Source: Acidobacteriota bacterium (GTDB lineage Bacteria > Acidobacteriota > UBA890 > WLXD01). Taken from it: a DNA stretch of 64,000 bases. The position numbers and the translations under genes were made by a program. Under the pieces are notes generated by a model. That model ran no database searches and was not told where the DNA came from. It saw nothing but the letters and a program-made list of their open reading frames with translations. Positions 1-64,000 of this stretch are shown one piece after another. The stretch spans positions 96,001-160,000 of the forward strand of contig CAXWPL010000002.1 in assembly GCA_963666215.2 (NCBI GenBank). The letters run 5' to 3'. Numbering within the stretch: position 1 is the stretch's first letter; every line of letters starts with the position of its first letter.

Positions 1-105
1 TCGCTCGAGGCGGAGCCCGGCACTTATGTGCTCGAGCTCACCCTGCTCGACCAGATCCTCGGCTACCGGACGATCTACCGAGATGACCTCGAGGTGACAC
101 GCTAG
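1..105 (+). CDS. 3' end of an unidentified protein (partial)
   Basis: Frame 1 is open from the window edge (SLEAEPGTYVLELTLLDQILGYRTIYRDDLEVTR) to TAG at 103-105, with GC-rich codon usage. Confidence 0.55.
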   Translation, partial: SLEAEPGTYVLELTLLDQILGYRTIYRDDLEVTR

Positions 106-208
106 TCACATAGTTGGAGCGCGGGCGGGTGGCTCGACCTGCTCACGCGCTCCAGCAGTAGAATCTTCCAGCGCCGCCGGCTCGCGCTAGCGCGCTGCTC
201 GGCCTGAG

Positions 209-1291
209 CTAGCGCGCGGCCGGCTTGGGTCGACGCGTCACGGTGGCGGATCGTTGTGCGCCGATCGATGGCCGGCGCCGCCGTTGGCCCGCGGTCGTGC
301 TGTGAGCCTGCCGTTCGGCGATACGACGTAGGTCGTCCCAGTTGCTTTCGAGGGTGTGCAGCTCTTCACGGAAATCGACGTCGATCGCGATGCCGCCGTG
401 GTGCAGGGGCACGAGACGCACGCCACGCTCGGCCTTGAGGATTTGTGTGCCGTAGCTCTGCATTCGCTGCGCGCGCACACGTCTCGCGAGCCATTCCTCG
501 GCACCCTCCGCCACGCGACCGATGAGCCCGCCGCGTCGCGCCACCTTCTGCAGTTCCTTGGCGAGATAGAGCACGAGGGCGTCGACCAGAGCCATGGGGG
601 AGCGTCGTCCGAGCAGATGGATGAGGCGACCCAGCAGCCCGACGAACGAGCCGAAACGCTCGAGCTTGCGAATCGCGTACATCTCGTCGAGCACCTTGAG
701 TCGATGCAACCTCGATGGCACCGCAAGATTCAGTCCACTCACTCGTCCGTTCATCTCGCGCATGTGCACCGAGGTGCGGTCGGAGTACGGGCGGAAGTCG
801 CGGTAGGCGCTGCGAAGCGCAATGCCATGGAAGTAATCTGCCTGGTCGAGCATGCCTGCAGCTTCGCTGAGGAAGTCATCGAGCGCCGCGGGTGTGTTCA
901 AGGGATGATCGCCGAAGACCACGAGAACGGGCTCGTCGGCAGCCGGTTGTACGGCGTCGTACGCGGAAGTCAGGTTGGTGACGATCGTCGATCCCGGCGC
1001 CTGGGGTAGCGGCTCGAAGTGATAGCTATCGGGAATCCGAGCCAGCGACTCGTCGGGCGCGAGGACCCAGATCCGATGCAAGCCACACTCCTCCAGCCAG
1101 TCGAGCACGTACTCGATCACCAGCCGGCTGCGCAGCGTCAGGAACGCCTTGTTTTCGAGCGGGACCTCGGTCTCGCCGCGCTGACGACGCTGCTCGCGGC
1201 TCCGCCGCCGACGCTCCGACACCGGATTCGAGCCGGCGAGAACCAGAACCTTGAGATCGGCTGTAAAGGGGTGGGGCAGGCTGCTGCTCAT
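209..1291 (-). CDS. NTP transferase (MobA-like nucleotidyltransferase) domain protein
   Basis: N-terminal VLVLAGS...NKAFL...VIEYVLD and VFGDHP motifs. ATG at 1291 is preceded by TATAAT. Confidence 0.65.
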   Translation of the reverse strand: MSSSLPHPFTADLKVLVLAGSNPVSERRRRSREQRRQRGETEVPLENKAFLTLRSRLVIEYVLDWLEECGLHRIWVLAPDESLARIPDSYHFEPLPQAPGSTIVTNLTSAYDAVQPAADEPVLVVFGDHPLNTPAALDDFLSEAAGMLDQADYFHGIALRSAYRDFRPYSDRTSVHMREMNGRVSGLNLAVPSRLHRLKVLDEMYAIRKLERFGSFVGLLGRLIHLLGRRSPMALVDALVLYLAKELQKVARRGGLIGRVAEGAEEWLARRVRAQRMQSYGTQILKAERGVRLVPLHHGGIAIDVDFREELHTLESNWDDLRRIAERQAHSTTAGQRRRRPSIGAQRSATVTRRPKPAAR

Positions 1292-1300
1292 AGACGATCG

Positions 1301-1306
1301 ATTATA
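1301..1306 (-). promoter_or_regulatory. -10 box TATAAT, 9 nt upstream of ATG (probably leaderless)
   Basis: Minus strand reads TATAAT-CGATCGTCT-ATG; no Shine-Dalgarno. Confidence 0.55.
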
Positions 1307-1419
1307 GCTGTAGTGGGCGTGCGAGCGACGGAGGCAGGGGAGCCCGATGGCCGGAGACCCCGCAGAACCCGTTGCTAGCTCGGCGGGGTGACTCGCCGCC
1401 TGAACCCGGAGAAGGGTCG

Positions 1420-2145
1420 CTAGGCTCGCCTGGCGGGACGCTTGCTGCGCTGGGCGAGGATCTCTCGCGTCGAGCACGGCGCTCGCTGGATCTCACACGC
1501 CTCGAACGGCGACAGCATCAGCTTGGTTTCTGCGTCCACCCAGGCGTCGGGAAGGCGCGGCGCGGTATCGCTCGATCGGATACGCAGTTGCTGACGGTCG
1601 TGGATCTCGAACTGTCGCCGCATCTGGAGCTGCGCATCGCTGTCGACAAAAACGGCGTGCAGCAGGCCTCCAGGTAGCAGCAAGCGGTGACACTCTCGTG
1701 CGTACTGCTGGGCCAGCACGAACGGCAGACGCTCGAGCACGTTCCAGGCGCAGATCGCCGAGAAGCCGCGGTCCTCGAAAGGTAGGCCCCGTAGCTTGAC
1801 CTCGTCTTTCGAAAGCGCTGCCGGACTCGAGGGCAATCGTTGCAGACGTTGGATCTCGTGCATGAACAGGTCGAAGCAGGTGACTTCGAAGCCACGCTCG
1901 GCCCAAAAGCGCATGTTCGCGTTACTGGTTGCACCGAGGTCGAGAACTCGAGCCGGCGGGCGATCTGGCTGCAATCCGCGGCTCATGCGCCAGAACAAAC
2001 GCGACGTGTACGCGCGGTTGGGCAGCAGCTCTGTTTGCTTCCGCGGCGGCGCCGCGGGTGCAGATGACTCGGATGTGGCGAAATCACGAAGCCGGAGGTC
2101 GCGGTCTCCCTGCCGCGGGTTCAACCGGCCAACCAGACGCGGCAT
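1420..2145 (-). CDS. Class I SAM-dependent methyltransferase-like protein
   Basis: RVLDLGA motif I, LPFEDRGFSAICAW, and ECHRLLLPGGLL. Confidence 0.7.
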   Translation of the reverse strand: MPRLVGRLNPRQGDRDLRLRDFATSESSAPAAPPRKQTELLPNRAYTSRLFWRMSRGLQPDRPPARVLDLGATSNANMRFWAERGFEVTCFDLFMHEIQRLQRLPSSPAALSKDEVKLRGLPFEDRGFSAICAWNVLERLPFVLAQQYARECHRLLLPGGLLHAVFVDSDAQLQMRRQFEIHDRQQLRIRSSDTAPRLPDAWVDAETKLMLSPFEACEIQRAPCSTREILAQRSKRPARRA

Positions 2146-2148
2146 CCG

Positions 2149-2535
2149 CTAGTTGCCACCGACAACGGAGAACCGAGCCGACGCCATGACCGCCGGTTCG
2201 AGTGGTCGTCCGTCGGAACGCCGCAACTCGGCGCGCAGTTCGTGCTCGCCTCGAGCCAGTCCCTTGAACGTGAAACGCTCGGAGTAGCTCTTGACCGCGG
2301 GCAGTGAGTCGATGCGCAGGAGCAAGTAGGCGCCGGAGCGCGACCGAGATCCGAGCTCAACCCCCACCACCTCGGTACGCACGGTGACGTCCGGGCCAGA
2401 TATGGAGCTGCCGTCTTCGGGCTGTACGATTTGCAGGGAGGGCTGCGGTAGAGGCGAGGCCGCAACCGTCGCCAGGCTTGCCATCAAGCAGACAGCAAAA
2501 GGCACTTTCGATCTGTGCGAGTCGCACCAGATCAT
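2149..2535 (-). CDS. Small secreted beta-sandwich (Ig-like) hypothetical protein
   Basis: GGGAGGG RBS before ATG 2535, signal-like N-terminus, SLQIVQPEDGS...GLARGEHELRAEL pattern. Confidence 0.6.
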   Translation of the reverse strand: MIWCDSHRSKVPFAVCLMASLATVAASPLPQPSLQIVQPEDGSSISGPDVTVRTEVVGVELGSRSRSGAYLLLRIDSLPAVKSYSERFTFKGLARGEHELRAELRRSDGRPLEPAVMASARFSVVGGN

Positions 2536-2666
2536 GTTTCGCCCTCCCGTCGCATGGGGGCTCCCTTCTGGCCGGGACGAGCCCGAAGGACACACGACAC
2601 CGACAAGAATAGCAGGTCGGAGCGAGCTTCTGTCTGCAGGGCGTCAAAGGCCCGCAAAAAGCGGCG

Positions 2667-3437
2667 CTAGCGGTTGTTCGTTTCGAGGGTGGTGTTGCTG
2701 AGCATGGTCCTCAGCAACACGACTTCTTCGTTCAGCAGTCGAAACGGATCCTGATCCGCAGCCAGCCATTCCATCAGATTGAAGGAGCCGCGCATCAGCC
2801 CGGCCGGGGAGTGATCGAGCTTGTTGAGCAGGATATGCACCATCTCGTGGGCGGCTGCGCGAGCGACGATCAGCGGCGTTAGGGACGGCAGGTAGTTGCC
2901 GCAATCGGCAGGTGCGATCTGGTCGATGCCAGCGGCCGGCGTTTCGCCACGGGCCGTTGCCTGGGTGCGCTCGCGGGTAGCTTCGCGGCAGCGGAGCACG
3001 GCCTGTTGCCAGAACCACTGCGCTTGGCGATAGAAGACGAAGCAGTTGCGTCCGATGCCGTCGTCGTCGTGCGGTGCCAGGCCGATCACGTTCGAGGGGC
3101 CGTGGAACCATCGCGTGCCGTCGGAGGCGAGCAGAATGACGCGCAACTCCTCTGTGCGCAGCTCGCGCCTCGGCGACGCGTCCATCTGCCACTCCATCTC
3201 GAGCCCGGCCTGCTGTTCGAAGATCGCCTCGATCTCGCGCTGGATCGTCACCAGCTCCTCGGGATCGATGTACTGGTGATCGATCATGTAGACGATCAGC
3301 TTGTCGGTGCCCTGCTGCGGTGACGTGGCGGACGACTCGTCCTGCGTTGGCGCAGCGATCGCCGGAGATCCCACCAGCGCCGCGAACAGCGTTAGGGAGA
3401 CCAGAACCGCTCGAGTGGGACGCGTCTTGGTGGTCAA
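2667..3437 (-). CDS. Secreted hypothetical protein with zincin-like HExxH motif
   Basis: Signal peptide; AAAHEMVHILLNKLDHSPAGLM (HExxH...H plus Met). Confidence 0.6.
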   Translation of the reverse strand: MTTKTRPTRAVLVSLTLFAALVGSPAIAAPTQDESSATSPQQGTDKLIVYMIDHQYIDPEELVTIQREIEAIFEQQAGLEMEWQMDASPRRELRTEELRVILLASDGTRWFHGPSNVIGLAPHDDDGIGRNCFVFYRQAQWFWQQAVLRCREATRERTQATARGETPAAGIDQIAPADCGNYLPSLTPLIVARAAAHEMVHILLNKLDHSPAGLMRGSFNLMEWLAADQDPFRLLNEEVVLLRTMLSNTTLETNNR

Positions 3438-3589
3438 GTCGCCTGTGTCCTCATTGCGTGTGGGGAGTTCTTGACGGAGGCGCGACAGCCGAAGGACGTG
3501 CCACTATATCACCAGGTGTGCGGCACTTCGGACGCTTCTGGACCGGTTGCATCGTCCCACGATACACGACAACACAGGACGCCTCCACG

Positions 3590-4288
3590 GTGCCCTACGA
3601 AGACATTGAAGTCCTGACGTTCGACTGCTACGGCACGTTGATCGACTGGGAATCGGGGATCCTCGGCGCGCTCTCGCCGTGGGCGCGTCGACACGGCCTG
3701 AACATCTCCGACGAGCGCCTACTCGAGCTCTACGGCGAGCTCGAGGCAAAGGCCGAAGCCGACGGGTCTCGTTACCGCGATGTGCTGGCCCGGGTCATGC
3801 GCGATCTGCACGACCTGCACGGGATTCCGGCGTCTCGCGTGGCGCCCGACGACGAAAGCCTTCTGGCGGTGTCGCTGCCGTCGTGGCCGCCGTTTCCCGA
3901 CACTGTCGCAGCCTTGCGGCTGCTTGCGGCCCGCTATCGTCTTGGCATTCTGTCTAACATCGACGATGACCTGTTCGAGGGCTCGGCCCGGCAGCTCGGT
4001 GTGCCCTTCGACTGGGTGGTCACGGCGCAGCAGGTCGGCAGCTACAAGCCGTCGGAGGGCAACTTCCACGCTCTCCTCGAGCGGGTGGGCGGCGACAGCC
4101 GACGCATCCTGCACGTTGCGCAGAGCCTCTATCACGACATCGGTCCGGCGCGAGCCGTTGGCTTGCGTACCGTCTGGGTGAACCGGCGTGGGGCCAAGCC
4201 GGGTAGCGGAGCGACGCCAGCGTCGAGCGCGCGCCCCGATGCTGAAGTTGGCAGTCTGGCCGAGCTCGTCGAGCACCTGGGACTGTAG
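3590..4288 (+). CDS. HAD-superfamily hydrolase (haloacid dehalogenase type II-like)
   Basis: FDCYGTLIDWE motif I, LSNID, SYKP, LHVAQSLYHDI. Confidence 0.9.
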   Translation: MPYEDIEVLTFDCYGTLIDWESGILGALSPWARRHGLNISDERLLELYGELEAKAEADGSRYRDVLARVMRDLHDLHGIPASRVAPDDESLLAVSLPSWPPFPDTVAALRLLAARYRLGILSNIDDDLFEGSARQLGVPFDWVVTAQQVGSYKPSEGNFHALLERVGGDSRRILHVAQSLYHDIGPARAVGLRTVWVNRRGAKPGSGATPASSARPDAEVGSLAELVEHLGL

Positions 4289-4354
4289 ATCGGGGAGACG
4301 GGAGGAACGGCGCTCGGCGCGTGGTCGAGCCGGCGCTCGGCGATCCGGCCCGCC

Positions 4355-4390
4355 GGTCATCCGGGTGATCCGCGTCACCCGGGTCATCCG
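4355..4390. repeat. Imperfect 9-bp tandem repeat (GGTCATCCG-like, about 4 units)
   Basis: ggtcatccg ggtgatccg cgtcacccg ggtcatccg between convergent genes. Confidence 0.55.
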
Positions 4391-4731
4391 ACTACGGAAA
4401 CGCCGTCGGTCTCCCATAGAAGGTGCTGGTCGCGACGGATGCCGCTGTGGATCGCGCCTTCGACGATGTCGATGCCCTTCTTGAAAATGAGCGTCGCCAG
4501 CGCGCCGGTGTCGATGACCTGATGCTTGCTGAGCACCCCGGCGTCGATTCGCAGCTCCAGCGCGAACGACGCACCGTCGTCACGAGTGACGTCGAACGAG
4601 CAGATCGAGTCGTCCGGATCCTCGTTCTCTTCCGGAGCGTGCCAGGTGGGCAGCCGGTAGCGAATTCGGAACGTTTCCTGAGTCGTGCCGTCGACGAAGA
4701 TCCACGGCAGCTTGGCTGGAGCATCACTCAT
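4384..4731 (-). CDS. Hypothetical protein
   Basis: Fills the gap with protein-like composition and GC3-biased codons. Confidence 0.65.
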   Translation of the reverse strand: MSDAPAKLPWIFVDGTTQETFRIRYRLPTWHAPEENEDPDDSICSFDVTRDDGASFALELRIDAGVLSKHQVIDTGALATLIFKKGIDIVEGAIHSGIRRDQHLLWETDGVSVVG

Positions 4732-4834
4732 CGAATGCACACGTAGGTGGGGTCAGGCCACAGTTTGCTGGAGATGGCGGCGGCCCAGCTTATCACCGCC
4801 GCTGCGGCGGGTCAGGTGGGCTCCTTCGCGGGTA

Positions 4835-6109
4835 TCAGGCCGCTCGCATCAAACGAAATATCGTGGCGTAGTCGGGCTTCTTACCCACCATCAACAACGC
4901 GAAACGGAAGATCTTCGCGGCCGCCCAAACGGAAAGCGCAATGCCCGCAACCAGCAGCACGATGCTGAGCAGAATCTCCCAGAACGGCGGCCGCAACGAG
5001 TTGATCCGCGCCAGCATCACGAGCGGTGTGAATGGCGGGAACAGGCTGGCGATCCGCGCTGCCGTTGCCTCGGGGTTGGTGGCGGCGTAGAAGCTGATCA
5101 TGAGCGCGATGATGATCGGCAGCATCGCCGGGAAGGCGACGTGACCGAACTCCTCGGTTGTCGTGCAAATCGAGCCGGCAACGGCGAAGAGCACCGAGTA
5201 GAACAGGTAGCCGAGCACGAAGAAAATCGCGAAGTACGTCAGACGCGCCGGGTCGAGCAGGTCGGTCAGATCGATGTCCATCGCCGCGGCGCCAATGGCC
5301 ATGGCCGGCAGCACATAGAGCAGCGCAATCAGCGCCGTGCCGACCCAGATTGCCAGCTGGGTGACTCCCGACCCGAGGACGCCGATGATCTTGCCGAACA
5401 TGAATTCGGTCGCGGTCACCGCACCCAGCACCACCTCGATGAGCCGCGACGCCTTTTCCTCGACGATGGAGATCCCCATCTGCTGGTCACCGATCAGCAC
5501 GGTGATGTACATCAGCATGCTGAACACCATGGTGTAGATGAGGGCTCGCCGGGGGCCGCCCTCTTGATCGCCCTGCTCGGTCACCGTCGTCGCGGGCATG
5601 GCCGACCGCATCAGGCTGCGGATGCGCTCGAGGTCGGCTGAGCTGTCTGCAAGGTAGTCCGCCAACGCAGTCTCGCGGATCGAGCTGCGGATCTCGCTGA
5701 GCACAAGCGGGTTGTTGGTATCGCGCGCGAAGCACCGGCCTGTAAGGCCGAGGTCTTCGGTGTTTTCGATGACCAGGTATCCGTCGATGTCCTCGTCGAG
5801 GACCCGTTGGGAAAACTCCTCGCGCACGGCGTCGAGGCTTTCGAGGGTGACCTGCGTGCGCTCGCTCACCGTGACCGCGAAGTCGTCGATGCTGGCCAGT
5901 CTCTCGGTGAGAACCTCCGCACGCCCGGTGCCCACGTCGAGTATTGCGACGTTCAGCTCGTCGATGCTCGAGCGGCTGAGCAGGGCACTCACGCCGAACT
6001 GCAAGCCGATCATCGCTGGCACCAGCAGCGTGGTGAAGATGAACGCCTTGTTGCGCACGCGCGCCAGATACTCGCGGCGGGCGATGGTCATGACCTGAGT
6101 GAAGTTCAT
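4835..6109 (-). CDS. ABC-2 type transporter permease (NatB-like)
   Basis: IARREYLARVR N-terminus, SIVEEKASRLIEV...GKIIG, PPFTPLVM, six hydrophobic segments. Confidence 0.9.
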   Translation of the reverse strand: MNFTQVMTIARREYLARVRNKAFIFTTLLVPAMIGLQFGVSALLSRSSIDELNVAILDVGTGRAEVLTERLASIDDFAVTVSERTQVTLESLDAVREEFSQRVLDEDIDGYLVIENTEDLGLTGRCFARDTNNPLVLSEIRSSIRETALADYLADSSADLERIRSLMRSAMPATTVTEQGDQEGGPRRALIYTMVFSMLMYITVLIGDQQMGISIVEEKASRLIEVVLGAVTATEFMFGKIIGVLGSGVTQLAIWVGTALIALLYVLPAMAIGAAAMDIDLTDLLDPARLTYFAIFFVLGYLFYSVLFAVAGSICTTTEEFGHVAFPAMLPIIIALMISFYAATNPEATAARIASLFPPFTPLVMLARINSLRPPFWEILLSIVLLVAGIALSVWAAAKIFRFALLMVGKKPDYATIFRLMRAA

Positions 6110-7059
6110 GCTGCTTCCTCGTCAGGCTGGTCGACTGCGGCAGCCTCTTCCATGCTCGTTGCCCCGACCTTTTCGAGGAAGATGTCTTCGACCGAAGGCT
6201 CCTCAACGCGGAAGGCTCGTAGCTCGACCTGCTCGAGCAGAGCACGAACGATCGCCTGGGGATCGGCGCCGTTCTCCATCTGCAATCGTGCGGCTCGACC
6301 AGAGTCATTGACCTGGCGGATCCCCTTGATACCGCCCAGCTTGGCGGGGTCGCCGGCATATTCGATTGCCAGCGTGTTGTGGCCGTAGCTGGCCTTGATG
6401 TCGGCGATCTTGCCGTTCACCACCAGCTGTCCACGGTGGATCAGGCCGATCGACTCGCACATCGCTTCTACTTGGTCCATGCGGTGCGACGACAGCACCA
6501 CCGTGCAGCCGCGGCTCTGCTGTTCGAGGATCAGCTCCTTGAGCAGCCGCGTGTTGACCGGATCGAGTCCGGTGAACGGCTCGTCCAGCACCACCAGGTC
6601 GGGCTCATGGATGACGGCAGCGGCAAACTGCACCTTCTGCTGCATCCCCTTGGAGAACTCGTTGGTCATCGACTTGGCTCGGTCGGCGAGCTCCAGGCGC
6701 TCGAGTCAGGAGTCGGCGCGCTTGTTGGCTTCCGACATCGACAGCCCGCGGATCGCCCCGAGGAACGCCAGCTGCTCCTTGACGATCATCTTGGGGTACA
6801 GGCCGCGCTCTTCGGGCAGGTAGCCCACGCGGTGGCGCAAGGAGCGTGGATCGGGCGAGCCGAGCAACCGAACCTTCCCACGATCGGGGACGTAGATGCC
6901 CAGCGTCGTGCGGATGGTGGTGGTTTTGCCCGAGCCGTTGGGGCCAAGCAGGCCGAAGATGCTGCCGGACGGGACCTCGAGGCTCAGATCGTTGACGGCG
7001 ACGAAATCGCCGAAATCCTTGCCGAGTGCTTCGGTCACGAGCGCGGAATCGTTTGCCAT
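6106..7059 (-). pseudogene. ABC transporter ATP-binding protein interrupted by an in-frame TGA at 6706-6708
   Basis: Walker A GPNGSGKTT upstream; signature FSKGMQQK and Walker B LVVLDEP downstream in the same frame; reads RADS*LERLEL. Confidence 0.8.
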
Positions 7060-7259
7060 ACGCAGCACCCTAGCTTCGCGCCGCCTCGGCCGCAATCGGC
7101 GTTGCGTCGATTGGTGCGCCCGGCGCCGCGAGCGGTTCGAGGCGCAGGCCAGTGGGGCATCGCGCACCCGAATTGTCGGCTCCACGCGGCACGGCCCGCC
7201 CGGAGCTGATGCGGGCGGGCCGTGGGGAGAGCCTGAGTTGGGTCGACTTCCCGAGTGCG

Positions 7260-7898
<639 letters not shown>

Positions 7899-8380
7899 TC
7901 AAAGCCTCCTGGGGTTGCGGTCTCGGTAATTCGCCGCCGCCGTCTATTGGCGGCGCGTTCGAAAGCGAAAAGAACACGGGCCATGCTCTCATATCCGGCG
8001 AGAGGCGGCTAGAAACGGCCTCGTCGCGGTGTTTCAGCCGCTCGCCACCCGTGCGAGGATAGCGCCACCGCGACCGCCGGTCGGCAGTCGCTCACGCTCA
8101 CGAGGAGTGCGTGATGAATCGTCTGCCGGATCTCCCGTTATTCTCGGTGGTGGCGTCTCGAAAGTCGCGGTTGGTCTTTGCCAAGACCCTGGCGCCGGGG
8201 CTTGTGGCAGGCTCGCCGTCGCCGACAGCCGTTGCCGGCGGGGCGCAGGAAGAAGGCTGGATGCCCACCAGGCGCGCCGCGGTCGAGGGGGTCGCCGCCA
8301 ACTACGCCTCTCCGCGTTCGATGAATCAGGCTGTTTGGCGCTTCGCCGAGCGGCAGCCGCGCCAGCGAGAGCACTAGGCG

Positions 8381-9898
8381 ATGAGCCAACAGGTTGGCGT
8401 CGTCGGCATGGGTGTCATGGGCTTGAACCTGGCGCTGAACATCGGCGACCACGGCTACTCGCTGGCGGTGTACAACCGCACGCAAGGGCGTGTAGATCAG
8501 TTCCTGGCGGCCGCCAGCGAAGCCTCGGCGGATAGGAGCAGCAAGATCAACGCCGTCGGTACTACCGATCTGGCCGAGCTGGTGGGGATGCTGGAGCGCC
8601 CGCGTCGCATCATCCTCATGATCAAAGCCGGGGCGCCGGTCGACGCCGTGATCGGCGACCTCATGCCGCTGCTCGACGACGGCGACATGATTGTCGATGC
8701 CGGCAATTCTCTGTATCGCGACACCGCTCGTCGCGCCGGGGAGGTTGGTGCCGCCGCCAGCTCCGACTTGGAGATTCGCTTTGTCGGCATGGGGGTGTCT
8801 GGCGGCGAAGAAGGCGCGCGCCACGGGCCGAGCATCATGCCTGGCGGTTCCCGTGCCGCCTACGAGGCGCTCGAAGAGCTGCTGCTGGCGATCGCCGCCG
8901 AGTCCGATACCGGTCCGTGCGTGACCTACTGCGGCGCCGGTGCCGCCGGCCACTTCGTGAAGATGGTCCACAACGGGATCGAGTACGGCGACATGCAGCT
9001 GATCTGCGAGTCGTACGACCTGCTGCGCAATGCCGCCGGGCTCTCGAGCGCGCGGCTGGCCGAGACGTTCGGCTCCTGGAACGAGGGCGAGCTGCAGTCG
9101 TATCTCATCGAGATCACCGCCGACATCGTGGCTTTTCCGGACGATCGTCCGACCCCAGATCCAAGGAACCAGGAGCGGCCGAGCGGCCCGTTGATCGATC
9201 GCATTCTCGACATCGCCGGGCACAAGGGAACAGGAGTTTGGACGGCGCAGGCGGCGCTCGAGCTGGGCGTGCCGGTACCGACGATCGCCGCCGCGGTGGA
9301 GGCGCGCTTCCTTTCTGCTCGAAAGACGCAGCGCGTCGAGGCCTCGGCCCACTTCCCCCAGGCCGTTGTGTCGCTGGCCAGCGCCGATCGGGACGGCGAG
9401 TGTGGCGAGGCGGAAGCGGGCGGCGCGGTCGAAGAAACACAGATCGTCGAGGACGTCCGGCAGGCGCTGTACGTTGCCAAGATCTGTTCGTACGCTCAGG
9501 GCTTTGACCTGTTGACGGTGGCCTCCGAGGAGTACGAGTACGGCGTCGACCTGGCCGAGGTGGCGCGCATCTGGAAAGCCGGTTGCATCATCCGAGCCGC
9601 CTTTCTCGACGACATCCGACAGGCCTTCGCTGCCAGCCCGCCACCCACGAATCTGCTGCTGGCGCCTCACTTTGCGGAGGCGCTGCGCCACGGCGAGCTG
9701 GCGCTGCGGCGGGTTGTTGCTTGGGGAGCGAGGTCAGGCGTTGCGGTGCCAGCATTTGCCGCCTCACTGGCGTACTTCGACAGCTATCGCCGGGCTCGCC
9801 TTCCCGCCAACCTCCTGCAGGCCATGCGTGACTACTTTGGGGCTCATACCTACCAGCGCACCGACCGCGAGGGCACGTTCCATACTCAATGGATGTGA
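8381..9898 (+). CDS. gnd: 6-phosphogluconate dehydrogenase, NADP-dependent, decarboxylating
   Basis: GMGVMG, GVSGGEEGA, GHFVKMVHNGIEYGDMQLI, QAMRDYFGAHTY. Confidence 0.97.
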   Translation: MSQQVGVVGMGVMGLNLALNIGDHGYSLAVYNRTQGRVDQFLAAASEASADRSSKINAVGTTDLAELVGMLERPRRIILMIKAGAPVDAVIGDLMPLLDDGDMIVDAGNSLYRDTARRAGEVGAAASSDLEIRFVGMGVSGGEEGARHGPSIMPGGSRAAYEALEELLLAIAAESDTGPCVTYCGAGAAGHFVKMVHNGIEYGDMQLICESYDLLRNAAGLSSARLAETFGSWNEGELQSYLIEITADIVAFPDDRPTPDPRNQERPSGPLIDRILDIAGHKGTGVWTAQAALELGVPVPTIAAAVEARFLSARKTQRVEASAHFPQAVVSLASADRDGECGEAEAGGAVEETQIVEDVRQALYVAKICSYAQGFDLLTVASEEYEYGVDLAEVARIWKAGCIIRAAFLDDIRQAFAASPPPTNLLLAPHFAEALRHGELALRRVVAWGARSGVAVPAFAASLAYFDSYRRARLPANLLQAMRDYFGAHTYQRTDREGTFHTQWM

Positions 9899-9978
9899 GC
9901 CGCTAACTCTGCCGGCATTGGGCATCCCGGGTCGTTGGGTGCGCCACCGTTCTGACGCGGGCTGCTAGCGAGGCAACC

Positions 9979-11535
9979 TTGGACCCGTCGCGTTCGCTGA
10001 TTCTGTTCGCCATCTTCCTGCGCATCGCGGGAGCCGGCGGACGTGCGCTCGCCGGCGCTCGTGCCACCGCCTGGCTTGACGACGGCAGCGAGAAGGCCGC
10101 CGCGGACTTGTCTGGCGCGACGGGTGGGCTGAGCTGGGGCAATACGCTCACCCAGGGGTTGCTGCTGGCCGGCTGGTTCCAAATTGCCGCCGGTGGATGG
10201 GCCGCGGCGGCGAGCGCCGGCGCTTGGTCGCCGCTGTGGCTGGCGCTGCTGATAGCGCTCGGTGTGGCGTTGTTGAACCGCTGGCTCGGACTCCAAGCTC
10301 GCCCGTGGGCTCGTCTTCCCTTGTGGCTGCTTGCCGACATTTCGATGCTCATGGCCGCCTGCGCAATATCGGCCCCGGCGGTCGACCTGTGGGCGGGAGA
10401 CACGCCGACCCGAGTGGCTATTCCCTACCTGTTGGCGGGCTCTGTTGCCGACCTTGTGCTCGCGCGCGTGCCGCGTGCGCTGGCCACCGCGGCGCTCGTG
10501 GCACCTCTTCTTGTGCGGCTGGCCAACCCATTGCTGGGCGACAATCGGCCGGTGATCGTCAACTTCTTTGGCGACCTGTTCCTCGAGAAGCCGGCGCTCG
10601 ACCTGGGGCTCGCGGTGCGCCGCCGCGGCCAAATGATCAAGCTGGAGAGCGGCGTCGTGGGCTGGATGGAGCGTCCGGCCCAGGCGGGCCCGGCTCCGGC
10701 CGCGCTGTTTTTCCATGGCGCCGATCGCGACGGGGCGATGCAACCCGCGGCGGCAATTATCCGCCGAGGACTGGTCGAGGCCGGGTTCGTCGTCCTCAGC
10801 CTTGATCACCCGGGATTCGGCCGCAGCCCCAGGGTGGCGTACGACGCGCCCATGAGCGCCTGGGACGATCTGACGTCGGCCGTCGAGGCGTACGGACGCC
10901 TACGCGCTATTCGCAGAACGCGCGAGATCGTGGTGGTTGGCCATTCCATGGGGACCACCGAGGCGTTGAGGCTGGTGGCCCAGGCTCCCGAGCTCGGACT
11001 CGATCTGGCGGGAGCTGTGCTGTTCGGTGCCGGGCCGTTTCCTCCGTCGCGCCAGGACGAGTTCTATTACGTACGTTTCAACGCCGACCGCAGCATGCCC
11101 AATTGGGTTGATCGCGAGGGAACGCTCGCGATTCGCCGGCGCTACTACAACAACAGCCGCGCGGCGCGCGACCTGCCACGCGACCATCTTCCGGTGATCT
11201 TCACGATGTTCCACGAGGATTTTGTCGATCAGCTCGGCAGTCGTCTGCGCCTGTACCGGTCGATCCCCGGACGCAAGACCGTGTGGGAGATCCCTTCGTC
11301 GCACTACTTCGATGCTTTCGTCTACGACAACTTCATCTTCGGAGGCACAGCGCCCACGCGCATTGTCGCGAGGCTCTTCGAAGGCGTGTTGGAGCAGCTC
11401 CTCGACCTCGCGGCCAGTCCACTTTCGGAGTCGTCTTCTCAGCCCTCGCCTTCTCCCGTTAGGCCCGAGGGCTCAGAGTCGGGTGACCCCGAAGCGGGCA
11501 GCGGAGCCGCGGAAAGCGCCGAGCATGCTGAATAG
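9979..11535 (+). CDS. Membrane-anchored alpha/beta hydrolase
   Basis: Several N-terminal TM segments; FFHG, LDHPGFGRS and GHSMG nucleophile elbow. Start uncertain. Confidence 0.7.
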   Translation: MDPSRSLILFAIFLRIAGAGGRALAGARATAWLDDGSEKAAADLSGATGGLSWGNTLTQGLLLAGWFQIAAGGWAAAASAGAWSPLWLALLIALGVALLNRWLGLQARPWARLPLWLLADISMLMAACAISAPAVDLWAGDTPTRVAIPYLLAGSVADLVLARVPRALATAALVAPLLVRLANPLLGDNRPVIVNFFGDLFLEKPALDLGLAVRRRGQMIKLESGVVGWMERPAQAGPAPAALFFHGADRDGAMQPAAAIIRRGLVEAGFVVLSLDHPGFGRSPRVAYDAPMSAWDDLTSAVEAYGRLRAIRRTREIVVVGHSMGTTEALRLVAQAPELGLDLAGAVLFGAGPFPPSRQDEFYYVRFNADRSMPNWVDREGTLAIRRRYYNNSRAARDLPRDHLPVIFTMFHEDFVDQLGSRLRLYRSIPGRKTVWEIPSSHYFDAFVYDNFIFGGTAPTRIVARLFEGVLEQLLDLAASPLSESSSQPSPSPVRPEGSESGDPEAGSGAAESAEHAE

Positions 11536-12445
11536 CGGCGCCTGCGGAGCGGCGAATCTCCTGGTTGACGCCCATGTCCATGTTCACCCTGTCTTCGAGC
11601 TCAGCGTGGTCCTCAACGGCGCTCGCGATAACTTCGAGGGCGCTGCGGCCGAGCTGGAACTCGACCCCGGAGAGAGCTGGCTCGGAGTGTTGCTGCTTAC
11701 CGAGGCCGCCGGTGCCGACCGCTTCGAGACGTTGGCCGAGCACTGCGACCGCGAAGGCAGTGCTCGGGTCGGCGGCTGGTGCCTGCGTCGAGTCGGGCCG
11801 TTGACGCTGCGGGCCGAGCCGTCGGCGGCGTCAATGGCTCCAGCGCACGTGGGCAAATCGGGCGCGGCACCTGCCCGTGCGCTGCTACTCGTTTCGGGAT
11901 ACCAGATCGCGACCCGCGACGGCCTCGAGGTTCTGGCTCTCGGCACACGAACCCGTACTGCCGATGGATTGCCGCTCGACGCCTCGATCGAGGCGGCCGG
12001 TGTTGCGGGCGCTCTTCCGGTCATCCCGTGGGGATTCGGCAAGTGGTCGGGCCGGCGCGGAGCGATCGTGGAGAAACTGCTATCGGGCCGCGACGCTGGC
12101 ACGATTTGGCTGGGCGACAACGGTGGCCGCTCCAAGCTGCTGCGCTCGCCACCTCTGTTCGGGCGCGCTGCCGAGCTCGGAATGCCGGTGCTGCGTGGTA
12201 GCGATCCGCTGCCGTTCAAGAGCCATGAGCGCCGCGCCGGCTCCTACGGCTTTCATCTGCGCGACGCACCGCTCGACGTACCGCATCCCACAAGCGACGC
12301 GCGCACTGACGATCCGATCATGCGGCTGTTCGAACAGCTGCGTGCTCGGGCCCAGCCGCGCGGCTTCGGGCGGCGCGCCGGTGTGCTGGCGTTCGCGCGC
12401 GATCAAGTAGCGATGCAGCTGCGCAAGCGGAGCGGCCGCCGATGA
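11525..12445 (+). CDS. PHP-like metal-dependent hypothetical protein
   Basis: DAHVHVH at the N-terminus, GSDPLP near the C-terminus, PWGFGKW. Confidence 0.6.
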   Translation: MLNSGACGAANLLVDAHVHVHPVFELSVVLNGARDNFEGAAAELELDPGESWLGVLLLTEAAGADRFETLAEHCDREGSARVGGWCLRRVGPLTLRAEPSAASMAPAHVGKSGAAPARALLLVSGYQIATRDGLEVLALGTRTRTADGLPLDASIEAAGVAGALPVIPWGFGKWSGRRGAIVEKLLSGRDAGTIWLGDNGGRSKLLRSPPLFGRAAELGMPVLRGSDPLPFKSHERRAGSYGFHLRDAPLDVPHPTSDARTDDPIMRLFEQLRARAQPRGFGRRAGVLAFARDQVAMQLRKRSGRR

Positions 12446-13830
12446 GGACCAGAGCGCTGGTTGTAGCTCCGCAGCCCTTCTTCACTCCGCGCGGTACCCC
12501 TTTCAGCGTCTACCACCGGGCCGCGGTGGCTTCCAAGCTAGGCGTTCAACTCGACCTGCTCACCTACGGCGAGGGCGAGGACGTCGATCTTCGCGACGTG
12601 CGTATCATCCGCATTCCGCGGCTGCGATTTCTAGAGCCCGTTCGGGTGGGTCCATCGTTCGCTAAGCTCGTGCTTGATTCGCTGATGATCTTGTGGACGC
12701 TGGGCCTGCTGCTTCGACACCGGTACGATTTCGTGCATGCGCACGAGGAGGCGGTGTTCTGGTGCCGGCCACTCAAGCCGCTTTTCCGCTTTCGAATGGT
12801 CTACGACATGCACTCGAGCTTGCCGCAGCAGTTGACGAATTTCTCGTTCACTCGCTCGAAGCTCTTGATTGCCGCGTTCGAGCGACTGGAGAACAGCGCA
12901 CTGCGCGCCGCTGACGCCGTTCTGACGATTTCGCCCGAGCTCGCCAAACAAGCAGAGGCGGCGATGCCCGACAGCTCACGGCATTTGCTGATCGAGAACT
13001 CGATCTTCGATGACGTTCGAACCATCGCGACAGGGCGGACGAGCGAGGCCGCTACTCCCGCTACTCCCGCCACTCCCGCTACTCCCGACACGGCCGCCGC
13101 GTCCGTGCCCGGGCTGCTGTCAGGAAGGCGGCCGGTGATCGCCTACGTGGGCACGTTCGAGGCGTACCAGGGTCTGGAGATTCTGCTGGGCGCTTTTGCG
13201 GAGCTGCGCTCGAGATCTCCTGCACGAGCCGCCACCGACCGGGCGCCGCTACTGCTGCTCGTCGGCGGCCGCGACGACCAGGTTCAGGAAGCGCACGAGC
13301 AGGCCAGCGACCACGGACTGAGTGTGCGCGTGACGAGCGAGCTCGCGTTCGAGGCCCGCCCGGAGGTTGCAGCCAACCTCGACGCCGACGTGCTGCTCAC
13401 CGGCCGCGTCGCCCAACCTCTCGCCAAGGCCTACCTGCGGCGCGCATCGGTGGTCACCTCGCCGCGCTCGCGCGGCACGAACACGCCGCTCAAGGTTTAC
13501 GAGCTTCTGGCTCTGGGCAAGCCGATTGTGGCCACCCGGATCCTGTCGCATACCCAGGTCCTGGACGACGGCGTCTGCATCCTCGTCGAGCCCGATGCCG
13601 AGTCGATGGCCGACGGGCTCGAGCTCGCCTTGCGAGGCGGCGAGCGGGTGGAGGCTCGTGTCGACGCTGCCAAGGCTCTGTACGAGCGGCGCTATTCGCG
13701 GGCCGCCTACGAGTTGAAGATGCGTCGGATGCTGGAGGTTCTCGGGTTCGACGACTTCGCGGAAACCGATTCCGAGTCCGACTCTGGCGCTGATTCGTCC
13801 ACCCTCGTCGATCACCGGGGCGGCGGCTGA
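12442..13830 (+). CDS. Glycosyltransferase family 4
   Basis: YVGTFEAYQGLE, TPLKVYELLALGKPIVAT; ATGA overlap with the upstream gene. Confidence 0.88.
   Translation: MRTRALVVAPQPFFTPRGTPFSVYHRAAVASKLGVQLDLLTYGEGEDVDLRDVRIIRIPRLRFLEPVRVGPSFAKLVLDSLMILWTLGLLLRHRYDFVHAHEEAVFWCRPLKPLFRFRMVYDMHSSLPQQLTNFSFTRSKLLIAAFERLENSALRAADAVLTISPELAKQAEAAMPDSSRHLLIENSIFDDVRTIATGRTSEAATPATPATPATPDTAAASVPGLLSGRRPVIAYVGTFEAYQGLEILLGAFAELRSRSPARAATDRAPLLLLVGGRDDQVQEAHEQASDHGLSVRVTSELAFEARPEVAANLDADVLLTGRVAQPLAKAYLRRASVVTSPRSRGTNTPLKVYELLALGKPIVATRILSHTQVLDDGVCILVEPDAESMADGLELALRGGERVEARVDAAKALYERRYSRAAYELKMRRMLEVLGFDDFAETDSESDSGADSSTLVDHRGGG
13051..13088 (+). repeat. In-frame 9-bp tandem repeat encoding (ATP)x4
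   Basis: gctactccc gctactccc gccactccc gctactccc in the GT4 interdomain linker. Confidence 0.7.
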
Positions 13831-15755
13831 TGTGCGGTATTGCGGGCTTCGCCACGCGGCGTCGAGCCCACCCGGGCGATTTCGGGCCTGGCCCGGAGCT
13901 GCTGCGTGCGATGTGCGACACGCTGCAGCACCGCGGGCCGGACGACGACGGAATTGTCGTGCGGGATCAGGTGGGGCTCGGGATGCGCCGTCTCGCGATC
14001 ATCGATCTGGCGAGCGGCGCGCAGCCGATGTTCAACGACGATCGCTCCGTGGCGCTCGTACAGAACGGCGAGATCTACAACTACCGCGAGCTGCGAGCCG
14101 ACCTCGCGCGCAGAGGGCACCGCTTCGTCACCCAGTCCGATACCGAGGTGCTCATCCGTCTTTGGGAGGAGTACGGCGAAGATTTCCCCACGCACCTCAA
14201 CGGCATGTTCGCCATCGCTCTGCACGACGAGCGCGCTGCAAAGCTCGTGCTCGTGCGCGATCGGCTCGGAATCAAGCCGCTGTACGTGTACCTCGACGAA
14301 CAGCGGCTGGTGTTCGGGTCGGAGATCAAGGCCTTGCTGGCCTGCGATCACGTTCCGCGCGAGCTTGATCTCGACGCGCTTGGCGAATTCCTGGCCTGGG
14401 AGTATGTGCCGGCGCCGCGCACGCTGTTTCGCGGCATTCGCAAGATCGAGCCCGGAGCCATGCTCGTGCTCGACCTCAACGGCGGCGACGTACGCGAGCG
14501 AGTCTGGTGGGACCTTCCCGGGCTGGCGGAGGGGGCGCACGAGGTCGCATCGCGTAATGGCCTGCCGTCTTCGCCTGCCGAGTGGGAGGAGGCGATCGAC
14601 GCCCAGGTCGCTCGCAGCGTCAAGGCTCAGCTCGTAGCGGATGTGCCGGTGGGAGCCTTCCTGTCGGGCGGCGTCGACAGCTCGCTGGTGGTCGCCGGCA
14701 TGGGCGAGGAGGCGCTCACGTTCAGTATCGGATTCGACGATCCGAGCTACAACGAGCTCCAATGGTCGCACCAGGTGGCCGAGCATCTCGGCGTACGGCA
14801 CGAGACGGAGGTCCTGCGGCCCGACGTCGTGGCGCTGTTCGATCGCCTGATGAACCACATGGACGATCCGATAGGGGACTTCTCGATTTTCCCCACGTAT
14901 CTCGTGTCGCAGCTGGCCCGGCGCGACGTCAAGGTGGTGCTCACCGGCGACGGCGGCGACGAGATCTTCGGTGGCTACGATACCTACGTCGCTCAGCACT
15001 ACGCCCGAACGTGGGAGCGCATTCCTTCGTTTCTGCGCCGCGGCCTGCTGGAACCGGCACTCCGCGGCCTGCCGCCACGGCCGCAGAAAAAGGGTCTCGT
15101 GAACAAGACGCGGCGATTCGTCGAAGGCCTGGCCCTCGACCCGAGTGCCGGCCACGCCCGCTGGCGGGCCTTCGTTACGGGTGCCCTACGAGGAGAGCTC
15201 TTCGCCCCGGCGGCCCAGGAGGAGATGCGGACCGCGACCGAGGGGCACGTGCTGCAGCTCGCCGAGCGCGGCAGTGCGCTGCCGGCGGTCGATCGCGACC
15301 TGTACGTCGACATGAAGAGCTACTTGAGCGACAACTGTCTGGTGAAAATGGACCGCATGTCGATGGCCTGCTCACTCGAGGCACGCGTGCCTCTGCTCGA
15401 CCACGAGCTCGTCGAGCTGGCCTTCCGCATGCCATCGAGGTTGAAGGTCAAGGGCGGCGGCGTGGCCGGTACGAAGCCACTCTTGAAGAAGGTCGCGGCG
15501 CGCCATCTGCCGCACGACGCCGTGTACCGGCCCAAGGAAGGTTTCAGCATCCCACTCAAACAGTGGCTTGGGAACGAGTTCCGTGAGCTCATGGAAGCCG
15601 AGCTCGCGCCCTCGGTCATCGAGCGTGACGGCATCTTTCAAGCCAGCGTTGTCGAGCGCTTGAAGCGCGAGCACCTCGCCGGCCGGGCCAATCACAGTCA
15701 CGTGCTTTGGGGGCTCTTGGTTTTCCACGACTGGCGCCGACGTTGGAACGTGTGA
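13830..15755 (+). CDS. asnB: Asparagine synthase (glutamine-hydrolysing) family amidotransferase
   Basis: MCGIAG, HRGPD, NGEIYN, FLSGGVDSS, GDGGDEIFGGY, SLEARVPLLD. Confidence 0.93.
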   Translation: MCGIAGFATRRRAHPGDFGPGPELLRAMCDTLQHRGPDDDGIVVRDQVGLGMRRLAIIDLASGAQPMFNDDRSVALVQNGEIYNYRELRADLARRGHRFVTQSDTEVLIRLWEEYGEDFPTHLNGMFAIALHDERAAKLVLVRDRLGIKPLYVYLDEQRLVFGSEIKALLACDHVPRELDLDALGEFLAWEYVPAPRTLFRGIRKIEPGAMLVLDLNGGDVRERVWWDLPGLAEGAHEVASRNGLPSSPAEWEEAIDAQVARSVKAQLVADVPVGAFLSGGVDSSLVVAGMGEEALTFSIGFDDPSYNELQWSHQVAEHLGVRHETEVLRPDVVALFDRLMNHMDDPIGDFSIFPTYLVSQLARRDVKVVLTGDGGDEIFGGYDTYVAQHYARTWERIPSFLRRGLLEPALRGLPPRPQKKGLVNKTRRFVEGLALDPSAGHARWRAFVTGALRGELFAPAAQEEMRTATEGHVLQLAERGSALPAVDRDLYVDMKSYLSDNCLVKMDRMSMACSLEARVPLLDHELVELAFRMPSRLKVKGGGVAGTKPLLKKVAARHLPHDAVYRPKEGFSIPLKQWLGNEFRELMEAELAPSVIERDGIFQASVVERLKREHLAGRANHSHVLWGLLVFHDWRRRWNV

Positions 15756-17539
15756 GCGCCGCTGAAACGATGGGGCCGGAAGTCGCTGGTGTGGGGCGTC
15801 GTGCGATCGTGCGCGACCCGGCGGCGGCTGCTCGACAGGGCTACGACCTGATTGTTGTTGGTGGCGGCGTGTACGGCGTGATGTTGACGCTCGAAGCGGC
15901 GCGGCGTGGCCTGCGTCCGCTGCTTCTGGAGCGCGACGATTTCGGCGGTGCAACGAGCTGGAACAGCCTGCGCATCGTTCACGGTGGCCTCCGCTATCTA
16001 CAAACGCTCGACTTGCCGCGGTTCTTCGAGTCTGTGACCGAGCGGCGCTGGTTTCTGCGCACCTTTCCCGATTTGGTCACGCCGCTGGGCTGCTTGATGC
16101 CGCTCTATGGCGTCGATGGCACGAGTGGCGGAGGCCAATCGGTGATCGGCGTGGACCGTGAGACCGGCCGGAGTGGCGAGCGAGGTCGGAGGGCATCCGG
16201 GCTGCTGCGTAGTGGTCCGGTATTTCGCCTCGCGTTCGCGGCTAACGATCTGCTCTCCTGGCGTCGCAACGTCGGCGTGGACCGGCGAGCCTGGCTGCAG
16301 CGCGCGCGAGTCGTCGGCGCCGACGAGGCCACCGGGCTGGCACCGGAGCTCGAGGGCTCGGAGATCGTCGGCGGCGCGCTCTGGCACGACGCGGTCATGG
16401 TCGACTCACAGCGACTGCTGCTCGAAGCGCTGCGCTGGGCGGTGTCGGTGAGCGAGGGCGCGTGTTGCCTCAACTACGTCGAGGTGACCGAGCTGATCGC
16501 CGACGGCGGCCGAGCACGCGGCGTGAAGGCGATCGATCGGTCCACAGCCGCAGCGGATCGTGCGGATGGCGACGGCAAGGGGGGAAGCGAGCACGGCGCC
16601 GTCGTCCATGAATTCGAAGCGCCGCTGGTGATCAACGCGGCCGGCCCCTGGGCGCCGACGGTAGCCAGGCGCCTGACCGGATCGGCCTCCGAAGACCGGC
16701 TGTTCGAGCCGTCGCTTGCCTTCAATCTGTATCTCCGTCGCCCAACCGAGGCGCGCGTGGCGATCGCTGTTACGCCGCCGCGGCCGGGCGCCCCGACCTA
16801 CTTCCTGCACCCTTGGAAGGAGGGACTCTTCGCAGGAACGGTCCACGCGCCATGGCCTGCCGCTTCGGGCTCTATCTCCGGTTCGGCGTCTGGCTCCGGC
16901 GGCTGCGCCGGCGACGCAACCGCGGAGGATGGCCGACCGAAACGCCACAGCCCGGTCGTGCTCGATTTTCTGAACGACCTGAATTCCGCCTTGCCGGGGT
17001 TCAACGCCAGCGCCGCGCAGATTGCCGCGGTCACCTGGGGGCGCCTACCGGCCACGCAGCGCGGGTCGGCGAACCTGGCAGTGCGTCCGACGCTTGTCGA
17101 CCACCGAGACACGGGCGGCCCGAGGGGCCTCTACAGCATTGCCGGAGTGAAATTCACCACCGCGCGCGCGGTAGCGGCCCGCACTCTGGCCGAGTTGCCG
17201 TTGCCCTTGGCCCGTAAGGTGCGCTCGGGCGACGCCCCGCGGCCTCCCGTGGTCGCGATCCCGACACGCGCCGAGTTCGAGCGGCTTCTACAGCACGACA
17301 GCCCGGCGGCCGCGGATCTCGTCGCCAAGCTTGTCGCTGATGAAGCCGCGATTCACCTCGACGACATCATGCTGCGCCGCACCGATTGGGGGATTCTCGC
17401 CCCGGTGTTCGCGTCGGACCGCGAAAGCGACGATCAGCTGGCCGCCGGCGTGGCCCGACTCGCTGGCTGGGAGGGACCTCGACTCGTTGCCGAGCTTCGG
17501 CGCTACGCGGCGGCCCTGCGCCGCGTCCGGGGGGATTGA
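15752..17539 (+). CDS. FAD-dependent glycerol-3-phosphate dehydrogenase/oxidase-like protein
   Basis: VVGGGVYG, ATSWNSLRIVHGGLRYL, INAAGPW, GVKFTTAR, HLDDIMLRRT. Confidence 0.8.
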   Translation: MSAAETMGPEVAGVGRRAIVRDPAAAARQGYDLIVVGGGVYGVMLTLEAARRGLRPLLLERDDFGGATSWNSLRIVHGGLRYLQTLDLPRFFESVTERRWFLRTFPDLVTPLGCLMPLYGVDGTSGGGQSVIGVDRETGRSGERGRRASGLLRSGPVFRLAFAANDLLSWRRNVGVDRRAWLQRARVVGADEATGLAPELEGSEIVGGALWHDAVMVDSQRLLLEALRWAVSVSEGACCLNYVEVTELIADGGRARGVKAIDRSTAAADRADGDGKGGSEHGAVVHEFEAPLVINAAGPWAPTVARRLTGSASEDRLFEPSLAFNLYLRRPTEARVAIAVTPPRPGAPTYFLHPWKEGLFAGTVHAPWPAASGSISGSASGSGGCAGDATAEDGRPKRHSPVVLDFLNDLNSALPGFNASAAQIAAVTWGRLPATQRGSANLAVRPTLVDHRDTGGPRGLYSIAGVKFTTARAVAARTLAELPLPLARKVRSGDAPRPPVVAIPTRAEFERLLQHDSPAAADLVAKLVADEAAIHLDDIMLRRTDWGILAPVFASDRESDDQLAAGVARLAGWEGPRLVAELRRYAAALRRVRGD

Positions 17540-17660
17540 CGAGAGTCGCCTCGCGCCGTTCGTCGGAGCGCCTGAGGAATGTTTCAACGGGTCGACGGCT
17601 GAGCCCAGGGAACCGGCGTCGAGCGACAATCCAGCCGGTCGCGATCCGGCCCCGTCGGGC

Positions 17661-19433
17661 CTAGTGCTCGGAGGGCTCGAGAGAGCTCTCGCGTGCCGCC
17701 TTGAATTCGTTGCCCGGTCTCCACGTCGGCCAGACATCGGTCTGCGCGATGGCGAAGCCCACCTGGAACAGCGCGCGGATGTCCTGCTCGGCGCCCGAGA
17801 AGTCCCACGTCGGATCGAACTCGTCGCTCGGCTGGTGGTAGTTGAGCAGGTTGTACTGCTCACGAACGAGCTCCGAGTAGTTTTCCGGCTGGCCGATAAA
17901 GTGCACGCCGGCGTCGGCGTAGAGGGCGGGCACGCCGACCTTGGCAAACGGGAAGTGGTCGGAGCGGTAGAAGAACCCTTTTTCGGGCTCCGGATCGGGA
18001 GTCAGCGAGCGCCCGTCGGGTTCGATGGCGGCGAGCAGGATGTCGTCGAGCGTCGAGTTGCCAAGGCCCACAACGGTCACGTCCTCGGTGCGACCCCACA
18101 CATTGATGCCGTCGATATTGATCACCGCCAGGGTTTTTTCGAGAGGCACGAGCGGATGTGACGTGTAGTACTGCGCACCCAGAAGCCCCTGCTCTTCGAG
18201 CGTGGTTGCGATGAAGAGATGCGAGCGCCGCGTGCGAGCCTCGAGGGCACCGAACGCCTCCGCGAGCTCGAGAAGCGCGGCCACACCGCTGGCGTTGTCG
18301 AACGCGCCGTTGTAGATGCCGTCCTCACCCGCGTCGGCAAGATCTGTGTCTTCGCCCAGGTGATCCCAGTGCGCCGAATAGACCACGTACTCGTCGTCGA
18401 CCTCGCTTTCCGAGGCCGACCCCAGCTTGCCGACGACGTTGTGCGAGTTGATGCGTCGAATCTGGTTGTCGAGATGGACGGTCGCGGCGAAGCCGAGGGG
18501 CACCGGCGCGAAGTCAGGGCTCGAGGCGCTGGCAACCATATCGGCAAGGTTCATACCTGCCGAGGAGAACAGCTCGGCGGCTGTGCGCTGACTGATCCAG
18601 CCCTCGAACCGTGTCGGCGCCGGCTGGTCGGTGGGTGAGGGCAGGCTGAACTGCTCGCCGGTCCAGGAGGAGCGCACGACCTGCCATCCGTAGCCCGCCG
18701 CTTCGGTCTCGTGGATGATCAGCGCGCCGGCGGCGCCTTGCCGGGCGGCTTCCTCGTACTTGTAGGTCCAGCGACCGTAGTAGGTCATCGCCGCGTCACC
18801 GAACTTGCCGGCAACCGGCGGGTCGTTGACGAGAATCACCACGATGGCGCCACGCACGTCGGTCTTGAAATCGTTCCACGACTCGTTCGACGCGTCGACG
18901 CCGTAGCCGACAAACACGAGCGGTGCGGTGACATCGATGGCCGCTTCTTCATGCAGGCTCCAGACAACGTAGTCTTCGCCGAAGCTCAGCGGTTCGAGCT
19001 CGCCTCGACGCGCCGCCGGGGTCGAGCTCGGCACCTCCATGCGGACGGTCTCCGGATCGAGTGTGATGCCGTTGACCGGAACCCGCTGCAGATACGTGCC
19101 GTCGTCGCCAACCGGATCGAGCCCGAGCCGGCGGTATTCCGCTTCGAGATACTCCAGCGTCACGGGCTCGCCGCGTCCGGCTGGGCCTCGTCCGGCGAAT
19201 TCGTCGCCCGACAGCTCCTGCGTCCGACGGGCGAGGTCGGCGGCGGTGATCGTTGCCTCACCAACGGTTGAGTCGATCGTCACCGCACAGCCGAGCTGAG
19301 GCGCCAACCCGACCGCGATGACCAGTGCCAGGAGGAACAACCTCCACCCGGTAGAGCGGTTCCCGGCCCCGAGCGTGCGGCAGCGACGGATTTGCCCGGG
19401 ATCGGTTGCTGCGCATGGCGTGAAGGCTCGCAT
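17661..19433 (-). CDS. M28 family metallopeptidase with PA domain, probably exported
   Basis: FAGRGP, AMTYYGRWTYKYEEA, SAHWDHLG, NGAFDNASG, EEQGLLG, RSDHFPF, YHQPSD. Start uncertain. Confidence 0.9.
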   Translation of the reverse strand: MRAFTPCAATDPGQIRRCRTLGAGNRSTGWRLFLLALVIAVGLAPQLGCAVTIDSTVGEATITAADLARRTQELSGDEFAGRGPAGRGEPVTLEYLEAEYRRLGLDPVGDDGTYLQRVPVNGITLDPETVRMEVPSSTPAARRGELEPLSFGEDYVVWSLHEEAAIDVTAPLVFVGYGVDASNESWNDFKTDVRGAIVVILVNDPPVAGKFGDAAMTYYGRWTYKYEEAARQGAAGALIIHETEAAGYGWQVVRSSWTGEQFSLPSPTDQPAPTRFEGWISQRTAAELFSSAGMNLADMVASASSPDFAPVPLGFAATVHLDNQIRRINSHNVVGKLGSASESEVDDEYVVYSAHWDHLGEDTDLADAGEDGIYNGAFDNASGVAALLELAEAFGALEARTRRSHLFIATTLEEQGLLGAQYYTSHPLVPLEKTLAVINIDGINVWGRTEDVTVVGLGNSTLDDILLAAIEPDGRSLTPDPEPEKGFFYRSDHFPFAKVGVPALYADAGVHFIGQPENYSELVREQYNLLNYHQPSDEFDPTWDFSGAEQDIRALFQVGFAIAQTDVWPTWRPGNEFKAARESSLEPSEH

Positions 19434-19504
19434 CACTGGGGTCATCGAGGTCATCCTCATGAGTGTCGAATTGGGCTGGATGGGGCTAACCGAGAGCTTG
19501 CACC

Positions 19505-21637
19505 TCAACGGGTCGACCCGTCGAGGCGCAGCGACAGAGTTGCCACCAGGGTGGCTGGTGGTCCGAGCAGCAGCACCGATGTCCGGCCCACCTCAACCCG
19601 CTTGTCGAACAGGTTCTGCGCCTGTACACCCAGCCGCAGCTGGTCGCCCAGGGGCAGATCGAAGCCAAGGTCCACGGTCGCTGCGGCGCGCAGCGGCAAT
19701 TCGTTGCGATCGTCCTCGAACTGCTCGCCCGTTACATGCACCGCCGCCAGCACGTTCCAGCCAGCGGGCGCCACGTAGCTGCTCGAGATTGTGGTGCGGT
19801 AGGTCGGTACCTGTGGCAACCGGTTGCCGACCACGCTGACCGGCGTGCCGGGCGGGTCGATATCGATCTTCGAGTCGAAACGTGCGTAGGCGGCGTCGAA
19901 GCGCCAACGAGACCCGAAGGCGAGTTGTCCCGACAGCTCCAGCCCGCGTACCGTTGCCGCCCCGGCGTTCTGTCGCTGCCGCAAGATGAGGCCGTTACCC
20001 TCGCCGACGGTGGCGTTGAGGACCGCACCTTCGAGGTCATTGATGTAGGCGGTTCCCTGGACGCGCCAACGGGTGGAGCCGTCGATGCCGCCACCGTCGA
20101 CGCGCAGCCCGGCCTCGACCCCCGAGAGCTCTTCTGCGGTCAACTCCGGGTTCGCCGCAGTCGACACGTTGCCGACTCGGAAGCCCCGGTACAGCTCGTT
20201 GAGCGTCGGCGCTCGGAAGGCGCGGTAGGCCGAGGCGTGCAGGGCGAGATCCGGGCCGGCCTGCCAAACGAGACCCGCACGCGGCGACAGCGTGCTGGCG
20301 CTGCGGTTCGAATCGGCAGCCGAGAGCGGTCGGTTCTGCCAGCCGTCGGCACGCAGCGACAGGTCGAGGGCTACGGACGGCCCCAGATTGGTGTGCCCGC
20401 TGGCGTAGACACCGCCCAGATTCTGCACCCCACCGAGCGATCGCATGAGGTTGATCGCGAGCACGGTCTCGTCGCTCCGGCCTCGCACGTGGCGCCAGTC
20501 GCCGCCGGCCGCCAGGCTCGCGGTGCCAGCTACGAGCTTCCAGACGCTCGCCGAAAGTCCGATTTCGGTCGATGGCACATGCTGCGCCAGCACCGGGAAT
20601 TCGCCGGAGCGGCTGCTGTTGACCGCAGAGAAGCGACTGCGGAATCGCTGCACGCGAGCCGAGCTCGCCAGGCGCCAACCCTGTGTGCCGGGAGCGTTCT
20701 CACCGCTCCAACGGAGCGAGGCCCCGAGCCCCCTCGTGCCATTGGTCTGTTCGGGAGTGCCGTTCTCGCGGTCCTCGTGGTAGGCGTCGACATCGGCGGT
20801 CAGACCGCGGGCGATATCCACGCGCAAACGTCCGGCTTGGTACAGCGACGCCACTCGTCGGTCTACGGCGCCGCGCTCGCTTTCGCCCACCGCGTGGTAC
20901 CCGCCGGTGCCGAAGGTCTCGAGAGAGCCGAGGAATCCAGTGCCCGGTCGGCCGAACGCGTGTCCAAAGGTCAGCGCCGCCGAGTAGGTCGAGCTACTGC
21001 CCCCGCCGACCATCGCGCGCAGATCGCTGCTGGCCGCCGGCGCCCGCCGGGTAACCAGTTGCACCACGCCGCCAAGCGCCTGGCTGCCGAAGGGCGCCGA
21101 TCCGCCGCCAAGGACGATCTCGACCGCTTGCAGAGCCAGCCTCGGGACGCGATTCCAGTACACCCACCCACCGAACGGATCGGTGAGGGGGACGCCATCC
21201 ACCATCACCAGGGCTCGACTCGTGCCACTCGGGGAGAGGCCCCTCAGGTTCAGACCCTGGGTCGTGGGATGCGCGGCTCTCCCGGGGGTTCTGCGCAGCA
21301 GACTGGCTTGCGGCGTCCAGCGGAGCGCCTCGTCGAGTCCGAGCGCCGGCCGTCGCCGCAACTCGTCGCCGTCGATCACGATCGCCACCGCCGGAATCTC
21401 GCTGAGCCGCAGCGGCAGGCGGGTAGCCGTGACCGTGATCACGACCTCGCTGCGAGCTTGGGGCTCGTCTGCAGCTTTCTCCTGCGCCTGGCCAGCCGGA
21501 TGGGTCGGGCTCGTCGCGCCGGCCTTTGCTGTTGTTTCGAACTGTTGCCAGGCCGCAAGTGACGCCGGTTGAAGCAGCGGCACGGCCGCGGCGAGTGTGC
21601 CGATCAGGAGGCTTCGAGGGGTCACCGTTTGCAACAT
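19505..21637 (-). CDS. TonB-dependent outer-membrane receptor
   Basis: VITVTATR TonB box, LRGL...LVMVDGVPL plug, FRAPTLNELY, QNLFDK. Confidence 0.9.
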   Translation of the reverse strand: MLQTVTPRSLLIGTLAAAVPLLQPASLAAWQQFETTAKAGATSPTHPAGQAQEKAADEPQARSEVVITVTATRLPLRLSEIPAVAIVIDGDELRRRPALGLDEALRWTPQASLLRRTPGRAAHPTTQGLNLRGLSPSGTSRALVMVDGVPLTDPFGGWVYWNRVPRLALQAVEIVLGGGSAPFGSQALGGVVQLVTRRAPAASSDLRAMVGGGSSSTYSAALTFGHAFGRPGTGFLGSLETFGTGGYHAVGESERGAVDRRVASLYQAGRLRVDIARGLTADVDAYHEDRENGTPEQTNGTRGLGASLRWSGENAPGTQGWRLASSARVQRFRSRFSAVNSSRSGEFPVLAQHVPSTEIGLSASVWKLVAGTASLAAGGDWRHVRGRSDETVLAINLMRSLGGVQNLGGVYASGHTNLGPSVALDLSLRADGWQNRPLSAADSNRSASTLSPRAGLVWQAGPDLALHASAYRAFRAPTLNELYRGFRVGNVSTAANPELTAEELSGVEAGLRVDGGGIDGSTRWRVQGTAYINDLEGAVLNATVGEGNGLILRQRQNAGAATVRGLELSGQLAFGSRWRFDAAYARFDSKIDIDPPGTPVSVVGNRLPQVPTYRTTISSSYVAPAGWNVLAAVHVTGEQFEDDRNELPLRAAATVDLGFDLPLGDQLRLGVQAQNLFDKRVEVGRTSVLLLGPPATLVATLSLRLDGSTR

Positions 21638-21671
21638 CGACAGGAAGGCTCGGTAGGGGATTGCCGTGGAA

Positions 21672-22679
21672 TCAGGCGAGCAGCCTCGCCAATAACGGTA
21701 GGTCGACGTTGCCACCCGAGAGGACAACAACCACTCGCGCGCCGGCTTCAAGCTCGAGGCGGTGGCTGAGAAGCGCCGCCAGCGCCGCGGCGCCGGCGGG
21801 CTCGACGAGCATTTTCGTTCGTTCGAGCAGCAATTTCATCGCCGCCACGATCTCGTTGTCTTCTACCAGCACGACCTTCTCGACATGAGCCTGCGCGATC
21901 GCCAGGTTCAACTCCCCCACAAAGGGCGGAGCCAGGCCGTCGGCGATCGTGTCGGTCGTGTCGAGGCGCACCGGTTCACCCTTCTCGAGAGCCCTCGTCA
22001 TCGTGGGCGCGCCGCTCGGCTCCACGCCGTAGACGGTGGTGGAAGTGTCGGCGAAAGTTGTCGCGACGCCGCCAATCATGCCGCCACCACCAACCCCACA
22101 AACCACCGCGTTGATCTCCGGCAGATCGTTCGCGGTCTCGAGTGCCAGGGTTCCGTGGCCGGCGATCAGGTAGCGATCGTCGAAGGGGTGGATGAGCGTC
22201 AGCCCGCGCGTGCGGGCGAGCTCGGCGGCGGTGGCGAACGCCGCGCCGGTGTCGTCTTCGAGCACGACCTCGGCGCCGTAGTCGCGGGTAGCCGCGACCT
22301 TTGTCGTCGAGGCTGTCTTCGGCATCGTGATCACAGCGGGGATTCCGGCAACTCTCGCGGCGAAGGCGATACCCTGCGCGTTGTTGCCGGCGGAGATCGT
22401 GATGACACCGCGCGCCCTGGCTTCGTCGCTGAGTGTGGCCACACGGTTGATGCCGCCGCGGGGCTTGAACGAGCCGGTTTTTTGGAAGAGCTCGCACTTG
22501 AGGTGGAGATCGAGGCCAGTGAGCTTCGAGAGCGTTTCGGAACGCCACAGAGGAGTGCGGTGAAGCTTGCCCGCGATACGGCCGGCGGCATCGCGAACCT
22601 CACCCAGGGTCGGTAGAGCCGGCAGGGATGCGGGCGGCTCGCCAGGCGAAGTCTCGGACTGTGCGTCAGGCGTGCTCAT
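21672..22679 (-). CDS. PLP-dependent threonine/serine dehydratase (racemase-like)
   Basis: KCELFQKTGSFKPRG, SAGNNAQG, HPFDD, GGGGMIGG, LSGGNVD. Confidence 0.9.
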   Translation of the reverse strand: MSTPDAQSETSPGEPPASLPALPTLGEVRDAAGRIAGKLHRTPLWRSETLSKLTGLDLHLKCELFQKTGSFKPRGGINRVATLSDEARARGVITISAGNNAQGIAFAARVAGIPAVITMPKTASTTKVAATRDYGAEVVLEDDTGAAFATAAELARTRGLTLIHPFDDRYLIAGHGTLALETANDLPEINAVVCGVGGGGMIGGVATTFADTSTTVYGVEPSGAPTMTRALEKGEPVRLDTTDTIADGLAPPFVGELNLAIAQAHVEKVVLVEDNEIVAAMKLLLERTKMLVEPAGAAALAALLSHRLELEAGARVVVVLSGGNVDLPLLARLLA

Positions 22680-23001
22680 GGCGGAGAGACTAGCAGGCCG
22701 ATCGATTTCTTCGCCCCGATCTCAGGTCATGACTGTCGCAGTGGTGCGGCAGCGTTGGCCGGATCCCGTGACAGCGAGAACCGCCGTATACTCCGAGGCG
22801 CTCCCACGCGCCCGGCGTGCGTCGGAGCCGCCCGCCAGCGGTCGAGACCGAGAGTGTCCGACGGCTGCCGACGGGTACGGCGTGGATCGTTAACTTATTT
22901 CCTCGAGTCCGCCTGGTCGGTCTCGTTCGGTTGGATTCGTTGGGCCGAGTCCATGGTCAGAATCCATGGAGCCGAGCTCACCTGTACAAGCGGAGGCATC
23001 G

Positions 23002-23607
23002 ATGCTGAGCGATCTCCTGGCCACGCTCGGACGCGGCTTCTTCGATCAGCTGACATACTGGCGGCATACCTACTCGCCGCTCAGTCCATGGCGGGCCCGC
23101 TGCGCCGCAACGAGCGAACAGCTCACGGCCGAGGCTGCGAAGTATGGCGCGCGCTCACGGCTCGACCCGCGGCGCGTATACCAGCTGGCGCGAGGCCTGG
23201 TACTGAGCCGGCGTGGCGAGGCTCTTGTTAATCTGGTGCCCGACGCCTACCTGGTTTTTTCGCCACCGTCGGCCGCGACTTTCCACAACGGGAAGCGCAG
23301 CTACGCGGCTCCGGCCGATCGCCGCATTGCCTTTCTGCAGCACCCGCAGACGCTCGCCTACGCCCTCACGCCGCCGAAGCTGTCGCGTCTAGGCGTGGGA
23401 GCGTCGCCGACCGGTGGACTCGTGGTCGTTGGCGCGGGAGAGAGCGTTAATACCGAGACGGTCGTCGCGCGGCTGCAGAAGCTGGTGGACGGCAAGGCGT
23501 CCGACGCCGACCTGCGCGCCTACGCCGAGGTGCTCGTTCGTCTCGACGCAGGGATCCCGGTGGCCGAGCCGGCCGCCGGACCCGAACCGGAAGCCGCGGC
23601 AGCCTGA
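23002..23607 (+). CDS. Hypothetical protein
   Basis: GGAGG RBS before ATG 23002; ORF is followed by a terminator. Confidence 0.65.
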   Translation: MLSDLLATLGRGFFDQLTYWRHTYSPLSPWRARCAATSEQLTAEAAKYGARSRLDPRRVYQLARGLVLSRRGEALVNLVPDAYLVFSPPSAATFHNGKRSYAAPADRRIAFLQHPQTLAYALTPPKLSRLGVGASPTGGLVVVGAGESVNTETVVARLQKLVDGKASDADLRAYAEVLVRLDAGIPVAEPAAGPEPEAAAA

Positions 23608-23656
23608 GCCGCTGGCGCCGACCATTTGCGTTGGTTCGATTCACATCGATGGGTAC

Positions 23657-23702
23657 AAAGAAAAGCGGCCCCGTGCGCTGTGCACGCGGGGGCCGCTCTT
23701 TC
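23657..23702. terminator. Bidirectional intrinsic terminator
   Basis: AAAGAAA-AGCGGCCCC...GGGGCCGCT-CTTT between convergent genes. Confidence 0.75.
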
Positions 23703-23729
23703 CTACGCCTGAAACCGCGATCGACTCGA

Positions 23730-24530
23730 CTACATCGTCGGCTTCTGGAACTTCAGCACGTAGCGGTCGGCCTTGTGGCGGCCGGTCTCGAAGCCGTTCG
23801 TGGAGTGATCGTCGTCCGGATTCGCCAGCAGGTCGGAGCGCCCGACGAGCTCGAACCCACCGGCGGTGAACTCCTCGACCACGACCGACTCGTTAAGCCG
23901 GTGGGTATCGGTGTCCCAGCCCTCGCGGTCGGTGGCGACGTCGACGATGCCGACAATGCCGCCGGGCTTCAGCATGCGCAGCATCTGCGCCACCGCCGCC
24001 TCGCGCCCGCCGCCAAGATCTGCGGCGTCGTGGTAGTTGCGCACCGAGATCGCCACGTCAACGACACCATCGGGGACGTCCTCGAGGTTCATCGACAGCT
24101 CAACGTTGTTGAGCATCGCGCTCTCGATGCGCTCGGTGAGGGGCTCGAGGGTGGCGAATTGCCCCTCGCTGTAGAAGCCCATAACGCCGTACACCTTGCC
24201 GCTGTCGCCCGTCAGGCGCGATAGCAGGTGGGTGTTGTAGCCACCACCTGGCCAGATGTCCGCAACCGTCTGACCCGCCTGGATGCCGAAGAACTCATGC
24301 ACCTCGAGGGCCTTGCGGAATTCGTCCTCCGCGACCTCGTCCTCGGGGCGCGTTTCATCACCCAGAATCGAGTTGTCGAGTGGCATCGGTTCCGGCGCCG
24401 CCTCATCAACCGGCTCGGGCTCGGGCGTGGGTTCTTCGGTGGCGCCACAGGCCGCTACCGCGAGGCCCAGCGTGGCGAGCATGAGCAGCACCGCGAAGCG
24501 TGTGCTGCGAAGCTGTCGAATGGAGTTCAT
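23730..24530 (-). CDS. Lipoprotein with predicted SAM-dependent methyltransferase fold (COG4798-like), copy 1
   Basis: AGGAG RBS, lipobox VAAC, ADIWPGGGYNT, VRNYHD, LKPGG, DLLANPDDD. Confidence 0.8.
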   Translation of the reverse strand: MNSIRQLRSTRFAVLLMLATLGLAVAACGATEEPTPEPEPVDEAAPEPMPLDNSILGDETRPEDEVAEDEFRKALEVHEFFGIQAGQTVADIWPGGGYNTHLLSRLTGDSGKVYGVMGFYSEGQFATLEPLTERIESAMLNNVELSMNLEDVPDGVVDVAISVRNYHDAADLGGGREAAVAQMLRMLKPGGIVGIVDVATDREGWDTDTHRLNESVVVEEFTAGGFELVGRSDLLANPDDDHSTNGFETGRHKADRYVLKFQKPTM

Positions 24531-24672
24531 GATCACTGTGACTCCTACTTGCTTGCGGGGATAAGGGGCGGCGGTCCTCAGGGGCCGCCACCTCGACGTC
24601 CCAGCTGTTCCGGGTCGTTGAACAGCTAGATCGTTGCCGCCGAAGCGGCGCTCCGAGCGAACGCGAGTCCTG

Positions 24673-25476
24673 CTAGTGAGCCGCTGGCTTGCTGTACTTT
24701 TGCACGAAGCGTTGCACGTAATAGCGATGGATCGGCGCGTCCTCGGTGGAGTCGCCGCGGCCGGCTCGCTCACGACCATCGAAGTCGAACGTGTCGTCGG
24801 CGTTGTGCAGCACGTCGGAAGCCGCCACGAACTCGAAGCCACCGGCCGTGATCTCCGCCTTGGCCAGCTCGTCGTTGATGCGATGCACGCTCTCGTCGCG
24901 CTCGTCGGGCTTGTTGGTGTACGCGTCGATCACGCCGAGCGTGCTGCCGGGCTTGAGCACCCGCAACAGCGCCGGGACGGCGGCACGCCGCTCATCGGCC
25001 GTTCCGAGGTCGTGGTAGTTGCGGACGGTAAGCAGGACGTCAAGGCTGTCGTCGGGGATGTCCGCCAGCGAGTCAACGATCTCGAGGTTCTCGAATCCGG
25101 CCGCGCCGGCGGGGCCCTCGGCGAAGCGCTGCCGGCTCCTCTCCATGCGGTCGGGCTCACCAGCTTCGAACGTCAGAATCGCCAGGACGCGACCGCTATT
25201 ACCCACCACACCCGCCAGGATGTGGGCGTTGTAGCCACGCGAGGTCATCAGGTCGCCGACCGTGGCGCCTTCGCCAATGCCCAAGAAGCCGTAGACCTCG
25301 AGCGGCTTGAAGCCGGCGTCGCGGTAGTGGTCGTCCTCGGTGCGACCCTTGGCGTCGAGGATGCTCGCGTCGAGCATCGTTGACATCTGCGTCGGCTCGG
25401 CGGCCGGCGCAGGCTCCTCGACGACTGGAGCGGCTTCTTCAGCGGCGCAGCCAGCCAACAGGAGGGCCACCGCCAC
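24673..25476 (-). CDS. Lipoprotein with predicted SAM-dependent methyltransferase fold, copy 2
   Basis: Lipobox LAGC, GDLMTSRGYNA, VRNYHD, LKPGS, AGGFEFV. Start ambiguous. Confidence 0.75.
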   Translation of the reverse strand: MAVALLLAGCAAEEAAPVVEEPAPAAEPTQMSTMLDASILDAKGRTEDDHYRDAGFKPLEVYGFLGIGEGATVGDLMTSRGYNAHILAGVVGNSGRVLAILTFEAGEPDRMERSRQRFAEGPAGAAGFENLEIVDSLADIPDDSLDVLLTVRNYHDLGTADERRAAVPALLRVLKPGSTLGVIDAYTNKPDERDESVHRINDELAKAEITAGGFEFVAASDVLHNADDTFDFDGRERAGRGDSTEDAPIHRYYVQRFVQKYSKPAAH

Positions 25477-25554
25477 GACGGCGAACAGCCCCGATAGCGG
25501 TACTAGCTGGATCTCGGTGGCGGTACGGCGACGTTCGAAGCCCCTCGGAGGACC

Positions 25555-26802
25555 TCAGCGAGGGTCGACAAACAGGTCGGGCCACATGTCGTTGCCGGTG
25601 TAGTGGGTCACGCGGACGGCATTCTTCCAGGGGGTGCCAACGCGCCACACGAAGATCTCGTAGTCGGCGTGGTCGTGCTCGTGACCCTCGGCTGCGGCGG
25701 CCCAGACGAGCCAGTCAGCGTTGTTCCCGAGCCGTGGGAAGTACTCGTGGCTGTAGTCGCCGGGCAGGTCGACGAAGATCTCCGAACCGCCGGTGGCGAG
25801 CTCGGTTCTCATGATGCGGGTGCCGCCGCGTCCCTCCGCCTGCACCCACAGCACCGTGCCCGCATCCGGTCCCCAGCTGACCTGGCAGGAGCTCGGCGAG
25901 CCGAGCCCGAGATCGACGGCCGCGACAGTGCCTCGGGCGGGAGGAGGCGGCGCGCTATCGGCGCGCTGCCGACGGCGCGACTCTCGACGGCCATCAACGC
26001 CCGAATCCCGATCAAGAAATCCGACGACGGCGGGGCTCGCCGGGTCGGAGAGGCTGTAGACACGCGTACCGCCGCCGTCCAAAGAGACGCCGAACCGTCG
26101 GCCGTCTGGCGCTGGATGGACGTCTCCCTGACGCACCGCGGGGAAGCCCTCCGGCGGCTCGAATAGCTGGCTCTCGACGCCGCTGGCGACGTCGACCCGG
26201 AAAATCCGCAGGTTGCGCGAGAAGACGATCGATCGGCCATCGGGCGCCCACGCGGGCCGAAAGGCGCGCTCGGCGAGCCTGCGCGGCTGCGGCATCGTTT
26301 CGGCGCTGGCGGTCGCTCCAGCCGCGGCAAGCTCGACGATGTACAGGTCCCAGCCTCTGTGGTCGCGCCCCGAGACATACTCCTCGCGGCTGCGCTGAAA
26401 CAGGATGCGGCTGCCGTCGGGTGAGAAGCGCGGGAAGAAGTCGACGTGTGGGTGGTCGGTGAGGCGCCGACGCTCGAGGCCAGGGAGCTCGAGCATCCAG
26501 ATCTCGTGGTTGCCGCTGCGGTTCGACGACCACACGAGCCGCCCCGAGAGTCGTCGGCCGAGTCGCGCGAGCGCGCGCTCGGCGCTCGGCTCGAGCTGAC
26601 TTTCGTCGCCAACGGCGGGCGGCACCCAGCGCGCCAGAACGCGCTCGCTCAGATGTTCGAGGGACGACCAACTCTCGGTGTTGCGAACCCCGATGGCCGA
26701 GGCAAGACCGAGGAGCACCACGAAGCCCACCAGTACGAGCGGCAGTCGGGCGCGGCGCAACGGCGATCGTTCAGCGCTGTCTATGGCCGTGCCTTCGCTC
26801 AA
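25555..26802 (-). CDS. TolB-like beta-propeller (PD40 repeat) protein with N-terminal membrane anchor
   Basis: WSSNRSGNHEIW, PRFSPDGSRI, PAWAPDGRSI; GGAGG RBS before TTG. Confidence 0.8.
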   Translation of the reverse strand: MSEGTAIDSAERSPLRRARLPLVLVGFVVLLGLASAIGVRNTESWSSLEHLSERVLARWVPPAVGDESQLEPSAERALARLGRRLSGRLVWSSNRSGNHEIWMLELPGLERRRLTDHPHVDFFPRFSPDGSRILFQRSREEYVSGRDHRGWDLYIVELAAAGATASAETMPQPRRLAERAFRPAWAPDGRSIVFSRNLRIFRVDVASGVESQLFEPPEGFPAVRQGDVHPAPDGRRFGVSLDGGGTRVYSLSDPASPAVVGFLDRDSGVDGRRESRRRQRADSAPPPPARGTVAAVDLGLGSPSSCQVSWGPDAGTVLWVQAEGRGGTRIMRTELATGGSEIFVDLPGDYSHEYFPRLGNNADWLVWAAAAEGHEHDHADYEIFVWRVGTPWKNAVRVTHYTGNDMWPDLFVDPR

Positions 26803-26924
26803 CCCAGGTTCCTCCCGGCGCGGATTCTGATTCGGATTCGAATCGCGAGGCCTTGCCGACGCTCCTGAGACGCCGGCGATCGTGATCGCGCCGATCCCGC
26901 CGTCCGCGAGCGGCGGCTCTGCGA

Positions 26925-28010
26925 TCAGGACGCTCGTCGTCGGCCCGGAAGCATCAACAAGAGGAGAGCTACGATACCCAGGCTATAGTCCCATGCCTGC
27001 GATAGCACGTGCGTGGCGAAGCCAACGAGGACCATCGCTTGCGGTGGCAACGCGCCACCCTCCGCGCCGGCAAGCCCCTGCAGTCCACCGAGACTCTGCA
27101 GCCCCAGAGCCCAGGCTCCTTCCCAGGTCCCGAACCCGCCGAGTCCCTGTATCGGTAGCGCACCCGAGAGCTCACCTGCCGCCGCGCCCAGCGTGGCCAC
27201 GATCGGGTCGACGCCGCCCAGAGGCACGCCGTGGGGCACCAGAACGCTGGAAAGAAGAAGCCAATACGAGGCGTACTTGCCCACCCTGATGGCGAGAGAC
27301 AGCACCATGAGGGCGGGCAAGCGTGAGCCCGGGAGTTGGTCGCCGATCTGGCTCGCGACGCCGCGGGCGAGCGAGATCACCCCAAAGACCGTACCCGTGA
27401 CGCGCCCGGCCGACGATGCCTCGGTATCGCCTGCCGGGCGCGAACCCGCCCAGTGCTGGAGTCGCGAGGCTCCCCAGCGCAGCAGTGCAGGCGACGTCCA
27501 CAGCACCGCCCCCGCCGCAGCTGTGAGCGTTGCCGCGGCGACCACCAACGACGGCGCCGCGGGTGCGTCGCCGCTGCGCGCGGAAATCGCCGCCCAGGCG
27601 CAGATCGCCAGCAGAATGCCGAGGGCGGCCAGGTCGAGAAGAAAGGCGGCGTAGAAGGAGGCGACGGCACGATCGGCGGCTACACCGAGCCGGCGGTTGA
27701 GCAGAACCAGGTAGGAGAGCGAGCCGGCGCGGGCGGGCAGGAGGTCGACGAGCATGCCGCGCACCTGCGTCACCAGCGTCAGCGGCCAGAAAGGAACATC
27801 ATCCCCGAGAAGCAGCCGGTAGCGCAGCGCCCGCAGCAGCAGGACGAGCAACGCGATCGGAACGAACATCGCGATCCCACGCGGCGACGCGTCGGCGAAC
27901 GTCGACAGCAGCTCCTCGGCGCCGATGTCGCGCAGCAGCCACGCCAGAAGCCCAATCGCCAGCAGAGCCGACGCTCCGAACGTCAGCCATCGTGTGTGGA
28001 GCCCCTTCAT
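26925..28010 (-). CDS. UPF0104 / lysylphosphatidylglycerol synthase TM-domain membrane protein
   Basis: LRALRYRLLL, LLPARAG, PIQGLGGFGTWE; polytopic. Confidence 0.8.
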   Translation of the reverse strand: MKGLHTRWLTFGASALLAIGLLAWLLRDIGAEELLSTFADASPRGIAMFVPIALLVLLLRALRYRLLLGDDVPFWPLTLVTQVRGMLVDLLPARAGSLSYLVLLNRRLGVAADRAVASFYAAFLLDLAALGILLAICAWAAISARSGDAPAAPSLVVAAATLTAAAGAVLWTSPALLRWGASRLQHWAGSRPAGDTEASSAGRVTGTVFGVISLARGVASQIGDQLPGSRLPALMVLSLAIRVGKYASYWLLLSSVLVPHGVPLGGVDPIVATLGAAAGELSGALPIQGLGGFGTWEGAWALGLQSLGGLQGLAGAEGGALPPQAMVLVGFATHVLSQAWDYSLGIVALLLLMLPGRRRAS

Positions 28011-28071
28011 ACCGAGTGGTGCGGCCCCGCCGCGCTTGCCGGCCCGCGTGTCGCCCGCGGCGCCCGGAGGG

Positions 28072-28896
28072 TCAGCTTCCACCGTCCTCGGGCGCTGGCG
28101 TCGCTGCTGGCGCGCTACGACGATCGCGGATGGGCTTGGCTGGAATCCCGGCGACCACGGTGTAGGGCTCGGCGTCGCGAGTGACAACCGAGTTGGCACC
28201 GACGATGCAATCGTTGCCGAGGGTTACGCCGTCGAGCACCCGCGCACCAGCGCCGAGCCAGCAATTGCTGCCGATGTCGATCCCCGCGGATAGGCGTTGT
28301 TGCTGGCTCACCGCCACATCGGTGCGCTCGTGCGCGTGATCTCCACCGATGACGTAGACGTAGGCGGCGAGCAGTGTATTGGAGCCAATGCGCAGCTGGC
28401 TGCCCGAGAACACCGCGCAGTTGTAGCTGATGTTGACGCCGTCCTCGAGCCGCAGGTCGCCATCCTTGCAGGCGACGATGGTGTTGCGGCCGATAAAGAC
28501 GCCGCTGCCGATGCGGATCCCTTCGTTGCGCTCACCCTTGGCGTCGAGGACGCAGTTGTCGTCGACGGCGACGTTGTCGCCGAGATGGATCTTGTGCGGG
28601 TGTCGAAGCACGACGTTGCGGCCGAAGGTGGCGTTGCGACCGCAGCTTCCGAGCAGACGCTGGTAGAAGACGCGACGCAGCAGCAGCCCAAGAGCCCCGG
28701 GAACCCAGCTGGCAAGAAGCTGTGCCGCCTCGTAGCGGATCAGCGGCCAGAGTCCCCGTTGCCCGACGAACAGATCCTGGTAGCGCTGTGCTGCGCTGCG
28801 CGAATCGTCGAACAGCTCTCCCGGCACGCTGCTGGTGGCAACCTCGCGGTCGTGGTGGCTGGAGCCCGGATCTGGCGGCGTGGCGGAGGAGCTCAT
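28072..28896 (-). CDS. Hexapeptide-repeat acyltransferase
   Basis: LRHPHKIHLGDNV, IGSNCWLGAGARVLDGVTLG...VGANSVV, AGIPAK. Confidence 0.9.
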   Translation of the reverse strand: MSSSATPPDPGSSHHDREVATSSVPGELFDDSRSAAQRYQDLFVGQRGLWPLIRYEAAQLLASWVPGALGLLLRRVFYQRLLGSCGRNATFGRNVVLRHPHKIHLGDNVAVDDNCVLDAKGERNEGIRIGSGVFIGRNTIVACKDGDLRLEDGVNISYNCAVFSGSQLRIGSNTLLAAYVYVIGGDHAHERTDVAVSQQQRLSAGIDIGSNCWLGAGARVLDGVTLGNDCIVGANSVVTRDAEPYTVVAGIPAKPIRDRRSAPAATPAPEDGGS

Positions 28897-28913
28897 ATCG
28901 TCGGGCTTGCTCT

Positions 28914-29918
28914 CTAGCGGGAGTTGAGCGTGGAGGTGGCTTCCGGGTTCGCGGATGCGTTCGCCGCAGCGCCTCCGGAATTCCGTCGGCCGAGCACGTA
29001 GGCGATCGCTCCCGGGACCAACGCTACTACCAAGGTGAACAGGACGACGAGCGTAACCGCGACCGCCGAGGTGCGGTCGCCGCCGAGCTGCGCCGCCGCG
29101 GCCACGAAGCCGAGTTGCTCCACGCCGAAGGTCGCGAGGGGCAAGCGCGCGATCAGATAGACGAGGGGGACGATCGCGGTCAGTTGTAGCAGACCGAGGT
29201 CGGCTCCGACGGCGCGCGATGCCGCGGCGTACAGCGCAATCGGAAACAAGCTCTCGAGCAAGGTCAGAAGCATGAAGGTGCGCATGGCGCCGGGTACGAG
29301 ACGCCATGCGGCGTAGTCGGCGCAGAGTGCTCCGAGCTTGCCCATGAACCCGCCGCGATCCGCGCTCGCTTTGGCGATGCGCTTGGCCAATCCGAACGAC
29401 AGCGGCAGCGCCAACATCAACAGGGCAAGGAGACCGGCCAGCCCGAGCCCCCAGCGCAGCGGCTCCACCTCGACCTGCATCTGTGTCGCCGCGATCAGCC
29501 CGACGCTGAGCAGGCACAGCAGTCCTTGGGCGAGGGCGCCGATCAAGCGCTCGATGGCAATCGACGATAGCAGTGCCGTGGTGGGCGCTCCGGCTCCCTG
29601 CATGGCGCCAATCCGAACGATGTCGCCTCCCACCGTCATCGGCAGGAACATGCCAACGAACGAGCTCACGTAGTAGCCGCGAATCGCCGCTGAAAGCGAA
29701 ACCGGCAGCCGTTTGGCGCGCAGCAACAGCCACCACTTGAACGCCATCAAGAGGCGGTCGGCGCTGTGCAGCAGCAGCAGGGCGGCGAGCCAGAACGGCG
29801 CCGCACCGCGCAACGCCGCGACGGTCTTGGCATCAGCCATGCTCGCCACCGCGCCGAGCAGCGCGATGCTGAGCACGACACGGACGATGGGCCCGAACGA
29901 CAATCCTCTGGCGCGCAT
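28914..29918 (-). CDS. UPF0104 / flippase-like membrane protein
   Basis: AFKWWLLL, FLPMTVGGDIVR, SIAIERLIG. Confidence 0.8.
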   Translation of the reverse strand: MRARGLSFGPIVRVVLSIALLGAVASMADAKTVAALRGAAPFWLAALLLLHSADRLLMAFKWWLLLRAKRLPVSLSAAIRGYYVSSFVGMFLPMTVGGDIVRIGAMQGAGAPTTALLSSIAIERLIGALAQGLLCLLSVGLIAATQMQVEVEPLRWGLGLAGLLALLMLALPLSFGLAKRIAKASADRGGFMGKLGALCADYAAWRLVPGAMRTFMLLTLLESLFPIALYAAASRAVGADLGLLQLTAIVPLVYLIARLPLATFGVEQLGFVAAAAQLGGDRTSAVAVTLVVLFTLVVALVPGAIAYVLGRRNSGGAAANASANPEATSTLNSR

Positions 29919-30379
29919 GGCGCTCGCAGTGTAGGCGATCCGAGGCGCCCGCGATTCCTCGGGTTCAGCGTCTGCAGCGATCAGCCAGCGGCGGCGCGGA
30001 CGCAAGTGAGCGGCTGCGGCGAGGTGAGGCAGGGTCGGGTCGTGGTCTCTGAAGGTTGCGGAGCCGATCAGGCTCGCGTCGGATGTGTCGCGCGCGCTAG
30101 CCGCCGAGTGCTGGCCGCGCCATTTCACGCTGCATCCAGGCTCGGGAGGCGGTCAACAGGCGGTTAACCCGCGGCAATTCTTTCGTGGAGCCAATCCGGC
30201 CCGAAGAGTTGGTTCGGCACAGTCGCTTCTCCTCGTCTCGCTGAATCGCTCATCGGTCACCAGCGTAGACTGCTCTGGAAGGGATGGATCACCCGCCTCC
30301 CCTCGGAGCTTGCTTGGCTTGACAGTATTCCAGCCCGATCTCCGGATCTCAGCCCAACGCACCATGTCGACCCACAACC

Positions 30380-31525
30380 ATGTCGCCTAATGAGCCTCTG
30401 GTCTGGTCCGGCGACTTCGTCGGGGCGGCCCGTTACGCCTATCTCGACGCGGCCAACATCGCGCTCACGTACCGAGGCGCCGTCGAGGCGGTCACTTGCT
30501 GGTACCAGGAAACAGGGGAACACGGCAGCCTGTTCTTCGACGCCGAGGCGGAGGCACGAGCCTTTGTCCCGCTGCACGAGTGGGCGGCACGGCTACTCGG
30601 GGTCGAGGCCGAAGACATCGCCGTCGGTTCGAGCAGCACCGAGCTGCTGGGCTCGCTGGCCTGGGCGCTGGCACCGCCGCGTGGGAGCAACGTCATCAGC
30701 ACCGAGGCATCGTTCCCGAGCACGGTCTATCCCTGGTCGCGAGTGGCGGCTCACACCGGGTGCGATGTCCGGCTCGTGCCGGCCCTCGATGGCTGCGTCG
30801 ACGAGCAGGAAGTCGCGGACGCGATCGATGACAACACGGCGGTCGTCTGCCTGTCGCACGCAGAGTACGCGACCGGCCAGCTATACGACCTGGCACGTAT
30901 CGGGCGCGTAGTCCACGAACACAAGGCGCTGCTGATCGTCGACGCGATGCAAACAGCGGGGACGATCCCGATTGACGCTCGGTCCTTGGGAATCGATGCG
31001 TTAGTTTGCGGCGCCTACAAGTGGCTGTGCGGTCCGTTTGGCGCCGCCTTCATGTATCTGGCTCCCGGGCTCCAAAGCTTGCAGCCTGGGCTGGTCGGCT
31101 TCCGCAGCCACGCTCAAATGTGGGACCTGCAGGCGCGTCGGCTCGAGTTGCCCGACGGCGCCCGTCGCTTCGAGGCCAGTACGACGGCATTCGGAGCCGC
31201 TGTTGGGCTCGCAGCCTCGATCGAGTACCTGCTGGATATCGGCATCGATCGCGTTCGCAGCCACAACCGCAGACTGGCTGCGGTTCTTCGCGACGGCCTC
31301 GGCGAGCGTGGCATCACCGTTCACGGTCCCGCCGACCCTCGCGCTCAGACTTCGGTCGTACTGACCGCGGCTGAGGGGATCGCGCCGAACGTACTGGCAG
31401 GAACGCTCGCTGCTGCGGGGATCCGCGTGTCGCCGCGGGGCAGCGGCGTCAGGATCTCGCCGCATCTGTACAACGACGAGGCCGACATACAGCGGCTCCT
31501 CGAGCACCTGGACACCCTACGCTGA
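30380..31525 (+). CDS. Aminotransferase class V / cysteine desulfurase-like PLP enzyme
   Basis: YLDAAN, FPSTVYPW, VDAMQTAG, GAYKWLCGP, RISPHLYN. Confidence 0.88.
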   Translation: MSPNEPLVWSGDFVGAARYAYLDAANIALTYRGAVEAVTCWYQETGEHGSLFFDAEAEARAFVPLHEWAARLLGVEAEDIAVGSSSTELLGSLAWALAPPRGSNVISTEASFPSTVYPWSRVAAHTGCDVRLVPALDGCVDEQEVADAIDDNTAVVCLSHAEYATGQLYDLARIGRVVHEHKALLIVDAMQTAGTIPIDARSLGIDALVCGAYKWLCGPFGAAFMYLAPGLQSLQPGLVGFRSHAQMWDLQARRLELPDGARRFEASTTAFGAAVGLAASIEYLLDIGIDRVRSHNRRLAAVLRDGLGERGITVHGPADPRAQTSVVLTAAEGIAPNVLAGTLAAAGIRVSPRGSGVRISPHLYNDEADIQRLLEHLDTLR

Positions 31526-31951
31526 TCCTTCATGCCCCAGCCAGGCTGGGCTACAAGGAGCGCTTGGCTGCCCTGTCGGGCCTCCAGATGTTCCTGGCCT
31601 GGCGATCGAAACGGACCTCTGATCGCCTGCCTGCCCAAGGAAACACGCGTCCGTTCGAGCGCGCGCTCAGGTCAGTCGCGGACGACGTGGATCGACTAGC
31701 TCCTGGGGAGGATCTGGGACAAGCATCCGGTCTTCTTCGCCCAGCCCTTGCCGACTCCGATCCGGACCAAGCTGCCAGTCACGGTGTTCTCCGTGAGAGT
31801 GGTGTCGGAAGTCGGCAATCCCTCGTCGTATTGCCATTGGGCGTTGTCCTCCCCCACTGCGGCGATTACAACTGCAAAGCGGTATCTTCAACGCCACCCG
31901 TACGCATGGCCGCCGACAAGCCGACGAGCCAGTAGGTCGTTCGCGCGGAGC

Positions 31952-32296
31952 TCAGAGCCCGTGGTAGAAGCTGTAGACCTTCGTAGGGATCCCGGCGGTG
32001 GCCTCGACCAGCTCGGTCGAGGGCTCGCCGAAGATCTCGACGGAAATGTCGCAGGCTTCGAGCAGCGTCCCGAGGAGCTCTCCGAGGTTGTCGATGTGGT
32101 CGAGTAGGGCCTCGGAGTCTCGATAGCGCTCGCGCACCAAGCAGAGCGAGCGGTCGTCGCTGAAGAACCAGTCGTACTGCAAGGTGCCCGTGTCCTTGGC
32201 GCGCACGCTCTCGATGCAAGCCGTCGCCGTAGCCTTGAAGGCATCGAGCATGCCGTCATGGATCTCGCAACGCGCCGTAACCTGTAGCTCTCTCAT
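31952..32296 (-). CDS. Antibiotic biosynthesis monooxygenase (ABM) / quinol monooxygenase-like protein
   Basis: KDTGTLQYDWF, ERYRDSEALLDH. Confidence 0.8.
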   Translation of the reverse strand: MRELQVTARCEIHDGMLDAFKATATACIESVRAKDTGTLQYDWFFSDDRSLCLVRERYRDSEALLDHIDNLGELLGTLLEACDISVEIFGEPSTELVEATAGIPTKVYSFYHGL

Positions 32297-32764
32297 CTCC
32301 GTACCTTCGCGTTCAGTTGGACGATCAGCAAACTGGAGTGCGGATGACGCCGCCCTCGCTTCGCGACCCCGGCGAATACAACCAGAAAATGACTTGGCCC
32401 ACCGCAACGACCGCGTGTAGGCGACGGAACCGACTACTGATCGTCTGCCGCACGAGGTCGGACCCGTCGGTGGGCGTCGGCGCCCGATCACCGAACGCCA
32501 ACGCCGGCACGCCCGGACCAACGATCCGACTCCCACACCGAGACTCGACCTGTCCACCGCCCGAGGTGCCCAAGGGCTTTCCTGAGCGGCAGGACTACGC
32601 TCAGCTCCCGCGCGGCGCTGCCGGGGCGCCTTCCATCCACGATCGTCCCTTCGTCGAAAATCCCAAGAACGCGGATAGCCTTGCTAAGATCATGGGCTAA
32701 TCAACGAGTCGGGATCCCCTTGCCGGCGCCTCACGGCGACCGAGAATGACGGAGGGAGGAAACC

Positions 32765-33265
32765 ATGCGTAAGCTCTGTCTTGCCCTGGCCGTGGCCGCG
32801 ATTCTGGTCGCCATTCCAGGTAACGCCTCTACGTTCGTCGCACTGCCCGAGGACGAGCTCGTCGGCGGAGCCGAAGCGATCGTTCAGGGCAAAGTCGTCA
32901 ACCAGTCGAGCTTCTGGAGCGAGTCGGGACGCATCATCGTCACCGAAGCCACGGTCCGCGTGCGTGTCGGTGACTTCAGAGTCGAGGCGCCAGGCTTTCC
33001 CAGCTTCAACCCAGGCGAGCGCGTAATTCTGTTCCTGAGCCGCGCCGAGGACGGTACGCGCCGGGCCCACGGTTACCAGCAGGGCCACTTCGAGGTCGTT
33101 GTCCGCCGCGATGGCGTTCGGCTCGCTGTGCCGCGCATCGAAGAGGGCACACGCCTCGTCACGCGCGATGGCCGTGTGCTCCCGGAGCCGCGCAGCCTGC
33201 CGCTGAACGAGTTCAAACGCTCCGTCCGCCGCATCGCCGCCGAAACCGGCGGCCCGCGCCGCTAG
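32765..33265 (+). CDS. Secreted hypothetical protein, partner of the matrixin
   Basis: GGAGGA RBS, signal peptide, STFVALPEDELVGGAEAIVQG, FPSFNPGERVILFL. Confidence 0.75.
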   Translation: MRKLCLALAVAAILVAIPGNASTFVALPEDELVGGAEAIVQGKVVNQSSFWSESGRIIVTEATVRVRVGDFRVEAPGFPSFNPGERVILFLSRAEDGTRRAHGYQQGHFEVVVRRDGVRLAVPRIEEGTRLVTRDGRVLPEPRSLPLNEFKRSVRRIAAETGGPRR

Positions 33266-33280
33266 CAGGAGGACGAGACG

Positions 33281-34036
33281 ATGAAACGAATATCGAGCTC
33301 TAAGATCCTCCTGGGCGCCCTCGCAATCTCGCTCGTGGCCACGAGTATCTCAGCCTATGTGATCCTGAAGCCGCGTCGCACATGGAAGAAACCGCCAACC
33401 GTCATCGTCGACAACAGCGGCCAGGCCAGCATTGACGACCCTGGCGGGCAAAAGGACCACGGCCGTGACGAAACGATCATGGCTATCAACTCGGCTTGGA
33501 ACGGCGCCGTCGCAGGAGTCGTGAACGCGGTACCAGGCCCCGTGGATGGCGTGTGGGCACTCGGCGACGGCACGCCGATGCTTAGCTTCGAGGACCCATC
33601 AGGTGCTTGCACCGGCAACTGCCTGGCGGCGACCTTCACCGGCTTCTTCACTGTCGGCAGGGGCCCGAAGCGCATCGTCGACGCCGACATCGTCACGAAC
33701 GCCAACTTCCAATGGACGTCAGAGACCGAGCCGGACGGTTGCAGCGATGAGTTCTTCATCGAGGGTGTGCACGTGCACGAAGTTGGGCACGTCCTCGGCT
33801 TCGACCACTCCAACGTCTCGGGCGCCACGATGTTTCCGTCGGTCTCGTTGTGCAACAACGGTCCGGCCGACCTCTCACAGGACGACATCGACGGCATCCT
33901 CGACCTCTATGGCGACGGCGACGGAGGCAACGGCGGCGGCTGCGAGCTCGCTCCGAAGGGCGCCTCCTGCAACATCAACGATGACTGCTGCTCCGGCAAG
34001 TGCCGTGGTCCGAGCAGCAACAAGAGCTGCAAGTAA
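33281..34036 (+). CDS. Secreted matrixin-family (M10-like) metzincin with a C-terminal 6-Cys module
   Basis: HEVGHVLGFDH (HExxHxxGxxH), ATMFP Met-turn, AGGAGG RBS, signal peptide. Confidence 0.88.
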   Translation: MKRISSSKILLGALAISLVATSISAYVILKPRRTWKKPPTVIVDNSGQASIDDPGGQKDHGRDETIMAINSAWNGAVAGVVNAVPGPVDGVWALGDGTPMLSFEDPSGACTGNCLAATFTGFFTVGRGPKRIVDADIVTNANFQWTSETEPDGCSDEFFIEGVHVHEVGHVLGFDHSNVSGATMFPSVSLCNNGPADLSQDDIDGILDLYGDGDGGNGGGCELAPKGASCNINDDCCSGKCRGPSSNKSCK

Positions 34037-34307
34037 AGAACCGACTGCGCTTGTCTGAATCCCGGATCGCCCGCTGGCCGCGGACGATCCGGGTAGCTCG
34101 GCGCGTGGCCGGCCCCGCTTGCGCGTGAGTTCACGCGTGGCTTCGGGAGCGGGCGCAGTCTCGAGGGTCGAGGCACCTGAGAGGCACTCTCGCGTCGAGA
34201 AGCCGCGGCCGGGAGCAAGAAGTCACCAGGTCCTCCCGATCTACGGACCGGAGAGGCTTGGTGCGCCTTCGGCCCGGCGTCCGACATGCTGCCGCGAGCC
34301 CGCTCCG

Positions 34308-34417
34308 ATGCAAAGCACCCGACTTGCCCCTACCGGATCCTCGAGACGCTCGGCGTGGGCGGCATGGGCGACGTTTATGTCGCCGAGGACGCGCGGCTGG
34401 GTCGTCGGGTCGCCCTG
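34308..34417 (+). pseudogene. Ser/Thr protein kinase N-terminal stub (frameshifted, truncated)
   Basis: ATG CAA AGC ACC CGA CTT, then a frameshift into PYRILETLGVGGMGDVYVAEDARLGRRVAL; similarity stops just before the catalytic Lys. Confidence 0.75.
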
Positions 34418-34442
34418 CTCAGTGGTACGTCGCGCCTGTCCG

Positions 34443-34799
34443 TCACTCGATCCAGAGGTCGCGGTCGATATCGTTCCAAACCTCGACGCGCATGTCGCCG
34501 TGGTCGAAGACCTCCTGATAGTAGGGGTCGTTCTCCTTGTACTCGGCGTACGCACCTTGGTAGTCGCCGCGACGTGCCTTGTAGGCCTCGAAATCGGCGA
34601 GGCTGTCGTACTCCCACATCACGAAATGGCGGCCGGACGACTCGCCGGCGATCTCCTTGCGGAAGTAGCGCACGCTCTTCCATTCGCCGAAGAGCTCGCG
34701 GTGGTCGTTGACCCACTGCAGCCAGCGCCGCATGGCACGGTCGTGTTCGGCTTCCTTGCCCTCGGCAACCTTCCAGCTCTCGACCTCGAATACGGCCAT
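34443..34799 (-). CDS. Small hypothetical protein (NIPSNAP / dimeric alpha-beta barrel-like)
   Basis: Strong coding bias, MWEYDSLADFEAY pattern, AGGA RBS. Confidence 0.65.
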   Translation of the reverse strand: MAVFEVESWKVAEGKEAEHDRAMRRWLQWVNDHRELFGEWKSVRYFRKEIAGESSGRHFVMWEYDSLADFEAYKARRGDYQGAYAEYKENDPYYQEVFDHGDMRVEVWNDIDRDLWIE

Positions 34800-34803
34800 C
34801 GTC

Positions 34804-35037
34804 CTACGCCCTGCCGCCGAGCTCGGGCCCGTGCCCGTAGCCGTCGAGAGCGGCGATCAGCCGGCGCCTACGCTCGTCGAGTGGGTCGCTTTCGGTCGCT
34901 TCACGGCCGGCGGCCGCCTCCGCTCGGCGCAGCTTCGGGAGTCCCGCCGCCACAGCGGCTGCAGCCGTCAGCAGCAGCCAGCGGCGTGAATGAATCGGAG
35001 GTGGATGGGCAGCACTCGCGGAGCTGTTTCGTTGCAT
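34804..35037 (-). CDS. Small protein with a twin-arginine-like leader
   Basis: SRRWLL followed by a hydrophobic stretch; TAGAGT 7 nt upstream of ATG; ends 4 nt before the next gene. Confidence 0.45.
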   Translation of the reverse strand: MQRNSSASAAHPPPIHSRRWLLLTAAAAVAAGLPKLRRAEAAAGREATESDPLDERRRRLIAALDGYGHGPELGGRA

Positions 35038-35159
35038 GTCCGCCACTCTAGTCAGAGATCTTATGGGGAGTCCACTCGCCGTCGGGCGAGAAACCCGCTG
35101 CCACCAGTGGCGCTGGCCGCCGGTCCTGGACCGCGGGCATCCGCCTGACCTGGGCATAC

Positions 35160-35256
35160 GGCATTGTCAACTTAACGGAGCTGCTGGCAGAGTGCGGCCA
35201 TGACCCATACCGTCAGCCGCTATCGCAGGCACCGTTTTCCGATCGAGATTATCAGC
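35160..35256 (+). mobile_element. IS6-family left-end remnant
   Basis: GGCATTGTCAACTTAA terminal-IR-like sequence, then ATG 35200 encoding MTHTVSRYRRHRFPIEIIS (IS6 transposase N-terminus), then abrupt loss of similarity. Confidence 0.7.
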
Positions 35257-35542
35257 GAGAAGGACTCGGTCGGTGTTCTTGTCGCTGGCGCGCAGCTCGA
35301 TGTCCTCCCCAATATGGCTGACGCGCAGCGCCGTACGTTTGAGGCGTCGGAGTGCCTCACCGACGCATTCGACGGTCGCGTGTCGCGGCGTCGACCACGA
35401 CTTCACCCGGGCGGCGATCAACACGCGTTCCGCGGCGCCCGGCACGCAACGAGGCGACGATATCGCGCCGCCGCGAGTCCGAGATCGGCAGGACCAGCGC
35501 CGCGAGCGCCAGTACGATCACCACGTCGAAACGGCCCTCCAT
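35257..35542 (-). pseudogene. Degenerate N-terminus of a pyridine nucleotide-disulfide oxidoreductase-like gene
   Basis: ATG directly after the mrp stop. MEGRFDVVI, then frameshifted GTGA.GAG, DSR..LR, VLIAA and GEVVVD fragments. Confidence 0.45.
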
Positions 35543-37297
35543 TTAGAAGAATGCCAGGAGCAGGAACGCGATCAACATGGCGGCGACGAGGAGTGTCGCT
35601 TCGCTGATGGCCCAGGGCTCGCCCAACAGACTGGTAGCCGGACTGTGAAGGCGACCCACGCGGTCGACGACTTGCATCAGGGCGCGACCAGCGGCAGCGC
35701 GCCCGATCCGGTACCAGCCGCCGACGAAGTGCCCGAGCACGAGTACCAGTCGCTTGCCGCCCCGGCGGTAGATCCATTCGCTATCGACGTTAGTGGACCT
35801 CAGCTCCGCCGGGTAGAGCCCGGTCTTCTGCAGAAACACGAACGCGAGCGCTGAAGAGAACAGCAGCTGTGACATCGTGACGACGTGGGTCATGTCGTAG
35901 GGCGTCCAGCCGAGCTTCTCCATGTCGAACGGGAGCAGCTCGTAGAGTGGTGCCGGGTAGATGCCAATCGCGACGCACAGGAAGGCCGCGGCGCCCATCG
36001 CGATCAGCATGTTGGTCGGTGCTTCCTCGACCTTTTTCCCGCTGTCGTGCGCAAAGAACGCGAAGTACGGGATCTTGGAGTGGTGAAACAGACCGGCACT
36101 GGCGAACAGCAAGACGGCGAACACGATCGTATGGTGTCCCTCGGCCGCCGCCGTCAGGATCATGGACTTGGTGACGAAGCCGGAGAACAGCGGGAAGGCC
36201 GAGATCGCGGCCGCGCCAATCACGCAGAAGACGGTGGTGTACGGCATCCGGCGCCAGAGCCCTCCGAGCTCGGAACCTTTGATCGTGCCGGCGCGCAGCA
36301 ATACGGCGCCCATCGACATGAAAAGCAGTCCCTTGTAGATGATGTGCGCGAACGCGTGGCCCGCGGTTCCGTTCAGCGCCAACTCGGTGCCGATCCCGAT
36401 GCCGACCACCATGAAGCCGAGCTGGTTGTTGAGGCTGTAGGCGAGCACTCGGCGCAGGTCGTTTTCGATCACGGCGTAGAAGATCGGGAACGCCGTCATC
36501 GCGGCGCCAATGGGAATCAGCAGGTCGGTGCCGGCGAATCCTCGCGCCAGTGCGTAGATGGCGAGCTTGGTCGTGAAGGCCGAGAGCCAGACGGTGCCTG
36601 TGATCGTGGCTTCGGGGTAGGCGTCCTGCAACCAGTTGTGCAGTAGCGGAAACGCCGCCTTGATCCCGAAAGACAAAAAGATCAGCACGATCCCGGGGCT
36701 CGCGTCAGCGATGTCGTCGAACGCGAAGAGGCCGACGGGCTGCGCCTCCGTGCCGAACGCGAGCGATCCCGTGGCACGGTAGTGGATGATGGTCCCGGCG
36801 AGCAGCAAGACGCCGGACCCGACCTGGATGAGCAGATAGCGCATCCCGGTGGCATAGGCGCGCTCCGTGCGCCGCGCCCAGATGAGAAAGACGGACGTGA
36901 TCGCCGTCGCCTCCCAGAACACGAACAGGCTGACGAGGTCGCCGACGAACACCGCCGCAACCCCTGAGCCGGCGTACATCAGCGCCGCCACCTGCTGTAC
37001 GGTGTCCTTGATGTGCAGCGAGTAGATGACACTCAAGAGCGCCGCTATGTGAAAGATGATCCCAAAGATGCGGCTCAGCTTGTCGACCCGCGTCAGGATC
37101 AACGAGTAGTCGAACATCTCCACGGTGATGAGAGTCCCGGCCGGGATCAGCCACGTCATCACCAGGCCGACGACCGGCAGAGCCAGCATGTAGGCGGCAC
37201 GGGCGCGCCCTTTCAACAGCGGGATCAGCAGCGCGCCCAGGAGCAGAAGGAGCCCGGGTGGGAACTTCGCGGCGATCGCGGCGACCAGCTCAATCAC
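35543..37297 (-). CDS. mrpD: Mrp Na+/H+ antiporter large subunit (D3 / MrpA-like)
   Basis: FVFWE, GIKAAFPLLHNWLQDAYPEA, DLRRVLAYS, HAFAHIIYKGLLF. Confidence 0.85.
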   Translation of the reverse strand: MIELVAAIAAKFPPGLLLLLGALLIPLLKGRARAAYMLALPVVGLVMTWLIPAGTLITVEMFDYSLILTRVDKLSRIFGIIFHIAALLSVIYSLHIKDTVQQVAALMYAGSGVAAVFVGDLVSLFVFWEATAITSVFLIWARRTERAYATGMRYLLIQVGSGVLLLAGTIIHYRATGSLAFGTEAQPVGLFAFDDIADASPGIVLIFLSFGIKAAFPLLHNWLQDAYPEATITGTVWLSAFTTKLAIYALARGFAGTDLLIPIGAAMTAFPIFYAVIENDLRRVLAYSLNNQLGFMVVGIGIGTELALNGTAGHAFAHIIYKGLLFMSMGAVLLRAGTIKGSELGGLWRRMPYTTVFCVIGAAAISAFPLFSGFVTKSMILTAAAEGHHTIVFAVLLFASAGLFHHSKIPYFAFFAHDSGKKVEEAPTNMLIAMGAAAFLCVAIGIYPAPLYELLPFDMEKLGWTPYDMTHVVTMSQLLFSSALAFVFLQKTGLYPAELRSTNVDSEWIYRRGGKRLVLVLGHFVGGWYRIGRAAAGRALMQVVDRVGRLHSPATSLLGEPWAISEATLLVAAMLIAFLLLAFF

Positions 37298-37547
37298 GGT
37301 CGTAGTAGTCCTCGTCGCGCCTGACGACTTTGCGCAGTTGCGTCGCCAGAATCACGAGCAGCACGCAGCTCACGAAGCCGTACCCGGCGTGGAATCCCGG
37401 CCATGCCTCCCAGGTGTAGTGACCGTGTTTTTCGTAGGTGAAGTCCAACAGCACCAGGACGGCGCACGCAACGTAGAGGCTGCGTAGGATGCGCTTCACC
37501 GCGACGGCGCCGACCGAAGGTGGGCCGTGATGTGGGTCGTCGCTCAT
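37290..37547 (-). CDS. Small two-TM protein within the mrp operon
   Basis: WPGFHAGYGFVSCV, RRDEDYYD; overlaps the downstream gene. Confidence 0.75.
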   Translation of the reverse strand: MSDDPHHGPPSVGAVAVKRILRSLYVACAVLVLLDFTYEKHGHYTWEAWPGFHAGYGFVSCVLLVILATQLRKVVRRDEDYYDRD

Positions 37548-37548
37548 C

Positions 37549-39051
37549 TCACCCTCCGGTTACCGCGGGAAGAAGCAGCGCGCGCAACTCCGGGGCGAAC
37601 ACGAACAACACGATGCAACCGATCGCCGTAAAACACAGCGGCACCGTGCACTTCCAGTCGCCTTCCCTCAGTTCTGTTTGGGCCGCGTGTTCGTGGCCGT
37701 GCTCATCCACCCAGGGGGCCGGCGGCAGAAAGAATGCCCGACCCACCACGGGCATCAGGTAGCCGATGCTCAAGAGCGAGCTCAGCATCAGCACGGCGAC
37801 GAACACGTTCATGTCGGCCTCGGCTGCGCCGAGAGCGAGGTACCACTTGCTCCAGGATCCTCCCATCGGCGGAAGCCCGATGATCGACAGGCTGCCCAGC
37901 AAGAACGCCGCCATCGTCAGTGGCATCCGCCGGGCGAGCCCATCCATGGTGGGAATCTCGGTCTTGTGGGCGAAGACGATGATCGACCCAGCGCAGAAAA
38001 ACAGTGTGATCTTTCCCATCGCGTGCATCGCGATGTGCATGCTCCCGCCCAGCGCGCTCGACTGGGTGGCCAACATCGCGCCGAGCACGATGTAGGACAG
38101 CTGGCTGATCGTCGAGTAGGCCAGGCGTGCCTTCAGATTGTCGAGCGTGAGTGCGATAACCGAGGACGCCAGCAGGGTGAACGCCGCGACCCAGCAGAGC
38201 CAATCGGCGTAGTTGCCGTCGGCCAGGTAGTCGATCCCGAAGATATAGATGACGACCTTCAACACCGTGAAGACGCCCGCCTTGACGACGGCCACGGCGT
38301 GCAGCAACGCGGAGACCGGGGTCGGCGCGACCATCGCGTTCGGAAGCCAACGATGGAAGGGCATCAACGCCGCCTTACCGGTCCCAAACGCGAACAGCCC
38401 GATCAGCACCACCGCCTGCGTCCCTTCGACCTTGCCAGACATGATGCCGCCTGGGGTGAACTCCATCGTCCCGCACAGCTGGTAGGTCCAGATGATCGCG
38501 GTCAGCAGGAACGTCACCGAGGTGAGGACGAGGATGCCGAGGTAGACGCGCCCGGCGCGGATCGCCTTCGCATCGCCGGCATGGGCCACCAGCGGATAGG
38601 TCGAGAACGTCAGGATCTCGTAGAACAGGAACAGCGTGAAGAGGTTGCGAGAGAACGCGATCCCGAGCGCCGCGAAGATTGCTACGGCGAAACAGACGAA
38701 GAAACGCGTCTGGTGGTGCTCGTGGTGGCCGCGCATGTACCCGAAGGCGTAGACCGACGTGGGGATCCACAGGCCCGACGCGACCAGCGCGAACAACATC
38801 CCGAGCGGCTCGACCTTGAAGGCCAGCGCGACCCCGGGCATCACGGTGAGCACTTCGAGTTCTGGGCGTCCGCCGGCCATGACTTCCGGCACGAGTTGGA
38901 CGACGAATCCAAATGTAGCCAGTGTCGCGACGACGGTCGTCCAGTCGCGCACGTTGTCGCCCTCGTCGTTGCGACGCCCCGTGATGGCGACCGCCAGGGC
39001 GGCTACCAGCGGCACGCCCAGCGCCGCAGCGATGGCGAGCTCAGGGCTCAT
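37549..39051 (-). CDS. mrpD: Mrp antiporter subunit D family (D2)
   Basis: FLFYE, KAALMPFHRWLPNAMVAPTPVSALLH, NLKARLAYST. Confidence 0.88.
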   Translation of the reverse strand: MSPELAIAAALGVPLVAALAVAITGRRNDEGDNVRDWTTVVATLATFGFVVQLVPEVMAGGRPELEVLTVMPGVALAFKVEPLGMLFALVASGLWIPTSVYAFGYMRGHHEHHQTRFFVCFAVAIFAALGIAFSRNLFTLFLFYEILTFSTYPLVAHAGDAKAIRAGRVYLGILVLTSVTFLLTAIIWTYQLCGTMEFTPGGIMSGKVEGTQAVVLIGLFAFGTGKAALMPFHRWLPNAMVAPTPVSALLHAVAVVKAGVFTVLKVVIYIFGIDYLADGNYADWLCWVAAFTLLASSVIALTLDNLKARLAYSTISQLSYIVLGAMLATQSSALGGSMHIAMHAMGKITLFFCAGSIIVFAHKTEIPTMDGLARRMPLTMAAFLLGSLSIIGLPPMGGSWSKWYLALGAAEADMNVFVAVLMLSSLLSIGYLMPVVGRAFFLPPAPWVDEHGHEHAAQTELREGDWKCTVPLCFTAIGCIVLFVFAPELRALLLPAVTGG

Positions 39052-40529
39052 GGTCCGACCCCGAGGAGCGATTGCGCCGCCTGCAGCGCGACGGTCGATG
39101 GCCACTCGGCGCCGATGCCGAACACGATCGTGCCGCCGATCAGAATCCAGGTCGGAATCAGCATCGAAAGCGGCACTTCCTCAACGTCGGGCGCGTCGGC
39201 CGGCCGCGGCCGGAAGTAGACCACCTCCAGGACCCGCCACACGTAGACGCCGGCGAGCAGCGAGCTCAACATGATGAGGACGGCGATGATCGGCCAACCG
39301 CGCTCGAAGGCGCCGAGCACGAGATACCACTTACTGACGAGCCCCACCGTCCCGGGGATGCCGATCAGGCTCAGGCCGCCGACCACCAGTGCGGCCATGG
39401 TCCAGGGCATTTTTCGCCCGAGCCCGGCCCAGTCGTCGAGGCGGTCGGTGTTCAGTCGCGCAACCACACACGCCACGACCAGGAACAGCCCCCCCTTCGT
39501 CAAGGCGTGGTTGAAGAGGTGCACCAGGCCGCCAGCGAGGCCGGACACGTTCCCCATGCTGATGCCGAGCGTCATGTAGCCGATCTGCGCGATCGACGAG
39601 TAGGCCAGAAGCCGCTTGACGCTAGACTGGTTGATCGCGGCGAACGAGCCGACGAACATGCCGGCGATCGACAGCGGCACAAGCAGGACTTGGATCTCGA
39701 GGACCTCGAAAACGAAGACGACGCCGAAGATCGTGAAGAGGAAGCGCACCAGCACGTAGATTCCCACCTTCGTGGCCGTGGCGGCCACGAACGCCGACAC
39801 GCGTGGGGGTGCGTACGTGTACGCGTCGGGAAGCCACTGGTGGAGCGGAAACAGCGCCAGCTTGATGCCGAGCCCGACGACGATGAACGCGAACGCGACG
39901 TGGACAGTCCGCGACTCCCAGACAAGCTGCAGCCGCACGGCGAGGTCGGCCATGTTGAGGGTGCCGGTCGACTGGTACAACAGGCCCAGGCCGATCAGGA
40001 AGAACGTGCCACCGATCGTCCCCTGAATCAGATAGCTGTAGGCCGCGCGGAAGGCGCGCCGACTGTCGGCCATGGCGATCAGGGTATACATCGACAGCGA
40101 GCTGATTTCGAGGAACACGAAGACGTTGAAGGCGTCCCCGGTCGCCGTCATGCCGAGCAGGCCGGTCAGACAGAGAAGGAGCGCCGCATAGTACAGGTAT
40201 TGTTTGTCGGGATGAAGGTCGAGGCCCTCCGATCCCGAACCGAACGGCAAGACGACCGACGGGATCATCGAGACGATCACGAGCACCCAGGCGTTGACGA
40301 CGTCGATCCGGTACTCGATGCCGTACGGTGCCTCCCAGCCGCCGAGCATGTAGGAGATTGGCTCACCGGTCGAGAGCACCGTCGACAGCATGTGAAGGGC
40401 GATACAGAGGCAGGTCCACGCTACGGCGATCGCCAGCACGCGGGCCGCGAACCGGTTGCGGAGCAGGACGCATGCCGCGGCCGCGAGGAGCGGCACCACG
40501 ACCTGCAGAACCGGGAAGTGCTCAGTCAT
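39048..40529 (-). CDS. mrpD: Mrp antiporter subunit D (D1)
   Basis: GDAFNVFVFLEISSL, KLALFPLHQWLPDAY, KRLLAYSS, HLFNHALTK. Confidence 0.9.
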   Translation of the reverse strand: MTEHFPVLQVVVPLLAAAACVLLRNRFAARVLAIAVAWTCLCIALHMLSTVLSTGEPISYMLGGWEAPYGIEYRIDVVNAWVLVIVSMIPSVVLPFGSGSEGLDLHPDKQYLYYAALLLCLTGLLGMTATGDAFNVFVFLEISSLSMYTLIAMADSRRAFRAAYSYLIQGTIGGTFFLIGLGLLYQSTGTLNMADLAVRLQLVWESRTVHVAFAFIVVGLGIKLALFPLHQWLPDAYTYAPPRVSAFVAATATKVGIYVLVRFLFTIFGVVFVFEVLEIQVLLVPLSIAGMFVGSFAAINQSSVKRLLAYSSIAQIGYMTLGISMGNVSGLAGGLVHLFNHALTKGGLFLVVACVVARLNTDRLDDWAGLGRKMPWTMAALVVGGLSLIGIPGTVGLVSKWYLVLGAFERGWPIIAVLIMLSSLLAGVYVWRVLEVVYFRPRPADAPDVEEVPLSMLIPTWILIGGTIVFGIGAEWPSTVALQAAQSLLGVGP

Positions 40530-40927
40530 CTCCGCACTCGCCGCGAACGTTCTGCGGCGAGCGCTTCGTCGCGGTCCATCTGGACGATCTGGTCTTCTTC
40601 GGCCGTCCCGTAGGCCTCGCGAATCCGGACCACGAGCGCCAGACCGACGGCGGTCGTCGCCACGCCGACGACGATCGCGGTCAACATCAGGACGTGGGGG
40701 AGCGGGTTGCTGAAGTAGGCAAAGCCCTCGGCCCCGGGGCCCAGGATCGGCGGCGTCCCTCCGATGATCTTGCCCAGTGCGACGTAGAACATGATCACCG
40801 AGACCTGGAAGATGTTGAGGCCCATGAGCTTCTTGACCAGGTTGTCGCGGCTGATGACGGCGTACAGCCCGATCATCATCAGCGCGATGCTGAGCCAGTA
40901 CACCCAGTGGCCAGCAAAGCTGCTCAT
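40526..40927 (-). CDS. mrpC: Mrp antiporter subunit C
   Basis: NLVKKLMGL, NPLPHVLMLTAIVVG. Confidence 0.92.
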   Translation of the reverse strand: MSSFAGHWVYWLSIALMMIGLYAVISRDNLVKKLMGLNIFQVSVIMFYVALGKIIGGTPPILGPGAEGFAYFSNPLPHVLMLTAIVVGVATTAVGLALVVRIREAYGTAEEDQIVQMDRDEALAAERSRRVRR

Positions 40928-41367
40928 CGGGCCCTCGCCGAGAAGTAGTAGAACGCGGCCGTCATCGCGGACGCCACGGTCAGGCCGACGCCGAGCTCGA
41001 CGAGCAAGATGCCGAGGTGCTGGCCGTGCATCGGCTCGTGGGCGCTGAGCACGTTGTAGTCGAGGAAATTCCCGCCGAGCAGGAGGCAGACCACCCCAAC
41101 ACCGCCGTAGATTACGACCCCCAGCGCCGCCCCGCGCTCGACCATGATCGGCGGGATCAGTCGCTGGATCGCGTCGAGCCCGAAGATGATCCCGTACAGC
41201 ACGAAGCCAGCAGCGAAGATCACCCCGGCCTGGAACCCGCCGCCGGGCCCGAAGTCGCCGTGAAACTGCACGTATAGCGCGAACAGGAGGATGTACGGGA
41301 TCAGGCCCTTCGACGTCACCCGCAGGATCGCGTTCTCGCGCATCCGCATCGGATTGTCGTGGCTCAC
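40924..41367 (-). CDS. mrpB: Mrp antiporter subunit B
   Basis: HGDFGPGGGFQAG, VELGVG. Confidence 0.9.
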   Translation of the reverse strand: MSHDNPMRMRENAILRVTSKGLIPYILLFALYVQFHGDFGPGGGFQAGVIFAAGFVLYGIIFGLDAIQRLIPPIMVERGAALGVVIYGGVGVVCLLLGGNFLDYNVLSAHEPMHGQHLGILLVELGVGLTVASAMTAAFYYFSARAR

Positions 41368-41942
41368 TCTTCCCCCTCCTCCGAGCGAGGTCCGGTGGAC
41401 GCGTCGTCCTCGTCGTCCTCTTCGCGGCTACGGCGACCCCCGAGGAGCAGCATGACCCCGATCGCGGCGGTGAAGATGACCGTCGTCTCGCCGAACGTGT
41501 CGTAGCCGCGGTAACTCGCCAGGACGGCGGTCACGACATTCGGGATCCCAACCTTGTGTTCGGTTCCCTCGATGTACTCCTTCGTGATGTCGTTGTTGAC
41601 GGGCGCGTTCGGGTCTCCGTAGGCCGGCATGTCTGCCGTGCCATACAGCAGGGCGGCGCCAGTCAGCCCCACGACCAGAAACGGCATGACACGCCACGGC
41701 TGCTGGTTCTCACGTCTATCGGTAAGCGCGAGGGTGCCGAGGAACAGGATCGTCGAGATCCCGGCACCCACGGAGGCCTCCGTGAACGCAACATCGACAG
41801 CGTCCATCAGTGTGAACAGTCCGGCGCTGACGAGGCTGAAAATCCCGGTGAGCATCGCCGCCGCGAAGAGATCGCGCATGCGCACGATCGCCACGGCGGT
41901 GGCGACGAGCAAGAGGAACAGGAGGAGTTCGAACGAGACCAT
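41364..41942 (-). CDS. Mrp subunit A/B-related DUF4040 protein
   Basis: DAVDVAFTEASVGAGIST, PNVVTAVLASYRGYDTFGETTVI. Confidence 0.88.
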   Translation of the reverse strand: MVSFELLLFLLLVATAVAIVRMRDLFAAAMLTGIFSLVSAGLFTLMDAVDVAFTEASVGAGISTILFLGTLALTDRRENQQPWRVMPFLVVGLTGAALLYGTADMPAYGDPNAPVNNDITKEYIEGTEHKVGIPNVVTAVLASYRGYDTFGETTVIFTAAIGVMLLLGGRRSREEDDEDDASTGPRSEEGEE

Positions 41943-42277
41943 CAGTTGTCGCCCTCCTCGTCGTCCACGATCGGCGTGGCGACAACCGGCCAGCGAACGC
42001 CTGTCGCTGCGGCCGCTTTCACGAGCGCATGGCTCGATGTCGGGCTGGTCACGAACAGGAACGCACCGATCAGCACCAGCTTCACGCTGACCAGATTGGG
42101 GCCCGCCTGCAGCATCAAGCCGAGGAGAACCATCGTCGCGCCGAGCGTGTCAGTGAGCGAGGCGGCGTGCATGCGGGTGTAGAAATCGGGAAAGCGCAGC
42201 GTTCCGACGCCTCCCACGATGCAGAACAGGCTGCCGCCCATCAGCAGCGCCCACGATGCGAAATCGAGAGCGCTCAT
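41942..42277 (-). CDS. mrpG: Mrp antiporter subunit G
   Basis: RFPDFYTRMHAAS, SPTSSHAL. Confidence 0.92.
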   Translation of the reverse strand: MSALDFASWALLMGGSLFCIVGGVGTLRFPDFYTRMHAASLTDTLGATMVLLGLMLQAGPNLVSVKLVLIGAFLFVTSPTSSHALVKAAAATGVRWPVVATPIVDDEEGDN

Positions 42278-42555
42278 CGCCTCCCCCTTCCGTCATCGTC
42301 GGCGAGGTTGCCGAATCGGGCGAACTTGGCGACCGCGATCGTCCCAATGAAGTTCACCAGCACGTAGACCAGCGCGAGATCGAGCCACTCCGGTCGTTTC
42401 ATGAAGAAGCCACCCACCGCGATCAAGAGCACAGTCTGGGTCCCGAACATGTTCACGGCGAGGATCCGATCGACGACGCTCGGGCCGAGCGCCGCCCGGA
42501 TGAGGGCCAGCACCATGGTCACCACCACGCCCACCATGGCCGCCGCAAACATCAT
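42274..42555 (-). CDS. mrpF: Mrp antiporter subunit F
   Basis: GPSVVDRILAVN, LDLALVY, FIGTIAVAKF. Confidence 0.92.
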   Translation of the reverse strand: MMFAAAMVGVVVTMVLALIRAALGPSVVDRILAVNMFGTQTVLLIAVGGFFMKRPEWLDLALVYVLVNFIGTIAVAKFARFGNLADDDGRGRR

Positions 42556-43028
42556 GGTTCTAGCTCCAGCGCTGTGAGGTGTCGGTTCATGTCACCGCTG
42601 GCGAGCCCGTCCGCGCTTTCTCTGGTGAGCGCGTGCACGAGGAGCTTTCCGTCGCGGATATCCAGGGTGATCGTGCCGGGCGTCAGCGTGATCGAGTTCG
42701 CGTAGATGACCTGGGCGAGCTCGGTACGCTGACTGGCGTCGATCGCCATCAGGCGGGGCTGGATCGGCATGTCGGGGTCGAGGATCACGCGGGCGACATG
42801 CAGGTTCGACTTCGCGATCTCTTTCAACAGCCAGACGACATAGGACGCCAGCCTCAGCGGGTGAAGCCGAAACTCGGACGGCTGCTTGTCGATGGCGTCC
42901 ATCCGCCGTGCGAGCCAGGTGACCAGAAGAACGGATGCGGCGCCAAAGCCGAGAATCAAGGGCTCGGAGTGCCCTGACCACAGGAGCCAGATGCCCGCGA
43001 GCAAAACCATTCTCACGACACTGCGCAT
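42552..43028 (-). CDS. mrpE: Mrp antiporter subunit E
   Basis: WLLWSG, ANSITLTPGTIT, LVHAL. Confidence 0.92.
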   Translation of the reverse strand: MRSVVRMVLLAGIWLLWSGHSEPLILGFGAASVLLVTWLARRMDAIDKQPSEFRLHPLRLASYVVWLLKEIAKSNLHVARVILDPDMPIQPRLMAIDASQRTELAQVIYANSITLTPGTITLDIRDGKLLVHALTRESADGLASGDMNRHLTALELEP

Positions 43029-43105
43029 CGTTTCTCCGACGTCGGGCCAACGATTCTGCCAGGCAAACCGCCAGATCCCCTTGGTCTGCAAGAACTTGCG
43101 AGTAG

Positions 43106-43189
43106 TGCCCAAGAGAGGACTTGAACCTCCACGGGCCGAAGCCCACTAGGTCCTGAACCTAGCGCGTCTGCCAATTCCGCCACTTGGGC
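43106..43189 (-). tRNA. tRNA-Leu (CAG); CCA not encoded (followed by CTA)
   Basis: GCCCAAG/CTTGGGC acceptor stem, TGGCGGAATTGGCAGAC D-arm, CTAGG-TTCAGGA-CCTAG anticodon arm, long variable arm, GGTTCAAGTCC T-arm. Confidence 0.96.
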
Positions 43190-43203
43190 CCAAAGCGGCG
43201 CTC

Positions 43204-43212
43204 ATTATAACA
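43204..43212 (-). promoter_or_regulatory. Extended -10 promoter (TGnTATAAT) of tRNA-Leu
   Basis: Minus strand TGTTATAAT, 14 nt upstream of the tRNA. Confidence 0.7.
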
Positions 43213-43255
43213 AGGTGGGGTAGCGCGGAAGCGTCGGATTTCTGTGCGAGCTCCA

Positions 43256-45148
43256 TCAGGAACCACGCAGTGGTCGGGCCGGTTGGACGCTGGGCTCGAC
43301 GAGCAGTCCGAGTGGTCGCTTGTCGGTGCTGATCTCGGCTGCCTGGCCTGGTTCGACGGAGTCGAACATCGGCATGCCGCCGGTCTCGGAGTACACGCTG
43401 AAGCGATACAGGAACATGTCCTTGTAGAGGTGGGCACGGCCTGCCGGCAGGACGATCTCGATGCGCTCGTCGGGCTCGAGGGCCCGATCGAACACGTGGC
43501 CTCCCATTCGCACGATCGCGCGATTGGGTCGGCCGCGATTGCGCAGCCGCAGGGTGATCGTGTCGATAGGCTCGCGCGTCCGCAGAATGACTTCGGCCTC
43601 GTGCGCGGCGCCCAGCCAGAAGCCGGTCGCGTCGGGCCGTTCTTTGCGGTACGTCTCGTCGTCGATGAAGTAGGCGTCGAACGTGGCGGGACTGTCAAAC
43701 TCCACCAGGCGCGAGCGCGCGTGGACGTTGAACGGCAGGTCGTGGAGCATCGTCAGCTCCACCGGCAGCAGGGTGTACGGCAGTCGCTTGGTGTGGAACG
43801 ACGGGTTGAACGACGAGAAGAAGGGCGACATCACGATCTGCGCGACGAAGGTCGACCAGACAATCCCGATCGCCAGAGCCGGGCCGAGGCTGGCTGTCGC
43901 CGGAAGCAGAAAGAACGCCGCGGGATAGGCATTGACGAAGTAGCGGCTGCCCACCGTACCGCCGCCACCGATCCAGTTGGTTTTGACAACGATGACGATT
44001 GCCACCACTTCGAGCAGGAAGCCGGCGGCCAGGAAAGCGTGCGGACTCCACATTCGCTCGCGGCCGCGAGAGGAGACGAGGAACAACAGCAGCGCCAGGA
44101 CCGCTGGAAACATGTAGGGAATCATGCCTCCGTTGCGGCCGATCCAGATGTAGATCAGGTCGCGCGCCAGGTTCCCGGCCTCGGGAATCCGCTCGGCGTA
44201 GTCCGACAGGTTGGTGACCATCGAGATGCCGACGTCCTCGAACCCGATATCGGGCGTTTGCAGCGGGTACCCGGTCCCCGAATGGAACGTCTTGCGATCG
44301 CCGCCCATGTAGTTCCAGTCGCCGATCGCCAGCCAGGTGGCGCCGAACAGTGCGGCGATGATCATGGTGGCCGTGAGCCCGAGCGCGAAGCCGCGAAGCC
44401 AGCGGCCGCGGTAGGCCTGCCACGCCAGCAGCGGCAGCAGCAGGATCGCGTTCGGTGGCTTGGAGTAGATCGCCAGGCCGTAGAGCATCGCGGCGAGGAA
44501 ATCGGTCGACGGCGCTCGTAGCCAGGCGGGGCCCGCTCCCACGGTCGTCGCGGTGGGGCCGTGCCAAGCCGGCGGCCGCTCTTTGTAGAGCCAGAAGAAG
44601 GTCGCCAGGAACACCAGGCTCAGGTTGAACCACTCCGGCGTCAGCCAAAAAAAGTACAGGGCGGCAACCGACCCGAGCACATAAAGCACGGTGTACAGTG
44701 CAGCGAGCCCCGCCGCCGCAACACGCAACAGGTACAGATAGCCCGCGGCGAACATCGCCGCCAGCAGAAGGGCATGCAGAACAAAGAACCCGTTGTCTCC
44801 CAGCAGGCGGACGAACGGCGCCGCGACGAGCGCGTAAACAAAAGCCTTGGCGAAGTAGATGCGCCCGTTCTCGGGGTTGCGGACCAAGAACACACCGGCC
44901 GGGCCTGAGGCGTATCCGGCCGCGTAGATGCGCTCCAGGTCGTGGCGCTCGTAGGTGATATCGCCGTCGAACGCGAGGCTGTAGGCCATCGCTGCATAGG
45001 TCGATTCGTCGCTCCAGAACGTGCCCTTGTTCTTGCTCTCGGGGACGCGCATGGTGAGCGCGGTGCCGAGGGCGCCGAGTGCGATCAAGGTCAAACAGAT
45101 CGCCGGAAGGCGCGCGACTGAGAGCGTTCTCACGGGTGGGGTCGACAT
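43256..45148 (-). CDS. Polytopic membrane protein, GT-C-type glycosyltransferase-like
   Basis: WSDESTY acidic motif after the first TM, many TMs, GSRYF, soluble C-terminal domain. Confidence 0.65.
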   Translation of the reverse strand: MSTPPVRTLSVARLPAICLTLIALGALGTALTMRVPESKNKGTFWSDESTYAAMAYSLAFDGDITYERHDLERIYAAGYASGPAGVFLVRNPENGRIYFAKAFVYALVAAPFVRLLGDNGFFVLHALLLAAMFAAGYLYLLRVAAAGLAALYTVLYVLGSVAALYFFWLTPEWFNLSLVFLATFFWLYKERPPAWHGPTATTVGAGPAWLRAPSTDFLAAMLYGLAIYSKPPNAILLLPLLAWQAYRGRWLRGFALGLTATMIIAALFGATWLAIGDWNYMGGDRKTFHSGTGYPLQTPDIGFEDVGISMVTNLSDYAERIPEAGNLARDLIYIWIGRNGGMIPYMFPAVLALLLFLVSSRGRERMWSPHAFLAAGFLLEVVAIVIVVKTNWIGGGGTVGSRYFVNAYPAAFFLLPATASLGPALAIGIVWSTFVAQIVMSPFFSSFNPSFHTKRLPYTLLPVELTMLHDLPFNVHARSRLVEFDSPATFDAYFIDDETYRKERPDATGFWLGAAHEAEVILRTREPIDTITLRLRNRGRPNRAIVRMGGHVFDRALEPDERIEIVLPAGRAHLYKDMFLYRFSVYSETGGMPMFDSVEPGQAAEISTDKRPLGLLVEPSVQPARPLRGS

Positions 45149-45437
45149 GGACGGCAAGCCTACAACGCCGCCGCCTGCCGCAGCAGCAAACCGTTAGCTT
45201 GTCGACCCGGTGGGTGTTACCGTTAATCCGGTCGCCGCAAGCAAGCGGCTGAAGACCAGCCGGATCGACGGATCAGGCCGCGTGCCCCGCCCTATTCGCC
45301 GGGAGCCGCCGCCCCCCGTAGGGCACAGCCCCTCCGGCACACGCGCAGGCCGCGCGGTTCGCAAGCGCGCCCCTACCACGGGCACTACTCGAACCCGCCC
45401 CACCTGCGCATCCGTTCACGCGAGCAGTGAGATCTAC

Positions 45438-48400
45438 ATGGCAAGCGAAGTTACCCCCCCCGAAGCAAACACCGAACCCACCGCCGACGCTCCAGTCGAT
45501 GCGACACCAACGCCGTCCGAATCGACGGCCGCCGCGGAATCCACCGCGGCCGTAGAAGTAGAACCCGTGGGCGCAGAGGAAACTCCTGCCGCCGCGGAAG
45601 CGACCGACACGGGCGAACCCACCGCCGCCGGTGAACCCTCCAACGCCACAGCGGCGGTCACCGAAGAGCTCGCGGCCGCCGTTGAAGAAGCCGCCGTCGT
45701 TGAGGAAGTCGTGGCCGCCGTTGAAGAACCCGCGACCGTTGTTGCCGAAGCCGCAGTCGTCGTAGAGGAACCCCCGTCGGCCGCGGAGCCCGTTGCCGAC
45801 AAGCCGCTCGATGCCAACAGCGTGCTCGCGTTCATGCGCGGTCCTGCTGGCCGCCCGGTCGATGCCACCGCGCTGGCGCGCGAGCTCGATCTGGCCGATA
45901 GCCAGGGTCCGGCGCTCGATCGATTGCTCGCGAAGCTCACCAAGAAGGGCCGGTTGATCAAGACTCGGGAAAACCGCTACGGTCTCCCCGAGAAGATGAA
46001 TCTTGTTGTTGGCACGCTGAGCGCGCACGCCGATGGCTACGGCTTCGTGGCGCACGACGGTGAGGGTCGCGACCTGTTCGTCACCGGGCGCAAGCTCTCG
46101 GGTGCGATGCACGGCGACCGCGTGGTTGCTCGCATCGAGCACCTGCGGCGCAGCGGCAAGGCAGAAGGCCGCGTCATCCGAGTTCTAGAGCGCGGCCGAC
46201 AGACTCTCGTGGGTCGACTGACGAGGGGCAAGAACTTGACCTATGTGGCGCCGCTCGACGCGCGCCTCGGCGACCACGTGATGATCTCCGACGAGGGGAT
46301 CGACGAGTCGCACTTCGGTCACCTCGTGCTCGCCGAGATCACCGAGTATCCGCGCGGCATGCGCGGCCCGATGGGGCGCATCGTGGAGCACCTCGGCGAC
46401 CCGGCCGATCCCAAGCTCGACGTCGAGGTGATCATTCGCGAGTTCGAGCTGCCGCACGAGTTTCCGGCGGCGGTTATTGCCGAAGCCGAAGCGGTGGCCA
46501 CCGAGGTCAGCGAGGCGGAGCTCGAAGGTCGCGAGGACTACCGCGAGCTGCCGATCGTCACCATCGACGGCATCAATGCCAAGGACTTCGACGACGCGGT
46601 CTACGTCGAGATTCTGCCGAGTGGTCACTACCGGCTGCACGTGCATATCGCTGACGTGGCGCACTACGTGCCGGTGGGCTCGGCAATCGATCGGGAGGCC
46701 GAGCTGCGCACCACTTCGGTCTACTTCCCCGACCGGGTCCTGCCGATGCTGCCCGAGTCGCTGTCGAACGAGGTTTGCTCGCTCAAGCCCGGAGTGGATC
46801 GCCTTGTGCAATCGGCGTTGATCGACATCGACCGCGAGGGACGCACGGTCAACTTCGAGTTCCACGACGGGGTGATCCGCTCGGCGGAGCGTATGACCTA
46901 CGCCGATGTCGCCGCGCTCCTCACCGAGAGCGATGGCACCAAGGAGGAACGCTCGGAGCTCAGCGAGCGCTATGCCGACCACACGCCGCAGTTCAGACGG
47001 ATGCGCGAGCTCGCGACGATTCTGATGGAGGCGCGTCGGCGGCGCGGCAGCATCGATTTCGATCTGCCCGAGCCTGAGCTGGTGATCAACCTCCGCGGTG
47101 ATGTCGAGGACATCGTGCGCTCCGAGCGCAACGTCGCGCATCGGATTATCGAGGAGTTCATGATCCGCGCCAACGAGGTGGTGGCGAGCCATTTCGTTTG
47201 GGAGAGCGCCTCGACCTTGCTGCGCGTCCACGAGGGCCCCGATCCGGAACGGGTGGCGAGCTTCCGAGAGTTCATCTCGGGCCTCGGTCACTCGCTTGAA
47301 GGCGGCCAGCGTCCGACCCCGCAGCACTTCTCTCGCTTGCTCGGGCGGCTCGCTGGTCGGCCCGAGGAGCGCGTGGTCTCGATGCTGATGCTGCGAACCA
47401 TGAAGCAGGCACGCTACGAGGCCCACACCGCGTCCGCCGCAGGCAAGGGCGACGGCGGTGGCCACTTCGGCTTGGCGTCGCCGCGCTACGGACACTTCAC
47501 GTCGCCGATCCGCAGATATCCCGATCTGATCGTGCACAGGTTGTTGAAGGCCGATCGCGACAGCAGTCATGTACCGGACTTCGACGCGGCGGGCCTTGTT
47601 GCCCGTCTCGAGACCATTGCGCTGCGGAGCTCGCAGGTGGAGCGTCGTGCCGAGAAGGCCGAGCGGGAATACTGCGGCTGGAAAAAAGTGAAGTTCATGG
47701 CCGACAAGGTCGGCTCCGAGTACATCGGCTACATCACCGGCGTCCAGTCGTTTGGTTTCTTCGTCGAGCTCGAGGAGGTTTTTGTCGAGGGTCTCGTACC
47801 CGTGTCGACGCTCGAGGACGACTACTACCGCTTCGACGAGCCCAATCACGAGCTCCGCGGCGAGCACACGCGCCGGCGCTTCCGGCTGGGTGATCGCGTT
47901 CGGATTAACGTCGCGAAGGTCGACGAGGAGCGCCGACGTGTCGACTTCGGGCTCGTAGAGGGTCCGCTGGCCGTCGATCGGCCTGCCGCGGTCAGCGAGG
48001 ACGCACCGTCGACTTCGGCGGGGCGCGGACGTCGCGGACGTCGTGGACGTCGCGGTGGCCGAGGCGGCCAAAAGCGTGGCCAGCGCCCAACCGATGCCGC
48101 GGACAAGAATGCGCCCGCGATCGCCGCAAGCGCAGCGAGCCCGGCCGCAGAGGGCGGCGCCGAGCAGAGCTCCGGGGCAGAGCAAACGACCGGCTCCAGG
48201 AGCTCGCGCGGTTCGCGGAGTCGTGGCGGACGGCGTCGGCGCGGCCGCGGTTCCTCCTCTTCCTCGCCCTCGGCGCCGGCTGCGTCGTCGAGCGCCGGGG
48301 AGTCCGGCGAACAGGCTTCCGCCGCCGGTGGGCGGAAGAGACCAGAGCCGTCGACCGAAGAATCGTCGAGCGCACGGTCTCGATCCGGCAGGGGTGGACG

Positions 48401-48767
48401 TGGCGGGCGTGAACCGTCGCGAAGCAGAGGTCGCGGCCGCTCAGGTGGCCAGGCCGAGGCCGATCGTTCGAAGGCGACGGGCGCCGACGGTAGCAGCGCC
48501 AGGGGACGCGACAGCGGCGGTTCGGCGGCAAGCTCTGGTAGTCGTGGTCGAGGTGGCTCTGCTCGCTCGGGCCGGTCGTCAGGATCGAGCCGACCGGGCG
48601 CATCGGGCGGCGCGTCTGGAGCGGGCGCGGCGCCGGCCCCGACGGCGTCTGGCAGTTCTCGCGCTGATGGCGCCGACAAGCGTGAAGTGGCCAAGAAGGG
48701 CGCGTCTGAAGCGGCCAAGCCGAAGACGCGCAAGGTCAACCCTTACCTGACCGACATCGATCCCTAG
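45438..48767 (+). CDS. rnr: Ribonuclease R with long N- and C-terminal low-complexity extensions
   Basis: GYGFV, AMHGDRV, TIDGINAKDFDDA, HFTSPIRRYPDL, S1 domain. Confidence 0.95.
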   Translation: MASEVTPPEANTEPTADAPVDATPTPSESTAAAESTAAVEVEPVGAEETPAAAEATDTGEPTAAGEPSNATAAVTEELAAAVEEAAVVEEVVAAVEEPATVVAEAAVVVEEPPSAAEPVADKPLDANSVLAFMRGPAGRPVDATALARELDLADSQGPALDRLLAKLTKKGRLIKTRENRYGLPEKMNLVVGTLSAHADGYGFVAHDGEGRDLFVTGRKLSGAMHGDRVVARIEHLRRSGKAEGRVIRVLERGRQTLVGRLTRGKNLTYVAPLDARLGDHVMISDEGIDESHFGHLVLAEITEYPRGMRGPMGRIVEHLGDPADPKLDVEVIIREFELPHEFPAAVIAEAEAVATEVSEAELEGREDYRELPIVTIDGINAKDFDDAVYVEILPSGHYRLHVHIADVAHYVPVGSAIDREAELRTTSVYFPDRVLPMLPESLSNEVCSLKPGVDRLVQSALIDIDREGRTVNFEFHDGVIRSAERMTYADVAALLTESDGTKEERSELSERYADHTPQFRRMRELATILMEARRRRGSIDFDLPEPELVINLRGDVEDIVRSERNVAHRIIEEFMIRANEVVASHFVWESASTLLRVHEGPDPERVASFREFISGLGHSLEGGQRPTPQHFSRLLGRLAGRPEERVVSMLMLRTMKQARYEAHTASAAGKGDGGGHFGLASPRYGHFTSPIRRYPDLIVHRLLKADRDSSHVPDFDAAGLVARLETIALRSSQVERRAEKAEREYCGWKKVKFMADKVGSEYIGYITGVQSFGFFVELEEVFVEGLVPVSTLEDDYYRFDEPNHELRGEHTRRRFRLGDRVRINVAKVDEERRRVDFGLVEGPLAVDRPAAVSEDAPSTSAGRGRRGRRGRRGGRGGQKRGQRPTDAADKNAPAIAASAASPAAEGGAEQSSGAEQTTGSRSSRGSRSRGGRRRRGRGSSSSSPSAPAASSSAGESGEQASAAGGRKRPEPSTEESSSARSRSGRGGRGGREPSRSRGRGRSGGQAEADRSKATGADGSSARGRDSGGSAASSGSRGRGGSARSGRSSGSSRPGASGGASGAGAAPAPTASGSSRADGADKREVAKKGASEAAKPKTRKVNPYLTDIDP

Positions 48768-48911
48768 CACGGAGTCGGAGCTCGATCCCGGGCTGCAGGG
48801 CGCCGGGCGGGCCGTGCGACGAGTCGACCTGCCGGGTTGGCCCGACGGATCTGGCTGGCAAGCGTTGCACGAGTCGGCTCGAGGCCTCCGAGCGTGGGCC
48901 GGCATCGTCGA

Positions 48912-48917
48912 TACAAT
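48912..48917 (+). promoter_or_regulatory. -10 box TACAAT, 6 nt before the gatB ATG (probably leaderless)
   Basis: TACAAT-GGCGCG-ATG. Confidence 0.55.
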
Positions 48918-48923
48918 GGCGCG

Positions 48924-50440
48924 ATGACAGGCACGGGCGGGGGGGCGGAGTTCGAGACGGTTATCGGCCTCGAGATCCACGTGCAGCTGGCCACCCGGTC
49001 GAAGCTCTTTTGCGGCTGCTCGACTCGTTTCGGGGCGCCGGCCAACACCCAGACCTGTCCCGTTTGCCTGGGCCTTCCTGGCGCGCTGCCGGTGCTGAAC
49101 CGGCGCTCCTGGCAACTGGCGCTGAGCGTGGGGTTGGCGCTCGGTTGTCGCATCAATCGTCGATCGCGCTTCGCTCGCAAGAACTATTTCTACCCCGACT
49201 TGCCGAAGGGCTATCAGATCTCGCAGTTCGACCAACCGCTCGCCGAGGACGGTCGTTTTGACTACTTGCTGGGATCTGAGCGCCGCAGCGTGGGCATTGT
49301 GCGGCTGCACCTCGAGGAAGACGCAGGCAAGTCGACGCACAGCTCTGGTGCGACCCCAGGAGCCCCCCCGCGGACCCTGATCGATCTCAACCGTTGCGGC
49401 ACGCCTCTGATCGAGACGGTTACCGCGCCGGAGCTGAGCTCGCCCGAGGAAGCAGATGCGTTTCTCAACGCTCTGCGCTCCACCTTGCTCTACCTGGGTG
49501 TGACCGATGCCAACATGGAGGAGGGGAGCCTGCGCTGCGACGCCAATATCTCTGTCCGTCGGCGCGGCCAGGTAGAGCTCAATCCCAAGACCGAGCTCAA
49601 GAACCTGAATTCGTTCCGTTTCGTGCGTCGCGCGCTGCGCTACGAACGCGCCCGGCAAGAGGCTCTGCTGCGGCAGGGCCAACCGTCGAAGCAGGGGACG
49701 CGACTCTGGGATGAGCGCGCCAATCGCTCCGTGCCGATGCGCAGCAAAGAAGAGGCGCACGACTACCGCTATTTTCCCGAGCCCGATCTGGTACCGATCG
49801 AGGTCTCCGATCCCGACCTGGCAGCAGCGCGGCAGGCGCTTCCGGAGCTCCCCGTTGCCCGACTCGAGCGTTTTGTCGTCCAGTACAAGTTGCCGGTCGG
49901 CGAGGCGGCAGTGCTGGTGGAGGAGCGTCGGCGAGCCGACTATTTCGAGGAACTGATTACCGCCGGCACCCCGCCGGGTCCGGCGAGCAACTGGGTGCGA
50001 GGGCCCTTGCTGCGGGCGCTCAACGAGCGTGGCAGCGCCGCCGATGCCAGCGGCGATACCATGCCAGTACCGGCGGGCCAGCTCGCCGAGCTCCTCCAAC
50101 ACGTCGATACCGGGGCGATCTCACACGCCGTCGCCAAGAAGGTCTTTGCTCGAATGATCGAGACGGGGCTTGCCGCAGCAGCGATCATCGCCGAGAGCGA
50201 ACTGGTGCAGATCAGCGACACCGCCGAGCTCGAACGAATCGTCGACGAGACGCTGGCGGCGAGTCCGGATGAAGTGGCGGCGTTCCGCGCCGGTCGCACG
50301 CAGGTCGTGGGCTATCTGATGGGGCAGGTGATGCGCGCCTCGGGCGGTGCCGCCAATCCGCAGCGTGTGCAGGAGGTACTGCACGAACGCCTTCGACTGC
50401 GACAGTCCGTCGACACGGTCCGAGCGCTGGATGAGTCGTC

Positions 50441-50444
<4 letters not shown>
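48924..50444 (+). CDS. gatB: Asp/Glu-tRNA amidotransferase subunit B
   Basis: IGLEIHVQL, RKNYFYPDLPKGYQISQ, HLEEDAGK, LRCDAN, DYRYFPEPDL. Confidence 0.97.
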
Positions 50445-51120
<676 letters not shown>

Positions 51121-51121
<1 letters not shown>

Positions 51122-52050
51122 TGGCGGCTCCCGAGCGCGCCTGGCGCCGCTACGCGCAGTTGTGCACCGAAGAGGCGGTTCGCGGGCTGTGGTTCAACCG
51201 TCGGACGGTACTCCCCGCGCTGGTCGTGATGACGACGTCGCTCATTGTGCTCGGCGCATTTCTCCTGGTCTCCGAGAATCTCGGCGCGGTCCTGGCACGC
51301 TGGCGCGAACGTGGCCAGATGCAGCTGTTCCTCGACGACGCGATCACCGAGCAGCAGCAGGACGCCATTGCCGCCGTGTTGGGCGAGAGCGAGGAGGTTG
51401 CCCTTCACAGGCTGATCACGTCGGCCGAGGCCGCTGAGCTGTTCCGCACCGACTTTCGCGAGCTCGGCGACGTTCTCGCGATGCTCGATGAGAATCCGCT
51501 GCCGTCGTCGTTCTCGGTGTCGATCGCGTCGCAGATGCGCAGCGAACGCCTGCTGCAGCAGCTCGCTGAGGAATGGGGTGCGCTCCCCGGTGTCGACGGC
51601 GTGCAGTACGACCTGCAGATCATTCGCCGGCTCGAGCTGGGCGTGCGCGCGGTGCGATTCGTGGCGTTGTTGCTCGGCGGCACGGTTCTGCTCGCCGCCG
51701 TCATCACGACCGCCAACGTCGTCCGCGTTCTGGTGGTGGCACGGGCTCGCGAGATTGACGTGATGCGGCTCGTGGGTGCTCCCGACGCGGTCGTCGTGGG
51801 TCGCTTCCTGTTCGAGGGGGCGTTGCAAGGCTTGGTTTCGGGCGTGCTCGCCGTGGGGCTGCTGTACGCGGCGTTCAGCATGGGCCTCTCGTACGTCGGT
51901 GGCGATGCCTTCGGGCTCCTCGCCTCGGTGCCGCTACGCTTCTTGCGCGCTACCTTGGTCGCCGGCCTGATCGGCGGCGGCCTGGCTACCGGGCTGCTCG
52001 GGTCATGCCTGGCGTTCGGCCCGGGCGGCGGGTTGCGCAGCGAGATCTAG
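51121..52050 (+). CDS. ftsX: Cell division permease FtsX
   Basis: ENPLPSSF, REIDVMRLVGA, FLFEG. Confidence 0.9.
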
Positions 52051-52056
52051 CCGGCC

Positions 52057-54777
52057 GTGAGCAGATCAACAACCGCGGGTGCTGGCTCGCCGCCGACCGA
52101 CGCGAACCTCGATCGTGTGGTCGATCCGGCGACCGCAAGGGTTCTCGAGATCGATGCGCTACTCGACCTGCTGGCTGGCGGCGCGCAAACCGAGATGGGC
52201 GCGGGGCGGGTCGGCGGGCTGCAACCTTCAACCCAGATCGATGAGATCGAGGCGCGTCTCGACGCCGTTGAGGCAACGCGCGATTGGGCCGCCAAGAACG
52301 GCTACCTGTCGCTCTCGGCGGCGAGCCCGCTGGAGCCGATTCTGCGGCGGCTGCATACCGCCGGTATCGTGCTCCACTCCGAGGAGCTCCTCGCGGTTGG
52401 CCGCACCGCAGGCGTTGCACGAGAGCTCCGGCGGCGACTTGCGGACGCGGGCGCGTCGGCGCTCGGTCGACTCGCCCGCGCGACGCCCGATCTGTCGCAT
52501 CTCGTCGGCCACATCGATGGCTTGTTCGACCCCGACGGCGAGGTTTGCGACGACGCCTCCCCGGCGCTGGCGCGGGCCCGACGACGCGGCGGGCGGCTGC
52601 GCAGTGAGCTGCGCACGCGCATGGACAAGCTGGCGCACGACGATCGTCTTCGTGACGTCCTCAGCGAATCTCTGGTCACCGAGCGGGCCGGACGATATGT
52701 GCTGCCAGTCCGGTCGGGTCGGCGCGAGGCGGTGGAGGGCATCGTACACGACTCGTCGTCGTCGGGGCAGACGGTGTTCGTGGAGCCGCTCGAGCTGGTT
52801 GAACCGCAGAATCGGTTGGCGGAGGTGGTGCGCGATGAGGCCCGTGAGGTCCAGCGCTTGCTCGCCGAGGCAACCGCGCACGTGGCGGCCGCCGCTCCTG
52901 GGCTGGAGCAGGCAATCGAATGCATCACCGAGCTCGACGGGCTGCAGGCTCTGGCGCGCTACTCGAACCGCGCCGAGGCAGTGCGACCACGATTGATCGT
53001 GGCCGCCACAGCAGCCTCGGAGGCCCGTTCTGACGACCAGGCGGTGGTAGTCGAAGTCGACGGCCGTGTCGATGCCGATCCCGATAATGATGCCGATTCC
53101 AGGGTCGGGCTGCGCTTGCGCGGTGGCCGACATCCGTTGATGGAGACTGCGGATGCAGCGGATGGACTCGATGTTCCGAGCTTCGTCCCTCTTGATCTCG
53201 AGCTTTCGAGTCACCAGCGTGCCCTCGTGATCACCGGCCCCAACACCGGCGGCAAGACCGTCCTGCTCAAGTCGATCGGGCTACTGACTTTCATGGCGCA
53301 GTGCGGAGTTCCAGTGCCGGCCGTCGAGGCCTGGTTGCCCGTCGTGCCACGGCTGTACGCCGACATCGGCGACGAGCAGAGCATCTCGGCGAGCCTGTCG
53401 ACCTTCTCGGGGCACCTCGAGCGTATTACCAGCTTCCTGGCCGACTGCCCTGCCGGCAGCCTGGTGCTGCTCGACGAGCTCGGCACCGGAACCGATCCGG
53501 CCGAGGGTGCGGCGTTGGCGATTGCAGTGGCGGAGCGCTTTGTCGAGCTCGGCGCGCTCTTGATGCTCTCGACCCATCACGACGCGTTGAAGTCGTTTGC
53601 CCACTCGCACCCGAGCGCAGTCAACGCGGCCATGGAGTTCGACGCCGCCAGCCTGGCGCCGACCTACCGGGTTCGCGTCGGCCGGCCGGGGCGCAGCAGC
53701 GCGCTGCTCGTCGCCGCCGGACTCGGGTTGGATGCCGAGCTGGTGGCTCGGGCTCGAGGACTCCTGAGCGGCGACGCGGTGCAGCTCGATCGCGTCATCG
53801 AGCGTCTCGAAGAAGAGGCCGCCGAGGCCGAGGAGTCGCGGCGGCGTCAGGAGGAAGATCTCGACGCGCAGCGCGTCGAGCTCGAGAGCTCGCTGCAACG
53901 GCTGAGAGCGGCTGATGCCGAGCACAAGAAGCGGGCCACGGAGCTTCAAGCGCAGCTCAAGAACGCCATCCGCGATGTGGCCGAGTCGCTGCGTGAGCGC
54001 GGCGAGCAGAAGCTGGCCGAGCTCGGTGACGTTGCACCGGCGACGGGGCAGCGAACGCCGAGTGTGAGCAAGAGGACGGCCGACAACCGTCGCGCGCGCT
54101 GGCGTTCGGTCGTCGGGACGCTGGAGGCCGAGGCACACCAGAGTGCCCGAGAGCGATCTGGAGCTTCGAGCTCGAGCCTGGCGCCCGGCATCCACTCAGA
54201 GCTGGACGAAGAGGAACAGGCTGACGCGGTGGGCCCGTTGGCGCGTGGCCAGCGGGTGCATGTTGAGCCGTTCGGTATGCGTGGACGGGTCCTGCATGAG
54301 TGGACGCCGCGGGGTCGAAGCGCCGGTGAGACTGACGTCGAGATTGACGTCGGCGGGAAACGCATGCTGGCGCCACGCCAGCAGGTCAGGCCGCTCGGTG
54401 TTGCCACGGGCACAGGCGCCGGCGACGGCGGCGTCCAGACCCGAGCGTCGAAGCGCCGGGCCCGAGCACAGCGCGGAGCTTCGGTGGCTCGGGGCGGTGG
54501 CACCAGCTTCGAGCGGCGCGAGCGCTTCAGCGTTGCCACCGAGCTCAAGCTTGTGGGCCAGACCGTTGACGACGCGCTCGCGATGGCCGACAAGTACCTC
54601 GACGATGCGTTGCTCGCCGAGCTGACCGCTGTACGCTTGATCCACGGCTACGGCAGCTTCAAGCTCCGAGACGCGCTCCACGAGTGGCTGCGCGATCGCC
54701 CTGGCGTCTCGGGATTCGGCTCCGCCGGGCCCAGAGACGGTGGGGCCGGCGTCACGATTGTGAACCTCGGGAGCTGA
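52057..54777 (+). CDS. mutS2: Endonuclease MutS2
   Basis: GIVHDSSSSGQTVFVEP, ITGPNTGGKT, IGDEQSI, LDELGTGTDP, C-terminal Smr domain (IHGYG). Confidence 0.93.
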   Translation: MSRSTTAGAGSPPTDANLDRVVDPATARVLEIDALLDLLAGGAQTEMGAGRVGGLQPSTQIDEIEARLDAVEATRDWAAKNGYLSLSAASPLEPILRRLHTAGIVLHSEELLAVGRTAGVARELRRRLADAGASALGRLARATPDLSHLVGHIDGLFDPDGEVCDDASPALARARRRGGRLRSELRTRMDKLAHDDRLRDVLSESLVTERAGRYVLPVRSGRREAVEGIVHDSSSSGQTVFVEPLELVEPQNRLAEVVRDEAREVQRLLAEATAHVAAAAPGLEQAIECITELDGLQALARYSNRAEAVRPRLIVAATAASEARSDDQAVVVEVDGRVDADPDNDADSRVGLRLRGGRHPLMETADAADGLDVPSFVPLDLELSSHQRALVITGPNTGGKTVLLKSIGLLTFMAQCGVPVPAVEAWLPVVPRLYADIGDEQSISASLSTFSGHLERITSFLADCPAGSLVLLDELGTGTDPAEGAALAIAVAERFVELGALLMLSTHHDALKSFAHSHPSAVNAAMEFDAASLAPTYRVRVGRPGRSSALLVAAGLGLDAELVARARGLLSGDAVQLDRVIERLEEEAAEAEESRRRQEEDLDAQRVELESSLQRLRAADAEHKKRATELQAQLKNAIRDVAESLRERGEQKLAELGDVAPATGQRTPSVSKRTADNRRARWRSVVGTLEAEAHQSARERSGASSSSLAPGIHSELDEEEQADAVGPLARGQRVHVEPFGMRGRVLHEWTPRGRSAGETDVEIDVGGKRMLAPRQQVRPLGVATGTGAGDGGVQTRASKRRARAQRGASVARGGGTSFERRERFSVATELKLVGQTVDDALAMADKYLDDALLAELTAVRLIHGYGSFKLRDALHEWLRDRPGVSGFGSAGPRDGGAGVTIVNLGS

Positions 54778-54783
54778 TCGCCA

Positions 54784-56691
54784 GTGAGCTGGCCGCGGGA
54801 CTTCATCGACGAGGTACGAAGCAGCGCCGATGCGGTGCAGCTGATCGGCGAGGTGGTGGGCCTGGCGCGCCGCGGCACACGCTTCCTGGGCCTGTGTCCG
54901 TTTCACACCGAGAAGACGCCCTCGTTCGGAGTCAACGACGAGGGCCTGTGGTACTGCTTCGGATGCCAGGAGGGGGGTGACCTCTTCAAGTTCGTCATGC
55001 AGTACGAGGGTGTTGGCTTCAACGACGCCGTCCGCAGTGTTGCCGAGCGCGCGGGGGTGTCGGTTCCGGCGCAGGAGCAGCGCTCGGCTCGGCGCTCCGG
55101 CCAGGATCAGCCGCAGGTTGGACGCGACCGCATCGCGGCTGCGGTCGCGGCGGCGCAGGCTTTCTATCGCGAGCAGCTCGCTGCGTCTTCGGGGCAGGCG
55201 GCCCGCGAGTATTTAGCCGGGCGTGGTCTCGGGCCGGAGGTTATCGAGTCCTTCGGCTTGGGATTCGCCCCGCCCGGGTGGGACGTATTGAGTGGCCGCC
55301 TGGCGCGGCAGGGGTTCAGGCCCGAGGAGCTGGTTGCCGCCGGCCTCGCGAAACACCGCGATGCTGGACGCAGCAGAGATCGCGACGCCGGCAGCGTGTA
55401 CGACCTGCTGCGCGATCGGGTCTCGTTCCCGATTCGCGACATTCGCCGGCGTCCGATTGCGTTCGGCGGCCGCATTTTCGGCCCCGCCGCCAACGACGAT
55501 CAGCCCAAGTACATCAATTCACCGGAGACCGAGCTCTTCAACAAGAGCCGCACACTGTACGGCCTTGGCGAGGCTCGGGCCGCGATCAAGGCGGTCTCTT
55601 TTACTCTGCTCGTCGAGGGGTATCTCGACGTCCTGGCCTGTGTGCAGCATGGATACGGCAACGTGGTCGCTCCCATGGGCACCGCCTTCGGGGCCGAGCA
55701 CGCGCGCCTGCTGTCGCGTCATGCCACCAAGGTCGTGGTTGCCTTCGACGGCGACAGTGCCGGTCAGGCCGCGGCCGAGCGTACGGTGGGTGTGTTCCTC
55801 GGATCCGGCTTCCAGGTCAACGTGCTGCCGCTGCCGGCGGGGCAGGATCCCGATTCCTTCCTGGCGGACAAAGGTGCCGAAGGCCTGGCCACGGCCCTGC
55901 GCTCGGCACTGCCGGCGCTGGCCTTCTTGCTCAGTCGTGCCGGCGAGCGGGCCGATCTACGCTCGCCACAGGGCAAGGCACAGGCACTGCAGTCGCTGCT
56001 CGGTTTCGTCCTGCACATCGAAGACCGTGTTGAGCGCGCCGGATGGATCGGTCGCATCTCCCACGAGCTCGACGTCCAAGAACCGCTGGTGTTGCAGGCT
56101 CTCGACGAGCTCAACGCCCGCCAGCGAGGAAGCCAAAGAGGTCAACTGCAGGGCCGTGGTGCCAGCGACGGTCACGGCCGGAGCCTGGCCGCAGCGGCTG
56201 GCGACCTGAATGTCACGCAACGCCTGGAGGAGGTTTCGCACGCCGAGCGCGAGCTTCTTCGGGGCACGCTGCATCACCCGGAGTGGCATCAACGTCTGGT
56301 CCAGATCTGCGGTGTCGATGTGCGCGACCCACGTGTCGCCGGCCTTCTGCAGGCGATCTCGGTGGCCTACGCTCAGGACTCTTCGCAGAGGTCGACGAGA
56401 AAGGCCGACTCCATTTCAGGCCACGGGTTAACCGGCGAACAGATCTTGGCGCACTGCGACGTGGACGGGGCCGCTGCCTTGTTATCCCGCCTGCTGCTCG
56501 ATCAGGAGCCGATTCCCGACTGGGACGGGGCCCGCGGCGCGGCGGAGGCGGTTCGGCGCGGCGCCCTCGAACGACAGCTGCGCGAGCTTCAGCAGCAGGT
56601 CAACCTCGCCGTCCGGGGGGGGGATCGCCAGTTGGCGGACGAGCTTACCGCCAGGAAGCTTCAGATTGTCCACGAGCTCCGCGGGCTCTGA
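54784..56691 (+). CDS. dnaG: DNA primase
   Basis: CPFHTEKTPSF...CFGC zinc finger, KYINSPET, VEGYLD, FDGDSAG, DPD. Confidence 0.96.
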   Translation: MSWPRDFIDEVRSSADAVQLIGEVVGLARRGTRFLGLCPFHTEKTPSFGVNDEGLWYCFGCQEGGDLFKFVMQYEGVGFNDAVRSVAERAGVSVPAQEQRSARRSGQDQPQVGRDRIAAAVAAAQAFYREQLAASSGQAAREYLAGRGLGPEVIESFGLGFAPPGWDVLSGRLARQGFRPEELVAAGLAKHRDAGRSRDRDAGSVYDLLRDRVSFPIRDIRRRPIAFGGRIFGPAANDDQPKYINSPETELFNKSRTLYGLGEARAAIKAVSFTLLVEGYLDVLACVQHGYGNVVAPMGTAFGAEHARLLSRHATKVVVAFDGDSAGQAAAERTVGVFLGSGFQVNVLPLPAGQDPDSFLADKGAEGLATALRSALPALAFLLSRAGERADLRSPQGKAQALQSLLGFVLHIEDRVERAGWIGRISHELDVQEPLVLQALDELNARQRGSQRGQLQGRGASDGHGRSLAAAAGDLNVTQRLEEVSHAERELLRGTLHHPEWHQRLVQICGVDVRDPRVAGLLQAISVAYAQDSSQRSTRKADSISGHGLTGEQILAHCDVDGAAALLSRLLLDQEPIPDWDGARGAAEAVRRGALERQLRELQQQVNLAVRGGDRQLADELTARKLQIVHELRGL

Positions 56692-56909
56692 ACGTGACGC
56701 TGGCTGATGACTCATCGTGTTCGATCGCGACAGCGCTGCGAAAGGGTCGGCTGCTAGGGGTGGCCGCCGCAACCGTCGCACTCGATCCTGCGTACGTGCA
56801 GCTGTCCGGCGCGCGCGCGCGTCAGTTCGCCGGAGCGCATTACAATCACTCGGGGAGCTGCCGAGTCGGTTCACCGCTCCGGCATCGTGATTCTGGCGCG
56901 AGCCTGGGT

Positions 56910-56986
56910 GGGCCCTTAGCTCAGTTGGTCAGAGCCGCCGGCTCATAACCGGTAGGTCGCAGGTTCGAATCCTGCAGGGCCCACCA
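56910..56986 (+). tRNA. tRNA with CAT anticodon, most likely tRNA-Ile2 (lysidine)
   Basis: GGGCCCT/AGGGCCC-A-CCA acceptor, CTCATAA loop; fully paired 1-72 and no GGG/CCC anticodon stem, so not the initiator. TACAAT at 56841. Confidence 0.9.
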
Positions 56987-57046
56987 TATTCAGCCGCGAT
57001 TGGCCGCAGATGACAGGCGTGGTCCCGAGCGGCTAAGATGTCGCGT

Positions 57047-57240
57047 CCGGGCGGCAGCACGATCGCCCGATCGTATGGAAGCGGGTGGAACCGGATGCGA
57101 GACGACGGAACGGCCAGGTTGGCACATCGAGGAACGACGGCCGACGCGTGGCGGCACGCGGTCAGAGCGCATCTAATTGTCACCGGGGGCAGCTCCGCCC
57201 CTCGGGGGCGGCGAGCGGGTGGGCCTACGCCCGCCCTTTT
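57047..57240 (+). ncRNA. Candidate 6S RNA (ssrS-like)
   Basis: Own promoter ATGACA-N18-TAAGAT; long rod-like fold with a central bubble (see findings); ends in a T-tract. Confidence 0.55.
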
Positions 57241-57303
57241 TCTTGTGCTCAGAGGCATTGGGTCAAGGCGTAGCGCTCTCGAGTGGCGAGCAAGGAAGTC
57301 AAT

Positions 57304-58056
57304 GTGAACGTAAGCGACCAGCTGCGGGTATTGATCGAGTTGCAGCGTAAGGAGCTGGATGCGGCTCGGGTCGACGCTGAGCGGGCGACGTTGCCGGCGC
57401 AGAAGGAAGCATTGCAGGCGAATGTTGCGGTGGTGAAGGCGGAGATTGCGGTGGCCGAGGCACGGCTCGAAGAGTCTGCCGCCGACCGCAAGCTGCTCGA
57501 GCGTCAGGTCGAAGATCAGGAGGCCAAGGCCGAGAAGTATCGCGAGCAGGAGCTCCTGGTCAGGACGAACGAGCAGCTCTGGGCGCTGCAGAAGGAAATC
57601 CAGCAGGCGCGCGACGCCATATCGGGGTTCGAGGAGAAGATCCTCGAGCACATGGAGGGTTCCGAGGCGCTCAACACCGAGCTCGCTTCTCGGCGGCAAC
57701 GGCTTGCCGAGGTCGAGACGCTGGTCGCCTCGCAGGTGCGTGAGATCGACGCCCGCGCCGCGGCGCTCGCCCAAGAGCGCGAACAGCTGAGCGCGGAAAT
57801 CGGCGATGCCGAGCGCCAAGCCGATCACGATCTGCTGCGGCTCTACGGGCGCGTCAAGAACATTCGCCGCGGGGTTGGCGTGGCCGAGGCTCTCGAGGAA
57901 ACGTGCTTGGGCTGCAACACACGAATCCGGCCGCAGCTGTACGTGGATGTCATGAACATGGAGCGCATCGTGCAGTGCGACTCGTGCAAGCGCTTGCTGT
58001 TCTCGCGCAAGGCGCTCCAGCTGCCCTCCTCTGTGGAGATCGAGCAGCCTGCCTGA
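57304..58056 (+). CDS. C4-type zinc-ribbon domain coiled-coil protein (DUF164-like)
   Basis: Long coiled coil followed by CLGC...CDSC. Start may be 57283. Confidence 0.88.
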   Translation: MNVSDQLRVLIELQRKELDAARVDAERATLPAQKEALQANVAVVKAEIAVAEARLEESAADRKLLERQVEDQEAKAEKYREQELLVRTNEQLWALQKEIQQARDAISGFEEKILEHMEGSEALNTELASRRQRLAEVETLVASQVREIDARAAALAQEREQLSAEIGDAERQADHDLLRLYGRVKNIRRGVGVAEALEETCLGCNTRIRPQLYVDVMNMERIVQCDSCKRLLFSRKALQLPSSVEIEQPA

Positions 58057-58057
58057 C

Positions 58058-58480
58058 ATGGAAGGCCCGTTGATCGCGTACGTCGACGGGGCCTCTCGTG
58101 GCAATCCCGGAGCCGCCGCGTTCGGTGTCTGCGTTTGCGCCCCCGACGGCAGCGAGGTGGCCTGTTTCGGTGGCTCCTTGGGGCGCCAGACCAACAACTA
58201 CGCCGAGTACCGCGCTCTGATCGCGGCTCTGCGCTGGGCGTCCGAGCAGCGGGTGACGGAGTTCGAGGTGCGCTCTGATTCGCAGTTGATGGTGCGGCAG
58301 ATGGAAGGGCGTTACCGAGTCAAGTCTCCCGGGCTCAAGCCGCTACATGCCGAGGCGAGGGCCCTGGTGTCGTCCTTCGAGAGATTCCGCATCGTGCACC
58401 TGCGCCGGGAGAACAACGCCGAGGCCGACTCGATTGCCAACCGCGTGCTCGATGGCGATCCGGACCTGGAGCTGCGCTAG
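58058..58480 (+). CDS. rnhA: Ribonuclease HI
   Basis: YVDGASRGNPG, TNNYAEY, SDSQL, RENNAEADS. Confidence 0.93.
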   Translation: MEGPLIAYVDGASRGNPGAAAFGVCVCAPDGSEVACFGGSLGRQTNNYAEYRALIAALRWASEQRVTEFEVRSDSQLMVRQMEGRYRVKSPGLKPLHAEARALVSSFERFRIVHLRRENNAEADSIANRVLDGDPDLELR

Positions 58481-58540
58481 CTGGCCGATGCGGCCAGCTA
58501 GCGGAGTTGTCGCCGTTTCACCAACCGGCGAGAGCTCGGC

Positions 58541-59422
58541 CTAGCCTGCTAGGCGTACGATGCCCGCGAGCATACGACCCGCGGCGTCGCCGTCGCGGCG
58601 GTACGAATGGAAGCGACCGGGCTCGCAGTGCGTGCAGGCCTCGAAAACATCTATGTTGCTGGAGCTGAGGCCGGCCGTCACCAGCTGGTGGTGGGCCGCG
58701 GCGCCGAGATCGCAAAGGTAACTCGGTCGCGTCGGCTTCCTGGCCCCCTCGACAAGATCGGCAGGATGCATACGATCGGACGCCGAGGGTCCACGGGCAG
58801 AATCAGCCAGCTCCGCCGACAGTCCATCGGGCTCGGGCTGCAGCAGCTCGGCGCTGAAGACGGTCTTGGGCAGGCCTGCCGCCAGGAAGCCCTGGCGTAC
58901 TTCCGGGCCGACGCGATAGCAGCAGGTGCCGGCTCGCGGGCCAACAGCTGCCACGAGGCTCGAGGGGTCGGTACCACTGACGTCGCACAGGCTCGCCACG
59001 GTCGCCCGCAAGACTCCCGCTGCGATGCCACGCCAGCCAGCGTGCGCCGCCGCCACCGAGCTGCCGTTGTCGACGGAAAGCAGTACGGGCACGCAGTCGG
59101 CCGTGGCGATAGCGATGGGTGTCTTGGCGCGGGCGGTGACAAGTGCATCGCCCTGCGGCCAGGAGTCGCGAGTCGGCGCGTGGTGTGGTGCCAAAACCCT
59201 GTCGGCCGCGTCGGCGTCAATCAGGATGACGCCACGCTCGTGGACCTGGCGCACTCGAGCTACGGGCGCTGGCAGTTGTGATTCGAGGCGCGAGCCGCGG
59301 GTCTCGAAGGCGTGGTCGATCGCTCGGATCTGCCTGAGCAGCGAGCTTTGCAGCAGCTCCGAGCGGTCGGCGCTCGCGGGCGACTCCATCGAGGTCTCGG
59401 AGGTGTCAGGCGGTTGACTCAC
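58541..59422 (-). CDS. pgeF: YfiH/PgeF-like purine nucleoside phosphorylase / polyphenol oxidase family protein
   Basis: QVH, TADCVPVL, AHAGWRG, CT...FHSYRR. Confidence 0.88.
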   Translation of the reverse strand: MSQPPDTSETSMESPASADRSELLQSSLLRQIRAIDHAFETRGSRLESQLPAPVARVRQVHERGVILIDADAADRVLAPHHAPTRDSWPQGDALVTARAKTPIAIATADCVPVLLSVDNGSSVAAAHAGWRGIAAGVLRATVASLCDVSGTDPSSLVAAVGPRAGTCCYRVGPEVRQGFLAAGLPKTVFSAELLQPEPDGLSAELADSARGPSASDRMHPADLVEGARKPTRPSYLCDLGAAAHHQLVTAGLSSSNIDVFEACTHCEPGRFHSYRRDGDAAGRMLAGIVRLAG

Positions 59423-61413
59423 GTCGCGCTGCGGTCGGGTTCGCGGCGGCCGGCGTCGGAGCCGCCGGCGAGCTGGGCGGCGCTGGAAGCGGTCGGGTTG
59501 CGGAGGAGGCCGGCTGGCACTTCAACTTCACGACTCTCGCCGGCGCTGTCTTCACGTTGGGCGATGGCGCTGGCGCGCATCCACTGATTTGTCAGCGCGG
59601 CGTCGCTCGGCCCCGTTCGCAGATGCCCCCACGGCAGCGGCGCCACGGGCGAAAGGGCGCGCAGGTGGGCCTCCAGGCCAAGGCCTCCAGCGGCTTTCCA
59701 GTCGCGCATGGCGGCGCGGAAGCTACCGCCGCGATGCCACGTCTCCAGGAGATCGGCGGTGCGGCGGTCGCCACGCGAAAGCACCGCTTGCATCTCGGCA
59801 TCACGTGGTCGCATGGCGTCGATGATGACATTCGGGAGACCGCCGAGAGCTCTGCGGAGCCAACGCAGCTTCGCGCGGTACTCCCGCGCCGGGATCTGTG
59901 GGGCCCACTGCATGGGGGTGCTCGGCTTCGGTATGAGGCAGTTGATCGACAGTGTGATGGTGCCAATGCGGCCGCGAGATCGGCACTCGTCGAGCATGAT
60001 CGTGCGCATGTCGCGCGCCAGGTCGACAATCGCCTGCAGGTCGGCTTTTCTCTCGCCCGGCAAGCCAATGATGATGTAGTTCTTCAGGTTGACTGCCCCG
60101 GCGCGGAAGATCATCCGCACTTTCTCGAGAATCTCGTCATTGGTGATCTTCTTCATGATCAGCTCGCGCATCCGGTCGCTGCCGGTTTCGGGCGCAATCG
60201 TGATGGTCCGCTGGCCCGACTCGATCACGGCGTTGAGCAACGTCTCGCGCAGCGTCGAGATGATCAGGCTCGGACTGAAGACGCCGAAGCCCATGCGTCG
60301 TAGTCCGGCCGCGATGGCTTCGATGTCGGGGTGATCCAGAAGTGCCGTCGCCACCAGTCCGATACGGCTGGTGTGCTCGCGCCAGCGGTCGGCAACCGCC
60401 AGCACGTCGTCGACCGGATGGACGCGGAAGGGGAGGACGTTGTAGCCCACCCAGCAGTACCGGCAGCCCTTGGTGCAGCCACGTGCCACCTCGATGGTGG
60501 CCCGATCGCCGAACTCGGTGTGTGGCGTGAGGATCGAGGTGGCGGCGATGTGGTCGGGTCCGTGTGCTCCACCGAAGCGCGTGCGCACCTTGGTCACCGT
60601 TGGAGGCGCCCCGGGGCTATACAGCGGATCCGGCTCGAGGGCGGCAAATCTCTGAGTCCCTCGCTCCTGTTTATCGTCGTCGATCGCGGCGTGAGCTCCA
60701 CCCTGCACCGAAGTCCGGCGCTGTTCGGAGCCGGCTCTCTCAGATGAATAGCGAGCCCTGTAGAACTTCGGCACGTAGAAGCCCGGCTCCTGCGCCAGCT
60801 GCTCGAGCATCGCGTCGCGCGAGCACGCCGTTAGCGCCGCGTCGATAAGCGGGCCTGCCAGCTTTTCGCCTTCTCCGAGGCAGAAAATGTCGACGAATGC
60901 GGCGACGGGCTCCGGGTTGATCGAAACCGTGGCTCCGCCCATCACCACCAGTGGGTGCGTGGCGTCGCGGCTGGCGGCGCGCAAGGGAAGGCGGGCCAGA
61001 TCGAGAAGGCGGAGGAGATTGGGGTAGTCGTTCTCGAAGGAGGCCGAGATCGCCAGCAGGTCGGCATCGGCGATCGGGCGGCCGCTCTCGAGCGATGTCA
61101 GCGGCGAAGACCTGCTGTCGGCCCCACCGCGCCCGTGCCCGGATCCACGGCGCTCCCCGGGCTCCGGCGATGGCAGGAAGGCTCGCTCGCAGCACACTTC
61201 GGGGTGCAGGTTGAACAAGCGATACAGCGTATGCACGCCCAGGTTGCTCATCGCCACGGCGTAGGTGTTGGGGTAGGCCAACACCAGCCGCATGCGAGCG
61301 TCGAGGTTCGGCGAAACGAGCCGAATCTCGTCGTTGAGGCGGGGATCGCTGAATCGCACTAGTTTCCGGCGGCGGACGCGAGAACGCCGTGGCGGAAGTG
61401 TGGCCTGCCGCAC
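59419..61413 (-). CDS. Radical SAM protein with B12-binding-like N-terminal region
   Basis: YPNTYAVAMSNLG, RGCTKGCRYC (CxxxCxxC), IAPETGS, IGLPGE. Start uncertain. Confidence 0.88.
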   Translation of the reverse strand: MRQATLPPRRSRVRRRKLVRFSDPRLNDEIRLVSPNLDARMRLVLAYPNTYAVAMSNLGVHTLYRLFNLHPEVCCERAFLPSPEPGERRGSGHGRGGADSRSSPLTSLESGRPIADADLLAISASFENDYPNLLRLLDLARLPLRAASRDATHPLVVMGGATVSINPEPVAAFVDIFCLGEGEKLAGPLIDAALTACSRDAMLEQLAQEPGFYVPKFYRARYSSERAGSEQRRTSVQGGAHAAIDDDKQERGTQRFAALEPDPLYSPGAPPTVTKVRTRFGGAHGPDHIAATSILTPHTEFGDRATIEVARGCTKGCRYCWVGYNVLPFRVHPVDDVLAVADRWREHTSRIGLVATALLDHPDIEAIAAGLRRMGFGVFSPSLIISTLRETLLNAVIESGQRTITIAPETGSDRMRELIMKKITNDEILEKVRMIFRAGAVNLKNYIIIGLPGERKADLQAIVDLARDMRTIMLDECRSRGRIGTITLSINCLIPKPSTPMQWAPQIPAREYRAKLRWLRRALGGLPNVIIDAMRPRDAEMQAVLSRGDRRTADLLETWHRGGSFRAAMRDWKAAGGLGLEAHLRALSPVAPLPWGHLRTGPSDAALTNQWMRASAIAQREDSAGESREVEVPAGLLRNPTASSAAQLAGGSDAGRREPDRSAT

Positions 61414-61545
61414 AACAGGACGCCGCCGACCGTGCGGGCGGTGCCCGTCATCAGGCTCAACGGCGCCGCTTTGTTGCCAGCGGCCGACGTCCTATTCGAG
61501 CACGCGGCCATTTCTACCCATGGGTGCTCGGCCGCGCTCCGCAGA

Positions 61546-62787
61546 TCAGCTGCGGTCGCTGTGTTGGCGCAGGAAAGCGGGGACATCGAGGTCGTCCTCC
61601 TCGAGGTCGACGCCGTGTTGCGCGACGCTGAGTTCCCGTTCGCCAACGGTGTAGCTGGCCGTGTCTTCGAGCGATGGCGCGGTGGGCGCCACACTTTCAT
61701 GCTCCGGGATGACCACCGGCTGCATGTGTGGGTACGCCTCGAACCCCGTAGCGATCACGGTGATCTTGATCGTCCCAGCGAGCGACTCGTCGACGACGGC
61801 GCCGAACAGGATGTTGGCGTCATCATCGGCCGCCTGCTGAATGATCAGTGCCGCCTCATTGACCTCGTGCAGCGTCATCTCCGGACCGCCGGAGATGTTG
61901 ATCAACACGCCGCGCGCGCCGTCGATTGAGGTGTCCTCGAGCAGCGGCGAGTTGATGGCAGCCGTTGCTGCCGCGCTGGCGCGGCTCTCGCCATCTCGCA
62001 TCGCCGAGCCCATGATCGCCATCCCCATCCCCGACATGACGGTGCGGACGTCGGCGAAATCGAGGTTGATCAGCCCTGGTACGAGGATGAGATCGGCAAT
62101 TCCCTGCACGCCCTGGTGCAGCACCTGATCGGCGTGGCGGAAGGCGTCGATCATTGACGTGTCGTTCGGGACCGTAGCGAGCAGGCGGTCGTTGGGCACG
62201 GCGATGAGCGTGTCGACCGATTCCTGCAGCTCGCGGAGCCCCATGTCGGCCTGCGCCATCCGCCGCCGGCCCTCGAAGCCGAACGGCTTGGTGACCACGG
62301 CAACCGTTAGTGCGCCGAGCTCGTTGGCAAGCCGCGCGATCACCGGAGCCGCACCGGTAGCGGTGCCGCCGCCCAGCCCGCCGGTGATAAAGACCATGTC
62401 GGCGCCCTCGAGCACCTCAACGATGCGGTCGGTATCCTCGAGTGCCGCCTGGCGACCGATCTCCGGGTTGGCACCGGCGCCAAGCCCGCGCGTCAGGTTG
62501 ATGCCGAGTTGCAGCTTGATCGGCGCGGTGTTCGACTCCAGCGCCTGTAGATCGGTGTTGGCCGCAATGAACTCGACCCCTTTGAGGCCCGCGAGCATCA
62601 TGCGCGTCAGCGCATTGCCTCCGGCCCCGCCCACACCGACAACCTTGATGTAGGCGTTGTGTCGGCGTGCCTCCCCCGGGAGGAGGGAGATCGGCGACGC
62701 GGCGAGAAGATCGAGGTCGTTGTCGATGGCGTCACCGTCGCCAGGTAGAAGCGAGTCGGCGTCGTGCGAGTAGTTATCTGGAGTCAT
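61546..62787 (-). CDS. ftsZ: Cell division protein FtsZ
   Basis: [31 protein letters not shown]-terminal LDVPAFLR. Confidence 0.97.
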
Positions 62788-62879
62788 CCCCACATTCCTC
62801 CTGACCCCGCACGCTGCCTCCCAGAAGCGGAGATCGGTCGCGACTCGCGTCCGGTCCGCACTTCACAACGCTCGGGGTG

Positions 62880-64000
62880 CTAGAACAGTTCTCCAACCCA
62901 GCGCGCCACGCGGCCGCCGATTCTGCGGTACCACGCGGGGTCGCCGAGCTCGTAGTGTTCGTGGCCACCGCGATCGCGGAGACCATAGAGTGCCAGCCCC
63001 ACCGCAGTAGAATAGATCGGACTCGACACCACGTCGACCAAACCACCGACGTTTGCCGGCATTCCGAGTCGTACCGGGAGCCCAAACCGCTGCTCGGCGG
63101 CCTCGGGGAGCCCCTCGAGAAGCGCGCCGCCACCGGTCAGGACGATGCCGGCATGGAGGGTGTCGGCGAAACCCGACTTGCGGATCTCGTCGCGAACCAG
63201 GTCGAGCACTTCCACCGCGCGCGGCCTCAAGATCTCGGAAAGCTGGCGACGGGGCAACAGCCGGGCGCCGCGTCCGCCGATACCCGGCACTTCAACGGTC
63301 TGGTCGCTCGCGGTGAGCTCGGGCAGCACGCAACCCGCGCGGATCTTGATGTGCTCGGCTTCCAGCAGCGGTGTGCGCAGCCCGACTGCGATGTCGTTGG
63401 TGAAGTGCTCTCCGCCGGTCGGTAGCACCGCCGTGTGGCAAACGGCTCGATGGTGATAGCAGGCGATGTCGGTGGTGCCGCCGCCGATATCGACCAGCCC
63501 AACGCCGAGCTCGCGCTCGTCGTCGCTGAGCGTTGCCTCGCTCGAGGCGAGCTGCTCGAGGACCACGGCGCGTACCTCGAGGCCGGCGCGGTTGGCGCAA
63601 TTCACCAGATTCTGCACCGCCACAACGCCGCCCACCACGAGGTGGACGTTGACCTCCAGGCGCGAGGCCGACATGCCACCAACCGGATCGAGGATGCCGT
63701 CTTGCCCATCAACCAGGAACTCCCGCGGCAGCAGGTGAATGATCTCGCGGTCGTTCGGCAGGTCGAGGTTGCGGGCCGCGTCCATGACCCGGCGCACGTC
63801 TTCCTCGGTGATCTCCCGGGCCTTCCCTTCCAGTGTGAGCATCCCGCGGCTGTTGAAGCCGCGAATATGGCCGCCGCTGGTGCCGACGAAGGCGGCGTCG
63901 ACGCTGACGCCGGCCATGAGCTCGGCTTCTTCGACCGCGCTCTTGATGGCCTCGACCGTGCTCTCGATGTTAACAACGAGGCCCTTGCGCTGGCCTCCCG
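62880..64000 (-). CDS. ftsA: Cell division protein FtsA (5' partial)
   Basis: VDIGGGTTD, GGEHFTNDIA, GIVLTGGGALL, YSTAVGL; upstream of ftsZ. Confidence 0.96.
   Translation of the reverse strand, partial: GGQRKGLVVNIESTVEAIKSAVEEAELMAGVSVDAAFVGTSGGHIRGFNSRGMLTLEGKAREITEEDVRRVMDAARNLDLPNDREIIHLLPREFLVDGQDGILDPVGGMSASRLEVNVHLVVGGVVAVQNLVNCANRAGLEVRAVVLEQLASSEATLSDDERELGVGLVDIGGGTTDIACYHHRAVCHTAVLPTGGEHFTNDIAVGLRTPLLEAEHIKIRAGCVLPELTASDQTVEVPGIGGRGARLLPRRQLSEILRPRAVEVLDLVRDEIRKSGFADTLHAGIVLTGGGALLEGLPEAAEQRFGLPVRLGMPANVGGLVDVVSSPIYSTAVGLALYGLRDRGGHEHYELGDPAWYRRIGGRVARWVGELF

Follow-up and report, generated by a model that had tools for sequence, protein, structure and literature searches.

The stretch from 57046 to 57303 of the window, i.e. 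the whole 64,000 nucleotides of Acidobacteriota DNA that were analysed, is read here as the 5' leader of an operon encoding a zinc-ribbon protein (DUF164/CT398) and RNase HI (rnhA). Such a leader would carry a terminator or attenuator and would also yield a short terminated RNA, and the signals present in the sequence give this reading about an even chance of being correct. The sequence-only reading had seen at this place an unannotated structured RNA gene with 6S RNA architecture, and had set against that proposal an attenuator for the downstream gene, which is the reading now favoured by the evidence. The element, absent from Rfam 15, has been filed as lineage-restricted and of the leader-terminator kind, and not as a 6S RNA, a riboswitch or a T-box. 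A false 6S candidate is in this way replaced by a defined, lineage-specific leader and terminator ahead of the DUF164-rnhA pair, which is widely conserved and functionally obscure.

In the proposed mechanism, transcription would start at the GCTAAGAT promoter, near 57046, and most transcripts would stop at the strong terminator at 57217-57244 (around 57241-57245), leaving a non-coding RNA of ~196 nt. The minority reading through would carry the Shine-Dalgarno site together with the zinc-ribbon and RNase HI genes. Since most transcripts would end at the terminator and the remainder would pass it, the terminator is proposed to act as an attenuator which sets, and possibly regulates, the expression of the operon; a leader followed by a terminator is the classic attenuator layout. 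The same terminator would also halt transcripts coming from the upstream tRNA gene. Its invariant stem would be recognised by a factor, for which our guess is the zinc-ribbon protein itself and not a switch made of RNA only.

On the + strand of the window, mutS2 and dnaG are followed by a tRNA gene with a CAU anticodon, the candidate region, the zinc-ribbon gene and the RNase HI gene, with the following features:

52057-54777, + strand: mutS2
54784-56691, + strand: dnaG
56910-56986, + strand: tRNA, CAU anticodon (Rfam tRNA, 73.3 bits; called Met by ARAGORN)
57010-57039, + strand: sigma-70-like promoter ATGACA-N18-TAAGAT, with -10 context GCTAAGAT
57048-57069, + strand: predicted 5'-proximal hairpin CGGGCGG / UCGCCCG (fold of 57046-57211)
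57084-57184, + strand: predicted central domain, GGUG/CACC and GAUGCG/CGCAUC around a branched apex (pair probabilities 0.48 and 0.95)
57192-57216, + strand: predicted penultimate hairpin CCGCCCC-UCG-GGGGCGG (minimum free energy structure)
57217-57244, + strand: intrinsic terminator GGGUGGGC-CUAC-GCCCGCCC followed by UUUUUCUU (signal scan; ensemble probability 0.97)
57245-57303, + strand: 59-nt spacer from terminator to zinc-ribbon start, with the Shine-Dalgarno-like AAGGAAG at 57292-57298
57304-58056, + strand: zinc-ribbon coiled-coil protein of DUF164/CT398 type (Pfam Zn_ribbon_9 and CT398_CC)
58058-58480, + strand: RNase HI, rnhA (Pfam RVT_3 and RNase_H)

The Ile-like body of the tRNA at 56910-56986 suggests an Ile2-type identity. 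The start of the zinc-ribbon gene was placed at the GTG at 57304, and not at the alternative GTG at 57283, because of the Shine-Dalgarno-like site, and rnhA begins 1 nt past the zinc-ribbon stop codon. A neighbourhood of dnaG, in some cases rpoD, tRNA-Met(CAU), DUF164 and rnhA is a known conserved synteny in several phyla, as described in the available part of PMC3372290. The window resembles the DUF164/FlgZ neighbourhood of that available text in bringing dnaG, tRNA-Met(CAU), the DUF164 gene and rnhA together, and differs from it in lacking rpoD. In the synteny of PMC3372290, as far as the available text goes, rpoD lies between dnaG and the DUF164 gene; it is absent at 54784-57304, where the tRNA and the DUF164 gene directly follow dnaG. 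The same text, in its available part, does not speak of any RNA element, or of a terminator, in the interval from the tRNA to the DUF164 gene. PMC8469502, in the portion available, already describes a link between DUF164 and NIF3, and mentions no RNA element at the DUF164 locus.

A nucleotide search with the 261-nt region against 41 related genomes returned its own copy and three chance-level matches of 26-30 nt only, and the zinc-ribbon protein is only 38-47% identical to the window's within its own family (31-39% in genera of the sister family). For these two reasons, the loci were compared by synteny. A metagenome scan with the zinc-ribbon protein found a single distant locus at 32% identity, so that it provided no close relatives for covariation. 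At eight sister-family loci of genera g8, g9, g10 and g12 (L016, L017, L019-L023, L058), the zinc-ribbon gene is preceded by a co-oriented tRNA gene; in g7 the tRNA is on the opposite strand, divergently oriented, and in g6 the 1.5 kb ahead of the zinc-ribbon gene contain none. At four loci of other Acidobacteriota families (L025, L026, L027 and L031), a tRNA-CAU is followed after 86-256 nt by a terminator directly 5' of the DUF164 gene; two of these hairpins begin with GGGUG and finish with CACCC, like the outer part of the hairpin found in the order.

The absence of a credible ORF, noted from the letters alone, was confirmed: the four ORFs overlapping the candidate region matched no Pfam family, and GC by codon position is flat in this region (0.69/0.67/0.73), whereas dnaG, the zinc-ribbon gene and rnhA show a coding pattern, with 0.38-0.48 at position 2 and 0.79-0.84 at position 3. 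Taken with the transcription signals at its flanks, the missing Pfam matches and the flat codon GC identify the region as non-coding and framed by such signals. As for a leader peptide, small ORFs in the low-GC leaders of g9, whose sequences were read by eye, differ between species.

The promoter ATGACA-N18-TAAGAT, which had been proposed from the letters and has held up, is the sole promoter-like site in 56600-57500 (one found against 0.1 expected from shuffles), and suggests a transcription start near 57046. It lies upstream of the operon and is co-oriented with it, and the signal scan of 56600-57500 placed no promoter-like site in the spacer 57245-57303, between terminator and gene. In g2, g3 and g4, which belong with the window to one family, a -10 box also precedes the gene. 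In five loci of g3 and g4, a GCTAAGAT box stands 74-104 nt 5' of the zinc-ribbon start, and in one g2 locus a TGTTACCAT box stands 86 nt 5' of it, in both cases without the hairpin; in the window, the GCTAAGAT box is 272 nt from the start. By our own estimate from base composition, chance would place such an 8-mer in a span of 300 nt roughly once in 700 tries. Given that the same box (GCTAAGAT, or TGTTACCAT in g2) precedes the gene in g2, g3 and g4, the promoter at 57010 is taken to be that of the operon, and the candidate RNA to be the leader of the operon.

The sister-family genera g6, g7, g9 and g12 share a promoter, TTGCGC/G-N15-TATACAAA, upstream of the hairpin. This pattern occurs seven times in five genomes, five of them at the zinc-ribbon locus. 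The transcripts predicted from it measure 173, 165, 183, 183, 182, 170 and 113 nt, compared with 196 nt in the window, so that the distance from promoter to hairpin end spans 113-196 nt in five genera, the window's included. Six loci (L012, L015, L016, L017, L018 and L019) carry, ~150-190 nt upstream of the hairpin, a 9-nt block GTATACAAA with the palindrome GTATAC, together with CTTGCG. As the block kept exceeds the need of two hexamers, a regulator site may overlap the sister-family promoter.

At the other end of the region, the scan recognised 57217-57236 as a terminator-like hairpin, with TTTTTCTT after it (two overlapping calls against 0.5 expected), and the T-tract that the sequence-only reading had placed at the end of the RNA is indeed part of an intrinsic terminator (57217-57244, probability 0.97), with its GC hairpin and U-run just 5' of the zinc-ribbon start codon. 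What is conserved between genera is this hairpin, GGGUGGGC-N4-GCCCRCCC with a U-run, in a single copy per genome. The window's genome has the pattern GGGTGGGC-N4-GCCCRCCC once, as do 11 of 15 sister-family (f2) genomes, the four that lack it being 68-75% complete; a reversed control pattern had no occurrence in the genomes scanned. It is missing from the ten further genomes of f1, the family to which the window belongs. Among genomes at least 80% complete, the count is 9/9 in f2 and 0/8 in f1.

All 12 genomes have the hairpin co-oriented with the zinc-ribbon gene and 10-59 nt 5' of its start. From the U-run to the start, the distance is 59 nt in the window, 53 nt in both g6 genomes, 19-20 nt in g9, 20 nt in g12, 15 nt in g7, 10 nt in both g10 genomes and 12 nt in g8, and thus falls between 10 and 20 nt in nine of the 11 relatives, with two g6 genomes at 53 nt. 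The hairpin tracks the zinc-ribbon gene rather than the tRNA: g6 retains the promoter, the RNA, the hairpin and the gene although no tRNA lies within 1.5 kb. Its fixed position and orientation (12/12) and a promoter kept in five genera count among the evidence on the side of a leader. With both ends conserved by position in relatives, the proposal of an unannotated non-coding unit of ~200 nt running from promoter to terminator is borne out.

In an alignment of the 12 copies of the hairpin, seven of ten stem pairs are invariant, two change on one side only (U-A to U-G, A-U to G-U), none shows a compensatory change, and the 4-nt loop is variable in most genera. Covariation among syntenic regions, to which the sequence-only reading had looked for support, was not obtained: the terminator stem shows no compensatory change and the body of the RNA is not alignable between genera. 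It deserves specialist attention that a terminator stem stays frozen between genera in which the zinc-ribbon protein has only 31-39% identity with that of the window.

Outside this order, the hairpin with its U-run is a generic terminator shape. In a scan of a species collection, at least 118 stretches from many phyla matched; among 80 loci fetched from these matches, a single one (L140) carries a zinc-ribbon gene, which is identical to that of a sister-family genome over 125 aligned residues.

The fold of the RNA body is less distinctive. The minimum free energy of the 211-nt stretch, -101.2 kcal/mol, is close to the mean of its shuffles (-95.9; z -1.05), 30 of 200 of which equal or exceed it in stability; by this comparison, the overall fold of the candidate is ordinary, no more than chance. 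When the predicted transcript 57046-57245 is treated as an ensemble, the local terminator hairpin reaches a probability of 0.97. The rod drawn by the sequence-only reading survives in part, since its inner stems are predicted (GAUGCG/CGCAUC at 0.95 and, less firmly, GGUG/CACC at 0.48), while its two closing stems reach only ~0.002. Enforcing the rod gives -85.1 instead of -89.8 kcal/mol, a cost of +4.7. The closing stems can be paired at all because the 5' hairpin at 57048-57069 and the terminator have similar G-run/C-run arms. All 25 base pairs named for the rod are standard at the places given for them, one being G-U, with the correction that CCGCCC ends, and does not start, at 57236.

The leaders of other family members likewise start with a GC-rich hairpin. 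An order-level RNAalifold alignment of the last ~90 nt kept nothing beyond the terminator hairpin and a 3-bp stem. In g9, the consensus of three distinct sequences contains a long-range GGUG...CACC helix in which one or two pairs are changed on both sides, and it has no central bubble.

Against this background, a 6S identity can be judged. A divergent 6S RNA, mimicking an open promoter, would sequester the RNA polymerase holoenzyme and replace the canonical 6S absent from the order; this is very improbable. The candidate does resemble 6S RNA (RF00013, ssrS) in being ~196 nt long, non-coding and GC-rich, and in allowing a rod-like alternative fold, no more than 4.7 kcal/mol above the minimum; the 165-196 nt predicted for the RNA of four genera would also suit a 6S. 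However, the Rfam 6S model gave no match at E<=10 in 56850-57450 or in the whole genome. This genome is 91.7% complete, and RNase P RNA (273 bits) and tmRNA (180 bits) were detected in it, so the search method works there. At gathering score, Rfam finds only two tRNAs in the window. The best non-tRNA match in 56850-57450, wcaG at 57188-57297 (26.2 bits against a cut-off of 42), was dismissed, as its score falls to 18.5 bits in g9.

A covariance model built from ten Acidobacteriota 6S RNAs (R1), which scores 129 bits on its positive control, was run with filters off over 56 kb comprising the candidate and six zapA-rny regions. Its best score on the candidate was 5.9 bits, on the penultimate hairpin alone, and its best anywhere was 10.7 bits. 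Neither a rod nor a central bubble is conserved among relatives, by the order-level RNAalifold alignment and the g9 consensus. Presence and length are not conserved either, with the hairpin in none of the ten other family genomes and predicted lengths from 113 to 196 nt, the 113-nt version belonging to one genus. Moreover, the RNA finishes in a local terminator hairpin beside a start codon and not in the 3' strand of a closing stem. The context differs as well, the candidate lying in dnaG-tRNA-[RNA]-DUF164-rnhA and the phylum's canonical 6S in pheT-zapA-6S-rny. Model matches, fold and position thus all disagree with the 6S identity and architecture first proposed: RF00013 and R1 are negative, the rod is disfavoured and unconserved, and the 6S of the phylum sits at zapA-rny.

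The argument in favour of a 6S comes from the order as a whole. Across the 41 related genomes, RF00013 gave 11 matches, all in other families of the phylum (11/15) and none in the order (0/26), and R1 found nothing above 18.7 bits (E 0.16) in the 26 genomes of the order. By RF00013 and R1, these 26 genomes of the order contain no recognisable 6S RNA. This raises the prior for a divergent 6S, and nothing points to the candidate locus. The canonical 6S lies between zapA and rny (RNase Y), downstream of pheT, as established with Pfam on the flanks of L035, L036, L038 and L039; the remaining canonical loci have similar-looking ORF layouts. In the order, the zapA-rny gap measures 265 nt in the window's genome (L045:2900-3157, - strand) and 178-232 nt in three relatives. 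A divergent 6S in this gap was considered and rejected, with no Rfam match at E<=10, a z of -0.31 and no R1 match; among 41 predicted pairs in the gaps of five g3 genomes, no compensatory change was seen. Among the papers listed for 6S RNA in Acidobacteria, judged by their titles and the openings of their abstracts, nothing was specific to this lineage. That one whole order of Acidobacteriota has no recognisable 6S, though most of the phylum has one, is worth the attention of specialists.

Compared with known regulatory leaders, the candidate shares with transcription attenuators and other terminator-containing 5' leaders a promoter followed by 110-200 nt of structured leader, then a GC hairpin with its U-run and the start of a co-oriented operon, with no promoter between the terminator and the operon. 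Unlike them, it showed no leader peptide, conserved antiterminator or conserved aptamer, and it has no known effector. Riboswitch and T-box leaders have the same general layout, and the 5' arm of the candidate's terminator contains GGGUGG, recalling the T-box motif and complementary to the tRNA 3' end. The candidate differs from them in having no Rfam match at E<=10 and no conserved core between genera, and its downstream genes are unrelated to amino-acid supply. T-box pairing follows a rule relating the UGGG register to the discriminator base of the tRNA, and the candidate's UGGG register misfits the discriminator A. No riboswitch aptamer core with covarying helices appeared in the order-level alignment beyond the terminator and the 3-bp stem.

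Antitermination was assessed on the RNA cut before the 3' arm of the terminator. Pairing of the 5' arm with upstream sequence did not exceed shuffles in any of 11 leaders, 8-55 of 60 shuffles reaching the observed value, and no conserved antiterminator was found, the alternative fold in the window lying at +4.7 kcal/mol. Because antiterminator pairing does not rise above shuffles, the frozen stem suggests recognition by a factor over a riboswitch-like switch. A strong terminator without an antiterminator might allow too little read-through for expression of the genes, which weighs on the leader reading.

A conserved promoter giving mostly terminated RNA suits a trans-acting RNA equally well. 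In that case, which is unlikely though not by a wide measure, an independent non-6S sRNA of ~196 nt with its own promoter and terminator would merely adjoin the zinc-ribbon gene, and read-through would be incidental. The conserved promoter and strong terminator delimit a discrete predicted transcript in five genera. Many sRNAs carry a 3' module made of a hairpin, a C-rich stretch and a terminator hairpin with U-tail, and the 3' end of the candidate, with terminator and U-tail after a hairpin and a C-rich stretch (CACC/CCGCC), recalls it. Rfam searches of the relatives' loci returned only tRNAs and sub-threshold matches, and the weak sub-threshold matches all fall at the 3' ends of such RNAs (SorY, 29 bits; suhB, 19.5 and 15.7 bits). 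On the other hand, the comparison brought out no conserved single-stranded seed, the body being unalignable between genera, and the element keeps a strict place and orientation relative to the zinc-ribbon start, from which just 10-20 nt separate it in six genera. Elsewhere in the family, the -10 box stands directly 5' of the gene and the hairpin pattern is missing (0/10), which argues in the same direction.

It is less probable still that the RNA has no dedicated function, the hairpin insulating the operon from a highly transcribed tRNA gene, with a weak or fortuitous promoter-like site and an operon promoter that escaped recognition. Consistent with insulation, g8 and g10 have no TATACAAA motif between tRNA and hairpin, other Acidobacteriota families show the succession of tRNA-CAU, terminator and zinc-ribbon gene with unrelated hairpins, and the pattern of hairpin and U-run is generic across bacteria, as the at least 118 matching stretches attest. 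Yet hairpin and promoter persist where no co-oriented tRNA exists (g6, g7), and the promoters are conserved at the sequence level. An ordinary terminator is expected to drift with compensating changes, but this stem is invariant across genera with strongly diverged zinc-ribbon proteins.

That same invariance leaves room for a more specific idea, which we hold to be a long shot: the hairpin would be a sequence-specific operator within a new autoregulatory leader, the DUF164 protein or another factor binding the GGGUGGGC/GCCCRCCC stem and tuning termination or translation; the terminated RNA of ~200 nt may in addition act in trans. Relatives of the DUF164 zinc-ribbon protein have been reported to bind RNA. 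If true, this would be the first defined RNA target for DUF164 proteins, and would link tRNA-Ile2 with RNase HI expression.

Sequencing runs were of no help on expression. Run X1, labelled metatranscriptomic ChIP-Seq and only by guess derived from RNA, contains just fragments of a ~96% identical relative, in which one contig begins at 57236 and 57010-57211 is uncovered; in runs X2, X4 and X5, whose type is unstated, the region is unchanged. None of these four has a bearing on expression.

Some further features of the terminator were observed. In g7, g8 and g10 (L020, L023, L018 and L058), the U-run opens with TATTTT, 10-15 nt 5' of the zinc-ribbon start, and g8 and g10 are without a clear Shine-Dalgarno ahead of that start. 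The TATTTT could be either part of a promoter overlapping the terminator, which would give a nearly leaderless mRNA, or a U-run aiding initiation. Were it a -10 box, it could uncouple the zinc-ribbon gene from read-through in these genera.

GGUGGGC(C), in the 5' arm of the terminator at 57217-57236, complements the tRNA 3' end, GGCCCACC (56977-56985), and the 3' arm copies the tRNA end, as GCCCACC in seven of the 12 copies and GCCCGCC in five. The tRNA 3' end is identical in all loci examined. The match of arm and tRNA end was noticed post hoc and may be due to chance in GC-rich sequence. In addition, an exact 9-nt direct repeat, AGCGGGTGG, occurs at 57080-57088, in the central domain, and at 57214-57222, at the start of the 5' arm of the terminator.
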